DNA of 64,000 bases. Source: Sarea resinae. Its lineage: Eukaryota. The stretch lies in assembly GCA_026026165.1 (NCBI GenBank), contig JAPEUD010000058.1, positions 1 through 64,000 of the forward strand. The letters are read 5' to 3'. The notes below the pieces were generated by a model, which saw only the letters and a program-made list of their open reading frames with translations, had not been told where the DNA came from and ran no database searches. The translations under genes were made by a program, and so were the position numbers. Of this stretch, positions 1-64,000 are shown in pieces (position 1 is the first letter of the stretch; the number at the start of each line of letters is the position of its first letter).

Positions 1-510
1 TATCTGTGCTTCTACTTGTGCTTCTACTTGTGCTTTTACTTATATCTATAATACTAATCCCTATCTCTCTATCAAATTCTTACTTCTTAGTATCAAGTTA
101 TAGAAGCAAGTAAGTGCGTAACACTACCTCTTATCCTACTTGAGCAGCAACTAGAGTATAAACACTTATACTACCTACTGATCTAGATCGCGCTTTTCTC
201 TTTATAACCAATACTAGCGCTACTGCTACTGATACTAAGATATACATGTCCTTGTTCTTTTTCTTCTAGCTTTCTTTAGGTGGGATATAGGGTGTGTATA
301 GGGGGGTTGTATAGGGGGTGTATATAGGGTGTAGGGTCCAGTGTGTAGTGTGTAAGGGTGTAGTGTAGGGTGTAGTGTGTTTAGCGGATAGAGGGATAGA
401 GGATAGAGGGATAGAGAATAGAGGGTAAGCGATAACAGATCAGAGACAAGAGTATAGAGGATGGAGAATAGAGGATAGAGTGGTTCTTATTCGTATTCCT
501 AGGTAGTATT
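1..510. repeat. AT/TpA-rich low-complexity island with RIP-like signature
   Basis: Excess TAG/CTA/TAT, scarce TGG/CCA; degenerate repeats (TGTGCTTCTACT)x3 and (GGATAGA)n; no ORF. Confidence 0.55.
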
Positions 511-581
511 ATCGCCGTGCCCCTTGACCGTCTTCCTTACCGTCCTCCTTGCTGTTCCCTTTGCCATTTTTATCATCGTTA

Positions 582-3122
582 TCATGATTCATGGTCGTGG
601 TCGTGGTCGTGTTCACGATGCTCATCATCCTCGCCATCAATCCCGCTCCCGAAATCAAGCCGCATGAGTAAGTGATCGACCCCTCCCCTCGCGCCGCCGG
701 GCCGCCACGGTAGAAACGCCGATGCCGCCTCCACAGCGCCTTCACCTCCACCTCCACCTCCACCTTCAACTTCACCACCACTCCACCCCGACGTCGACGC
801 CGAGGGCTTCTCAATCCCCGCCCCCATCCCCGTCCCCACACGCCCATCGTCGCCCAGCCCCCTCAGCACCCCAACAACAGCCCTGACGCCCCGATTCACC
901 CCGACGACAGCCGTCTCCAGCTCCGCGCGCACGCGGCGTTCCTCGCGCGTCCAGTCGACAAAGGCATCGACGACGCCGTCGTCCGTCTCGAGATCCGTCT
1001 GCAGCTGCGCCGTCTCGAGCCGGCTGATGAGGGCGATGAGAGCGTCGGTTTGGGCTAGGAAGGCGCGTAGGGTGTGCGTGAAGTGTGAGTGTGGGTGTGA
1101 GGGTGGCGAGGTCAGGAGGAGGTGGCGCGCTAGTGCGTGCTGGTAGATGGTGTGGGCGCGCGAGATGGTTTCCGGGTCGTGTGGTGGGCGGCGTGGAGGG
1201 TGGCTGTTGGAAGGAGGGACAGAGGCAGAGGCAGAGGCCGAGGCAGAGGCGGACATCCAGATGTCGGCACCGGCGTGCTCGAGTGAGAGACTGTTCCGCG
1301 GCTTCGGTATCGCCGTGGACGTCGCTGTTGCTGGCCGTGACGGATGCGACTGGCTGCTGCCCGAAGAAGACGGCGGACGAGCTGCGGACGGCCCCTCCAA
1401 CCACGTACGAAACACCTCCCAAGACCCCCGGACCACCTCGCCCTGGAAATACTCGCCCATCTCGCCGAGCAGGAACACGGCCGCGCTACAAGAGGCCCAC
1501 ACGCGCCGCATAAACTGGGACCGCGCGTTGGCTCGGGCACGCTTGGCGCGGACGATCTCTTGACCCCGCGCCGTGCAGCTGTGCGGCGGCCCCAGCGGCG
1601 ACGGGTGGTCGCGGCGCAGCGTCGTGTGCTTCCAGAGGTCGGTGAGACGCACATGGGCGCGCCGGATCGAGAGCAGGTACGCGTGGATGGACGAGTAGAC
1701 TTTCAGGTCCGAGGCGGTGAGGAAGAGGTCGAGGGGCGAGGGGATAGATAGCAAGAGCGTGGTCGGGGTCGAGAGCAATAAATCGTCAAAGGGGGTGTCG
1801 GAGAGATGGAGCTTCCGATCGTCGTCGTCAATGACTCCTTTCGGTCTGCTTCGTGCCGTCTGCGACGCATCGGAAGGCTTCGACAGGGAGAGATGGATGA
1901 GATCGCGCGCTAGGTCGAGGAGTTCGTCCACGGGGTCTTCCTCGGTCGCATACGACGAGAGCGTGGCCCAGGTCCGGGCTAGAACGGCGGTGACTTCGCC
2001 TTCTTTGATGACCACCTCCGCAAGCGCGTCTGATGGTTTGCTGGTCTGCGCTCCGGCCCGTCGATGTCGGGAGCGGATCCGCTCGTCTGCTTCGTTGATG
2101 AGAGCAATCGCAAACTCGCCGCGTCCAAGGAGAAAGAAATCGCGAAGCAGTGAAAGCATCTCTAGGATTTTGGGTAATGGAAGCAGTTGCTGTAGAGTGT
2201 TCTGGGAGAGCGAAAGCCGAATCGACGCAATGGCGCGGGACAGACTAGAAGGAGAAATGGGAGAAGAGAGTCCAGAGAGAAAACGAAGATGTTTAGGCAA
2301 AAGCGCCAGTTCCGGAGATGTCAACGATCTGGACTCCGAGACGGCAATCGTCGAGCCTCTGGTTCGGATGTGATCCAAAGATCTGCCTATAAAAAGAATA
2401 GATGACGCCGTAGACAAAGTGACGAAGCGTGGCATGAGACTGCTCCTGAGCACAAACTCCGACTTGCCCGAATTCACTTCCACTTGAATGAAAAAGTCGT
2501 CTTTGCCGAACGTAGGCAATCGGCCATAGAGCACCCAGCTGGACAATTGTCGCAGCCAGGCCGTCTCGGCCACTTTTCCTAGGTTCAACGCGGCTTCCTC
2601 GATATCTGGGTAGCCCGTTTGCGCCTCGTCACGCAACTTATCGATAATGGCCGCCCCAGAGCACAGTTCTTGAACTCGTTGCTTGTCGCCGTCATCCACC
2701 AAGGGTAGCATATATCTCGCCATCTCCCAAAGCCATTCCATTCGTCTAGTCCACTCATCGAATTCTCCCACGATTCCCGATAGCGGCACAATCTCGTATC
2801 CACCCACAAGATCCGAGTCCTTCTTGAGCAACCTGCTCTCGACATCGAGAATCTTCTGCTGGAACCGCGCAAGCTGCGTCGATGCGATGGCTGTCGAGAC
2901 CGCGCGACATATCGTCGACGGGTGAGATGAGGAGATGCGCGTCGTATGCGCCTGCAGTTGGCGATGGAGATCACTGAGTCTGGATAGAGAGGCTAGGACG
3001 GCCTTTTCCGGCGGCGATAGGAGCGGGAATGTTGCGCTGCTCGATTGAAGGCCACCTTTGCCCGGTGGCGGAAGGAGGGGGGATGGGTGTCCGGAGAGGG
3101 CAAGGAGGATTTCGTGGAGCAT
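582..3122 (-). CDS. GCP4: Gamma-tubulin complex component 4 (Spc97/Spc98 GRIP family)
   Basis: 846-aa single-exon ORF; MLHEILLALSG start, WLRQLSSWVLYG, SILFIGRSL and DFFLLGRGEFA motifs typical of GCP4. Confidence 0.88.
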   Translation of the reverse strand: MLHEILLALSGHPSPLLPPPGKGGLQSSSATFPLLSPPEKAVLASLSRLSDLHRQLQAHTTRISSSHPSTICRAVSTAIASTQLARFQQKILDVESRLLKKDSDLVGGYEIVPLSGIVGEFDEWTRRMEWLWEMARYMLPLVDDGDKQRVQELCSGAAIIDKLRDEAQTGYPDIEEAALNLGKVAETAWLRQLSSWVLYGRLPTFGKDDFFIQVEVNSGKSEFVLRSSLMPRFVTLSTASSILFIGRSLDHIRTRGSTIAVSESRSLTSPELALLPKHLRFLSGLSSPISPSSLSRAIASIRLSLSQNTLQQLLPLPKILEMLSLLRDFFLLGRGEFAIALINEADERIRSRHRRAGAQTSKPSDALAEVVIKEGEVTAVLARTWATLSSYATEEDPVDELLDLARDLIHLSLSKPSDASQTARSRPKGVIDDDDRKLHLSDTPFDDLLLSTPTTLLLSIPSPLDLFLTASDLKVYSSIHAYLLSIRRAHVRLTDLWKHTTLRRDHPSPLGPPHSCTARGQEIVRAKRARANARSQFMRRVWASCSAAVFLLGEMGEYFQGEVVRGSWEVFRTWLEGPSAARPPSSSGSSQSHPSRPATATSTAIPKPRNSLSLEHAGADIWMSASASASASASVPPSNSHPPRRPPHDPETISRAHTIYQHALARHLLLTSPPSHPHSHFTHTLRAFLAQTDALIALISRLETAQLQTDLETDDGVVDAFVDWTREERRVRAELETAVVGVNRGVRAVVGVLRGLGDDGRVGTGMGAGIEKPSASTSGWSGGEVEGGGGGGGEGAVEAASAFLPWRPGGARGGVDHLLMRLDFGSGIDGEDDEHREHDHDHDHES

Positions 3123-3427
3123 GATGGCAGATGATCTTCAGACAGCGTCCTAGATAAGTCTCAGCATGGAGGATTGCAATTGTAACAGAGACACAACTTA
3201 CGAGAGTTGAGGGGTCCGTTGTTTTGACGAGCTTTCGTGGATCAAGAGTAGCAACGAGCCCAGAATCTCAAAGCGACACATCGAAAGGCGGTGTCAATTC
3301 CTTTTGGCTTTTGGCTGGTCATCACAAGGGATCAAATTAGCAGACACGGAAAGATAAAGGGTCGTTGAGATCCAAATAACATTGTTGAAGAGGGATTGAT
3401 TATCGATATCGTGTTGAGTAGCGCCAA

Positions 3428-3480
3428 TCCGCGTTGCGCAGAAGGGCACTGCCGCGACGCGCTACGCTTAGACGCGCCGC
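3428..3480. promoter_or_regulatory. Cluster of CGCG (MCB-like) elements upstream of GCP4
   Basis: CCGCGTT, CGCGACGCG and GACGCG within about 50 bp, about 320 bp upstream of the ATG. Confidence 0.4.
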
Positions 3481-4266
3481 AAAGTGTCCACTGTCACCAG
3501 CAAATCAACGTATTGATGATTTTGGTATTACCGAGATTTCTCAATACTGCAACAATAGACGTCGTCTTTTGGCTTGATGTGATGATGTGATCCTAGTAAT
3601 CATCTCCCCGGAAACAATTGATCAATGACGTGAATCAAAGATAAGCATTTACTTAGTCAATATTACGTGCAGTAGTCGAGCAGTCTACAGATCAAGTCAG
3701 CTAGCTACACCAATAATCACAAGCATACGACTTGAACTTCTATAACTAATAGATTTTTATTTTGTTCCACGTTTGTTTCGAAGCCGACCAGAACGATTTA
3801 TAATGATAGCCCGGGGTTTAGAGATTTTATCGGGATTGAGAAGGGGGACAGCCAACAGGGAGGGAGGGAAGGACTCCCGACAGGTTGAGAGAGACAGTCG
3901 AAAGGCTGAGAAGATGATCGAGAGGCGACCCAAAATCTTTGTCATACCGTGTTGTCCGTGTCGAACCTATTCCCAGCGAAGAGGTGACACCCTAATCCTG
4001 AATGCGCCTGCGACTGCGACGTGAGAGACGCCACATGGGGAATGCGATGAGAATCAAAGAACCGAGAACCGAGAAAAGAAAATACAGGAGGGTTGAAGAT
4101 GGATGCAAGAAGTGAACGTAGTGAAGAAGCAACGAAATTCTATGAAACTTCACGCAAGATCAAGCGAGGAGAGAAATGCACGCGGCCGAACTCCCAGGGA
4201 AATTTGTTTATATGAAGAAAAAAATAAAGAAACAACTGTCAAGACCTGCAACTCCGGTCAAACTTT

Positions 4267-5598
4267 CTAAGCATGGGGGGCGAATCCAAGGCTCGGCGCA
4301 CCTCCCACCTGGCTGAAGACAACGAATTGACTCTTGAATAGTACATCGCCGAAGATCTGTAGGCCCTGTCCCTGGTTGCCTTGGAGCGAGCCATAGCAGT
4401 TGTTGGAGCCATCATCCAGGGGTGAAAAGTTGAGCAGGCTACCCGGGACGGTGGCCATGTAGGCTGCATTGATCTGGAGGCTCAAGGACGGCAGCGTGGC
4501 CGAGCAGGGGAAGACGTAGCCGCCATTGGTGGAGTCGTACGTGGATCCCTCGACGGCGTCGTAGTAGGCCGTGACAACGGGCGCGTCGGCAAGCAGAAGA
4601 GAAGTGCCAGTGTCAGCGATCGCGGGAGAGGCATTGGGGTTGGAGACGGTGCCATTGCTGCCGATGGCATATGCACCAGACGTGAATTGCCAGAAACCGG
4701 ATGACGACTCGACCTTGGCATATTGGAGCTCGCCCGTGTATCGGGAGCTGTCGATGGCGCCAAACTCATAGGAGCCAACACTTCCGTGCTTGAGATTCGC
4801 CGTGAAGAGAGGCTGCTTGAGCGACGCCTGAGCCTGTTCGAAAAAGGTCTTTTGCTGGTTTGGCTTGACCGTGTTGATGGAGCCAAAGGCAAGACCGACC
4901 AGGCCGTCGGAGTTGGTATCTGACACAAACGAGGACGAGACGGCTGTGGCCAGCTCAACAGCTTGGGAGGTGACGGTGGCGCCGCCGATGTTGACGGTGT
5001 CGGTGCCGACGGTGCCCGAGGCACCGGAACCATCGCCGTACGTAATGTCCCAAGTGGCGCCCTCCATTGGCTGGAAAGTGGGCGATTTGGATGCGTCAAA
5101 GGTGGAGTGACCGACTTGATCGGCTGCCGGGAGACTGGTGTCAAAGACCCAACTGTGAAATGTTAGCTTTGCAGATGAGAGATGGAGAGAGCGCACGTAC
5201 AGATCAGCGGAGCCGGTGTCGAAGTCGAGGTTCAAGGTCTGTCCACCGATACTGACGGGAGAGATGTACTCGACATCACCATCCGCAGGAGTGGAAGTCA
5301 CGTCACCGGTCTCCGAGGCGGAGGTGCTGTTGCTGGTGATAGTAATGGAGGTGCCATTGCTGCTGACGGAGCCTGCGGCGCTGTCATGATTGACGGCGTT
5401 GGCGAGATCGGCAGTCATGTTCCATCCAAACTTGACAAATGCCTTGCGGACGGCAACCTTTCCAGCCTTGGGGTGGTTGGATTGCACTTGGACCTTGAAG
5501 GACCGGCCTTCGAGATCACTGGATGGGGCAGGCACAGGCGCCGCCAAGGCAAGAGTCGAGAAGAGGCCGAGGACAACTAGCGACATTGAGTGATGCAT
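4267..5598 (-). CDS. Secreted aspartic endopeptidase (pepsin family A1, aspergillopepsin-like); one intron 5153-5200
   Basis: Signal peptide and propeptide; catalytic FDTGS and ADTGT motifs; YGDGS flap; IFGDVLFKSQFVVF; GTACGT...GCTAAC...CAG intron restores DLW. Confidence 0.93.
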   Translation of the reverse strand: MHHSMSLVVLGLFSTLALAAPVPAPSSDLEGRSFKVQVQSNHPKAGKVAVRKAFVKFGWNMTADLANAVNHDSAAGSVSSNGTSITITSNSTSASETGDVTSTPADGDVEYISPVSIGGQTLNLDFDTGSADLYVRSLHLSSAKLTFHSWVFDTSLPAADQVGHSTFDASKSPTFQPMEGATWDITYGDGSGASGTVGTDTVNIGGATVTSQAVELATAVSSSFVSDTNSDGLVGLAFGSINTVKPNQQKTFFEQAQASLKQPLFTANLKHGSVGSYEFGAIDSSRYTGELQYAKVESSSGFWQFTSGAYAIGSNGTVSNPNASPAIADTGTSLLLADAPVVTAYYDAVEGSTYDSTNGGYVFPCSATLPSLSLQINAAYMATVPGSLLNFSPLDDGSNNCYGSLQGNQGQGLQIFGDVLFKSQFVVFSQVGGAPSLGFAPHA

Positions 5599-5819
5599 CT
5601 TGAGGAGTGCTTGTTACTAAAGTTGAGTTGAGCCGAACTTGGAATTGAAGTGAAAGTTGAAAGTGAAAAGTCAAGTCGAAAATGTTCGTCAAAGGACAGT
5701 TGATGATTGCTCAGCAACCAAAAGAGAGTGAATGAGCAAGAAGCTGAAAGAGTGTTATCTGAAAGATAGTGTGGTAGTTGGTGCTGATGAGAGAAGAATA
5801 AACGGAGGAAACGAGAGGA

Positions 5820-6303
5820 TTATATAAAAAAAAGATGAAGTCGTTCGCGGAGATGGATTCACTTCATCCCTAGCCAGGAACGCATGAATGAGTGAAGCTC
5901 CAGAAGAGGGCAAGACATTTCGGCCGCGGGCACATCGACTTTGAAGGAAGCAAGACAACGGTCATAGCACGGAGGAGTCGAGGCGTGGAGAAGAGGTCCA
6001 TTCGTCGCGGCCCGTTCGGCGGGAAAGACAGCGCAAAGAGAGAACGACCAAGTCAGCGAGTGCATGATTGAGTAATGAGTATACGATCCGTGTAAGATGG
6101 TAGCAAAGTTGATATCCGGAACGGGACATCAACAACGGCCCAGGGCCATTGAGCCTGTATCCGATCGCAGCGTCCGCCACGAATGGAAAGTTTATCGTAA
6201 GCGCAGGCAATCATGAGTCGGGACAGGTGCAACAGAAGACTCCTGGAAACAATCCAGGCATGGCCAATGCTAGCCGGCGGTAACTAGCAGCAGCCAAGCC
6301 AGG
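5820..6303. promoter_or_regulatory. Putative TATA box and PacC-type GCCARG sites upstream of the acid protease
   Basis: TATATAA (minus strand) near 5820-5826; GCCAGG at 5873; overlapping GCCAAGCCAGG at 6293-6303. Confidence 0.35.
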
Positions 6304-7904
6304 CGGTATGTTGCAGAAAGAAAAAAGGCTAGTCGATCATGGTCATGTCTGGCTTGAGATAGAATGACTTTTTGAAACGAGTCTGCGATCCCTCCGACGA
6401 CCCCCATCTCGAAGACAGGCGCGTTTCGAGGATGCGCCATCTGCTTGGCCGATTGATATCGAGAGTTCAAGTCGAGACTTGGGAGAGCCGTCTTCGAGTC
6501 ATCATCTTCTCACCGAACCGAGCTCCCACTATGACACACCAGGGGAAAGCGCCGCTGAAGCCTAGACTGCAAGACACCCTGGTTTCCTGGAACCCCTCGT
6601 CCTTTCAGGTAGGTACGCAACGTTACTTGGGGGACGCCTTGAGGTCGCTTGCTCGTACCGGCGGCCCTAGTTGGCCCTCTGAACGCTCTTCGGGCCACCT
6701 GGAGAAGAGGGACGAGGGGACGAGGGAGTAGAGGGGCCGAGGAGACGGGGCCGAGAGGATGGTCGGAAAGGTTCAACCCTTGGGCGATGCACACAGTGCG
6801 CAGTGAGATGGCATCGACCCGACTCTCGAGTGAAAATGGTTCCTCGCCCTGGACGTGGAGTCGGTGATCGATGCGCAATCGTCGCATCGCCATGTATTAC
6901 GTCGACCGGGTTTTGTGTTGACGCCGTCGCTTCTTCTGATGCATGAATACCTACCAATACAGGCAACGCATCGCCAGAGACGGCAGCCCTGCCAACACAC
7001 TGGTGAAACATTCATCTAACGGTTGAACGCCCGCTGATGCCGTACACGCCATACAATCGTGACATCTTCCCATCCATCCCACCCTGCCCATGTGACTCAC
7101 AATGACTCGTCTCCCATCCACCGCCCATCGGTTCAGATTCCTCCCGTGGCTGCCAAGTGACTGTTGACTGTTTACTCCTGGCCCCGCTGCTCCGCCGTGC
7201 TCCCAGGTACCCCCTCTCTTCGGTCTCCGCCAAAGAGTACGGGGTACGGGTACTTCCACCATCCGTATTCGGACTCCTGACCACAGTAAACCCGTTCCGC
7301 GGACATGGCGCACGTCGCCGGCCACCCTAACCCTTGCGGGCGCTTCTCCCGTACAGGTTGGTGGCGCAAGGGTGGAGGTATTATTATTCTGTACCAAGGA
7401 CCTGATTCTCAACGTCCCCTCGGTCGTCTGAGATCCCGTCGCACACTATTCCCCGCAAAGAATCCCAGTGCCCGACTCCCCGACTATACTTCAACGACTT
7501 CCTCCCCAGGAACACGACCAAGGGACAGGCCGATTTGACTTCGTCAAGCCTTCTGTCCTTGCGCAGCTGTACGAGGTATAGGTATACGAGGTATAGGTAT
7601 ACCGCCGCACCAGACCAGCGACAGCTCCCGACCTGAGGAAAAGGTATCGGGTCATGTCTCGGCCATCTACGGAGAATTCCAGGCCTTTTCGAACTTGAGT
7701 CCGTTGCGTGCCTTTCGTGTCGTACAACTGATACACGATCTCACGGCCGATGTGCCGCGACTGACAGTTCTGTACAGACGCGTGGCCGAAGCTCTATCAT
7801 CAGACATCCGACATGTTGCCGTCGACGAGAATGCCCGACTCCGCCGTCGCCGGAAGGGATGGTTAAATAAGAAGGCCCGTTCGGGATCAGGTCAGATAAT
7901 GGAC

Positions 7905-9937
7905 TCAGATCATATACTCGAAAGGCTCTGGACCACCGAAACGCTTCTCGGCCGACGCTCCGACCAAGCCTTCGTGCTCTTGCTGGCCAAATCGCTCGTA
8001 TTCCGATGCCCTGCACACATTATTCTTCGCGAGCACCATGCGAAGCCCCAGGGACAGGGCGAAAACGAAGAGCATGAAGACTGCACAGACGGACATGCCC
8101 ATCACGTACAATGGCTTGTCTGAGGCCGGATAGAGTCGGGTGCCCAGCAACGGCCCACACTGGCCGATGACATTCAGCATGGCGATCCCGGTCCCTTTCT
8201 TGGAATCGGATTCCTGATTGTTGATTGTCCAGGTGATGATGATTGTGATAGCGGAGAAGAAGCCCGCTGCCGCAGGATAGATACCAAAGTATCTCCATCC
8301 ATTCGGCCATCGGCACCAGCCCGCGATTGCGATCAGCATATAGCCGGCCGCAGCGAGGAGAGCATGGAAACAGATGAAAGAGCTTCGTGCGCGGTGGCGA
8401 TCGGACAGAAAGGCGGTGATAAGGACAACGACGAAGGCAACTAGGTAGGGAGGTGCTGAAAGTGCTTGCGAAGATAGAGATGAGTAGCCCATCCTGATGG
8501 CCAGTCAGTGCTCGATTCACACGTCTTAATCGACGGGCAACACTTGCTCATGTATAATCGTCGGGAGAAACACGGGCAGGGAACTGAACGCTACGTTGCA
8601 GCTAAAAAACATCATCTGTGGTCGTCAGTACTGTTCTGTTGGTCTTATGGTACGACCCTTTCCAAACAAAACACGAGGTTGACAGTGAAAATGCCCAACA
8701 TACTGCCGTCATATAACATTTTGGATCCTTGAGCGTCTCAAGAATCTCCCTCAACCGCAGACCCCTCTTACCCTCTGTATCGTTCTCGACAGGTCTATCC
8801 TTTCGAAGCCTCAATTTTGCGACATCTCTCTCCCTCTTATTGAAGAACGTTGCGGTTGCAGGACTGTCAGGGAGGTGAAACCACGCAAACGCTGCCACCA
8901 TCACGCTCGGAAACCCTTCCACTAAGAATAAAAGTCGCCATGGAGCAATGGGCCCATGTTCGCCGAGCTTGGTAATCACCCAAGCAAGACTACTCGCAAA
9001 TGATGTCGCCAGGGGGGCAGCAGATATAAACAAGCCCGTCCGAAGTGCGAGCTCTTCTCGTCGGTAGAAGAATGACAAGTAGAAAGGAGCGCCAGGTCCA
9101 AAGGCGGCTTCGCTGATGCCAAGTAGGGCGCGCAGGATGAGCAGGGCGGGGAAGGAAGCTGCCAGCGCCTGAAAAGAGGCCAGGAGGCCCCAGCAGAGCA
9201 CGCAAAGGGATATGTAGATGTGTGGAGGTACGAGGCGGTACAGTAGGGCCATCCACTCGAAGGTAATATAGGTGATGTAGAAGCCCGTGAGAAGCCACTC
9301 ATACTGAGCCGAGCTCAATTTCAGATCTCGGGAGAGTCCTGCGATCTTCGCCTGTGTGTTCAATTCGGCGGTTAGTGCGGTAACATTTTTCGATTCCAAT
9401 GTATATTAGGTAGACATGAATTTACATTGCCAATATCTGCCGATCATGCCGTCAGCGCATTCAAAGGGAATACAATCGAAGCGTCGAGACCACTCAAATG
9501 GAGAGTAACATACTCGATCTGTCTAGGAAGCTCAGCATGTAGAGCATGGAAATGAACAAGACGACCCTTCGATCCAGCTTCCACAGGACGGCGCGCTCCT
9601 CGTCCGGGGTATAGAGTCCCATGCTTGAAGCGGTGTTGATAGTCGTGGTGCTCGCACTCATCATCCGTCTTACCGACATGGACCGTTCGTCCTTGGTCTC
9701 CTCATCATCTTCTCGGTCAGAGAGCAGCTCCTGGCGCAATGGCGACGAGGGTGGAGATGTGCTTTTCCCGGCCTCATCTTGCGAGAGGGCCTTCAGGCGA
9801 AAGCTCTGGCCGAGACTCTCACGGTCATGGCCATCGTACGGACCGAGATCCTCTTCCTCGGGGCCATCAGCATCGACAGTGCGGTGTGAGGGAGAGTGGG
9901 TGCGGGCATGGGCACTGGCATTGGCGGTCGAAGCCAT
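7905..9937 (-). CDS. MFS transporter, anion:cation symporter (Dal5/Tna1-like) family; 5 exons
   Basis: KLDRRV, LSFLDRSNIGNAKIAG, FFYRREELALR and WRLLFLVEG motifs; multiple TM helices; includes an 11-nt microexon and a GC-AG intron. Confidence 0.9.
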
Positions 9938-10560
9938 ATTACCGCTGGTCGGTGAGACGTGAGACCAAGGATTGATGCTGCGATCAGAGAGCAGATGCCG
10001 TGTCATGGCCGCGGACAGACAGTCGATTGACAATGAATGGCGATGATTACCTCGACACCTCGACAGCTCCACACCTCTATCCACACTGTTACAGCCACAC
10101 CTTCTCCTTCTCCCCACCGTCACTACGCGTAGCTGGAGAGGTCCGAAGGGGTCTACTACGCACGGTGCTGCTTTTCGGCTTTTCCGTTCTTCAGCTCTTC
10201 TACTCTTCTACTGTTCTGCTGTTCTGCTCTCCCGCTTCGTCTCTACGCAGTACTCCAGCTCTGATTACAACCATGGACACCTTGCTCGCTTCCCGATAAC
10301 CGTAGGGCGGACAAGGCGCCCCGGCGGGTGATCTTCGCCAACCCGGTCGGTCCCCAACTTGGCATGTTCGGCACAGTCATCCCGGTTCGACGTCCGCTGG
10401 GACACCATGGAGATAGTGGAGATACGCGATACGGAAGACCGACGTGTTAAATATGATACTACCTCTTACATCGAATCGATGAGAGAGATGAAGACAGAAA
10501 TCTGAGAGAAGCTGAGACCCTCAAGTAAGGAGTACCCGGATACAATGAACCGCCATCGGA

Positions 10561-12004
10561 CTACTCATCCGCGAACCCCACTGCCGCCGTCGCCGCCGCC
10601 ACTTCTTGGTCCAGTGGCAGGATATCGGGAATCGGTCCGAGAGGGGTGATGCTCTGCGATGGCTGTTAGCGGCCTGGACCATCGAAAGGAAAGGCACTGA
10701 CAAGCGGCGTGGACGTACAAATTGATTGATCTGTTTATGACTCTTCGTATAGTGGTTCTTGATGTGTTCAAACTGCGTCGTTGACCCAAAAGCAGGCACA
10801 TTCCAGTACAGGTTTTTCAACCATTTGTGCAGGCCCGGATACCCGGAACGAATATCGCGCAGGTTGGTCTTAAAGTGCTGAACGTAGACGACGTCGAAGC
10901 GGACGATGGTGGTGTAGAGACGGATGTCGGCTTCGGTGATGTGAGCACCGTAGTAGAAGGGCCGTGCGTGGGCGGCGACATGGGCTTCGGCCTTGTCAAG
11001 GGCGGCAAAAAGGGGTATGACAGCTTTCTCATACGCTTCTTGCGTGCTACGAAAAAAGGTAGATATCAGGATCTCTGCCGAAACGAGGGAGGCACAGAGA
11101 CTCACGTCGCAAAGCCGGACTTGTAGACTCCGTTATTGATATCATTATACGTCCACTCGTTGGTTGCTTCGATCTCGGATCGCAGATCCTCGGGGAAGAG
11201 ATCCACATTCTTGTATTTCTCCGGCAACAGATCATCAAATTCATAGTAGAACATCCGAATGATTTCGCTGCTTTCATTGCTGACAATTCTCTTGGCCTTC
11301 TTGTCGTACAGTGTTGGCACGGTAAATCGACCCGTGTACTCTGGATCTACCTGGAAGTAGATATCACGGAGATGGCTGTAGTTGTGAAGTGGATCGGGAG
11401 TCACATTCTCTCCGGGAACCTTTTCGTCCGCGGCGGCAAATCTCCATCCTATCGAGAGTGAGAACCTTGAGCAGAGGAAGGGTAGTCTCTTTCGAGAGCA
11501 CCCAGGAACGATATGTGCAACATTACCTTTCTCGAGCATGTGCCAGTGGACCGATGTATAGGGGATGATCTCCTCCAGACCTTTCAGCTTCCGCGTAATC
11601 AAAGCTCGGTGAGCTGGTCCATATTAGCCTCGTCCAAGAGGAGCAGAGAGTCATTGACGAACCCCACGGACACGCGTAAGAGACATATAGGTGGTATCGA
11701 TCCTTCTCAGCAGGGAATTCGGCGCCGGGTTCCTTGGAGATGAAATTCCGAAATTGCGATTGACCGCGCTTAAACTCCCCAGATTTATCGTGCGGCAGCA
11801 CCCAGTCGGTGATCTTCTCCTTGACGTCCTTGAGGGTCCACTAACATTAGCCAAGGATAGCCAAGCTCGCATAACGCGACGAATTAATAGAGAAGACGCG
11901 CATACTGTCATGGTGGCTGCCGATGTCCTGACACTTCTCTGGACTATAGTCGCTGGATTAAGCTGATTCCTGATCGACCCTATCCGTCGCAGAGCTGTAC
12001 TCAT
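10561..12004 (-). CDS. ECM4: Omega-like glutathione transferase / glutathionyl-hydroquinone reductase (Ecm4/Gto family); alternative ATGs at 12004 and 11911
   Basis: [51 protein letters not shown] and [15 protein letters not shown] motifs across spliced exons; ends ..GFADE*. Confidence 0.9.
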
Positions 12005-12558
12005 GAAAAGGCCTGTCGGAGAGCCGAAAATCAGCCTTGCACAGCGATGTTCATCGACTAGCTCGAACCGACTTACTTATTGGCGATAGCTCTACGAGCT
12101 TGCTACGAGGTCGTGAGGGTCGTTGGAGGGTATTGGGCTCTAGGCTTATGTTGTATTGGTATTCGCGGGGTAGGTCGGTAGGCAGCTCTCGTCAATAATG
12201 ACATCAATTGGTTCAAACTGATGACATTCTATTTCAGTCCTGTCGCTAACACCAACAACATGCTGAACAATCTCGATGTCAGTGTTGACGAATAATCCAT
12301 CAAGCAATTATGATCACTGCATTCTTCAGAAGATACTGAGAGCTTTACGCACTACCTGAAGACGCCAAGAATATCAAAGTTTCTTTCTTATTGTATATGA
12401 ACGACGGGCTCATCTATCAACTGTGTACAGTTCTATACCGCCATATGCCATCATATGAAGATGGTCAAGCCGCCAATAGAAGAATTGTCGAAAAATTTCG
12501 AGCAAAACCCATTCCAGTCCTTTGAAACACCCAAGCGGCAAGCACGCAAGATTGACCT

Positions 12559-15500
12559 TTACTTTCTGAGCTTGACCATGACATATGGAATCTCGACGTC
12601 CTCTTCCGTTTGATCCTCCGCGGTGACTTCGAAAATGACGTTCTTCTGATGTTCCGGGATAGGTTTCTTGCTTACCGTTTCAACAAGCTGGCTCATTCTA
12701 TTACGTTATATCAGCAAAGCATCAATGACTAGGGCGTCGAGATTCTTACTTGAGGGGCAAGCGGTCCTTGACCTTGCTTGGAGGGTAGAAACTAGCATAT
12801 AGTAAGCTCACACCGGAGCTAACCATGGTGACCTCAAGGCCCTTCTCTCGGAAGTCTTTCAAGAAGTCCTGAAGAGGTATGTCGTCCGTCTCGAACCGGT
12901 CCCAAAGCTTGTCAATGGTGACTTCGCCGTGCTTGCCAAGGTACGTGCCTTTGGGACTGGCAATCGGCTCACTGAAACCAAAGAATGGCAGTGCAAGGTT
13001 AACGAAGCCGTTCTTATATTGCTCCAAGTCATCCTTTCCGTCGATGACCTTGAAAAACTCCAGGACGACCAGACCAGTGACAAGAGCGGTAGTCGTAGCG
13101 ATGGCTGGGATAATCTTGCCAGCAATAAATTTGGTTTTATGCCGGTCGGCTGGCGCGATAGTATAATTCTCCGCCCTGAGGTTACTGGCAGCTGTGATGA
13201 AATCGATGTGATGATTTGTATCATCATCTTTCTCAAACTCCACCGGCTCCAGCTTTAGCCCTGCAAACGATTTTGGCGGTGGCAGCGAGGCTGCAAGTTT
13301 CTGGAGCTCAGAACTGTCATCGAAGCCAGTTCCGGGAGTAGCCGCGTTTGGATCTGGCTCGTTATCGTCGGCCTGGATCTTGACGGTCGAACTAGGAGAG
13401 AACTCTGGAATGATCATGCTGTCCATAACTTTCAGATAATGATCTTTCGGGACTCCCCGGCTATTGATGCCATAGTTGAATGCATGGAGGTTGGCACCAG
13501 CAATGACGAATCCGAGATGCGTAGGGTTATTGGGATCAAATTTCAAGGGCTCGGGTGCACGTTTCGGTCCAGACCAGAAGGGCGCACCACTGGCGGTCGT
13601 AGAATCCTTCGGGAAGTTGTAGAGCAGCTGTTGAATGGCATTGTTGTACTGCTTTTCGAACTGTTGGCGAGCCCAGACGATGCAATCGTCAAAGCTGAGG
13701 GGCTTCTCGGTCACGAGGTAGTCCCTAATGTTTTCGAGCGTCTGCTTTTCGTTTCCTGTTTGCTTCAGAGCGGTTTCGAGATAATTGGGCTGCGTCAAGT
13801 ACAGATTGACAGTCTCAGGAGGACCGACAAAGTAAGATTGGAACAGATCCTTCGCCCACGCGATCGTATGCTCAATCTTGTTTGGGAAACTCCTCAGCGT
13901 GCACATTGGGAACGACTGCTCTGGGGGATCTTGAGAGCTCGAGTATGACTCTGTTAGATTTGGTAAGATCACCTGAGTATTGCCCTTGGTACCGAGAGTT
14001 CCGCTTTCCAACAATGGCTTGCGGAAGAAGACACAGCGCCGATCGACATAGGTTCGGGCGTCGACGTTGTCCAGAGCGTTTGTAACCCCATCGAGTTCCT
14101 CCCAGAACTCCTCATTGAAGATATGCTCAGTATCCTGCCCCACGCGATCCTTCAGTGCCACAATCTTGCCCTTTAGATCTGGGTTCATGGCCTGAACAGC
14201 TTGTGCAGCGCAGTCACTCTTGAGCTTTCCCACGTCCTTGGGTCGGAACAAGAACTGTCGGTTGAGGTTACTCTTCTCGATCTGATCCATGTCGGTGACG
14301 ATGATTTTTCCTTTCGGCCCAGTAGCCAATCCAATCATCGCCCAATTCTTGAGCATCTCACAACCGATAGCACCTGCGCCGACCAAGAACTCTTTGACGT
14401 TGGAAATCTTCTCCTGAAACTCTCGCCCAAATACCGCAATCTGTCCATCATAACGGGTGTTAAGGGGCTTGCAGAGCTCCTCGGACCTCTTAGTTGAAGT
14501 GGGAAGAGACTCGAGAGAATCAAAGTAAAGCCATTGGAAGATTGGGTGGAATTTTCCAGACACAGACTTGAGAACTTCTTGAGCAGCAAGTCCACCGAAG
14601 AAAGTAGCCATTGGGCTAAGGTCTCCCCGAGCCTGGTAGCTGAGCTCGCGGAGCAGTTTCTCATCAAGTTCGACTCTATCTTCGCCTTGGCCGGCGAGAC
14701 TCTCTGCGTGTTTGATCACCTCGGCCGCATCTCCATCATGATGCGGTCGAGGAAATTCGCCATTGTGATTTTGCGCAAAGGTGTGCAGGGCCTGGAAACC
14801 AACATGAAGTTGCGCGGGACGGTCAAATTTAGCATAATCGGATATGAGGAATTCTGGTTTCTTCAATTGGGCGGTGAGAGGTTCGAAATCGAGAAATTTT
14901 GGCATTTTGACCTGGGTGTATATGCCGCCACCTCTGTATTGACCAAGGCTAGAGACGTCGCCGATAGAGAAAGTATACGGCCCTGAAAGGATTAGCGACT
15001 CATATTCGAAGCCGGACTCCAGAGCACCTACCTTTGACAGTCACCTTTCGAGGATCGGCATTATTCAAGCCTTCAAGACCTTTGACCTCTGAAAAAGTAA
15101 CGTAGTCGCCATCTTCGAGGCCATGTCGAGTTTCGTCTAGAGCTGAGACTAGCCCGTCCGAGTCGATATCTGCCACAATACCACTGGTGACGGTCTCTCC
15201 ATTTGTGTCCCCAACAGCAAAGTTTTTCCCGAAATCGGTAAAGATGGACCCGAAAAGACCAAACGTATCCGCAATCACCAGATAGATGCCGTGCTCATGA
15301 CAATACTCGGATATGGTGAGCTGATCTTTCAGAGGCGTGGCCGTGAGCACGACAACCTGGTAGCGACTAAGCTGGCTGAGGTTGGAGGTCAGGTTTTCAG
15401 AGGGATGAACTCCGACGGGGGTGTACGGATTGAGCTCGGAGACGCGGGGGGCTGTCACGGTGGCCCGAGGCTTCCCCACATCTTCAGGGTGGAGGAAGAA

Positions 15501-16036
15501 TTGGGAAGAGAGGTCCGAGATCGAGGCTGGGGTGGGATCGTAGAGTGTCAAAGACTTGACACCGGCGAGTGCAACATTCTTAGCTATACAGATAGGTTAG
15601 GATTAATTTGACCGAACAAGAGAGGGGAGGGTACCAATCTCAACTCCAAGGCCCTTTAGCCCTACCACAAGCACGTTTGAAGAACCCATGCGCTTCATCG
15701 CTTCATGGCCCAGCACGTAGCTGAAGGACTCTCAGCGCCCGTTTTCCCGATGGAGGTATGGAGGCACTTACAGTTGCCGACTGTACAGCGACTCGTCAAT
15801 ATCGTCATTCTTGAGCGCTTCGATAGCCTCAGCAGGGCTGTCGACCTGCATCTTTGAATCCTAGACCGAACAAATTAACAACGTAATCGAGACCAGCGAG
15901 GTGCCAGATTGCAAGACCAAGATCGATGTGAACAGCGCCAAATCGTCGTCGGCGGAGCTTCCCGGGCGGTCGCGGGGCAGCCTGCGGCGAGCTTCTGCCA
16001 GGTGCAAAGGGACGTGAAAGAAGCACTCACTGTCAT
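12559..16036 (-). CDS. UBA1: Ubiquitin-activating enzyme E1 (6 exons)
   Basis: [30 protein letters not shown], catalytic [17 protein letters not shown] and [12 protein letters not shown]. Confidence 0.97.
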
Positions 16037-16873
16037 GTTCTTCTTCCCAGGACGAGAGAGGTCCTCGCTCGAAGCTTTCCTTTTGCCCAGCTTGACCGCT
16101 CCCGTGGTTCCAGCGTTGGAGTGAATGGTGAAGATGATGGTAGAGACCCCACGCAGACGGGGTTCAACGACAGAAGCTTAACGAGAGTGCGCCTGACTGG
16201 ATGAGGTCACACTTCACAAGGCTGCGGCGAGGACGCTCGAGTAGAGAACCGTTTCGTGATCAACTGTTGGGTGGTAATTATGAGGGGCTATTTGTGAGAG
16301 AGGCTTGTAATGTATGCGGTTGAGAGTGAGGTCAGTGTACGGAGTATGTATGGGCTGAGCAGCTTAGTGATGGTGGTGGTGGTGGAGCTTGACGCTGGTC
16401 TTGTATGAAACCAATATGCGGCTTGAGATGGTACCTCCATGTACTTTCGTCTTGTATGGAGACAGCGCTGGCAAGTGGACCAAACCAGGTACCACTGCCC
16501 AAGGACGTGTATCAAATATGACATCGGATGGCGAATGGAAGGCTAGCGAATCGAGGATTTATCAGATCGATCAGATCATCAGCATGGAGATTATTAAGAT
16601 TACCAGCACCCAAGAGGAGCAAGACGCCCTCTCAGATTACTGATGAGCGTTGACAGTGCAACAGGTCCCTACTATGCTGTATACCATCGTATTGACTGGT
16701 AAGGGTGCTGGTGAAAATAGATACATGAACGGAGAAGACTCCCTATATGCCCGACTCATGCTCATTGACGTCTGGAAAGGCGCATCTCAAACTTTTGTGC
16801 GTGCTGGAGGACGGGGAATGATATCACTATCACTACTAACGAGCAGAAAGCAAAAAGCCACGCGGAACCTCAT

Positions 16874-19800
16874 CTAATACTTCGTCTCCACCGGTGTACT
16901 GGTCCCTTTGGAAGAGGACATGCTATATGGAGCCTGCATCCACGCCAAAGCAATTAGTACGCATAACATTGCAGCAAAGAATAAGATAAAACTATAAATC
17001 ATACCAGCGCTCTCTTCGCATTGCATATTCGCCACGCTAGATTCTTGACGTTGCCATCGGCTCGAACGACCTCAGGAGCGAACTCGATACCGAACCTAAA
17101 TGGACATGGATAAGCTCATAACTACAGAGATGAGACCAAACAGGACTTACATCATATGAACGGCGAAGACAACTCTCTTGGCGTATTTCTCGTCTCGGTC
17201 GACTAGACTGCCAAAGCTTTCGCTGACGCTGTTCGGTGCGATATCTGGGTCCCGATCGAAGCAGTTCCGCACTACCGGAAGTAACGCCTGTTCTACTGCG
17301 CCCCTGATCAATCCGTTCGAGTCGACTTCAACGTCTTCTTCGTCAAAACGAGCTATGCGCACTTCAAAAGGTAGCGAGATGGCCATGACGTTGTGCTTGC
17401 CGTCGTGGTGATACCGGAACTCAAACACGCCCTGCGTCCACCACAACTTGTCGCCTTCAAAGACCATTTCGCCCGTGAGATAATCTTGGGATTCGCCGTC
17501 GGTTCGCTGCGAACCCGAGACTCGCACGTTGCCGACCAGTATGCCCTTGTCTGCTTGAAGAGAGTCGTACTCGCCTTCGTTTGTGGCAATCCAGCGTCCA
17601 GCGGAACTGACCCGCGTCACGTCTCGCGATGCATTGTCCGCGACCATGTACAAACCGATCCAGTCCTTTTTGCTGTGGTGCAGAGGTGCCCTCCACGTAA
17701 CCTTGATAGGCGCTCCGTACTCGAACATCAAAGTTCGGAAGTCGCTTCTCCTTTCTAGAGGATGTCTAGCCACCTCTCCTTCTTTGCCACTCGTCTTTTC
17801 CGACGCCGCCAGCGTTGATGAAGCCGTGCCTTCGATCTCGAGCGAGTAGTCTTTCGGATCGAAACCAGCAAGATCTGGCGCCAGTCGCGTGATGCTGATA
17901 CGTGTTGGATGTTTGAAGAGCGATGTCGAGTCTTTGACAAACATGCCGACGCCTGCAGCCAACTTGGGTCGAGCTGAGTCGATGATATCTTCGACAAACT
18001 CAACCGTCTCATCAAACATTCGATCCATGCTTCCCTGCCAACTCATCAGAGGCGGAGGTAACGACCGCTTGAGACTCTTGACCAGGCCCGAGTCCTGTCG
18101 GAGACTTCGTCCATACAGTCTCTGCATATGTGGTCGCTCGACGAAATGAATGAACGCTAGGGTGAGGGCGTGGCTTAGTAGTGCAAGGAAGAAGATGGCA
18201 CGGCTGCCCGTGATCAACGTCGCGCCCCATAGCCCGGCCGTCCCAAGGAAACGCTCTGGGTTGTTCAAGAAGCGGTAGATGCCGCTGTAAGTCAGCTTGG
18301 TCCCCTGGTCAAAGAAGAAGTCTCCAAAGAACCATCCGAACTCGCCCAGGGAATCGTAGATGCTGATGGCCGTCCAAGCTTGAAGAGCAACCAGCGCGAC
18401 ACCGATGACGTGCTTCAGTAAAACCAGACCATACCCCCAGTCTGGCGGCAACGAGTACATCTTCCATGACGCCGCTACGAAGCTGGCATAGCACATGATC
18501 ATACTGAGATGATAGATGCCCTTCCATTGCCGCCATGCTTCTTCGGTGCTGTCACCAAACTTGACAAAGTGACGCGTCCATGTCTTCTTGTGGGACTGGC
18601 GGTTCAAGACGAAGCCAAGACCGACCGAATACCATAGCCGCCAGACTAGTGCGTTCAATACAAATAGAGATTGGTAGAGCCGCGTCGATGGCGTCAGGAT
18701 GGCCAGGGCGAACATGTAGAGTTGAAGTAGAACGACTGACGTATCGATCACTCGGAAGGGATCTAGATTCTGAATCCCCAAGAGATTGTGTACGAGAGAT
18801 GGCTGAGTGGTCGTTGGCAATAGCGGGTCGTCGATGCTATCGTTTTCAACAATTTGCGCAGCCAAGTGGGCACTATTATCGGACTGAGTTGCAGATCTCT
18901 TCCGTGGAGGCGGTGGGTTATACGTCTTGTCGATGTGGGGATTCTCAACGAAGACCAAGAATGCAAATTGGGCCGCATGAGCAATCATGGAGATGAACAA
19001 AACCTTGTAGCTTGCTGCCATGAGCGAGATACCGTAATATCCGGCATATCCCACCGAGTACATTGGATGAGGCGCCATCTCAAAGACGCCATCAAAAGTA
19101 AGCTCTTGGTCTATGAGATAGAAGAAATCTCCCCAATACCAGGCGTAGTCTTTGACCACCCTGTGCGCGTCGAGCTTCACCCAGAGATTGAACACGACCA
19201 GCATCAATCCACCCAGCCAGCGAGCGAGCGTCATCACGATGTTCTCCCCGGCCGGACGACCCCAACATGCTATCGAAAAACAGCAATAGGAGACGAAATC
19301 GCACATCAGGATCAAGTCCACGACCCTCCTGAAGACCAGCCAGGTGTTGTATTCCAGAGGCGCTTCCTCGAACTTGTAGTCCTTTGGGATTTTCGTCTCC
19401 ATCTCGCGTTTCAAGAGCTTGTACACTTGCGGGTAGGGGTTGTTGCCCGAAGCAGGGTTCTCGAAGATTTTCGACTTCTTCGCCCATTTCACCAGACGTT
19501 TATGATACGATTGGATCTGTAGCAGATATCCAATGCCGACGTTGTAGCAAGCACGCCAAAAGAGGAAGACGGCGGCATATATCGGCACTCGTAGTGACGA
19601 GGGCAGGGCATAGAGTCCGTAGAGGTGTAAAGCAAGCACCGCGAGAACGCAGATATCGGATATATTCTTCGGTTGAGAGGGCGACAATAGTTGTGATACC
19701 ATGTCCTCGGTATGCGGAACGGTGAAGACTGGAAGCTCAATCAGCCACGGCTCGGCGAACGCCCGTGAGATGCGAGGGCCACTCTGGTGACCGAATACTC

Positions 19801-19983
19801 ACCCGTGCCATCCGGCGTTCTGCCAAAGGTCCTCTTCAGCGATTCATCTTTGCCATTGTCCTCGGCCGCGTTCAACGATTGTACGGTCTCTTTGGCCGCT
19901 CGAGAAGACCCGGCCTGGCGAGGCAGCCGCTCACGAAGTTCATTGCCGTCCGGGCTTTCGCCGTGCGGGGAATTGAGGCTCAT
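16874..19983 (-). CDS. CHO2: Phosphatidylethanolamine N-methyltransferase (4 exons)
   Basis: [59 protein letters not shown] and [10 protein letters not shown]. Confidence 0.95.
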
Positions 19984-20939
19984 CTTGATGGCAGCCCCAA
20001 TCGGCAGTGGCTCGGATCAGGTGCGATATGTCAATTGCAGAGCAAAGATGAGACACCGGGTAGCGGTGATCTTGATTGATCTATCGGTCGGGTACAAGAA
20101 GGGCGAGATGGGGATCAATTGACAAACGGGGTGTGAGGTGCTGCACTTGGCCGAGCCATTGGCGGGGAACACGGTGGCTCCTCAATTGATGGTTTCTTCT
20201 GGCGGTGGTGGAGAGGGAAGACGGGCGTGCAGGAGACTACGAGTCGATGAACGAGAGGGCAATGGGCGTGGTGGGAGAGTCGAGAGTCAACAGAGAAGGT
20301 ACTAGCGAAGAGGAAGAACATGGACGACGAGGTATAGAAGATGGCGTCTGTCGAGGAGGACCGACGTGCCATGCCTCCTCCACCACTCGGTCGAACACCA
20401 ATTGAGCCCTAGGAGCGAGGAGACCGACGAGCGATCACATGCTTGCGATGGTGCTCGAATTCGAACGCAATGAAAAGGTCAAAAGGGTCCGGCATTAGCA
20501 TTGCAGCAGTATTGCAGCAGTGGGCCCGTCCATTGCCCACTGTCCCCCCATGGCCCTCTGGCGTCGACGCTTGACCCGACCCAGTACTCTCTCCACATGA
20601 CGTGCCGCCTCAGGCCGTCAACTACTACGTAGTACTACGTAGTATCTACTCTGTAGTACTGTACTATGTACTTCGTAGTACTCTACCGCCCTGCTCTGGG
20701 TGATTCAATGTTGCGAGCCCATGCCCGCCGACGACAATGCAGACAAAAGACGTCGCATGATCGACCCTGGCAGAATCTGCACAGTTCCCCTTTCCCCTGT
20801 CGAGGGCGATGCCGATCATCTGCAAATCGCACGTGCAGTCGGTGCCGTGCACACAAGCCAACACAAGCCAACACAAGCCAATCGACTCGTTGCGTCGGCG
20901 CGGTGCGAAGTATCTGGCGGATGCTGCTGGACCCTCCCC

Positions 20940-20974
20940 CAAGCACCCCAAGCACCCCAAGCACCCCAAGCACC
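20940..20974. repeat. Tandem 9-mer (CAAGCACCC) x4
   Basis: Directly visible in the CHO2-NBP35 intergenic region. Confidence 0.85.
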
Positions 20975-21425
20975 ATGCCCATTCCGCCCATTCGAGATGC
21001 CCGGTGGCTTCTGCGCCCCTTCGCATGCCCCGTCTCTTCCCCTTCGAGCAGGTACTCCGAACAGCCCGAGGGCCGTGGAGATGCCGGCCGAACGAATTGA
21101 GACGCGGTAAAGGGTCGAGAAAGAAGCGAGGTCACGGGATGTCGACGTATTGTCGACCAAGGCGTTACCCGGTGATCGCCACCCCCAACTGCCCCTCCAT
21201 TATCATCCACTCGATTATCAATCAGTGAGATCGTGCTGCCATGGTACTGCCGACTGCTCTTCAATCCGAGCACTTCCAACCTTTTCCAGTTCGGCCACAT
21301 TTCTACCGACTGTCTAGCTAGCCATCACCGATCATTATCGAATCTCTCGGTGGGAGGACACCAAGAAGTTGATCGCGGATCATTCTCTTGTCGTCTTTCT
21401 CCCTCGCCACATAAAAACCCCCACC

Positions 21426-22463
21426 ATGGCGCCCTCTCTCGAAGTCGAAGAGCCCACCGCCGTCGACATGTCGGCACCCCTCAAGAACCCTCCCAAGCTC
21501 GTCGCCCCCGAGCCCGAACACTGCCCTGGCCCCGCCTCCGACCAAGCCGGCCTCAACGACGCCTGCGCCGGCTGTCCGAACCAGAAAATCTGCGCCTCGG
21601 CGCCCAAGGGCCCAGACCCCGACATCCCCCTCATCACGGCCCGGCTGGCGTCCATCAAACACAAGATCCTGATCTTGTCTGGCAAAGGCGGAGTGGGCAA
21701 ATCGACCTTTACGACCATGTTCGCGCACGCGCTGGCCTCGAACCCGGACTCGCAGGTCGCCATCATGGACACGGACATCTGCGGGCCGTCGATCCCGAAG
21801 ATGATGGGGGTCGAGGACGAGAGCATCCACATCTCGAACGCGGGCTGGTCGCCCGTCTGGGTGGCCGACAACCTCGGCGTCATGAGCGTGCAGTTCATGC
21901 TGCCGGGCCGCGACGACGCCGTCATCTGGCGCGGGCCCAAGAAGAACGGCCTCATCAAGCAATTCCTCAAGGACGTCGAGTGGGGCGAGCTGGACTTTTT
22001 GCTCGTTGACACGCCGCCCGGCACCTCGGACGAGCACCTGAGCGTGAACTCGTACCTCAAGGAGTCGGGCGTCGACGGCGCCGTGCTGCTCACCACACCC
22101 CAAGAAGTCGCCCTGCTCGACGTGCGCAAGGAGATTGACTTTTGCCGCAAGGCCGGCATCCGCGTCCTCGGCCTGGTCGAGAACATGTCCGGCTTCGTGT
22201 GCCCGAAATGCGCGCACCAGTCGCTGATCTTCAAGCCGACGACGGGCGGCGCCAGGAAACTAGCCGCCGAGACTGGAGTCCCCTATCTGGGCGCCGTGCC
22301 GCTGGATCCTCGCATCGGCATGGCTTGTGATTACGGCGAGAGCTTCTTTGACAGTTTCGCCGATAGTCCTGCGTGCCGAGCCTTGAAGGGGGTGGTCAAG
22401 CGCGTGGCCGAGGAGTTGGGCTTGGAGAGCGACGACGTCTTGGCTGAAGAGGTAGAGTCGTGA
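21426..22463 (+). CDS. NBP35: Cytosolic Fe-S cluster assembly factor Nbp35 (P-loop NTPase)
   Basis: N-terminal [13 protein letters not shown] cluster motif (distinguishes it from Cfd1); [31 protein letters not shown]; ccaccATGg context. Confidence 0.96.
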
Positions 22464-23344
22464 GCCTTTTGAGTCTTGAGTCTTGAGTCAACGAGCTTCA
22501 AGATCCGGACGCAGCGATTCTCCCCTTGGTTCATACATTCATCCCAGCTCCAGCAGCCACACACCCTCGCATTTACCTACCATTTCACCTCACCGTTTAT
22601 GTTCTCTGCCATCGTTCTTCGTTCTTCTGGATCCGGCGTTTATCTTGCGCATTTTCGCATCTCCATCCGCAGTACATCTAGTCGGCATCTTTCCTCTTTC
22701 CGCTTTCACCTCTCACCTTTACCTCTATCCTCATCTTCATCTTTTATCCCCCCCCCCCCCTCCCCTCCCTCGCTCGCCATACCTTACCCCACCCCACCTC
22801 ACGATACCTTCCCTACCATTTCTCATCTCGGCTTGCTCGAGCCAGGAGTCTAGGAAAAAGCTAGATTAAGCCGCAAGCATCTACGATCAAGCAATCATTT
22901 AGCCTGGTATGGCATGGCATGGCAACGGCGTTGATCATTTTCATTTTCATTTTCATTCTGATTCTCATTCTCGTTCCATAATCCCGGTCATCCCGTAGAC
23001 GGACGGAAAAGTCGAGTCTTCTGTATCTATATCCGTCTTTCTCACTTCCCACTCCCACTCTCACTCTCACTCTCACTCTCATTCCCACTTCTCACTCTCT
23101 CACCCTCTCTCAGCTAAAACCTAAGACCTAGAAGAAGAAAGAAATGCAGTCAAAAAGGGCCTATTTCCCCTAAATTCCATCTCGACAGGATTCTCTTGCC
23201 GGAGCACAGGATTCGGATTCGGATTCAGCGTCTCTTGAGCTTGATTTAGGTTGGCTTAGCTTACTAGATATGAAGATATGAAGATATGAATGTGTGGATA
23301 TGTGGATATATGAAAACAGACGTGTAGCTGTGTAGTTGTAGCTG

Positions 23345-23347
<3 letters not shown>

Positions 23348-23378
<31 letters not shown>
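23348..23378. repeat. (GA)n microsatellite
   Basis: About 15 GA units; the flanking 22.7-23.5 kb is rich in other simple repeats. Confidence 0.95.
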
Positions 23379-23384
<6 letters not shown>

Positions 23385-23490
23385 ACGTACTCATACGGTA
23401 CGCACATCGACCATACCAACCTACTCCATACTCGTCGTTCCTCTTCCCTTCTTCCCTTCTCCCCTTCGGCCCCCTCTTCCCTGTCCGCCT

Positions 23491-24267
23491 TCAAAGCCAG
23501 CAAAACCCGAACCGCAAACCGCAAACCGCAGATCCCATAATCGCAAAACCCCCCGGCATCGGAAAGGCCAACGGGAGAACCGGAGAGGTCGTGCAATACC
23601 AGGGGCGTTGTAGAGATGAGAGCTGGTTTGCGAATGTCATGGGGTCTCCTCCTGGTGCCATATTGCTGCTGGCTGTCTGTACTTGTGATGGCAGCGGCAA
23701 CGGGAAGGCGGCGAGTGGGAAGCTCGTTGCCATTCCGAAATTCATACCCGCATTGACATCCCTGCTCCCCCTTGGATTCCTATCACCAAGTCCTCCCCTA
23801 TATGAACGCGGTGGCGGTAGCTGAAGGTGATGGTGGTATTTGACGACCTCCCCGCCCCTATCCCAGCCCAAGTCTATCGCAGGCTGTTCATAGTCTCCGG
23901 CCAACTGGTAGAGTCCAAGTTGTTGCAGTCTCGTGTTGACGCTGTTCAGATTAGCCAAAAAGGCCTTCTCTTGCTGCTGGGCTTGTTTGGTGGAATTGAG
24001 CACCCGGTGGTATTCGAGTTCAAGCTGTTTGCAGGTCTGACATGAGAGATATCGGTGCCGCTCTTGGAATTGTGGATCTGGATGAGCATGAGGCTGGAGT
24101 GGAGGATGATGCCCCTCAAGTTTGGAAGCGATCTCGTTGAGACGCTCGATCAAGCGCTTGGATCTGTTGATTTGCTTGAAAAGGTTCCCAAGAAGGTAAT
24201 CACGTTCAAGATGGAAAGAGATAAGCTCCTGTCGGTGGTAGAAAGCCGTGGGAAATGAATCTGCCAT
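23491..24267 (-). CDS. Hypothetical protein with predicted helical/coiled-coil N-terminal half
   Basis: 258-aa ORF, aacgttATGg context, heptad-like helices; no recognised domain. Confidence 0.6.
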   Translation of the reverse strand: MADSFPTAFYHRQELISFHLERDYLLGNLFKQINRSKRLIERLNEIASKLEGHHPPLQPHAHPDPQFQERHRYLSCQTCKQLELEYHRVLNSTKQAQQQEKAFLANLNSVNTRLQQLGLYQLAGDYEQPAIDLGWDRGGEVVKYHHHLQLPPPRSYRGGLGDRNPRGSRDVNAGMNFGMATSFPLAAFPLPLPSQVQTASSNMAPGGDPMTFANQLSSLQRPWYCTTSPVLPLAFPMPGGFAIMGSAVCGLRFGFCWL

Positions 24268-24906
24268 AACGTTGCTGTTGGCAATACCAGTTCTGCTAAT
24301 ATCGAAATATTTTGCTATGATGTTCTCGCAGTAAAGCTAATGAGGGACGTGTTAAAGTTCCCTGGTTGATCACGATGAGTAGGATTCAAAGAAGCGATAA
24401 TAAGACGCAAAGAGGCCTTGTCTGCATTTGTCTGAGATACACTCCAGCTGATCGCCGTTTTGGGGAAGATGGACAGAGACTAGTCCGACTTCTTACTTCC
24501 TCGGAAGCAATGTGGCTGTAGGTCGAATCTATTGATGAAAGTGTAGATCTCTGGTGATAAAGGTCAGTAGATTGTGTGATCATCATAAGTAGATTTTGAT
24601 TGATATTCACAAAATGCAAGAAAGGCGAATTCCAGCCGGTGATTTCAGTACGATAATTCATTTTCTGCATAGTCATTATTCATAAATAGGCGGACGATAT
24701 TGGTCGCGTGTTGGAACAAAGGGAATTATTCCTCAATCCACAGACGTCAGTGCTGTTCCGGCAGAACCCCAAGCAGAATGCTTTAGACAAAGAACCTGAG
24801 CAGTACAAGCTGCGGGGTGTATAACTCGAGTTGGACAGACTTGGGCAAAGGCTTTACCATCCAAGGTAGCGTTAGCTTTGAAGACGGAAGCAAAGATAAA
24901 AGACGT

Positions 24907-26091
24907 CTATATGTTGAATCCTCCGTGCTCCGCAACATCAACAAACCGCCATAATCCAGCCTCTTCAGCGGCACGGCGAACACCTGAGATTTCAGATGTA
25001 GCCACAGGTCTATTGATTTCTTCGTAACGGATACCTTCGGCTCGCGAAGCGGCGCTTCCATTAGGCTCAACTGGCTGGTTAGGTTTTGTGCTGCGTCTTT
25101 TCTTTCCGACATGGGCATCAGGATGATATTGTTCCATCACATTGACGAAAAGATCCCGTGAGACATTCTTTGCCAGCCAACGCATAATTTCCTGTCCCTC
25201 GTCCTCTGTCCCGGGCATCACTAGGTGCCGGACAAGAACGCCCTTCTGGGCGATGCCATCAGGAGTGAAGCAGAGATCGCCGACCTGTGCGTGCATTGCC
25301 TTGATGCTCTCCATCGCCGTAGATGTATAGTTGTCCGCTTTGAGCAACCTTTTGGAAGTGCTATCCTTCCACACCTTAAAGTCCGGTAGATATATATCGA
25401 CCAATCCATCAAGCAACTCCAGCGATTGAAGCGAATCAAAAGAAGAAGTGTTGTAAATGATTGGGAGGCGTAGGCCTATCTCTCGCGCATGCAGAATAGA
25501 CAGCGCCACTTGCGGAACGACATGCTCCGGCGTGATGAGATTGATATTGTGGACGTTGCCGACTTCCTGCAACTTCACGTACCACTCCGCCAGCTCCTCT
25601 GGTGTGAGATTGAATCCATTTCTCTGGTGCGCAATGTCGTGGTTCTGGCAAAAGACGCACCGAAGGTTGCAGCCGGAGAAGAAGACCGAGCCGGATCCAC
25701 GATGACCTTGAATAGAGGGCTCTTTGAGAAGATCAGTCGAAATCTAAATGGCTTATATGAAGCTGTAGTGATCGATCAGATTTTCCTCACCTTCTCCGAA
25801 GTGGGGAGCAATCAGGTTGACTTTGACCGTTTCAGCACCTATCAGGCAAACTCCAGTCTTCTCGTATCGATTCACACCACAAAGGCGCGGACAAAGATTG
25901 CAGCTCCGGAGATGAGCATAAGCAGCCGATCTCTTCTTGGCGGCGTCGAGAGAGGAAATCAGATGATATCGAGGAACGTAATCATCGAGTAGAAACGGCG
26001 GTGCAAGGTGTAGCGGTCGCGATCGAAGCCGCAGTGGACTGGAATGCCTTATTGGGAGACGTGCCAGAGGCGGCCTCCCGTGTAAGATCAT
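24907..26091 (-). CDS. Radical SAM protein, PflX / pyruvate-formate-lyase-activating-enzyme-like; one intron at about 25732-25791
   Basis: GSVFFSGCNLRCVFCQN (CxxxCxxC), extra CNLCPRLC, HNINLITPEH, VDIYLPDFK and GVLVRHLVMPG; Arg-rich N-terminus. Confidence 0.88.
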
Positions 26092-26548
26092 GTTGGTCTG
26101 GGCATGTCATTGAGGATGCCGAATGTGATTGCTCGAAAGCATCAATACTCGCCTTTAGGATGATGCTGGTGCCAGGCTACTCCGTATGATGCAATTGGCG
26201 TGGGGAAATGATATGGAAGTGTCTCAAACTACGTAGCTTTGTACAGCAGTACTGTTGTTACACTGCGATCCGTGGATATACGACAAATGCACGGGCTGCC
26301 AATATTTCAGTAGAAAATACGTGTATCTCATTCTATCATTAAGAAAATATCTGTCGAAAGCTATATGGCTGGTAAACGTTCTCCCTCTAATCTCTTCAAT
26401 CAAAGAGAAATACGATACATTTCTCCAGACTCCAAGCCAGCTGTGGAAATCATAGCCTAAAAGCAAAGGAACATGACAACGTGTAGGCTGGAGCGGAAAC
26501 TGCTAGAAAAGACGTTTCTGGCGGTAGCCAAGATAAGAGTCTTGTCCA

Positions 26549-29500
26549 CTAGGCTGACTGGAAGAGGTTGATCAGCCAATCGATGAAGCTCACGACGGCT
26601 TCTTGGCTTCGACTTTCCGAGGACGCGCTGGAAGTCGAGGCAGAAGGAGGTGAGGATAAATCGGAAGACGCAATCTGGCTTTCTGGCGTAGTCACTTTCT
26701 GTGAAGATGTGGTCGAAATGGATGACACTGTACTGCTCGCCGAGTTTTCAAGAGAGTCAAGCAAATATGATAGGAATGAAACGGCTGCCTCAAAGTTCGA
26801 GTCGGCCGAGGCCAAAGTAGAAGGCGGGGGAATGGAAGCCACGCTAGCTGAACCGCTGATAATACTGCTCGCATCAACGGTGATGCTCGCAGAAGTAGCT
26901 CCTCCTGGAGGCTGAGCCACGGCCAAAGACGATATTACCGGCGAGGGAAAGGCGCTGGCCGGGGAAGATGATATGTATGAAACGACAGGGGCTATTTGCT
27001 CCACCGATGAAGACTGGAAAGATCCATATGCCATATAGCCGTAAGTAGAAGAATACGAGGCAAGGGTCGAGATAGGACTGCTTGAAACCGATGGAGTTGC
27101 AGGTGATTCGTCCATAGTTGACGATGAAGAGCTTTGAACGGCCAAGGAAAGTGAATATGCCGAAAACGAAACCGCCAGGCTCATGGACTCTTGCGAAGGA
27201 GAGCTTGAAACGCCAGACGCAGAAATAATTGATGACTGAAGCGCCGGAAGACTTGCTGAGCTGGGCGTAGAAATACTAGCTGACCCGGACGCAGAAGGAT
27301 TTGCTGACCCCAATGCCGAGCTAGCTGACCCAAACGCTGGCCGCGCTGGCCAATATGCGATAGCGCTTGTTGACGAATGAGCAGAAGGATTCGCTGACTG
27401 AGAAGCGAACAAGCTTGCTGACTGAGAGGCAGAAGGGTTTGCCGGACCATAAACAGACAAACTCACAGACCCGGAAGCGGAGGTGCTTGCGGAAAGGAGA
27501 GCAGAAGAATTTGCTGATATAGGCATAGAGCTTATGGAGATAAAGTCAGAAGTAAGTGTGGTTCCTGACGCAGAAGCATTTACGGAGCCAGAAGCATAAT
27601 AACTTCCCAGAGCAGTCGAAGAAACATTGCCAGACGACGATAGGTTGGTGGCAGATGAAGTTGCAATGCCTACTGAGCTAGATTGATTCAAGAACACCGG
27701 AGCGCTCGGTGAGACACCTATGTTGTCTGCTTTAATTATATCGGCAGCCTTTTTTTCTACAATCAGCAATGTCGCTCAAGGGAAAAAGGTGATTACAACT
27801 TACTTTCTCCGCAACGGCGTAGACAGTTGCCTGGAGGTGGGCTGCTGGGATCAACGGAATAATGCTGGCATCTACGACTCTCAGGTTCATCGTGCCATAA
27901 ACACGAAGATGAGTGTCGACAACCCCTCCATACGCTTCTGGGAGCATAGCGCAAGTCCCACTGGGATGGTATTCTGTTCTGATACCGTTTTTGATAATGG
28001 TCAAGAGGTCATCGTCGTCAGCATCCGGGGGCGGCACGAATTGCGCAGGCTGTAATTCTTGCATTGGAGGTGTCGCGAGAATCTGCCGATTGAAGCGAAG
28101 TGCTTCGACTAGGATCTGGAGATCGATTGGATTAGACCCATATCGAGGGTCAATCGACGGGGGATTGAACGGATCATCAGAAGTGATCTGGCAGGTTCCC
28201 CGAGAGAACGGGTGCATCACCGAGACAGAGAGACTTCCAGCGTTGTTGTTGATGATCTCGAAGGACCCCACGTTGTTGTCTGAAAGCAACTCTACTAAAA
28301 GTCTCTTCTGAGCCGTGAAACCCGCAATCAAGGTGGAATCCAAGCCGGAGGCGAGGTACTCGGCAGGGTCTTGGCTTGCAACGGATGACAAAATTCTTGA
28401 GGATCTATTAGAGATGGACGGTAGAGACGGAAAGGCAACACCATTCGGTGAACCTGCTGTCCAAGGGCCTGAGAAGATCACTTTCAGTCTAGAGGTCTAA
28501 AAAGGGCAGATGACTTCGTGTTGTAAGAGAGGAATAGGCCCTGGACATCGGCGCGGGGAGGGGGGACAAATGCAACAACCAGCGGTATTTGGTGAGATGA
28601 TGGACCTACCCATTTTGTTGGTGTAATACTCCACTTCAGCGTCGGCGTTGATGGTAGCATTGGCAGCCAATTCCGTTGGCAGAAAGTAGGATCCATTATT
28701 GTCTGTGTTTGTTAGAGCTCTTAAAAATGCTTCTCTCTAGAAAGGCAGCTTACACGGATAGAACGTCCCAACTAGATAATGATCTTGTAGATTATTGCCT
28801 ACGCCAGGCAGATCGAGGGCGACTGTGATATTATTGGCCTTTAATAGTGAACTGGGTCCAATGCCCGACAGTTGAAGTAACTGAGATGAATGTAAAGACC
28901 CAGCGGCAACGATCACTTCTCGTGTGGCTGACACATTTTGTCTTGGCGAAGAAGCATCAGGAGCAAACTGTATTCAGGTTGTCAACGTCCTGACCATAAG
29001 TGAGGAGGCGGCGATCCCTTACTTCGACACCTAGGATCCGGACTCCAGCAGGATATTCTCTCATGAGAAGTCGTTCACTTGGAGCACTACCCGGAGAAAG
29101 TGGGGTTGTTGACCCGTTGCCAAAGAGAGGTTCGCTAGCTGCTCCACTGGATCCCTCTCCCGTACTACTGTCACCTGGGATAGGGGTATTGTCAGCGTTA
29201 TCACCTTCCACGCCCTCGATAATTATTCTCGTCACATGTTGGCCTGTGACAACATGGAAATTTGGACGCATTACGTAAGGGTCGTAGTAAGTGCGTCTAG
29301 CATCAGAGCGTGTCTGGTTCTCGGGACTAATGTCAGTAGGAATAAAGGTCGCTCCCGAAGAAGTGCCGGCATTAGGATCGAAGGCAGTAGGGACGCCAAG
29401 CATATTCAACGCGCTGAAAAAGTTGACTTGTTGATATGTTAGCAGCTAGCTTATTTTGAAAAGTAAATACCTTACCAGATTGGTTGTAAAAGTAATGCGG

Positions 29501-30294
29501 ATAGCTGACGTGCACGGGTCCGCTGGTTCCATGAACAGCAGGGTCGTAATTGATCGAATACTGCTCAGCAATGGCTTCAGAGAAGACTGGAGTGTAATTT
29601 TCACTCTGAAAATAGAACTCATCAGCCTGGGTCCTGCAGAAATCATTTCAATGTCCGACCATACTGACCTTTTTGAAGTAAGGAAGTAGTCCTTCCCAAT
29701 TCCAGCCTGAATTTCCGAGCCTCTCCCAAGCGTCGTATTCCTCGATACCTCCACGATTCCAGCACATAGCGTTCAAGATACTACCACCACCAAGCACCTT
29801 GCCTTGTGGCATCGGACGAGAGGCACCGTCAAGGTAAGTTTGGCCCACGGTTCCTAGATTCCAGTCGTACTGGGTCCCAACAGCGCTCCCGACATAGCCA
29901 GGCACTTGGATGAATGCTTCGTAATGATCACTTCATACAGTCAGAGGAAGCATCAAGGTATGCGTATAGGCACACTCACGGAATACCGGCTTCAAGGACA
30001 AGAACAGATACTAGAGTGAATTAGCAGGAGAGGCTCAAGCAAAGCACTCCTCTGAGTTGACTCTTACCGGTAGGATCCTCCGATAGTCTATTGGCTACTA
30101 CAAGGCCACTTATACCACCGCCGACAACTGATGTCGAGTTAGCCTGCTGTATGTATCTGAGGAGAGACTGTCTGACCTATGTAGTCGTACGAGGACATGA
30201 AAGCTGCGTTGATGTCTCTGCCTTGCAACATAGCACTGCTTGCGTCGATGCAAGCCAGGAAGCCTATGACCAGAGCCAGAAGGAGTCGTCTCAT
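26549..30294 (-). CDS. Secreted GMC oxidoreductase (AA3-like) with about 400-aa Ser-rich C-terminal extension; multi-exon
   Basis: Signal peptide; [55 protein letters not shown] spliced to AADIIK followed by a Ser/Ala-rich tail. Confidence 0.9.
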
Positions 30295-31791
30295 GATTGC
30301 AATGGATTCAATTCAATTGCAATGCGACTTGGGGAGATCTGCACAGGACAAGATATTGGTAATGAACGTGGTGCCGTCAAATGAGGGAATGGCAATGGGT
30401 GGAAGAGAAGTAGAGTATGTATGAAGATCAAGGAATCGAGATGCTGTTGGCTGCAGGTTGCTCTGACTGCGAGTCTTCGCGTCATGCAGGGAACGTAAGG
30501 TAAGGTGAGGTAGAGCGAACACGTGCTGCGAGACCTTTCACGTCGTTCGGACCTACTTGACAGACATCGAGCAGAATGGGAACCTGATGAAGACGGGAAG
30601 GCTGCCTGGACGGTGATCGGATGTCAAGGGAAGCTGCGCTATACCCTCTTGAAAGATCAAATTCAACTCGGAACACAGGGTGACCAGGCGGCTAAGTAAC
30701 AGAAGACTAACAAATGCATATCATCGAGAGAAGACCAAAGGTAGGCGCCTCCAACTATATAAGCACCTTCCTCTAGGTGTTGTCGAGATGCCGGTATGGC
30801 ATCCATGTGAAGCCCAAAATATGCTGTGAGGCAGCGAGGCAGCGAGGCAGCGAGGCAGCAAGGAAACTTCGCTTTCAACCGACCCGACGTACGACGTCAG
30901 CCAGATATGCTGGGTGCAAGTCCTACTCGTAACCTGCCTCTCTTTCTTCCTAGCTGGAGATCATGAAAACTGTAGACGTCTTGACTTCCCCTACCCCCGC
31001 AATCCATGTTTCCGCCATCGGCGTCTCACGCGGATCACGACACAAGACCAGATGCGGGGCACATCACCATGGTTTATATTCGCACGCGCCAGGAACGCCA
31101 TGGTCGGCACGGCTATGAGTTAGGCGTTCATGATAAAGCTCGAATAGGCAAAACAGAGTGGCATCCATGGGAGCACAGGGCCAAGATCCGAACATGAGAA
31201 TGTCTAGAATCAGATGAGCTGAAGACAGATCGGGAATAGAGGCTGATGGGTTAGGTCAAATAGAAGCTTCGAGGGACACTAGATTGAGGGGAACTGGGTG
31301 GATCGTGGAAGAGACGCTGCTCAGACCATCCTCCTTCGAGCCTGGTACCACCTTATAGGTGCGATGGTCTTGTGCAATGGAAAGCTCGGGCGGTATGCGG
31401 ATCTATTGCTCCCCTGATCCGGTGCAGGCATGGATGGCTGTGGACGGGAGCGTGCAGGACCAGAGATGAAGTTGAGAAAAGCGATCGGCAAGTTTATATT
31501 CTTAGTCAGCATTTGGCCCATGGAGCATGCGGTAGGTGGCGGAGACATCAGCATATTCCAAATAGATCCATATCCGCCGCGCTGTTCAATGTTACTCGCA
31601 AGAAGAAAGGAGGCTTGTGGAGAGATATCAGAATGGCGTTGCAGCTTCCAAATCGGAAACGCCTAGAGAGACAAAAGCAGTAGAGCAGTGAGGAGCATCA
31701 ACAGGGTATGCGGATATTTTTGGCTTAAACGTGTATTTTCTTTCTTTCTTTCTTTCTTTCTATGTTGGCAGAGATAGGTCCTCGACATAAT

Positions 31792-33132
31792 TTACCGCAC
31801 CACCGCGCCCGTCAAGCTCTTGACTGTGCATAAGCCGCCACTCTCCGTGACTAGCTTTCCTACATCCGCCTTTTTGGGCTCAGTCTCACCTGTACCCGCC
31901 AGCTGCGGGACGGCAGCAGCATCGAACCCAACCCCTAGATCCGGTGTAGTTGTGAATCCAGGTTGGAGGGTCTCCCAAATCTTCTTCTTGGGATTCAGTA
32001 CGGCTTCAGGTTGCCCAGCCCAACCCTCGAAATAGATTCTCTCGCCGGCTTTGGCGCCCGCCGGGGGCGTCACCAACTCAACAGGCCCCTTATGGCTATC
32101 CTCACCTTCTGCAACACGAGGGGAGGCGGCGAGAACCATTGCGGAAGACTTGATCCCTCGCATTGTCACGGGCTTGAGGTTGCATACAGCGACTATTTTG
32201 CGTCCTTGCATCTCCTCGAGTGGAACGAGTCCATTGAGGCCAGAACAGACTGTTCGCACAACCTGACCCTCGTATTCGGACGTATTGTCGGTCCCTGGGG
32301 CATCGCCGCATGCGATAGTTGAGACGTATAGCGAGTCGGCATTGGGATGGTTAATGGCTTTGAGGATGTGGCCGACACGAAGATCGATCAGGCAGGGCGA
32401 AAGAGGAGTTTCCTTCGGTGGTTGCTTCTGGGGTTTGGGGCCCTTCTCTTTCTTCGACTTTTTGCCCTCTGGTACCGCCGCGGTCTCACCGACTGCCACT
32501 GCTGCCATAGCGTCTGTCACCTTTTCAACCTTCTCCTTGACCTTCTCTTTTTTGCTCTTGCCTTGAGCTGCAGGCTGGCTTTCGCCCGCTGCAGCTGCCG
32601 CCGCTTTCTCCTTCTTCTTCCTCTCCTTTTCCTCCTTTGGATCGATGGGTTTGTGGACAAATTTCACATCGTCAACATCGATCGTGACCTTTTCCTCTTC
32701 ACTCGGCTTCAGGTCGAAGACCGGGGCGTTTTGTACAAAGTCAATGTATCGTACAATGTGATGGTAACCTTGCTCCCCGGTTCTTTCCTCTGAAGACCAC
32801 TTGGCCACGAACGGAGCGAGACGAGCGTAGAGCGCAACGTCGGCGATGGAGGGCTTGCTGCCCAAAAGGGTGGTCCGGGTAGAAAGGTGAGTATTGAGGC
32901 TGGAGAGACGCTCAATGCGCTTTGCTTCATCTTCAGGAGCGATGAAACGAGAAGAAGTGCTAAGCCATTGGCTTATCTCGACTTTTTCGTTGTCGGCGTA
33001 GGTCTGATTAGGGAAGATGGTGGTCGACAGCTGCACCAGGTCCGCTTCAGAAGGCGAGGCGGGAGCAACAGCCGAGTAGGACCGATGCAGAAGAGACGTG
33101 ACCGGGTCGAGGGTAAGAGCAGATGTCGACAT
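31792..33132 (-). CDS. ARC1: Arc1-like aminoacyl-tRNA synthetase cofactor (GST-like N-terminus, Lys-rich linker, EMAPII/OB tRNA-binding domain)
   Basis: IDLRVGHILKA..HPNADSLYV, RTVCSGL, CNLKPVTMRGIKS and LNPKKKIWE; first AUG at 33132. Confidence 0.93.
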   Translation of the reverse strand: MSTSALTLDPVTSLLHRSYSAVAPASPSEADLVQLSTTIFPNQTYADNEKVEISQWLSTSSRFIAPEDEAKRIERLSSLNTHLSTRTTLLGSKPSIADVALYARLAPFVAKWSSEERTGEQGYHHIVRYIDFVQNAPVFDLKPSEEEKVTIDVDDVKFVHKPIDPKEEKERKKKEKAAAAAAGESQPAAQGKSKKEKVKEKVEKVTDAMAAVAVGETAAVPEGKKSKKEKGPKPQKQPPKETPLSPCLIDLRVGHILKAINHPNADSLYVSTIACGDAPGTDNTSEYEGQVVRTVCSGLNGLVPLEEMQGRKIVAVCNLKPVTMRGIKSSAMVLAASPRVAEGEDSHKGPVELVTPPAGAKAGERIYFEGWAGQPEAVLNPKKKIWETLQPGFTTTPDLGVGFDAAAVPQLAGTGETEPKKADVGKLVTESGGLCTVKSLTGAVVR

Positions 33133-33822
33133 GCTGCGCAATCTAGGGAAGAGGACCCCTGGTTGATAATGCCTATGAAGAAGCGCCGAAGGAGCACTGT
33201 AGTGGGGTAGTCGTATACGCTTGCTCACGAGGCGAGGGACCGCCAATCGTAGAGGCAAAGCGCGAGGAAGGATAGAAGACAGCTTTGAGGTCTTCTTGAT
33301 CTGAAGACGATGAATTGGCTCTCTCTGGTGAAGGACGATATCGCCGTATAGGTTGTTGGTGGTGTGAGTCAAATCCTATCGAAATCACCCGGCTTCATAA
33401 TTTTCGCTTCTGGTCACTGTCCACTTACGTAGGTAGTAGATGCTTGACGCTGCAGATCCGTCTGTAAGCGAACCTTAGGGCTGCACCGGCAACACCGCAG
33501 ATGCAGAGTGAGGCTCGATGAATTCATCAGTATAAGATGCATGTTCACACAGTTATTTGTCGCCTGAGTCGGTTCTTTTGCACAGATCACTTAATTTACG
33601 AAGAAGGAACTGCATGACTCTCGGCCCTTGTTGGTAAAGATGCTTTATTATGCAATATCAAATTTGAAGAGCAGCCAATGAGCCCGAAACGTCATGTGGT
33701 TAATCGTAATGACCGCTCAATTGCAGAGATACAACCAAGGAAGATGAAGTAGTCACTTAGTGTGATTTCCTTACTCGAAAATATCTTATCTCGCGCTGGA
33801 CCGGCTTCTGACATGGCAATGA

Positions 33823-35595
33823 TCAGGTATATCCATTTTGGAGAGCGCCCCCCTGCTGACCAACTGGGCGCTTTCCCATACGTCCGCGGTAAGGAGAGAT
33901 TGTGCGAGGCTGGTCAAACACGATTGGCGTAGTCTGTCCTGTATCTCTCGCGCCTGTCTCCAGCGTCGGAGCGTGAACCCAAGTCTCTTCGGTGACCTTG
34001 ACGCCGTCAGGCCTCGTGTATTGTCTCGAGTCGCCTTCTTTGCCAGGAAACTGCCTTGCGGAGAATCTCCGAGGATCTTTGGTTGTAGGTTCGCCAGATG
34101 CGTTCTTAGAGGCTGTCTCAGCAAGCACCCAATTGCCTTGACGGCCTGGTGCTTCTTCTGCAAAGATTTCCACTAGACCACCCTCTTCGTCGAGAACATA
34201 ATGCTGGGTCGGAAGCACTTCAACGTCAACGATTGGCAAGATCCTATGAAAGACATCGTGGTTGTGCACTTCTCGTGTGACGACTTCTTCGCGGATATTG
34301 TGGATCTTCTTTGTGACTGTTTCATGAGTGACAGCTGAATTGACTAGTATTAGCAATCCTCCAAAGCCTTGTTTCGACATTCGGGTCTCACCTGGAGCAA
34401 TCCGCTCTATAACTTCGGTGTCGACAGAGTTCCCAAGGTCCACAATACCGGCCAACGAGGGCTTTTCGGTCGTGTGTCCTAGTTGCCTTCTCCTGCTATC
34501 AGGAGGAACTGTTTTGGGTCGGGGAGGCTCCGAATTTGAAGCTCTGTCCACGTCTAGCCAAGGAAGCTCTTTTACCGCAGCTGTCTGCTTTGAACCTGGT
34601 GGAGGTGGGAGTGGCTTGTCAGGAATGTTTGCGCGTCTTCTATTGCTCTCCGGCGAAGTCGACGTTGCGGATGCTGATTGGATCGAAGCTTCGTTCCTAA
34701 TATCTTTCCTTGGTATCGACTGCCTCCTACTAACATGGTGATCTTGAGAGGGTTTTTCTGGCGTCCTGGTTGGTGTAATACCAGGATTGCTATCTCTGTC
34801 AAGATTCGCCGCTATAAGCCTCCTTGGGAGGTTATCAGCTTCATTGGCCGGCTTTCTTCCAGTACCATCCTCGTTGTGTCTAGGTAGGGAATAATTCTTG
34901 TGTGGCGAGCGCTGTCTGACATTTTGCCTCTGTGGTTTGTATTGATCAGCAGACGAGTAGGTTGATGAAGTTGGGCCTTCTACGTCCGAGTTGGTAGCAC
35001 TGGGATCTGTAACGACATCTCCGTACGGATGTCTTTGAGGTTCACGTATCTGGAAGTTTTCGGTGCCGGCAGCTGCGTGTACATTAGCATACTGTCTTTG
35101 TCGGTGGGTGGTTTTATGGGACCGACCATTCCCATCATGCAAGCGCATATGTGAGAGCTCATTGGAGAGTCTGATGTATTCTCTTCCTCGGGCTTCACTG
35201 GGTGCGACGGCTACGTCGTTGTTAGGCCCATATGATGTGCTTGCATGATTTGTCCCGGGAGATGATGGACCATTCCCACTTGGATAAGACTTCGGACGCC
35301 CCGCGGCAGCTGCAGCAGCACGAGCAGCTGGCGATATCTCACTTTTGGAGGGATGATGCCCCCTTGGCGGGATCACAGCCTGATACCGTTCCTGGTGTTG
35401 GTCGGTCGTGGGTATCCTCCTGTTGCCATGCAACGGAAATTCGCCCGTTTCTGGACGCCGTGCCGGAGAAGTTGATTCGTAAGCGGAGGTTCGTAGGCCG
35501 GCCTCGTCACCAATGATGCCAGAGCGAGGAGCAACAGCAGTTTCTCTCTCTGGCTCCTTCTTCCTGAGGAAGAGCTTCTTCAGACGGCCCTCCAT
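33823..35595 (-). CDS. Hypothetical disordered protein with C-terminal His/Val/Thr-rich 'allergen-like' module; probable introns 35073-35126 and 34335-34391
   Basis: 590-codon ORF; two GT..CTAAT..CAG 3n introns; spliced APAVTHETV..REVHNHDVFHRILP motif. Confidence 0.8.
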   Translation of the reverse strand: MEGRLKKLFLRKKEPERETAVAPRSGIIGDEAGLRTSAYESTSPARRPETGEFPLHGNRRIPTTDQHQERYQAVIPPRGHHPSKSEISPAARAAAAAAGRPKSYPSGNGPSSPGTNHASTSYGPNNDVAVAPSEARGREYIRLSNELSHMRLHDGNGRSHKTTHRQRQYANVHAAAGTENFQIREPQRHPYGDVVTDPSATNSDVEGPTSSTYSSADQYKPQRQNVRQRSPHKNYSLPRHNEDGTGRKPANEADNLPRRLIAANLDRDSNPGITPTRTPEKPSQDHHVSRRQSIPRKDIRNEASIQSASATSTSPESNRRRANIPDKPLPPPPGSKQTAAVKELPWLDVDRASNSEPPRPKTVPPDSRRRQLGHTTEKPSLAGIVDLGNSVDTEVIERIAPGETRMSKQGFGGLLILVNSAVTHETVTKKIHNIREEVVTREVHNHDVFHRILPIVDVEVLPTQHYVLDEEGGLVEIFAEEAPGRQGNWVLAETASKNASGEPTTKDPRRFSARQFPGKEGDSRQYTRPDGVKVTEETWVHAPTLETGARDTGQTTPIVFDQPRTISPYRGRMGKRPVGQQGGALQNGYT

Positions 35596-38279
35596 CGACG
35601 ATTGGTTTGAGCAGGATTAGCACACGAGACCGTTAAAAGTAATTCACGAGCGATTGACACTCCATGATCCAGAGGAGTTAACGAATGGTGAGTAGAATTT
35701 AAGTGAATGAGACTCTGAAAGTAGGATGATCGACGTCTGCCGTGTAGATGATGTTCTTACTTAGGGGTGTAGTTATGAGCTTGTTTGGGGGATTGTTACG
35801 TCCAGCTACCTTACCAAGGTAGAACTGGAGATCAGCATCTCCATTCTACAAACAACAATGACGTATACTCCGTACAAGAAAGTACCTTAGCCATGGACCT
35901 CATACAGGTATGGGGTGTACTCTACCGTACCTAGGTAAGGTAAGATAGTCTCAGTGGAAACTTGATCGGTCCAGACCCTAGGACCGATCTCGGCCAGGTA
36001 AGGAGGGTTAGCTGGTGGTGTTCTTGTAGGAATGGAACATCTTGTAGCTGGAGGTCACAGTATGTATGGATGTACGAGCCCTACAAGTGTGGATGGGAAT
36101 CATCAGACAGCTTCTTTTCATATGTATAGGTACCTATCCAAACCTTCGAATACCTTATCTGACTCCATATGTAAGAAGTACCTCTTGGGGTGAGTACCTA
36201 CTAAGGGTGCTCGCTACTAACAACTCTACTTCGTACAATCACGCGTATTCCATTGTTAGTGGAGAGAAAAGCCCTGAGGGACTGTCGGTGGACGGGTGGA
36301 TGCCCTGGCCAACGGCACACCCGACCGTCCGGTCGCGCATGAATACGAATCATGAGCAGCAGAAGAGCTAGATTTCAGGCGACTGCAGCAAACCACGCGA
36401 ATGAAAATGAATGGAGTGTAGGTAGCAATATTATTCTACGGACAGTAAACGTGGAATGGATGAGAAGAGCACAGCCACATGCTAGACGCCACATGCTAGA
36501 CGCCACAAGGAGGGGCAGAAACTCTAACTCCGATATTAATGATTTGTTGATATTCGGACCGAGACGAGCCCCGCAAATGAAGTCACTCTCAAGAATCACT
36601 AAGAATCACTAAGGACTTAGACTGCGAGTCTAGATCTTACCTTACCTCCCAGGCTCCAGAGAATGCGCCACTGTGCCACTATGCCACTGTGCCACAGAGA
36701 CATCCAAATTCCTTGATTTGGCCACGAAAACGAAAGGTTGGCAGTCACTAGCATTGACCCGGATGATCTGAAATGTCCATTGTCTCTCTTTAGCCATGGG
36801 GCTACTACCTTATCCATGAAGGAAGCATGTTCATGCGGCGTTAATGCTTATTCCATTTTGAGTCAATGGCGTTCCTTCGATGAGCTGATCGCGGCGATAC
36901 TCAGAGTAAGAGGGCTCGGTGTTCGGGTGGAGAATGCGCATCGGCCGTTAGCTGAACAGCACATGGACGGCATCTCTGGGAGAGGTGAATGTAATGCGAT
37001 GACTCTTTGGCGGATGATCGTGGAGCTGCCATCGCAATCGGATTCTTTGAGATTGAAAGATGGATATTGTAGGTAGCAATGTAATGCGCTTGATGACGAA
37101 GGGAAAGTTTAACTGGCTGGGTAGATCTGCCGTCAGGGCGCACGCTAACGGATCACTACTACCTCAACAGGCATCGTCTCATGGACCGAACGTCATTACT
37201 GTCTTCGGCTGTGTTTTGATTCTTGTCTGGTTTTCAATTCTCTTTCTTTTGGTTCCCGCCCGACGTAAGTGAATGCTCTGGTAACCCATGGAAGGTAACC
37301 CAAGGTGTCGATTGAGGAGGAACAAGCCCCGCAAGTCCCGTAAGCCGCGTAAGATCGATCGCATTGGCAACTGTACACTGCCGTCGCTGCTGCATGAAGG
37401 GGACGGGCGGCGACCTCGGGCTACCTTAGTCAAATGCTTGTCCCCCTCCAACGCAAAACAAAAGGGAGTAACAATAACAATCAGGATCGATCAATCCAAT
37501 TAGGTGGGCCATTTGGCCACCGTGATGTGACCAGATCGACTACTGCGGCTTAACGTACTAGTTACCTACCTCAGGGCTACCCACCTAGGTAGGTACACAT
37601 GGATGGAGGTACTATGGTTTGCAGCCACGCTGGGGTAGCCAACAAACTCGCATATTCAAAACAGGATTATTTAGACAGAAGCACGAGATTGAGAAGAGCC
37701 AGCATGAATTCATGCCTACCTACAGCCCAGGTACTGTGGCTGACCCATTGGGAGCCAATATCTAGGTATGCTCTACTAGTCACAGCGGGAGGCCGGAAGC
37801 AATTCCAGGCAATGGCCCAAGCAAGGCAGTAAGGACGGCCCATGGACTCCGTGGACGGGGAGAAAATGTTAGCTCCAACAGAATAATAGTGGAGGGCCCT
37901 CGATTGAGGTAGTCCGTTCCTTTGAGAAGACCAGTTCGAGGTTCGCTAACCAGGGCTATGATGCGATGATGCTGTGATCACTCGCATGGCGCTTGCCGGA
38001 TTGAATCTGACGCAGTGGCCGCTTCCTTTTCCACATGTGCTTGCGTCAGAGCCACCACCCGTGAATGAAGTAGTGAATGAGGTAACGCGGTGCTGTTTAC
38101 TATATGACCTGACCCCTCTCCATCCTTCCTCAGCTTCTGATCCTAATCTTCTCTACCACAATCAACCCCAAAGCTTCATCATCAATCATCAAGTCTCTCC
38201 CTCTTACTATCGAAAGCCTTTGACCTTTGAGCATATCTATTCAACTCAAGCATCAATACACACCTCATTCATCATCAAA

Positions 38280-39301
38280 ATGGAAAAAGCCAAGTCTGCC
38301 GTCAACAACTTTGTGTAAGCAAACTCTTCTATCTATCACATCCTGATCTTATCACCGTGATACCATATTGCTGAAATTCGCTCGGAATCATCACCTACCT
38401 GATCTATCATGCAAATGCTAATCTCTCTCACCGCGTAGAAGCAAGGCCGGTCACCATGACACGACTGTCCATGAGAGAGTGGCCCCGGCCGTGACTCAAG
38501 AAAACGTCACCCGCACTCGTCACGAGGAGGCCACAACAGCCCTTGACAAGGAGGTTCACCAGGATCACTACCACACGTCTGTTCAGCCCGTGCAAGCCCG
38601 CGAGACCTTGCCAGAGGAGCATACCCACAACCTCGTTCCCGTTGAGCATCGCCATGTCGAGCATGGTAATGACGCTCAAGTCAAGTCTCGCCTTGAACAA
38701 GAGGCTGCGCAGTTCAAAGACACTCGCACCGTGGGAGATGTCCACCAGACATCTGCCGCGGCTCCAACCATTGCCGGCGAGCATGTTCATCACCATGTCC
38801 ACGAGGTAAGAATGCTATCTCCAATTTAGCGTTTGAGTACGTGAGACTGATTTTATCTAGACCATCCAACCTGTCGTCCAGAAAGAGACCATTCAACCGA
38901 ATGTCATCCATACGACTGTCCCGATCCACGAGGTCCACCATAACGAGGCCAAGCACCATTCAGCTTCCGCCCTACCGGCTGTCAGCTTGGCTGATTTCAA
39001 GAAATCCGGTGGCAGCTTGACGGGACGTGAGGAGCGTTACGACGGATTTGAAGGTGAGCCAAGATCTGTCGGCTCTGCTCTAAACGGCGGCGCCTCCACG
39101 GGCACTGCCGGCAACAAGTACTCCAGCTCGACTGGAAATGATGGTATCACGGGCAACCAGTACTCCAACACGACTGGAAATGATGGCACCACCCGTACCA
39201 AGGGTGCCGCTGCTGCTGGCCCACATGGTTCAAGCCTGTTGAACAAGATTGACCCGCGTGTGGACTCGGACCGCGATGGCAAGAGAGGCATGCTTGACTA
39301 G
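38280..39301 (+). CDS. Hydrophilic 'allergen-like' stress protein with C-terminal DPR (fungal dehydrin-like) motif; 3 exons
   Basis: caaaATGg start; MEKAK..SKAGHHDTTVHERVAPAV, KEVHQDHYH and HVHETIQPVV; ends GPHGSSLLNKIDPRVDSDRDG. Confidence 0.85.
39110..39191 (+). repeat. Coding 42-bp tandem duplication
   Basis: GNKYSSSTGNDG / GNQYSNTTGNDG encoded by near-identical units starting at 39110 and 39152. Confidence 0.85.
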
Positions 39302-40180
39302 GCGGGACATCGCATTCTCATGGCTGCTCCTTTCAAGTTTCTTTTACCTTGTCAGTTTCAGTTCACCGAGAAAACGCTGCCCTATTATGCCCATCACCGA
39401 GCCCTGCTGAGCCCGATTCCCCTCTCTTTCCATCTCTCACGATTCATGATTCGAGTCTTTACGAGCACGACGTCACGAGCGTTTGCTGAGGCTGAATTGC
39501 GTGTACTATAATCACTTCCTGTGCTCTTCTAAACGATTAGCCCTTCAGCAACGATAAATAGTAATATAAAACTCCTGCGGCCAGTGTTGGTTCCCATCGT
39601 GCTTCGACTGATGCTTTTCTGGTGATCCAAACGACAACATGTATCAAGTAGGCAGTGGAGACCAAAGGCGGCATCAGATGGTCGGCTCTGACTTGCTACC
39701 CCCGTCGCTCATCCATGGCCCCCACCAACCTTCGTCTTGCCTTCACGCCGCCTTCATCGGACAAAGGTGACTGGCTACCTCGCTGACATAGGTACACACC
39801 TCACCTACTCCGTACCTACTCCGTAGTAGTCCCTGGCCGACGACTCAGCCCTTAGGCAATCGAAACAATACCACGATTATCTACCGCATGCATCGTGATA
39901 CGGGGAGGAGAGGAGAGCACTGAGAGTTCCAAGATAAGGCCACATCCATGTCATACTTCGTATAAATTGAGATGGCCGGCATCTTTTGGTTTGGCTCTAC
40001 CTCGTACCTCCCCACCCATATTACATCCAATCTTTTGTCATCGCTCTGTATCATCCTGTAGTTTTATGCCTTTCCATGAGCATGTCACAATTGCGAAGCG
40101 CTCTATTACTCTGGTTCCTGTGTCGTGAGACTGATCTATCAGTTCAAATCTCTGGTACATTGCTTTAGAAGCCGCGAAGA

Positions 40181-42738
40181 ATGGCTTGTATGGGCCCCGA
40201 CACCGTCGATATGCAACGTATCTCCACCTTATCGATGGAGGACCTTCTCCGGGGCAGCACGCCAGATCTGATTCCCTTCGGCATCATTGCCGACGACTAC
40301 TTGAGCTTCTTTGACCAGCAATCAAATCATTCGGATTGTGGACAACAATGCTCGGAACAGTCCCAGCTCTCCACCGAGACCATCTCCCCAGCTGGTGACG
40401 ATTTCCTGGACCTCGACCTTTCTGCACCAGTTGAGCGGCTTGACTTCGCATCGATGCCTTTTACAGACGACATCTTCTTCGACCATGACGTGATAGATTG
40501 GTCTCTTTGCCAAAGCCCTCCTGCAGCAGCGGAGATCGCGCCACGGTTCGTGACACCTACGTTACAGTCCAAGAAAAGAAAGCCTCGAGACAGAAAGGCC
40601 TATCAGACACCCCATCCGCGGCCCTCATCTCAGCGTCAGCCAGCGGAGCATCGAACAACTCATTCGCCCGCATCGAAGGGCCACAGATCTACGGGACAGA
40701 TTTGTACCGAGCCAAAGACCCGATTTCCGCCCCTATTACCAAACCCCAGACAGATTGAGCACCTCATGGTCTTCGACGATCCATCGGATTCCTCAAAGCC
40801 TCAATCGCGCAAGAAGAGGAAATACTCGGGAGAGAAAAGAGACAAAGTTTGGAGGGTGAGAGAGCAAGGTGCTTGTCTCCGCTGTCGGACCCTGAAAAAG
40901 TCTGTAAGTAATCCGTCTCCACGAATCATCAGTAGATAAAGCAGGTACTAACTGAAACAGTGCTCGGGGAACATTCCATGTGACACGTGTATGACTATTT
41001 CCAATAAGAGGGTATGGAGGGGCCCATGTATGCGAATTGAGTTGACGGCGCTCTGCATCTACGGCACCGGTAAATCTATGATCAATAAAGTGGCCTACAA
41101 ATCCTAACCCCTCTTAGAACAGTGGAGAAGATTAATCGATTGCTTGACGAAGCGCTCAAATATGCGGATGGCCAACGAAGAGTCTTCGATAGTTGAAGTC
41201 AGGATTGGGAGCCGGAGCCAGCCTATCAAATTGACATTGAAAGGCTTAGACGCAAACCACCAAGCCAAGGAACAACATGATAGAAGCAATCGTCGGATCT
41301 TCGCTGATGGTATCTTGCCATCTGCTCCTACCGAATCTGACTTCTCCATCTCTTCCTTTGATGCATTTGTCGACGAGATAGTCAAAGAGATACCAAATAA
41401 GATATTCGTCACATTCATGGCAACCCTTCTTCGCCGTGCCGTCATCTACGCGGAACAAACTCAGGTAAGCCCCAGCGCAGCAATTCGCTTTTTGTTTCAG
41501 CCCTCCGCGTGTTGCCTCTAATTCGTTATAGAATGAGCTTCTGCGCCTCGCTCTTCGTTATTACACCTACTGCCGCCTGACACACGGTTTCCTGCGTGGC
41601 ATATGCTACACTGGCCTATCCGGCTCCGGCATTGGTGTCGGAGTCTGGGTCCGTGAGCTCTTCAATTGGGATGTCCTCAACGCTGAGGCAAAGGCCCAAT
41701 TACTGCGCTTTGCATCCGAAAGAGTGAAAGCGCTCGAGACGAAACTGTTTGCGACGATACAGGCGCAATTGACGATGCTCAAAAGCAAGGGAGATGGGGG
41801 GTTTGTGGCTACCTGGTTAACGCTTGTGATACTTGTGGATCAATTTGATTGTAATCTACATGAGGGCGTTTGGCTGAAGGAGCCAGCGGCAGTACTAGTG
41901 GTAAGCATCCACTCATGGCATTTTTGTACGGTTCATCTTCGACTAATACAGCCCGTTTGTTCTATCGTAGTGCCCACGGAAGTCACTTCTTCTGACCCAA
42001 GTCCCCACCGAGCAATTAGGCCAGGCTCTCACGGTTCGGGCGACCGAGCTTGCAAATGCCGCCGTCTCGTTTGCACACCAGATTACGGATCGCTTCGTAC
42101 CGCGCGATCTTGTGCTTGGTGAGACCAAGACACTGAACGCGGACCAAAGATTTCTGCTCGAGCTCCAGGACGAGCTGAAAGGGCCAAGAGGTGTGTTTCC
42201 TCCTAATTCCTCTGCTCTCTCCGCCTACCACACATCACACAGGGCGAATCCGGTATATGTCTGTTCTAATAGCCCCTTAGAGCACCTTCACACGCGTTCG
42301 CCGCATCTTCCCTCTAACACACCAGCCCAAACCCATCTCGAGCTTCTCATATTCGGCCCCTCGCCCGCTTGTGTCCCTTTATCCAATCAGCACGAATCTC
42401 ATATGCTCGGCACGTGTCACTGCACCGAGGCGTTGCTTTCGCGCTCCCTGCGCGAGAACCTTGATCTGGCTTCGTCTTTACCGACTTCTAACTCGAGTCG
42501 GTCGGGAACTTGGCAGACTGGGGCAGGTGACGAGGAGATTGAGTGTAGGTGTCGACGGCGAGCAGATGTGTTCGAAACGGATGATAGTCTTGAAGTTGGA
42601 GGGGCTCTTGCTGAGGGAGTCAAGGCACATTCCAGAGGCACTAATGTTCCGTGTAGTAGGCAGATCCGGTATCAGGGTCGGGTTGTATGCTTCAGTACTT
42701 TGGAGGGCGAGCCGCATTCAAGATTTGTGCTGAATTAG
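40181..42738 (+). CDS. Zn(II)2Cys6 transcription factor (multi-exon; 3' exons less certain)
   Basis: VREQGACLRCRTLKKS|CSGNIPCDTC..PC formed across an intron ending at 40960; basic RKKRKY upstream; further exons can be joined by canonical introns. Confidence 0.75.
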
Positions 42739-43153
42739 GGTCAAACAGCCTTCACCATGCTCTTTCTCGCTCTCGAGTGGTTTTCTATCGTTGAATTGGG
42801 ACAGCACTACATGATATCCATCCGGAGTCGAATGTCCTAGGGAAAGGAATCTCTTTTGGCGTTAGATCCCCTGTACCTAATCGTAAACAGATCGATAGAT
42901 ACGTGGAGAGTCGAGTCCTCAACAAGAGGCCGAGTTTCATCTGTGATTTAAACAACAGTCTGTACCGATCGACCCTGGTATGGTATGGGAGCTAGTGCTC
43001 TCTGTACCTTACAGCCGAGTCGTCAACACTAGACAGTAGATCATTACATCACACCTGTGGCCTCTCATCTTTTTTCATCTATTTGATCACAATCCCATTC
43101 AGATTCCCGTCCAATTGATCTGCGAAAACACCGACCAAATCTGACTCCTAAGC

Positions 43154-43181
43154 TCAGGGGTCAAGGGTCAGGGGTCAGGGG
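43154..43181. promoter_or_regulatory. STRE (AGGGG) array upstream of con-10
   Basis: Heptamer TCAGGGG x4 (one variant) giving AGGGG at 43156, 43170 and 43177; TATATAA at about 43427. Confidence 0.55.
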
Positions 43182-43603
43182 TAAGCGGACAGAAGTCTTG
43201 TGCAACACCCCGCCGTGGCTCTCGAGTACCATGTTCGTCAACATGACCGCATCTGTCCCTCTTACATGACACCATTCTAGGCAGCAGACGGCAAGACGGC
43301 CTGCACGATGATCGATGATCGATGATCCGTCATGGTTTGGTTTGTTTCTTCTTCCCTACCGACGTCTAGATGACTTCTCACATCTACTGTCATTCCCTAA
43401 GTGACCTTCCGTCTGTATTTTCTTAGTATATAACCTCTCTCTCCACCTCCATCCATCCCTCTCCACCTCCATCCATCCCTCTCCCTCTCCCTCTTGTCTA
43501 TCTTCATATCATTCCCACTTCTCGATCAACTGAAATATCTATCTCCTCCTCTATCAACAAAAACCTCGCTACCAACTACTCGCTCATTCCGCTCTCTCGT
43601 AAG

Positions 43604-44307
43604 ATGGCAGATCACGGCAACACCAACCCGGGCAACTTCGCCAACCGGCCCAAGGACGAGGTCAAAAACATTGCGTCCGAAGGCGGCAAAGCCTCTGGCG
43701 GCGGGTTCGCGAATATGGATCCCGAGAAGCAGGTATGTGTGTGTGTTTGTGTGTGTGTGTTTGCGGTACCTTTTTTTCTTTCTCTGTGGCTCTGTCTGTT
43801 TTTTGGGGGTGTCTCTTGGTTGTGTTATATACCCACTTCTTCGTTGGTTCTTTTTAAGTGATCTTTCTTCATTCACTTTTCAGCTATGGTGTGCTCTTTT
43901 TTACCCTTCACTCGTGACTCCCCTCCTCTCCTCCTCCTCTCCTCCCCCTCCCCACCCACCCCTCTCTCAAGCTCCCCACATTCAAAACCGCTCCTGACCC
44001 TCTCCCCCCGTTCTCCACCCCACAGAAAGAAATCGCCTCCAAAGGCGGCAAATCCTCCCACCACAGCTCATCCAACGAGCCCGAGGAGCCCGAGGAATCC
44101 GAGACCGCAGGCCGTGCTGCGGACGGCCGATTCGAGCCGGGCTCCAACGCCGCCCGGGAAGCGGGCCGGAAGGGTGGGTTGAGCTCATCCAACGAGCCCG
44201 AGGAACCCGAGGAATCCGAAACCGCAGGCCGTGCCGCGGACGGCCGATTCGAGCCGGGCTCCAACGTCGCCCGGGAAGCGGGCCGGAAGGGCGGGTTGAG
44301 CTCCTAG
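43604..44307 (+). CDS. con-10: Conidiation protein Con-10 / KGG-repeat stress protein; intron 43733-44025
   Basis: NPGNFANRPKDEVKNIASEGGKAS, GFANMDPEKQ|KEIASKGGK and AREAGRKGG. Confidence 0.92.
44065..44303 (+). repeat. 117-bp tandem duplication within con-10 exon 2
   Basis: Units start at 44065 and 44182, near identical, in frame (39 aa). Confidence 0.95.
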
Positions 44308-44971
44308 ATCAGGGGAATTTCGAGGGCGGGTTAGAGGGAGGGAGGCAGGCGGGGAGAAAAGGGGGGGAGGGGACGAGGTGATGAAGGTGGTGCTAGTGCG
44401 AGCGTCATCTCTGCTTTGCTCGATACTGCTCTACTCTGCACTGTCACTACCACTCTGCCTGGCTGGGCTGGGCTCAGTCCATCGCGGCGGCCGCTCAGCT
44501 AGCACGACACCACACTACCCCACACTACACGAAACGGTACCACACACACACAGAAAACAAACAAATAAAACAGGTTCTATGCCCAAGTCTCCCATTCACA
44601 GATCCACGATCATACATCGTAAGGCAGATTGATATTCATGATCTATGATGTCCATACCATAAGAAAGTGTTAAAGAATAATGAAAAGAACGATCCTCGGA
44701 AAACGCCCCGCACACGCCCGCCCACCCGCCTGCCTGCCTGCCCATTGATCTGCTGTACTATGCCTGTGGATCGTTTCGTAAAGTAGAAGTCTTCGAATTG
44801 AAAAGAACACCCACACCACACCACCCCTCGATCAACGCAGGAGATTGACATAGTGTCGACAGCATGCGTCTATCGTCGCTGTCGCCCTCCCCCCGCTTAC
44901 TTGACAATAGCAGGAAGAAAAAAGAAAAGAAAAGACTTCAGGAGAGAAGTGAAGACAGGAAAGGGGAATCA

Positions 44972-48211
<3,240 letters not shown>

Positions 48212-48321
48212 GGCCGTGGGATGATGTCGGTGTTGTCAGAGTTGTTTCTGCTGAAGAATTCGAGGCGGTTACCCCGTAGATTATCATCTCTTGTCGCCGT
48301 GAAGGTTTCGGCAAGCGAAAG

Positions 48322-48354
48322 ACGCGTTTGCGACATAACGCGACCGCGACGCGA
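48322..48354. promoter_or_regulatory. MCB (MluI cell-cycle box) cluster
   Basis: Exact ACGCGT at 48322 plus ACGCGA x2 and CGCG, 110-145 bp upstream of the MCM6 ATG. Confidence 0.7.
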
Positions 48355-48993
48355 CCTTAATTGATTTTTGACTAAGCCGCTCTATAGCGATCTGCGTGAT
48401 GTCTAGTGGTGTCCTTTTCACGGCGACACTTGGATAAGGTAGTCAAGAATTGTGCTTTCCGATATTTTCCTGAATTATTATTCTTTTTTTTTTCGGTGGC
48501 GCAAGTACCTATTGTACTATATCTGGCAAGCAAAACCAATGAAAAAACCTCCGAAAGTATGCTAAGGAAGAAGATGGACCTGGTAACAATGAGAGAGAGA
48601 GAGAAGGAGCGAAATCTATGATACAAAAGGGACGAATATGATCGACAGAGGAAAAACCATCCGAGACGGCTGTGTATCCTGATCGCTGAAATGCTGATTT
48701 GATCCCAGTGAACCACCCAACAACGCCATGAAAGATCCGGCCCCAAAGAGTCCTCTCGGGTCTCTTGAACGTATTTCGGTACAATCTCAGGGTGTTCCAC
48801 CGAGACTGTTCGATTCCTGGTGTAGCGCTCCATGTGCTCCGATAACTCCAGGGTATATTTGATAATCGGGAATGATTTCTGAGAAATTTCGACAGATAAA
48901 GTACCCCTTGGCAATAAAACCCCAGTCCTGGTAGCAAGAAAAGGAATCATGACCTCACTTCAAGAAATGGACGTGGCCAAAACTATGAAGTCG

Positions 48994-50909
48994 TCAAGCT
49001 ACGTCTCCATTGGCCGGATAGAACCAAGCGGCGACGGCGATCAACAAGTAACTAAGACATCGTTAGCAAATGCAAACAGATGCCAAGGGGAGGGTGGACG
49101 AACATAGCTTGTAGCAGAACGCCTTCAAGCCAATGCGATTTCCCATCGGCGATGACATAGTTGACAAGAAGCACTGCAACAAACTGATCTAATGAGCGAC
49201 GGCATATCCAAGTCAGATCGATTGAAACTTACGAGAATGATGACTTGAAAGGGGTTGAAGTTCATGGTCATCTGCAAACAAATTAGTGCGAAATTCGCTG
49301 ACAGGAGAGGGTATACTGACGTTATCATTCCCCATTATCCATCCTAAGACCACAATGAAAGGGAGCACAAGCAGCGCGATTTGCATACTGCTACCCACTG
49401 CTACACCTATAGCAAGGTCCATCTTGTCCTTGCAAGCTACCGTCACTGCTGTAGCATGCTCCGCGGCGTTGCCGACAATTGGAAGCAGAATGAGTCCCAC
49501 AAATTCCTTGGAGATGTTGCCGGTGGCTGTAATTGCATCAATGGATGATACGAGATACTCCGCGCACAAGGCCACAAGAGCGGTAGAGATGGCAAGAGTG
49601 GCGACAGCGACCCAGATGTGTAGTTGGGGTTCCTCCACTTCATCATCTGGCTTCTTCGGCGCTTTCGGTTTGGCCGGCTTCATTTTCAGCATACGACGAC
49701 TCTTGGCCATCGCTTTCGCTGTATTTCCTGGTTCGCCGTCTGCCCTCCTCTTTGGCACCTTCTCACTAGGAGCGTTATACATAGAGATATGTGTCTTCAG
49801 CTGGAAAAAAAGGTAACAGCCATAGACGACGAGCAAGATGACAGCAGTGCCGCGCGAGATCGGTGCATCACCCTTACCACCGGCTATATCAGGACTTGAA
49901 TTAGTGACATTGAAAAAGGGTAGAGTGCAATAAACGTACCACCAGACCAAGTGTCGAAAGCAGTCGGAATGACCAGGCTGCCAACAGCCAGAGTCAGCAG
50001 ACTCGAAGCCGTCTGCGCAACCGTCACATTGAAGTGCTGTTCCACACGATTGATTCCACCAAAGAAGAAACACATGCCCATGACCAGAAGGAGATTAGAG
50101 AGCATGCTTCCAATCAGAGAAGTCTGTACAATGAGCTCTTGCTTTTGCACAAGAGCTATGATAGAGACGATCAGTTCGACAGCATTGCCAAAAGTCGCGT
50201 TCAGAAGACCACCAATTGTCTCGCCAGTGCGTAACGCGATCTCTTCCGTTGCATAGCTCAGCAATGCGGCCAATGGAATGATCGCGATGAAGTTGACCAC
50301 AAAGACTGCGACTGGTGGCACGTTGACGTAGTTGAGGATAATCCCGATAGGGGCCGCAATGAGAAGCACGTTGATCCAGGAATTCAGGAGCGTCGCCCGG
50401 AGCTGACTAGCGAAGGTAAATACGGGTTTCTTGACTTCTGACTCCTGTGTCGTTGACCGCTCAATCTCGTCATCTTCACCATCTTCTTCCCCACCAGGAA
50501 GACGACGTCGAGCCTTGTTGTTTGTAGGTGATGTTTCGTCCCCTATCAAAGTCTCGCCAGTATCTGCAGTGGATGCTACTGTGTCCTTCTCCGACATTGT
50601 GCCCGCCGAAGTAGGCATCGTACTGGCATGTTGAGGTGCTTCGAATGCGCGTTCGGACTGTGCATTTCGATCTAATTCGATTGACGGAGTGAGGCACGTC
50701 TCAGAATGATGATTTCCCTGCTGGAGTCCGGATTCAAGGTCGCCATTTCTGTCTAGTGTCCTGGTTCTCGGGCGTCTAAAAGGGTTGTAATTTGGAGAGC
50801 CGTCGTCGTTGTGCCATGCCTGATGGCGCGCTCGCGACTTGATGGAGTCTGTGGAGTACAAGTAAGAGATCTGCTCTGAAAGAGTCGCACTATCTTGAGA
50901 CTTACGCAT
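48994..50909 (-). CDS. VCX1: Vacuolar Ca2+/H+ exchanger (CAX family); first coding exon only 4 nt (ATGC)
   Basis: [41 protein letters not shown] and DGKSHWLEG. Confidence 0.92.
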
Positions 50910-52439
50910 TGCAGAAGTGTGATGTTGGAGTGCGGCGAGGCAACGACGGCGTCAGGGCCGGATGAAGTTGAATTGAACAAAAGATGAGGGAATGTTTCAA
51001 GCAAAGCAGGTGTTTGATGTGACACAGAGGTCGTGAAAGATCGACAATGTTGCGATTATCGAGATCCAATTCGGATCTTGGGAGACGTTTCAGCGAAATT
51101 AATATGAGTGACAATTGGAAGAATGATTCCTCTGGTAGGCTGCGCCCTGGGCTGAGTCGGCTGGGCTGAAGGGGAAATAATGAAGTCACGACGGATACAA
51201 AGGAGTGAATCGTCTTGTTATTGAGCCTGACGAGGGCTTTAAGGATTGGCAGGCGACAAGAATGAAAGGCGTCGACAGATGGAGTAGGAGCTGCGAGAGA
51301 ACAGGTTTGCAGCCTGCACTGCCCCGTAATGTAGGGTTTGCCAAGAGCCCTACAGAGCATTCAAGGAGCTCCAGGCCTCAGACGCTGGAGATTACCTCGA
51401 GGTAGGTGCTCAACAAGCGACGAGCCATGTTTGAGACGAATGAGGGCACGAATGCTCTCGGGTAGCGCCACGACTGCCATGAGTATTGACATGACACTCA
51501 TGGATGACTGGGCGCCTATGAGGATCAATGGAAGCATGCAGTAGGTAGCTCAGGTAGGGAATATTCGATAGAACTCGACGTTATTACCATGTACGATACA
51601 TGCTCCGTCTCCATGTCAAGGGACTGGTGCCGTTCCCGCAGGTCTGAAGCAGCGGAGCAAGGAGAGCAAGGAGAGGACGGCGGGCAGGCAAGGTACTTGT
51701 GGTTTGGGGGCCTCCCAGCACATTACTACATAGTACGTAGCACACAGCGCCTCAAGCCAGTGCCGTCAGTGCGCATACTACCTTAGGTGGTATTCCATCC
51801 CCCCTAGAGTCCATATCTGCCGGTCTCTTCATCGCAACCGTACGACGTACTCGTACTCTCCTTCACGGTGCCCTTCTCACCTCGACCCTGGTTACCGTCG
51901 TGATCCCTACAAATACCAGGCTACCGGCCGGCCTTATACTACAGCGTATGTACTCGGTCGGTCGCAAGCCTAACTGAAAGCGCGCGCTTCCCGTGCTCGT
52001 CCATGCCTGCGTCGTCGTAAGAGATCTGCTCACATGGCGTAGCGCTTGTTGGGCTTCACAGTGAGACAACGTGTCGGACGCATCTGGTTGGCGCCTCAGC
52101 ATGGACAGGTACCTGAGGTAGGTAGGAGGTAAGTTAGGATCCACCAGATACAAGAAAGGTAGGTAAGGTAGGTACCTACATCGCCGTCGGTCACGGCCAC
52201 GGCAGAGGTGATGACGACAACAACTCAGTACGGAGGAGAGGGCCTGGTCGCTGCAGCTTGAGAGAAGAGTGGATTTGCCTCTTCGCTCTTCGAGGGAAAA
52301 TGGCGAGACCAGAGAGTGCGTGTTCGCGCCTCTTTCGCTCTTCTCCTTCTCGGACTTGTTCTCCTTCGTTCTCCTTGGGCCCATGAGGATCGACAACTAG
52401 TGCCTCGGTAGCCCTGCCCGAGGACCCTGAGCGAGTGGG

Positions 52440-52578
52440 CCAGAAACAGCTTGCCAGAAACAGCTTACCAGAAACAGCTTACCTTACGAGGACTGTACTG
52501 TGGAGTACCTTACTGCAGTACACAGTAGGGGGGGGAAGAGAGGGAGAGAGAGAGAGAGAGAGAGAGAAGAGAGAGAGA
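52440..52578. repeat. 14-bp tandem repeat (CCAGAAACAGCTTR) x3 and (GA)n tract
   Basis: Directly visible. Confidence 0.85.
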
Positions 52579-53006
52579 CAGATCGTGGCGGTGAGCAAGC
52601 TCGGTTAGGAGGTTCCATGTCATCTGTGGCTGAGCTCTTCACCTTTGTCATTCCATCGTCATCCATCATCCCATGATGGCTCGCTAGATGAGGTAGCGAG
52701 GTACTTTTGTGGCGGTGCTCTGCCCTTCACCTCTCTCGGAGCTTACCGACCCACTACCGCAGTACACAGTACTTCAGTAAGGTCGAAGCCTAAGGTACGT
52801 GCCCCATACTCGGCCTAGGGAGCTTTACAGGTCGGTGTGGTCGAGTACCGTACGCAGTACTGGCGGGCTGGATCGCGACCATGATCATTATCAGCCGTAT
52901 CGATCATATCCAGCTGCATGAGTGAGATCCGAAGACGCCACCTCATCAGACATGATACTGCTATTGGCGACCAGCCATCAGCATCTCAGCCTCAGAGGAG
53001 CTCTCC

Positions 53007-56000
53007 ATGCCGAGCAGCAATTTCCCAGCTCGCTTCAGACGGCCTTTGCGGGCCTCTCACCTTCGCCGAGTCGACAACAATGGACCGAGTGTCCCTGATG
53101 TCAAAGATGCTGCCTTGAGTGGCTCCGAGAGTCGCCCGCTGACTCCGTCAGGATCTGTCCGCACCGTCATTTCGCCCGGCGGCAATGCTGAGAGAGCCTT
53201 GACTCTGTGGGTCCACGATGACGGCGGTTCCACCAAGGAGGATGCCGTCTTAGATCTGACCCTCTTTCCAAAAGGCAGCGTGAAGCATGGAGACCTGGTA
53301 GAGATCGTAGCCTTCAAGCCGAATAGACCCTTTCGAGACTACCCAGATGCGACCAAGGGCGCAGCCAAGGACGGATCCGGACGGACTCATGCGGCAGTCA
53401 ATCCCGAAGAAACACGGCGGCCAATATCAATGGGTGGGAAACGTTCGCGATCGGTCATTCATGTAGGAGACGACAATGGAGGGACAGCCGATGGAAATCA
53501 GGAGCTGGACCTCCAGAAGCGATTTGTTTTTGTCGTCAAAGATGTCTTCGATAGCGAACAGAAGGCCAAATATCCAAACCTCCAGGTATGCCATGTTGGG
53601 GCAGCCCGTCCCAATTGTATGCTAGGATTGACGCGCCTTCGATAGGTTTGCATCTCATCTCAAATCGCAAATGCGTTTGGCTTCAAAAATCGAATGCCTG
53701 TCATGGTCTCCGTGGTAAGAACTCGGAAAACGACTCCTCCAACGTATTGAAATTGATGAACATCAAACCAGGTCGATCCCTCAGCGCACACTGCATCACA
53801 TGTCGAAATCACCTTTCGTGACGAGTATCTGACTCGCGCTGACATGTGGCGATTGGCCATCTCCGAGCTGAGCAATAAGGCAGTCTACAAGGGGAAGAAG
53901 ATAGTTTTCATGGGCACAATCAAAGCTTCAATCAAGAACGTTTATGTCAAGGGTCGGAAAGTTCGATCTGCATACTTCTCCACCAAGACGATTCCCGTAT
54001 TTCGAAGCGAGTCTGCCCGTTACACCCTATTCATACAAATGTCGAAGGAGATGTGGGACTTTGATTCGGAGGGAAGCGGTGAGATCATGTTCAACAAGAT
54101 TATCAATGGATTCCTGCCAGAGCTCTTCAAGCGATGGGTTCGGATCAACGCCCGACATCTGATCACCATTGTTCTATTCACACGATTGGAATACGAGTGC
54201 AGCGCGGCATCGGGGGCAACCTCTTCGCTGATTGAAGAGGGTGATCCTCGGGCTACTCGCAAGGGCTTCAGAAAATCACATAGAGATTACTATCGAGTCG
54301 TTGTCAGTGATATGGCGAGTGGCGAATGGACTACAATTTTAGATCAGCTTAAGAAAGAGTTCAAGGTCTTCCTGCGAGACGTCTCTATTCAGAAAGTTGA
54401 CCCTGAAGATGTCACTGGGCCTGTTGAACAGGAGTCGGGGGCCGCAGAAAGTCCCGAGTCTATCATCTCCGGCCATCCTTCTGCAGCTATCCATGGAAAC
54501 GTCCTCGAAGCTATCAATCTGGCATCATCGCAGTTTGCAAATGATTACATCGACCGAGACTTGATGCGAACAGGGCTTTCGATTGTCATAATCACTCCCG
54601 GTGTTGGACTCTTTGAAGTCGACTATAATATGCTTAAGATGACCACTGAGGTACTCATTGGTAATGGCATTGGCATTGACCTTGTTTGCTTGTCGAGGAT
54701 GCCTCTTCATTCTGTGCCTTTGTTCAAATACCGAAGCCCTCAGGTTCTCTCCGCCATTGCCCCTGAGGCGCCAATAAAATCTATAAGCAATAGCAGCACG
54801 CCTCGGCAAAAGTTCCTTTACGGTAGCATGGGGGCTCGAACGACGGGCATTTCGCCTTCAAAATTCTCTGAGCTAGGCACGAGCCCGAAGCAGTCCTCAA
54901 ACGCTGTTCCAGATGCGGGTGAATGGTGCTATGCAATCCCTCATTGGATCGACGTCTCTTTTTGGAACGGGGCGTCTGACGAGAGCCAGCGAAGGTTTGA
55001 TGACCGAGGCCACTCGCATCTTTCGTCAGCGCAACACCAAGAACGAATTAAACCTTTCGTTCCTCGCTGTCGAATGTACGAACTCCAAATGATGGGAATT
55101 ATGGAGAACGAAATGAGTAATATATTAATTCCATATCTTCACGAGGGTCGAATTCGATCGTCGGAAATTTCCACCATGTATCCAGGCAGCCATCAGCCTG
55201 GTGCTTACAATTTGAATACTGGCGACGGGACCTATGTGCCGTCATCGGGATATACTTCGCCGACCGCTACAAAGCAGAGCACAACCACGAGATATGGGAA
55301 CACTTTCTTTGGCAGACCTGAACGAGATTACCAAGTATCCAAGCAAGATAAAGAAGCATCTAGGTGGATGGATGTATACGACGATTTAGTCTTTCGCTCG
55401 CCATCACAGCTCCGCGCCGTCGAAAAAGCACCCAGACAGGCCGTTAAGAACGAAGAGCAAAGGGCCAATCAACGAGTACTTGACGACGAGACCCTTGTAT
55501 TTGAGAACTCCTACAGCGATAGCGGGCGCTCCCCGGGTGGGGTATACACCCCTGCAGGAACAGCATATCTTGACCGTAAAATGAAAGAAAGACAAAGGAA
55601 TTTGATTCGTCCAACCGACCGAAAGACTAGTACGATGGCTGTCTCATCACCTGCCGGTCCTCGCCTCGACAGGCCCACAAAGCTATCACGGCAGATCAGC
55701 TTTGGCTTCAGAGGTCTCGGAGTTCCGGTACCCAAAGCAACTGCCAGCACCGGAATCACCTCTGCACACGCGAAACCAGGCCCTATCCTAACTCGTGGCT
55801 TCAATTCACAACCAGTCATCCCTAGTGCAACTTCGGGGCGGCAGCAGAACACCTCACCCGTGTCCTCTGAATTTAGAGCATCATTGGCAAGAGATGGCGA
55901 CAATCGGAGTGAGATCAGTGTTTCGTTGGATCAGGCGGGCAAAAGTGGCGGTGCCCTTCCATCCCAACCAATCGCCATCAAGAGCGCCCTTAAGCCATCA

Positions 56001-58820
56001 GAGGACGGGCAGGCATCAGAGTCTAAGGCCATAGTAGGGTCGCTTCCTCCGAAAGACAGAAGAGATGCGGAAAAGCTTGATGTGCTTCAGGCTGCTTCTA
56101 TGACCAAGCAGGCCGGTCCTAAAATTGATCTGTCGTCTAGTGCGGACGCCCACGAGGCACCCTCAACTTTATCTCCTCACGACGCACTGTCGCCGTGGTT
56201 GACGATATTGAATCCTTCAAATCCGAAAACTGCAGATACTAATCTGACCAGTAAATTTCGTCGTTGGCAGCACGTCTTCCCAAGGCCATTACGCGCCTCC
56301 ACCATCAAATGGAAATCTCTCTGCTCACCTGCAGCGGTACCTTTGACCACAGAGTACTTTCCCACGGCCGAGCAATTGATCGCGGAGTATCAAGAAAGCC
56401 CTTACAAGGTTTCCCAGAATGAAGAGGATGATTTCTCTGAGCTACCGAGAACCCGCGAATCACTAATCCAGGAGCTCGTGGCATTTCGTCTCTCCCATGG
56501 ATTTCAGTTGGTATTCGGGCCGGTTGTTGCTGAGGCCATGGGCAAGCCTTCATTGGAAATGGTCAACGTGTTCGACAACAAGTATTTGGCGGAAGATGGA
56601 GCGATGGTTTTCATGTCGTTGGGCAATACGATACATCAACTGACATGCGTGGAAGGAGACGAGGTGGAGCTCAAAAGATTCATCAGGAAACCAGCAACAG
56701 CGGTGGAAACCTCTACTGGAGCCAGTGCGACGATGATGTATCAACCTGAGATTCAAACTGTGCTGGAAAAGAAGTACAACCCTCGACAGATCTTGCTTTC
56801 GCCTCCAAGGGATGAGTATAATTGGAACTATGTCGACTCATTCATCGCAGGCTATGAGGATGATTTCACGGACCACCTCCGCTTTTGGCGTGCGCGGTTC
56901 GTCTTGATACCAGTAGAAGTGCCACTCAATGCACGCCGTACCGTGGCAGCTACCTCTGAAGACACCCAAGAGGAGATTCGCCTGGAAGGTATTCGAAAGC
57001 TGACACAAATGTGGCAACGCTACCGTTACGTTCCCCCCGATGAGCGACGCTTTCAAGGGCCGGCTCGTCTCCGCAAAGATCCGAACCCCCTAGATATCAT
57101 CTATCAGACGAGAGACCCTTCTGCAATTGTTGCAGCCGAAATCGAAAACCTTCCGTTTGCTGATGGCGATCCTAATTCACGACAAGGCCAGTTACTCACA
57201 GATGCGGCGCCTTTCCAAAGGACGAGTCTAAATCTGTCTCTACTTGCCAGAGAGATACAAGGCGAAAAGGGCGTAAAAATGATTGACAGAAGGTGGCACT
57301 GGAAGCTTCATTATAACTGCTTTATCGGAGCTGATATGACGACGTGGCTGCTCGACAACTTCAAAGACGTGGATACACGTGAAGAAGCTGTCGAGCTGGG
57401 GAATGAATTCATGGAAGAGGGCCTCTTCCAGCACGTCGATAAGAGACATCCTTTCCGCGACGGGAATTTCTTCTACCAGATAGGCACGGCGTATCAGGTT
57501 ACTCGTTCGGAATCGAGGAGCGGCTGGTTTGGGACGCGCCGATCTGACAAATCGGTCCCCGCAACGCCAATTTCGACGGACTCGCCGCAGACCAATCGAT
57601 CTCTCTCAAGTTCGTCCTCTGACGTTTCGTCTGACGACGGAGCTCGAACGCCGACTGGCGGGCCGAAGAAACTGAAGTTTGCTCTCAGCAAAGTGATGAA
57701 GTATGACGTTGACCCTCGTGGAAAGTCGGATCGTCCAGAGCTAGTCAACCTACACTACGATCGATTGCATAATCCGGACAGTTGCTACCACATTCGGATC
57801 GAATGGATGAACGTCACCGCCAAGCTCATTGAGGATGCTCTTTCTACGTGGGCCGTCAATGCTGAGAAGTACGGCCTCAGGATGGTCGAAGTACCCATCT
57901 CGGAGGCTGCCTCGATCAACCAAGTTCATCCCTTTCGAAGCCCATATATAATCCACCTTGCTGCCCAGCCGCCGTCTGTGCAGCCGGAAGATTATTTTGA
58001 CTCGACGTCTTTCGTCCCACAGGCTCAGAAAGACCCTTTTTACTACCACAAGGCCATCTTGCGAGAACACAATTTCGTACTTGACCTAGAAGCTGCCCAA
58101 AACTTTCCTGCCGACGTCGAAGTCAGCTATTCATGGGGTAAACCCGACTACCGGTTTTCGCAATACATCCACCGCTCCGGGCTACTGCTCGCGCAGATCA
58201 CAGACGACGGCACTTTCTTGCTGCTGGCGAATCGCCTCTACAACAATCGGTCCACGAACTCGCAAAAGGATGTGGCCAAGTACGAACGCAGCGAGCACCA
58301 CGACTGGCGCACCTCGTCCTCGTCGTACACCGGCATGCTCCCGCTTCGAGGCGTTGGCGGTGGAGGCGCTGGCGGCGGAGGCGTTGCGGGCGGCGTGGCG
58401 GGTGCTCTGAGCGACGGCGTCTCCGACCGCGCGCTCTCGCCCTTTGCCTCGCCGGCCATGCGCGCGATACCGGACGCCTCGGGCACGGGCTTCGTGGTGT
58501 CGAGCAACGCGAGCGCGTACACGACGGCGGAGCGGATCAAGAATTCGGTCGAGGACTTTTGCAATGACGCCGGCGCGCTGCAGGCGTTTTACGAGGACAC
58601 GCTCAGCAAGGCGGCGTTGCTGCAGCCCGACGAGCCCGGCACGCCCTCGCTCGAGGCCTCGATTCCGTCGCTGAGACTGCCGCCGAGCTTGGCGCTGGGC
58701 CTGGGCTCGCATGAGGGCGTCTCGCCGTTGAGCAGGGGTGTTTCCGGCTCCGGGTCGGGTGCCGGTGCAGGTGCTGCTATGTACACTGGCGCGTCGCTAG
58801 ATTACAGCTATGCCGAGTGA
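53007..58820 (+). CDS. IML1: SEACIT/GATOR1 subunit Iml1/Sea1 (DEPDC5 orthologue); two 5' introns
   Basis: FRSESARY.LFIQMSKEMWDFD, GNVLEAINLA, RRWQHVFP, KWKSLCSPAAVPLTT, DEP domain (DRRWHW..CFIG), HYDRLHNPD and YIHRSG. Confidence 0.95.
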
Positions 58821-59139
58821 GACGGCCTTTCTTGGGGTTGAAGTCCCGATGCGGCGTAATGCAATGCTAGATGTGAGGCTTTAATGAGTTACAGGGGCGT
58901 CTCAGTGTCCCATTTTGTGGTGAGTGGGTGGTGCTAGGGTTAACACTCGTGCCATATAGCATACGGAGCTCGACAAAAAGGCAAGGAAAGGCAAGGCAAA
59001 GGATAGTATAGCATATCATAGTAGGCGAACGGGCAGACGTCAACAGACCGAGTACAGCTTCTTCGCTGTCTTGTCTCGTCTCGTCTTTTGGGCACAAGAG
59101 GCGCGCGTGTGTATATCTGCGTGCATGTATGTGTGTATG

Positions 59140-59234
59140 TATAAATGTTATATAATATAATTTAATTTAATATGATGAACGTATAGTCTACTATAAGAGA
59201 GGGTAGAATAGTACAGGATAGAGATAAAGATACT

Positions 59235-59265
<31 letters not shown>

Positions 59266-59830
59266 GAGGTCTTAGAGATATAAAGATATTAGAAAGGCTA
59301 TACCTCTCTATCCAGATTTATCTCTATGCTGTAACCTTTTGTCTTCTCTTCTCTTCTCTCCTCTTCTTTTATCTTTATCTCTATCTTTTCTTACTCTCTT
59401 CTTTACTTATTCCTTTCTTTACTTATACTCTTATCTCTAGTCTTAGTTCTTGGCTTTCTTCTTATTCCTATTCTTCTTCTTCTTATTCCTATTCTTCTTC
59501 TTCTTATTCTTGCTTTTACTTTAGTATCCTAACCTCTCCCCCCTTTGTTTTTCTCTACTTACTAAGATGACGATTTTCTACCTTCTATTACAATAGTCTA
59601 TTCTTATATCTTAGTCGATTCTTTGTAGTTCTATACAGTCTTACTCTATCTAGTCTAGCTTTATCCTACTCTTCTTCTTTGTCTATTATTTATAAGTTAA
59701 GAAAGATAGAGAGAGAGAGGAATAGGTAGGTAAGTAAGTAGGTTAGTAGGAAATAGTTATAGATCTCTACTCTATTACTCTACCTTATTTTACTCTACTC
59801 TACTCTACTCTACTCCATCTAAGTGCTCTA
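59140..59830. repeat. AT/TpA-rich RIP-like island including (TAA)n and (CTACT)n
   Basis: Sharp GC drop, abundant TA, very few CA/TG; no ORF. Confidence 0.6.
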
Positions 59831-60259
59831 ATACCCTACGCAAGATGCCTCGAGGACATACTCGCTCTCCAATCGACAAGACACAGACTACGTTTCCGTT
59901 TATTTCCAAACCTCATCCCAAAACAAACATCAACAACCACACAGACCAAGCAGTCGTCCGAGCCCTTGCATTCAATTCCAAAGCGAGACCTTTGACAGAC
60001 GCACGCGGAACCAGGCCCTCATCAACCCGGTCCCGTGCCCCGTGGTCTGAGACGTTCGACCAACTAGTTACGGAGGTGTCTCCGAAAGGCCCCAGCTACC
60101 GCCAGGGCGCGCGGGCGCGCGCGGAGATCTCCAGATCAGTCTCGCGAGCGAGCGAGCCATGCAGACCGGACGACGGATTTAGCTTGCCAGCCAGCCAGGA
60201 TAGGACGTGAGAAGCAAATCCGCGCCCATGGTCGGGCGGTCGAGAGAGAGGGGATTTGG

Positions 60260-60288
60260 GATAGATAGATAGATAGATAGATAGATAG
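60260..60288. repeat. (GATA)n microsatellite
   Basis: About 7 units. Confidence 0.95.
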
Positions 60289-61422
60289 CTCCACGGGCCG
60301 GGCGCCGCGTGCCCTGTTCCTGGGACGGCGGACGGCGGACGACTGCCTCCTTCGAGCCCAAGTTCTGGCCCAGCCAGGGCTGTCTGTCTTAGTGCCCATG
60401 CCACCACGACCGGCAGCCCAAGCGTTTGCTCGACAAGCGTGGGGTGTGCAGTGGGGGGTTGGTGCCATTATCACTACAGTAGTATCCCACGGGATTATTC
60501 TGTCGTGCTGTTGGATTACTACTGTATCTACTGTTATACTATGTAATTTTGGACCAGAATCGTACGGACGTTATCATCGTCTACGTGAGCTACCTTCCTT
60601 GCCGGGCTACGGCAGAGCAGCGGCGAGCGCATGAACACGTTCGAGGGTGCTTGGGCGTCTGCGGATCGGCGAGCCGGAAAATGAATGCGAGAGCCATGTC
60701 CCGTCTGCACGGACAGTCAAGGCGACGGTGGGCGCTGACAGGCACCGCTGGGGGAAAACTCAATTGCGCTGTCTCACTACCTTACTCTGTCGTGAGCCGT
60801 CTAGTTGTTGCTATATCGCGGCCTTGTTCAGGCAGCAAGCCCGAGGATAAAGTGGGAAGATACTGTTGGGAAGCTTTGTACTGTTGATCAACACCAGGGC
60901 GGGCTGTTCTCCATCCTGCCTTTGACTTGATACAGTACTGTGGTTCTCGCTGGCGTACGCGTTCGTGTTCGTATTGTGGACGGATGGCAAAGTTAGGAAG
61001 CGGTCAAAGCGGCCAGAGCGGTCGGAGCGACCAAAAGTGATGCCGGCACTACTCCGGAGTACTCTCACATAGGAATTCCCACCTGTAGGGCCAATGGGAG
61101 GAGATTCCATCGTGGAAAGGATGGGAATTTTAGGTTCGACAGAAGAAAAAAACACGGTGGAAGAGCGACGATAAGGAAACGATAGACGCGCAAACGAGCG
61201 CAAGATGGAAGGATGGATAGGATCGTGGGTGTGGCAGCAAGCCGATCGATTAGTGAGGCCAGGTCCTCGGAGACGAACGAAAGAACCCTGGGCTGGGTTA
61301 GGGGTCGTCTGCCGTGCGAGATCCGTCGAAATCAATCCACGATCGTAGCAATCCGCCTTGCCAGTGAGCTGACCGGCGCTCAGAGGAAATGGGGTGGGTG
61401 GACATCTGATCGAGGAGTTGAA

Positions 61423-61466
<44 letters not shown>
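61423..61466. repeat. (CAT)n microsatellite
   Basis: About 14 units. Confidence 0.95.
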
Positions 61467-61978
61467 CCAACCTTCCCTCTGCATCGCGAACTAATATCCC
61501 ATCGCGGCCGTGCCATCGTGATAGACAGAGCCTCGTGCCGGGAGAGAGCCAAGAGTCCCGTCATGGAGCAGAACTATGTAGTATGTACGCGACGGACCAA
61601 CAGCGCCCACCGACATCGGTATCGGCATGGCTCCGGCGTGCGGTCGCTCACCTTCCCTTCCCTTCTCTTTCCTTGCCGTCTCGCACCCACACGCCCATCC
61701 CGTCTCTCAGATGGACGTCCCGAGGAAGCCGAGAGATGGCGGCGCGGAATGGGGTAGGCGAGGCCATGGGCAGTAGCTTCGGGGCTTGTCGAGGGTTTCC
61801 GACTGAAGGGGATGATTGTCCTGGCTATCGTCGACGATCGGCCTGGATAGGGGAGGCCGACGCGCTGCTAACGATGGCAGGGACGGGATGGCTTGGCTGG
61901 ATAGTTGGAGAGGGCAGGGGGCCGGACGAGGAGGGCAAGCGAGGTGGACGGGCGCTAGGAAATTGCTTTTTGGCGGCA

Positions 61979-62010
61979 GGAATAGGAATAGGAATAGGAA
62001 TAGGAATAGG
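61979..62010. repeat. (GGAATA)n microsatellite
   Basis: 5 units. Confidence 0.9.
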
Positions 62011-62446
62011 TGCACAGTGAGAGCGGTACGGTGCAGTACTGAAGTACTCCGGAGTATGTAGGTGTCGAACTTCGACTCTACTTCAATTGAGTACGCAGCA
62101 AGTGTCACGATGGGAGAGGAGGGAGACGCGTCAGGTCACTTGGGCATCGATGCTAACGTGGTCGATGATGGTCACTGTCGTTGCTAGCGAGAGGAGATCA
62201 ATAGAGTACAGGGATGGATTGATGTGTTGTCTCTCCAGTTGTCAGCCTTATCTCCGTTAGATTAAATGCTGCAGCACGCCTATCGCAATCAGATCAATGA
62301 GATGGATGACCGTGGCAGCTTTCTAGACACCGACCGAGGTGTCTTGTCTTCTTGTCTCACCGCTGCCCTCTGGGAGATTATGTGATCATCACATCAGAGA
62401 TCATGGGTGTTTTTGTAGAAGATGAGGGGCCATGGAGAGAGACGAG

Positions 62447-62474
62447 CTTCTTCTTCTTCTTCTTCTTCTTCTTC
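62447..62474. repeat. (CTT)n microsatellite
   Basis: About 9 units. Confidence 0.9.
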
Positions 62475-63614
62475 TCCGCATTCCTCTCGCCCGACTTCCG
62501 AGCTCGTGCCTAAAAAAGGTGGCTCGCCGACTCGGCGTGATCATGCCCCGGACTCGAGCAGGGTTACGAATCCTGGGGTCGAGGGTTTCCCTTCGTCTTG
62601 ACTGGAGAGAGAAGGAGAGGGGATGGAGGGGCGCTCGACTGCTCGACGAGACGCGGCACGGCACGGCAATTGACTCTGTACATCTCATCTTCTGACGCCG
62701 AGGGAAGAAGGAAAGAGGAAAGAGAGAGAGGAGACGGGAGGTGACGGCAGGAGAGCGTAGATACGCAGGAGATACATCGGGTCGTGTGTAGAAGGACGTG
62801 TCAGCCCTGTCAGATGATGATGATGATACCTGATGTATCGCGGTGGATGATGTATCACTCCTCTCCCTTCGCTCACCGCCAGTCTGGTGCGTACCTTCGT
62901 GAGGTAGAGAGTAATGCCGAAAATCCCCTACCCTCGTCCCTGTCCCCCGTCCATGTCGCCGCTCGCACTTGCACTCGCACGCAGAGTTGAAGTACAGTAC
63001 GGATGAAGTACTACCCACCATGTACTCCGAGTACTCTGTATCCGCTGCTCTCGACCTGCTTGCTCTCGACCTCAGATGGCCGTTGGATATACATCCCGTA
63101 GCTATCGTACGTAGGAGTCCTCGGTCCCAGGGTATCCATCCATTTCTCTGATCAATCTCATCTCAGGATCTTCATCGTCGTCAATTATCGTCCATATTCT
63201 TTCTTCGTCGAAAGCCGCTGTACCGCTGAGCTCCGAGAGCGATGCGATTTATACACTGGAGACCTGAGATACCTCTACGATAACGGTACGAGTACAAGCC
63301 ATCCATACCTCCCTCATACATCATATGTCGTACATCTACCGATCTCATCGGAATCTCCATCACCGATTCACATCTGATTAAGCTTCACCTTCACCTTCAG
63401 CCAGTCTGTCTGACATTTCGCTCGTCGCTGTCAATCCTCATCCCATCCATCTAATACAGACCCTTGAGAGGTCCCTTCTTCTCGATACATACACAACTTC
63501 CGCCATGGTCGCGCGATCGGCGTGGCCACTGCAAGCTTGACGCCCCGTCGGACCGCCACGGAACGATCATCATCGTCCCCAAGCTGATTGAGAGCTCTTC
63601 TATTCAAAACCATC

Positions 63615-64000
63615 ATGCTTGGGCAGCTCTTTCACAGGATCGCACCGTCTGGACATAGTAATTCATCGACTCCGCGCGCCTCGACGTCGTTGGAGTCGGT
63701 GACCGAAGACGCGCACACGCGCAACCTACTCTTTCCCGACCCGGCCCTCTTGAGCCAGTCTCAGGATCATGCCTATCCACTCTACAATGGGAACCCGTGC
63801 GCTTCGACCGCTTCGTTGGGGGCCTATGATGATGTGGGGGAGATTGACATGGAGAGTGGCCGAGATGTCCGAATCTTGATTGCCCAAGATTCGACCTCGT
63901 CCCTAGGAAAAACCGTCCTCTTCGATTCAAAGCCTCCACCACCGAAACCAGTCACGGCGAGAAACTCGATGCCCCTGTCACCTCTGCGCAATGGTGAAAA
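63615..64000 (+). CDS. LST4: 5' part of probable folliculin-interacting protein (Lst4/FNIP N-terminal domain); runs off the window
   Basis: Not in the ORF track (no stop in window); manual translation MLGQLFH..SLESVTEDAHTRNLLFPD..RDVRILIAQDS..VLFDS resembles the fungal FNIP N-terminus; atcATG context. Confidence 0.65.
   Translation, partial: MLGQLFHRIAPSGHSNSSTPRASTSLESVTEDAHTRNLLFPDPALLSQSQDHAYPLYNGNPCASTASLGAYDDVGEIDMESGRDVRILIAQDSTSSLGKTVLFDSKPPPPKPVTARNSMPLSPLRNGE

Follow-up and report, generated by a model that had tools for sequence, protein, structure and literature searches.

Comparative support for a probable non-AUG-initiated N-terminal extension of the ubiquitin-activating enzyme UBA1 shared by Eurotiomycetes, Lecanoromycetes and Dothideomycetes

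The ubiquitin-activating enzyme UBA1 (E1) stands at the top of nearly all ubiquitylation, and how it is apportioned between the nucleus and the cytoplasm bears on DNA repair, on the cell cycle and on the quality control of proteins. The UBA1 gene of Sarea resinae raises the question of whether the DNA ahead of its AUG is an untranslated leader or encodes the N-terminus of a longer form of the enzyme, started at a codon other than AUG. The gene lies in a stretch of 64,000 nucleotides from one contig (JAPEUD010000058.1), which was analysed as a whole and is referred to as the window. A preliminary description, made from the letters of the window, had proposed that a CUG codon upstream of the AUG starts an isoform carrying a nuclear localisation signal (NLS), and that the fungus reaches a nuclear and cytosolic division of E1 by this route. 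Here, the proposal was examined by reading the start region of the gene and by comparing it with the same region in related fungi.

UBA1 was located on the minus strand. The Pfam search of the window's exons returned the complete domain set of a ubiquitin-activating enzyme E1, with matches to ThiF (PF00899), E1_FCCH (PF16190), E1_4HB (PF16191), UBA_E1_SCCH (PF10585) and E1_UFD (PF09358), and the best protein matches were Pezizomycotina E1 enzymes (Lasallia, Xylona and others) with 84-85% identity. From the AUG on, the first coding exon consists of ATG-ACA alone and is followed by a GTGAGT donor at 16030; this arrangement, ATGACN and then a GT donor, was common to the window and most genomic loci of its relatives. 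The features of the locus are listed below in the direction of transcription, followed by the AUG-free leader.

16178..16180, minus strand: in-frame TAA, the 5' limit of the leader reading frame (from reading the sequence)
16124..16126, minus strand: AUU (UUCACC-AUU-C), a candidate for a further near-cognate start, situated 12 codons ahead of the CUG
16088..16090, minus strand: CUG (GUCAAG-CUG-G), the non-AUG codon with the best support as the start of the longer isoform (from the comparison of 54 leaders)
16037..16087, minus strand: 17 codons, GKRKASSEDLSRPGKKN, in which 11 residues separate two basic clusters, the Ser after KRK is conserved and the linker is acidic
16034..16036, minus strand: canonical AUG1 (MT...) in the context AAGAAC-AUG-A, with ATG kept in all loci
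15861..16030, minus strand: intron 1 (GTGAGT...TCTAG), phase 0, directly after ATG-ACA (homologue tblastn resumes at 15860)
15773..15860, minus strand: exon 2 (DSK-M-QVD...), in which a further in-frame AUG lies at 15851-15849
12562..15772, minus strand: remaining UBA1 exons and introns (adenylation, FCCH, 4HB, SCCH and UFD), from tblastn, Pfam and homologues; the end is approximate
16037..16439, minus strand: 5' leader of 403 nt, free of AUG in all frames (from a sequence scan)

The layout given in the preliminary description was confirmed on reading the sequence. After the in-frame TAA at 16180-16178 come 47 sense codons, none of them AUG, and then the UBA1 AUG at 16036; the CUG at 16090 was found exactly in the described context, GUCAAG-CUG-G, with the basic peptide directly after it. 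The 47 codons translate as ASVVEPRLRGVSTIIFTIHSNAGTTGAVK-L-GKRKASSEDLSRPGKKN, and the ATG at 16036-16034 follows; the nearest ATG further 5', in any frame, is at 16440. Frames open for 47 codons or more arose in 3576 of 20000 composition-matched shuffles of the window alone, and an ATG-free leader of 403 nt in 181 of 20000. The open frame in the window is, by itself, not beyond chance, and the significance of the leader therefore rests on the comparison with relatives and not on the window alone.

For this comparison, metagenome contigs were scanned with an alignment and profile of the UBA1 N-terminus, and 80 of 123 confirmed loci were taken. About half of the 80 loci were matched through exon 2 alone, which means that those loci were not selected for carrying an extension. 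Alignment of UBA1 leaders across Pezizomycotina, suggested in the preliminary description as a check, gave a positive result: an in-frame peptide of the form K-R...K-K-x-M abuts the canonical ATG in 81 of 81 sequences, that is, the 80 loci taken out of the 123 confirmed and the window. The first motif pattern caught this peptide in 74 of the 81, and the remaining seven bear variant forms. Once duplicates were removed, 54 distinct leaders were left from the 80 loci and the window. The taxa covered were Eurotiomycetes, Lecanoromycetes and Dothideomycetes. As judged from these alignments, the extension arrangement is shared by the three classes covered.

The same peptide was present in public protein records. 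Most full-length public UBA1 models begin at MTDxKMQVD or at MQVD, the latter being the equivalent of AUG 15851, so the expectation that standard annotation would miss the extension proved true of most of these gene models. Two predictions, P0065 and P0097, read into the leader and display the peptide ahead of MTD. A profile search with the peptide yielded many further read-through predictions among public proteins, in which it was identical in kind; the named records came from Aspergillus, Penicillium, Cyphellophora, Chaetothyriales, Teloschistes, Usnochroma, Xanthocarpia, Variospora, Psora, Aureobasidium and Oleoguttula.

The evolutionary signature of the leader was then obtained from a codon alignment of the 54 leaders. 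The alignment was protein-guided by the frame-0 translation and may favour frame 0; a control segment further upstream, aligned alike, gave a pN/pS of ~0.94 in all three frames, which argues against a large bias of this kind. From the CTG column to the ATG, pS was 0.70 and pN was 0.315, resulting in a pN/pS of 0.449 in frame, as opposed to 1.39 and 0.98 when the same nucleotides were read in the two shifted frames. Synonymous sites in this segment are thus saturated while the amino acids are kept. The individual columns of the alignment displayed the same pattern: the conserved Lys column is split between AAG (29) and AAA (25), the invariant Arg column has all six codons in use, the Gly column likewise uses all synonyms, and the Ser and Pro columns hold TCN or AGC and CCN, respectively, in 50 of the 54 leaders each. 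The synonymous-biased change that the preliminary description had suggested looking for was therefore seen, and in this frame only. On the substitution pattern of the 54 leaders, we conclude that the segment is under protein-coding constraint (purifying selection) in the frame of UBA1.

The leader reading frame lacks an in-frame ATG in 46 of the 54 distinct leaders. The leaders with an in-frame ATG were L017, L037, L039, L041, L043 and L073, and the extra ATG of L023 adjoins the canonical one. Counted over the last 150 nt (-150..-1) of 53 leaders, six ATG were observed versus 89.4 expected.

The codon at the position of the CUG was highly restricted. A start-like codon (CTG, TTG, GTG, ACG, ATT or ATG) occupies the CUG column in 45 of the 54 leaders, with CTG in 36, TTG in three, ATG in three, and GTG, ACG and ATT in one each; the TTG variant L048 is Pleosporales-like according to a protein search, the matches of which were without Sordariomycetes or Leotiomycetes. 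Among the 39 Leu codons at this column, CTC, CTT, CTA and TTA do not occur, while other Leu columns use all six codons. CTG and TTG together make up 43.5% of the Leu codons in 12 intron-free UBA1 ORFs, and the probability of 39 CTG or TTG codons out of 39 against this background is P = 7.7e-15, an approximate value as the leaders were treated as independent though they are related. The conserved CUG anticipated in the preliminary description was hence recovered, with AUG, UUG, GUG or ACG taking its place at the same position in some leaders. The surrounding context was also retained: of the 54 leaders, 47 have A at -3 and 49 have G at +4. The comparison demonstrates conservation of the CUG at the level of the codon, and in good Kozak context.

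ATG stands exactly at the CUG column in one lineage (HMTKRQLS; L039 and L041-L043, together with L024, L025, L029, L031 and L034, which are five of the seven loci found later), and the annotated Venturia inaequalis protein P0178 begins MTHKRQAS..., with its AUG directly before the basic motif. In L011, L020, L022, L047, L051 and L059, in-frame stops were found 4-10 codons 5' of the CTG; being so close upstream, they limit how far 5' the start can lie in these six leaders. The remaining nine of the 54 leaders carry no start-like codon at the column, and have instead GCY (six, Chaetothyriales-like) or CCG (two) or TCG (one), both Penicillium-like. Some lineages thus do without the CUG, and their start must be another codon (AUU). 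Taken over the whole set of leaders, a non-AUG-initiated N-terminal extension of UBA1 is well supported, and the earlier reading of non-AUG initiation upstream of the UBA1 AUG is supported as well.

We consider it likely that the UBA1 mRNA yields at least two N-terminal forms in one frame, from CUG (possibly AUU) and AUG starts, and that the long form is most likely nuclear. Scanning ribosomes would traverse the AUG-free leader, and a fraction of them would initiate at CUG 16090 in its strong Kozak-like context, possibly at the ACC-AUU at 16126 too. Started at the CUG, the resulting long UBA1 would gain 18 residues, and started at the AUU it would gain 30; other ribosomes would reach AUG 16036 (or AUG 15851) and produce the short form. 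In the window, two in-frame starts flank the signal, in the order CUG 16090 (and AUU 16126), signal, AUG 16036, and the extension may act as a bipartite-type nuclear import signal with an adjacent phosphorylatable Ser. Initiation at the CUG or AUU in Sarea resinae itself, nuclear import, phosphorylation and the ratio of the forms are what we infer from sequence comparison only.

A classical bipartite NLS is made up of two basic clusters joined by a linker of 10-12 residues, with at least three basic residues among the five that come after the linker. In the motif of the extension, a conserved K-R-K/R-x-S is followed by an acidic linker and, 10-12 residues further on, by a K-K pair. The linker between the basic clusters measured 10 residues in nine leaders, 11 in 33 and 12 in 12, the window having 11; its sequence varies among leaders, whereas the spacing of 10-12 residues stays. 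At least three basic residues among the five after the linker were found in 14 of the 54 leaders, and the window, with GKKNM, is not one of them. The peptide is therefore named NLS-like and not a classical bipartite NLS. The preliminary description had called it bipartite-NLS-like. The conserved Ser after KR[KR]x, together with the acidic linker, suggests phospho-regulation. Given the layout of the basic clusters and the mammalian analogy, the long form would most likely be the nuclear E1 pool, as UBA1a is in mammals.

An extension translated from non-AUG codons could also serve a role other than nuclear import, for instance as a phospho-regulated degron, as a docking site for a partner, or in tuning the main ORF through competition between start sites. 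We regard such a role as unlikely. It would agree with the strict second cluster occurring in just those 14 leaders and being absent from the window, and the invariant Ser with the acidic linker would suit another kinase-regulated motif equally. Against it stands the cluster spacing, which is kept in 54 of 54 leaders despite the varying linker, as well as the mammalian UBA1 NLS, which PMC4013028 and PMC11441413 place at the same N-terminal position, ahead of the alternative start. AUG-started UBA1 N-termini of other lineages, found by a profile search of a representative library and mostly short fragments, also bear a K-K-R-K type cluster before an internal Met; this is only a hint that a basic cluster ahead of an internal Met may be an old layout.

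Conservation runs past the CUG up to the ACC-AUU, so that the CUG may be neither the sole nor the first non-AUG start. An in-frame A-NN-ATT was present in 34 of the 54 leaders, mostly 12 codons before the CUG, and was always ATT and never ATC or ATA, with ATT accounting for 38% of the Ile codons in UBA1 ORFs. A frame-agnostic search for A-NN-ATT located 36 in frame, six in frame +1 and none in frame +2, at ATT-CTG distances of 36, 33, 30, 27, 24, 21 and 12 nt. In the 30 leaders with an ATT or ATC Ile codon at this place, the segment from the ATT to the CTG had a pN/pS of 0.65 in frame versus 0.92 and 0.99 in the shifted frames, and no coding signal was detected by pN/pS 5' of the ATT in the same 30 leaders. 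The AUU at 16126 may thus also start translation, and the case for it is weaker than that for the CUG. A further near-cognate codon, the ACG at 16105 (GGAACC-ACG-G), is in frame and in good context in the window but is unconserved in relatives, and was rejected as a start.

If the real start were only the AUU at 16126 or another codon, the CUG would be an internal Leu kept for other reasons. The invariance of the ATT as a codon, in frame and with A at -3, would accord with this, as would the moderate coding signature between ATT and CTG and the retention of the A-NN-ATT in all nine leaders whose CUG column holds no start-like codon. The 20 leaders in which the A-NN-ATT is missing speak against it: all of them have CTG, TTG, ATG or ACG at the CUG column, including several with an in-frame stop between the place where the ATT would be expected and the CTG. 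The exclusive use of CTG and TTG out of six Leu codons, along with the replacement by ATG, is also hard to square with an internal Leu. We therefore hold the AUU-only reading to be quite improbable, and keep the CUG as the best-supported start with the AUU as a possible second one.

The conservation could in principle reflect a DNA or RNA element in an untranslated leader (a promoter, for example, or a regulatory structure in the 5'UTR, or a site to which a protein binds), and the TTCACCATT motif is indeed conserved at the nucleotide level. The saturation of synonymous sites with retention of the amino acids, and the use of all synonyms at the Lys, Arg, Ser, Pro and Gly columns, are at odds with such an element. 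The frame is moreover held despite indels, as seen from the linkers of 10, 11 and 12 codons and the variable ATT-CTG distances. As for an RNA structure downstream of the CUG that could enhance initiation, the fold of 16135-16029 was not significant (z = -1.14, with 31 of 200 shuffles folding as well). An untranslated element is accordingly disfavoured and very improbable, and translation of the leader remains the preferred reading.

Several contigs of the relatives provided information on the transcription of the leader. L010, L012 and L057 are 3.7-4.0 kb long, each with an unbroken ORF (1031-1033 residues), and L010, L020 and L022 are without the intron present in their genomic relatives; these five contigs are evidently mRNA-derived, and they span 200-380 nt of leader. 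In L020 and L022, the leader of 207-219 nt contains an in-frame stop 10 codons 5' of the CTG and no ATG, which argues against a start in an AUG-bearing exon further upstream. That the extension is ordinary coding sequence from such an exon or from an alternative transcript has a negligible probability, for although the public models P0097, P0121 and P0123 add AUG-started sequence 5' and a genuine in-frame ATG lies some codons 5' in a few lineages (L017), the N-termini added in the three models are mutually unrelated, and the window has the TAA at 16180 and 403 nt without an ATG.

Non-AUG initiation as a source of isoforms with a nuclear signal has a precedent in FGF2, where longer isoforms with an NLS in the extension arise by leaky scanning past CUG codons, and the AUG form is without the NLS. 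To our knowledge, this CUG system is confined to vertebrates, and its protein is unrelated to UBA1. For UBA1 itself, the preliminary description had pointed to mammalian nuclear and cytoplasmic isoforms made from alternative starts, which matches PMC4013028 and PMC11441413: UBA1a starts at the first AUG and needs its first 11 residues for nuclear localisation, and UBA1b starts at Met41 and is cytoplasmic. The fungal arrangement likewise involves this enzyme and an N-terminal basic signal flanked by two in-frame starts, and in both cases the short form begins shortly before an IDE[SG]LYSRQ motif. It differs in that both mammalian starts are AUG (Met1 and Met41), whereas the fungal upstream start would be CUG, possibly AUU. 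PMC8770321 lists an N-terminal proteoform of Arabidopsis UBA1 that arises from Met63 by alternative initiation; here, too, E1 has a second N-terminal form, with both starts being AUG.

Conserved non-AUG N-terminal extensions are on record in fungi for Neurospora cpc-1 and for the ArgRS and LeuRS of Cryptococcus, according to PMC5487733 and PMC7049704. As in the leaders studied here, near-cognate codons in strong context are described 5' of the annotated AUG, conserved across species and giving an in-frame extension; the caccAUU of the window matches the caccAUU at which the Cryptococcus ArgRS extension is reported to start (PMC7049704). Unlike the putative UBA1 extension, those of cpc-1, ArgRS and LeuRS bear mitochondrial targeting sequences or lengthen a transcription factor, and PMC5487733 and PMC7049704 make no mention of UBA1 or ubiquitin. 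A published non-AUG form of fungal UBA1 was not found by full-text searches, and supplementary gene lists could still hold one. What appears to be new is the broadly conserved non-AUG extension of UBA1; a near-cognate start that adds a targeting signal and the existence of nuclear and cytoplasmic E1 forms were already known.

The alternative N-terminal forms of E1 that have been recorded in mammals and in a plant led us to propose a more tentative reading, which we put forward as possible but rather doubtful. The pairing of E1 forms with and without an NLS could be an old eukaryotic design, in which the upstream AUG gave way to tandem AUU and CUG in the ancestor of Eurotiomycetes, Lecanoromycetes and Dothideomycetes, so that the nuclear share would be set by start-codon stringency. 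If this were true, nuclear ubiquitylation capacity would be coupled to the initiation machinery, for example to eIF1 and eIF5 levels or to stress, and a reversion to AUG, as in the Venturia-like lineage, would mark a fixed higher nuclear share.

The balance between the two forms of UBA1 is of medical importance, since an imbalance of them in humans leads to VEXAS syndrome. Should the extension be made as proposed here, a very large group of fungi, including Aspergillus, Penicillium, lichen-forming fungi and many plant-associated Dothideomycetes, would split its E1 pool through non-AUG initiation. The long form is omitted by standard annotation, and many gene models even drop the two-codon first exon. 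The leaders further offer natural material for the study of start-codon choice, with CUG, UUG, GUG, ACG or AUG at one and the same position according to lineage, beside a conserved AUU, and the choice of start codon in UBA1 is directly testable in genetically tractable moulds.

The leader of UBA1 (minus-strand E1 gene; canonical AUG at 16036) contains a further in-frame near-cognate codon between the two candidate non-AUG starts, AUU 16126 and CUG 16090.

16103-16105, minus strand: ACG in a good context (GGAACC-ACG-G)

This ACG was not conserved among the related leaders. The comparison of related UBA1 loci from metagenome contigs showed that L017 (1193-1300, MTSLSQAGKLGKR) carries an ATG nine codons upstream of the conserved CUG, while the related L023 (2953-3060, LLTSSQAGKLGKR) has a CTG at the same position. 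This is another AUG/CUG exchange, at a third site in the leader.

The canonical start itself lies in a very short coding segment, and its upstream neighbour is encoded on the same strand.

16030-16036, minus strand: exon 1 of standard models, which contributes only ATG-ACA to the coding sequence and is directly followed by a phase-0 intron
17147-19702, minus strand: ORF of 851 residues with two PEMT (phospholipid methyltransferase) stretches, which identify it as Cho2-like

The interval of ∼1.1 kb between the two coding sequences leaves room for the 3' end of the Cho2-like gene, the UBA1 promoter and the UBA1 leader. In two further metagenome loci, L079 and L080 (around 3090-3105), a CTG directly precedes the canonical ATG (ATC-CTG-ATG-GTA) and the donor follows immediately after this ATG, therefore a single Met is the whole first-exon contribution in this lineage.

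Many public UBA1 models start at the exon-2 Met (MQVD...) and miss the ATG-ACA exon, and others have made-up upstream N-termini that are mutually unrelated. Many Aspergillus and Penicillium models of 1380-1470 residues (P0122, P0125, P0126, P0143, P0144, P0146, P0147, P0151, P0152, P0154, P0162, P0164, P0165, P0173 and P0187) carry glutathione S-transferase domains (PF13410, PF13409, PF00043) on the same chain as UBA1; these are probably neighbouring genes fused by the annotation pipeline.

Seven AUG-started N-terminal fragments of UBA1 (P0238, P0264, P0273, P0294, P0319, P0328 and P0336) presented a K-K-R-K type cluster close to the N-terminus, as well as an internal Met ∼10-15 residues ahead of IDE[GS]LYSRQ. 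This layout, a basic cluster followed by an internal Met, resembles that of mammalian UBA1a/UBA1b, the nuclear and cytoplasmic E1 forms produced from alternative AUG starts.

Follow-up and report, generated by a model that had tools for sequence, protein, structure and literature searches.

Arc1 is described as a cytosolic anchor of MetRS and GluRS, and its release is thought to control the traffic of GluRS to mitochondria (PMC4394549 and PMC7600831). In the stretch of Sarea resinae DNA analyzed here (positions 1 to 64,000 of contig JAPEUD010000058.1, 64,000 nt, hereafter the window), the ARC1 gene is preceded by a long open leader with an in-frame CTG. Does this locus encode, beside the cytosolic protein, a second Arc1 that starts at a non-AUG codon and is directed to mitochondria? 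The answer we favor, with a probability of about 0.75, is that leaky scanning would give a CUG-initiated, mitochondrially imported Arc1 beside the cytosolic AUG form. The reading rests on comparison of sequences, and the evidence for it is set out below together with three other readings of the same leader.

The ARC1 gene and its leader in the window

The gene product belongs to the Arc1/AIMP1 (p43) family of tRNA-binding cofactors, with a GST-like Arc1p_N domain at the N terminus (Pfam Arc1p_N_like, PF21972, residues 52–135, E = 2.8e-17) and an EMAPII-like tRNA-binding domain toward the C terminus (Pfam tRNA_bind, PF01588, residues 251–364, E = 1.6e-21). The closest homologues carry the names ARC1, G4 quadruplex nucleic acid binding protein, or AIMP1. 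The elements of the locus are collected in Table 1.

Table 1. Elements of the ARC1 locus and of its leader (positions in the window)
Feature	Position	Strand	Remarks
ARC1/AIMP1-like ORF	31792..33132	minus	446 aa + stop, intronless
Main ATG, cytosolic Arc1 form	33130..33132	minus	context AGC-ATG, A at -3
Putative mitochondrial presequence, 49 codons after CTG	33133..33279	minus	8 R, 1 K, 0 D/E, net charge +9
Predicted RNA hairpin	33219..33263	minus	starts ~19 nt 3' of CUG; coordinates converted from dot-bracket
Proposed non-AUG start CTG	33280..33282	minus	TCAAAG-CTG-TCT; A at -3, A at -4, T at +4
Further open codons 5' of CTG, n = 31	33283..33375	minus	acidic residues present
Possible uORF, 9 codons, ATG..TGA, out of frame	33369..33398	minus	read from sequence

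Upstream of the main ATG, the frame stays open for 81 codons without an in-frame ATG (33375..33133, bounded by a TAG at 33378..33376), where the first-pass annotation had given about 80. The CTG at 33282 is the sole in-frame CTG of this run and adds 50 codons to Arc1. The same annotation had pointed to this codon, to the A at -3 and to an arginine-rich extension free of acidic residues, and all of this holds on the sequence (Table 1). The extension ends in ..PRLRS before the main Met, with R at -2, and the 147 nt that separate the CTG from the main ATG contain no ATG in any frame. Further 5', the nearest ATG is at 33398, out of frame, and it would open a uORF only if the transcript begins farther upstream. 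The 31 open codons 5' of the CTG hold D/E and show no conservation in relatives, so that significance attaches just to the sequence beginning with the CTG; most likely, these codons are ordinary 5' leader or promoter sequence.

By itself, the 81-codon open run is weak evidence (by a rough estimate, chance would give it in ~2%), and the finding stands above chance because of the comparative data and not because of the length of that run. The leader could be read, in the window, as a relic or a product of chance, with a transcript that starts 3' of the CTG and the AUG form alone being made. Over its final 150 nt, the leader has a C+T content of 64%, which favors codons for L, P, S, and R. The RNA contigs of one run also leave the leader uncovered: over 31400–34000 they extend from 31710 to 32293 and from 33631 to 34000, and the gap (32294–33630) spans the 5' part of ARC1 and the leader. 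The two contigs indicate that this fungus or a close strain is represented in the run, whose share of words is 0.11. In addition, one relative (locus L041, see below) appears to have lost the feature. Against this, the window keeps all the elements seen in relatives: the CTG and the A three bases before it, the open frame, the ATG-free stretch before the main ATG, the R at -2 of the main Met, and the acid-free composition of the 49 residues. Read in its two other frames, the leader contains stops and acidic residues and is less presequence-like. We consider this reading very unlikely.

Conservation of the start codon, its context, and its frame

Eighty orthologous metagenome loci were taken. 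A main ATG could be defined in 64 of them, to which the window was added, and the removal of near-identical copies left 47 non-redundant sequences (46 loci and the window). A start-capable codon is present 20–71 codons 5' of the main AUG in 45/47 (CTG in 33, TTG in 5, and ATG in 7), a tally that is partly circular, since the start positions were assigned by eye with the motif as a guide and the motif and frame scans alone are unbiased, and whose counts are not independent events, since the loci share phylogeny. Among the 16 loci first set aside because of introns or for other reasons, 11 have the feature (seven with CTG, each of these preceded by A at -3, and four with ATG). The first-pass annotation had named conservation of the extension in orthologous leaders as a check, and its outcome is strongly positive.

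The context is conserved with the codon. With a single exception, the non-AUG starts carry A at -3 (37/38); over all assigned starts, A is found at -3 in 38/45 and C at -4 in 33/45, and the +4 base is T in 28/45 and not the optimal G. In the 20-codon group (the 10 loci with extensions of that length), the TG of the start codon is invariant, and so are three bases 5' of it, G (-6), C (-4), and A (-3). Elsewhere in the extensions, just 22% of the Leu codons are CTG or TTG. The main ATG itself has A at -3 in 42/45 loci. In the seven ATG variants, position -3 is T (four), G (two), or A (one), that is, a context that is mostly weak, as leaky scanning requires.

As a side observation, a purine at -3 in some ATG variants would favor the long form there.

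The scans made without assigned starts point the same way. A frame-blind scan of the 240 nt upstream for CA[AC][AG]CTG gives 28 occurrences, against 3.15 ± 1.82 in shuffles (maximum 11 in 500), and 26 of these 28 are in frame with ARC1. An ANN-CTG or ANN-TTG that is open and at least 15 codons from the main ATG is present in frame 0 in 37/47 loci and in the other frames in 7 and 5. The comparison of open-frame length between frame 0 and frames 1/2 does not discriminate, as it is common for a leader to be open in several frames at once, and it was dropped for the tests of motif by frame and of composition.

In protein models, an ATG occurs exactly where the CTG is expected (P0275, MFSLRAAARP.., against LFSLRAARP.. 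at locus L075). At locus L041, the matching Leu is a non-start CTT and the upstream frame is acidic, which looks like loss of the feature. Locus L040 is cut by the end of its contig.

The extension as coding sequence and putative presequence

In frame 0, the extensions (1495 residues) contain 0.5% D/E (eight acidic residues) and 17.9% K/R, with R at 15.6%, S/T at 19.5%, L at 15.1%, and A abundant, and the net charge is between +3 and +12 in 45/45. In frames +1 and +2 of the same nucleotides, D/E amount to 6.0% and 3.7%, and the stops number 38 and 18. In the relatives, the 40 codons 5' of the start hold 65 in-frame stops and 6.1% D/E. The composition is of the classical presequence type: net positive, near acid-free, and rich in R, L, S, T, and A.

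The extensions are also nearly devoid of ATG in any frame (a single one across 4485 nt, whereas 1000 shuffles average 35.4 ± 5.6 and never give fewer than 20). The scarcity reaches ~60–90 nt 5' of the start, beyond which the density rises from 0.22 to >1.5 per 100 nt. Such a depletion upstream would fit a leader that includes the CUG. Between the 10 gap-free loci with 20-codon extensions, the pairwise differences at codon positions 1, 2, and 3 are 0.35, 0.25, and 0.47; in the main ORF they are 0.20, 0.14, and 0.44, and in the upstream flank ~0.6 at every position. Substitutions in the extension are in the pattern of codons, with position 2 < 1 < 3.

These data bear on a second reading, in which the CAAR-CUG and the AUG-free leader would form a translational control element (the CUG modulating the supply of ribosomes to the main AUG), or else an element of the promoter or of the RNA; the peptide would then be irrelevant. 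The start codon and its context are indeed the best-conserved bases of the 20-codon group, and a hairpin is predicted 3' of the CUG in the window; folded over 98 nt, it has an MFE of -24.2 kcal/mol (z = -2.24, with 3/200 shuffles folding equally well or better), a result that is suggestive and comes from a single sequence. However, such an element has no need to keep the ARC1 frame, and yet nearly all the motifs of the scan are in that frame; nor would it exclude acidic codons in one frame alone, or give the order of substitutions among codon positions. The ATG that substitutes for the CTG at the same site also fits the start of a real protein. We attach only a very slight probability to a control function of this kind. 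Chance, or a pyrimidine-rich leader, as a general explanation of the feature was set aside in view of the comparative data.

Amphipathicity was estimated from the maximal helical hydrophobic moment, which exceeds that of the extension's own shuffles in 32/45 cases (mean z 0.82, with z ≤0 in 13/45). The proline-rich extension of the window is among the low ones (z = -0.25), its amphipathicity not being above that of its shuffles. Sites cut by the mitochondrial processing peptidase typically have R at position -2 or -3. An R is present at -2 from the main Met in 23/45 extensions and at -1 to -3 in 31/45, a signal to which the context of the main AUG could add.

The moderate amphipathicity, and the fact that a conserved start and a coding frame do not themselves name a destination, leave room for a third reading: an extension translated from the CUG that acts as another basic signal, for nuclear or nucleolar retention, for membrane association, or as a degron tuning a sub-pool of Arc1. 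We hold this to be unlikely. The basic residues are overwhelmingly R rather than K, in a setting rich in S/T, L, and A and with hardly any acidic residue; the extensions are N-terminal, of 20–71 residues, and often have R at -2 or -3 before the start of the mature protein; on inspection, the K/R clusters typical of nuclear signals are absent from them; and the human and yeast homologues have mitochondrial pools. A mitochondrial presequence remains the reading that we prefer.

A peroxisomal PTS2 signal was considered separately and set aside, the stretch of the type R-I-L-P-R-A-I-R-L not fitting, by eye, the PTS2 consensus.

Spread among fungi and annotation

Named relatives with the feature are found in Lecanoromycetes, Dothideomycetes, Leotiomycetes, and Sordariomycetes, and selection appears to have maintained the isoform in filamentous ascomycetes of at least four classes. 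The gene models of the named species mostly omit the extension, and they cover mostly 95% and 91% of the extended queries. In the short metagenome contigs, poly(A) tails were sought as marks of cDNA-derived records with possible 5' ends, and none was seen.

Searches of openly available full texts turned up no account of a filamentous-fungal Arc1 with a presequence or a non-AUG start. A look-up by terms in PMC5487733, PMC7049704, PMC6582344, PMC11974929, and PMC10576190 likewise gave no such fungal Arc1.

A proposed dual start

The CTG at 33282 and its extension have what a dual-start proteoform would be expected to show in sequence: a good context, an open frame, an AUG-free gap, and conservation across species. 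As the start and the leader recur across filamentous ascomycetes, a second, mitochondrial Arc1 is probably made. The claim of a mitochondrial isoform in the first-pass annotation, there called unexpected, is supported by this conservation and has become less unexpected, given the precedents of human p43 and yeast Arc1 discussed below.

In the mechanism that we propose, the ARC1 mRNA would carry two in-frame starts. Some scanning ribosomes would initiate at CUG 33282, in an optimal context (A at -3), and produce a precursor with a 50-residue, R/L/S-rich, acid-free N-terminal presequence. Other ribosomes would pass the 147 AUG-free nucleotides and reach AUG 33132, in a strong context, to give the known cytosolic Arc1. 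The long form would be imported into mitochondria, where the processing peptidase would probably cut beside the conserved R-x-Met and leave a product nearly identical to cytosolic Arc1. The most economical guess for its role there would be to bind tRNA as the cofactor of a synthetase that is active in the organelle as well. We infer each of these steps, that is, a transcript containing the CUG, initiation at that codon, import, cleavage, and the mitochondrial role.

Comparison with known systems

A close likeness is to human p43/AIMP1, the homologue of Arc1 in the multisynthetase complex, for which a pair of in-frame AUGs yields mitochondrial and cytoplasmic forms (Shalak et al. 2009, related in the review PMC4394549). 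The human and fungal cases share the family (tRNA-binding cofactors of synthetase complexes), a single mRNA with two in-frame starts, and a longer product with an N-terminal mitochondrial targeting sequence (putative in the fungi). They differ in the upstream start, an AUG adding nine residues in p43, whereas in fungal ARC1 a CUG (TTG or ATG in some lineages) adds 20–71, and the extensions are without sequence similarity.

Yeast Arc1 was visualized in mitochondria by BiG Mito-Split-GFP (eLife 2025, PMC12707816). That paper gives the protein a low score for targeting signals and found no alternative start; Arc1 made from the canonical AUG still gave a mitochondrial signal, and the targeting signal is thus internal or cryptic. 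The yeast protein is an orthologue with a reported fraction in mitochondria, whereas what we propose here is a presequence of its own at the N terminus, conserved and translated from a non-AUG codon.

Non-AUG starts are known for the mitochondrial isoforms of synthetases, as in yeast GRS1 (UUG) and ALA1 (ACG) (described in PMC2909995), and dual-start synthetases occur across fungi (as outlined in PMC7049704). Like these, ARC1 has an upstream in-frame near-cognate codon, presumed leaky scanning to the main AUG, and a targeting extension (putative for ARC1), and weak AUG and near-cognate codons are exchanged between lineages in the dual-start synthetases and in ARC1 alike. The enzymes made from GRS1 and ALA1 are, however, obligatory in both compartments, whereas Arc1 is a non-catalytic cofactor without an established mitochondrial job.

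In Neurospora crassa cpc-1, the CUG is conserved in Pezizomycotina, with UUG in a few species (PMC5487733). The two genes, cpc-1 and ARC1, share the clade, a CUG in near-optimal context, a stop-free path to the main AUG, and conservation of the coding type. In contrast to ARC1, cpc-1 encodes a transcription factor, and its extension is hundreds of codons long, tied to uORF control, and not a targeting signal.

Implications for the Arc1/AIMP1 family

If a presequence-bearing Arc1 isoform is indeed made, a selected role in mitochondria would belong to the cofactor itself, and the fungal isoform would complement two isolated observations, those of human p43 and of yeast Arc1 in mitochondria. More tentatively, and with distinctly less confidence than in the fungal isoform itself, one may suppose that a mitochondrial pool of Arc1/AIMP1 is an old, selected feature of opisthokonts, with real tRNA work inside mitochondria and an encoding particular to each lineage. 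Pezizomycotina would use a presequence begun at CUG, human p43 would rely on its upstream AUG, and in budding yeast the signal would be internal and cryptic. Arc1 might then bind tRNA for a cytosolic synthetase that is imported (one example might be GluRS, which serves the synthesis of mitochondrial Gln-tRNAGln) or act as a carrier in tRNA import.

The non-AUG codon would offer a clean genetic handle for separating the two pools of Arc1, as one silent change of the CUG in filamentous fungi would remove the mitochondrial form alone. The finding also serves as an illustration that annotation restricted to AUG starts hides conserved dual-targeting signals in fungal genomes.

The upstream frame of ARC1

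The first-pass annotation had proposed a CUG-initiated mitochondrial-type presequence on ARC1, with an AUG-free open run ahead of the AUG and an in-frame CUG adding an extension free of acidic residues. The window bears out these features. The run is open and without in-frame ATG, and its only CTG adds 50 codons that contain, after the initiator, 8 R and 1 K but neither D nor E. The product of the ARC1 ORF matches Arc1p_N_like (E 2.8e-17) and tRNA_bind (E 1.6e-21).

Features of the ARC1 region in the window
Feature	Position	Strand	Remarks
ARC1/AIMP1-type ORF, 446 codons, without intron	31792–33132	minus	Pfam matches
Open frame 5′ of ARC1 ATG, 81 codons, no in-frame ATG	33375–33133	minus	translation
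TAG closing the open upstream frame	33378–33376	minus	
Sole in-frame CTG upstream of ARC1	33282	minus	context TCAAAG-CTG-TCT
Closest ATG 5′ of the CTG	33398	minus	out of frame with ARC1
Mini-ORF, 9 codons, ATG..TGA	33369–33398	minus	out of frame, 116 nt 5′ of the CUG
(GAAA)n microsatellite	31736–31760	minus	~30 nt 3′ of the ARC1 stop, within the 3′ UTR
Segment passed over as repeat in placing RNA reads	31729–31771		
RNA contig	31710–32293		spans the ARC1 3′ UTR with the microsatellite
Upstream neighbor, 590-aa ORF	33823–35595	minus	no Pfam family at E ≤ 0.001
AATAAA	33649–33644	minus	

The stretch from the CTG to the main ATG of the window has no ATG in any of the three frames, and pyrimidines make up 64% of the final 150 nt of the leader. 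The remaining two frames of the leader contain stops and have a lower presequence likeness. Taken by itself, the window sequence left it undecided whether the extension is functional or arose by chance. In a transcript beginning farther 5′, the mini-ORF would be a uORF. The transcript of the neighbor appears to end at ~33631 (minus strand), where an RNA contig from run X1 terminates, close to the AATAAA. This leaves ~350 nt for the promoter of ARC1 together with the leader 5′ of the CUG.

Candidate upstream start codons in relatives

A search with the extended protein gave 2298 homologs, the best 120 of which are ARC1-type proteins from Lecanoromycetes, Dothideomycetes, and Xylonomycetes (identity up to 73%). 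Among 18 models clearly longer than the 446 residues of the window, 16 are extended at the N terminus and 2 at the C terminus. A number of the N-terminal extensions combine a basic character with few acidic residues (as in P0110 of Periconia digitata); in two models (P0046 and P0068), a Met stands a few codons ahead of a K-L-L-P-R-R stretch. The C-terminal tails (P0018 and P0038, from lichen fungi) have 70–90 residues with a hydrophobic stretch at the end and probably reflect read-through or fused gene models, not genuine variants.

Metagenome contigs were scanned with an alignment of 47 homologs; 371 stretches matched, 306 of them encoding relatives, and the best 80 of these loci were taken with their flanks. 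A pattern K/T/N-L-[F/A/S]..R..L.R..R recurs 20–70 codons 5′ of the main Met in highly diverged sequences. Sixteen of the 80 loci, whose open frame 5′ of the first alignment block held no ATG (owing to an intron or a truncated contig), were set aside. The 64 others and the window, after removal of 18 copies >93% identical over 150 nt, leave 47 non-redundant loci.

For 45 of these 47 loci, an upstream start-capable codon could be assigned: 33 carry CTG, 5 TTG, and 7 ATG. Position –3 of the 38 non-AUG starts is A in 37 and G in one; C occupies –4 in 33/45, the common form being CAAG or CAAA ahead of CTG. The ATG variants are mostly in poor context (T at –3 in 4/7). A strong context with a weak codon, or a weak context with a strong codon, is what a leaky-scanning design would predict. 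Starts were assigned by eye, and the following scans were run independently of those choices. Within 240 nt 5′ of the 47 main ATGs, the motif CA[AC][AG]CTG occurs 28 times (26 in frame with ARC1) versus 3.15 ± 1.82 in 500 shuffles (maximum 11). An ANN-CTG/TTG at least 15 codons away and open to the main ATG exists in frame 0 in 37/47 loci, versus 7 and 5 in the other frames.

Two loci have no assigned start. The L040 sequence reaches only 42 codons 5′ before its contig breaks off. L041 has CTT, not a start codon, for the corresponding Leu, together with an acidic upstream frame, and seems to have lost the extension. With exon 1 located, 11 of the 16 set-aside loci present the same arrangement (CTG in 7, all with A at –3; ATG in 4), and none of these 11 has an ATG inside the extension in any frame. 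L026 is cut 28 codons 5′ of the main ATG, and L039, L056, L058, and L069, whose upstream sequence spans 26 nt or less, are uninformative. L038 is unusual: a CAAA-CTG start is present, yet an ATG is missing from the expected position of the main start.

One sub-lineage (L036, L067, L016, L065, L072, and L079) has AUG in place of CUG. Its extensions start with MNHT.. or MRH.., the mature N terminus is MASIHIDDK.., and an intron often follows exon 1. Because the base at –3 is mixed (A in 3, G in 2, C in 1), the balance of the two Arc1 isoforms may differ there.

L080, with a 20-codon extension, matches Helotiales and other Leotiomycetes (e.g., Lachnellula, Phialocephala, Botrytis, Sclerotinia), and matches to the L047 type come from Sordariales, Xylariales, and Coniochaetales (e.g., Chaetomium, Podospora, Sordaria). 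Models from named species mostly cover 95% (L080) and 91% (L047) of the extended query; thus, their first residue is that of the main AUG and the extension is absent. In P0275, the initial Met stands exactly at the site of the CTG-encoded Leu of relatives, and a partial model of Diplocarpon rosae continues through K-L-I-S-S-G-I-L-P-R-A-I-R.

Coding and presequence signatures

Composition of the extensions and of reference segments
Segment	D/E	K/R	In-frame stops
Extensions, frame 0 (1495 residues)	0.5%	17.9% (R 15.6%)	none (open by selection)
Extensions, frame +1	6.0%	7.2%	38
Extensions, frame +2	3.7%	8.7%	18
40 codons 5′ of start, frame 0	6.1%	13.1%	65
Mature Arc1, first 40 residues	12.6%	6.3%	

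The net charge of the 45 extensions is +3 to +12, with no acidic residue in 37 and one in 8. Over their 4485 nt, a single ATG occurs in any frame, versus 35.4 ± 5.6 in 1000 shuffles (minimum 20). Elsewhere inside the extensions, only 22% of Leu codons are CTG or TTG, so that ordinary Leu codon usage does not account for the near-constant start CTG. Pairwise comparison of the 10 loci with 20-codon extensions gives differences of 0.35/0.25/0.47 at codon positions 1/2/3, compared with 0.20/0.14/0.44 at the start of the main ORF and ~0.6 at each position of the upstream flank; G –6, C –4, A –3, and the start-codon TG are invariant. The maximal helical hydrophobic moment exceeds that of own shuffles in 32/45 extensions (mean z 0.82; window z –0.25). 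An R precedes the main Met at –2 in 23/45 loci and falls within –1 to –3 in 31/45 (RLRS|M in the window), and A occupies –3 of the main ATG in 42/45. Upstream of the start, ATG density climbs gradually from 0.22/100 nt (first 30 nt) to 1.5–2.5 beyond ~90 nt, as expected if the mRNA leader starts some tens of bases 5′ of the CUG.

Proposed dual initiation and a probable mitochondrial Arc1

The comparative data fit leaky scanning. Part of the scanning ribosomes would initiate at the CUG and yield an Arc1 precursor bearing a mitochondrial presequence, and the others would pass the AUG-free leader to the strong main AUG. In the window, a hairpin predicted from ~19 nt 3′ of the CUG (MFE –24.2 kcal/mol, z –2.24, 3/200 shuffles as stable) might, in this one sequence, aid pausing at the weak start. 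The long form would be imported and probably cleaved next to R-x-Met, and it may have a function within mitochondria.

According to a review, two in-frame AUGs give rise to a mitochondrial and a cytoplasmic form of human p43/AIMP1, the mitochondrial function being described as unknown (PMC4394549), and yeast Arc1 was first seen in mitochondria in a 2025 eLife study, where its targeting score is low and an alternative start was not found (PMC12707816). Also documented are, for cpc-1, a CUG start conserved across Pezizomycotina, at times replaced by UUG (PMC5487733), and, for dual-targeted synthetases across fungi, an interchange of weak AUGs and near-cognate codons (PMC7049704). We found no published description of this Arc1 extension in the searched main texts of freely available papers.

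The putative mitochondrial Arc1 isoform suggested in the first-pass annotation is supported by strong comparative evidence at the sequence level. The ARC1 extension would be a further case of non-AUG-initiated mitochondrial isoforms, in a family, Arc1/AIMP1, whose mitochondrial pool is only now coming to recognition.
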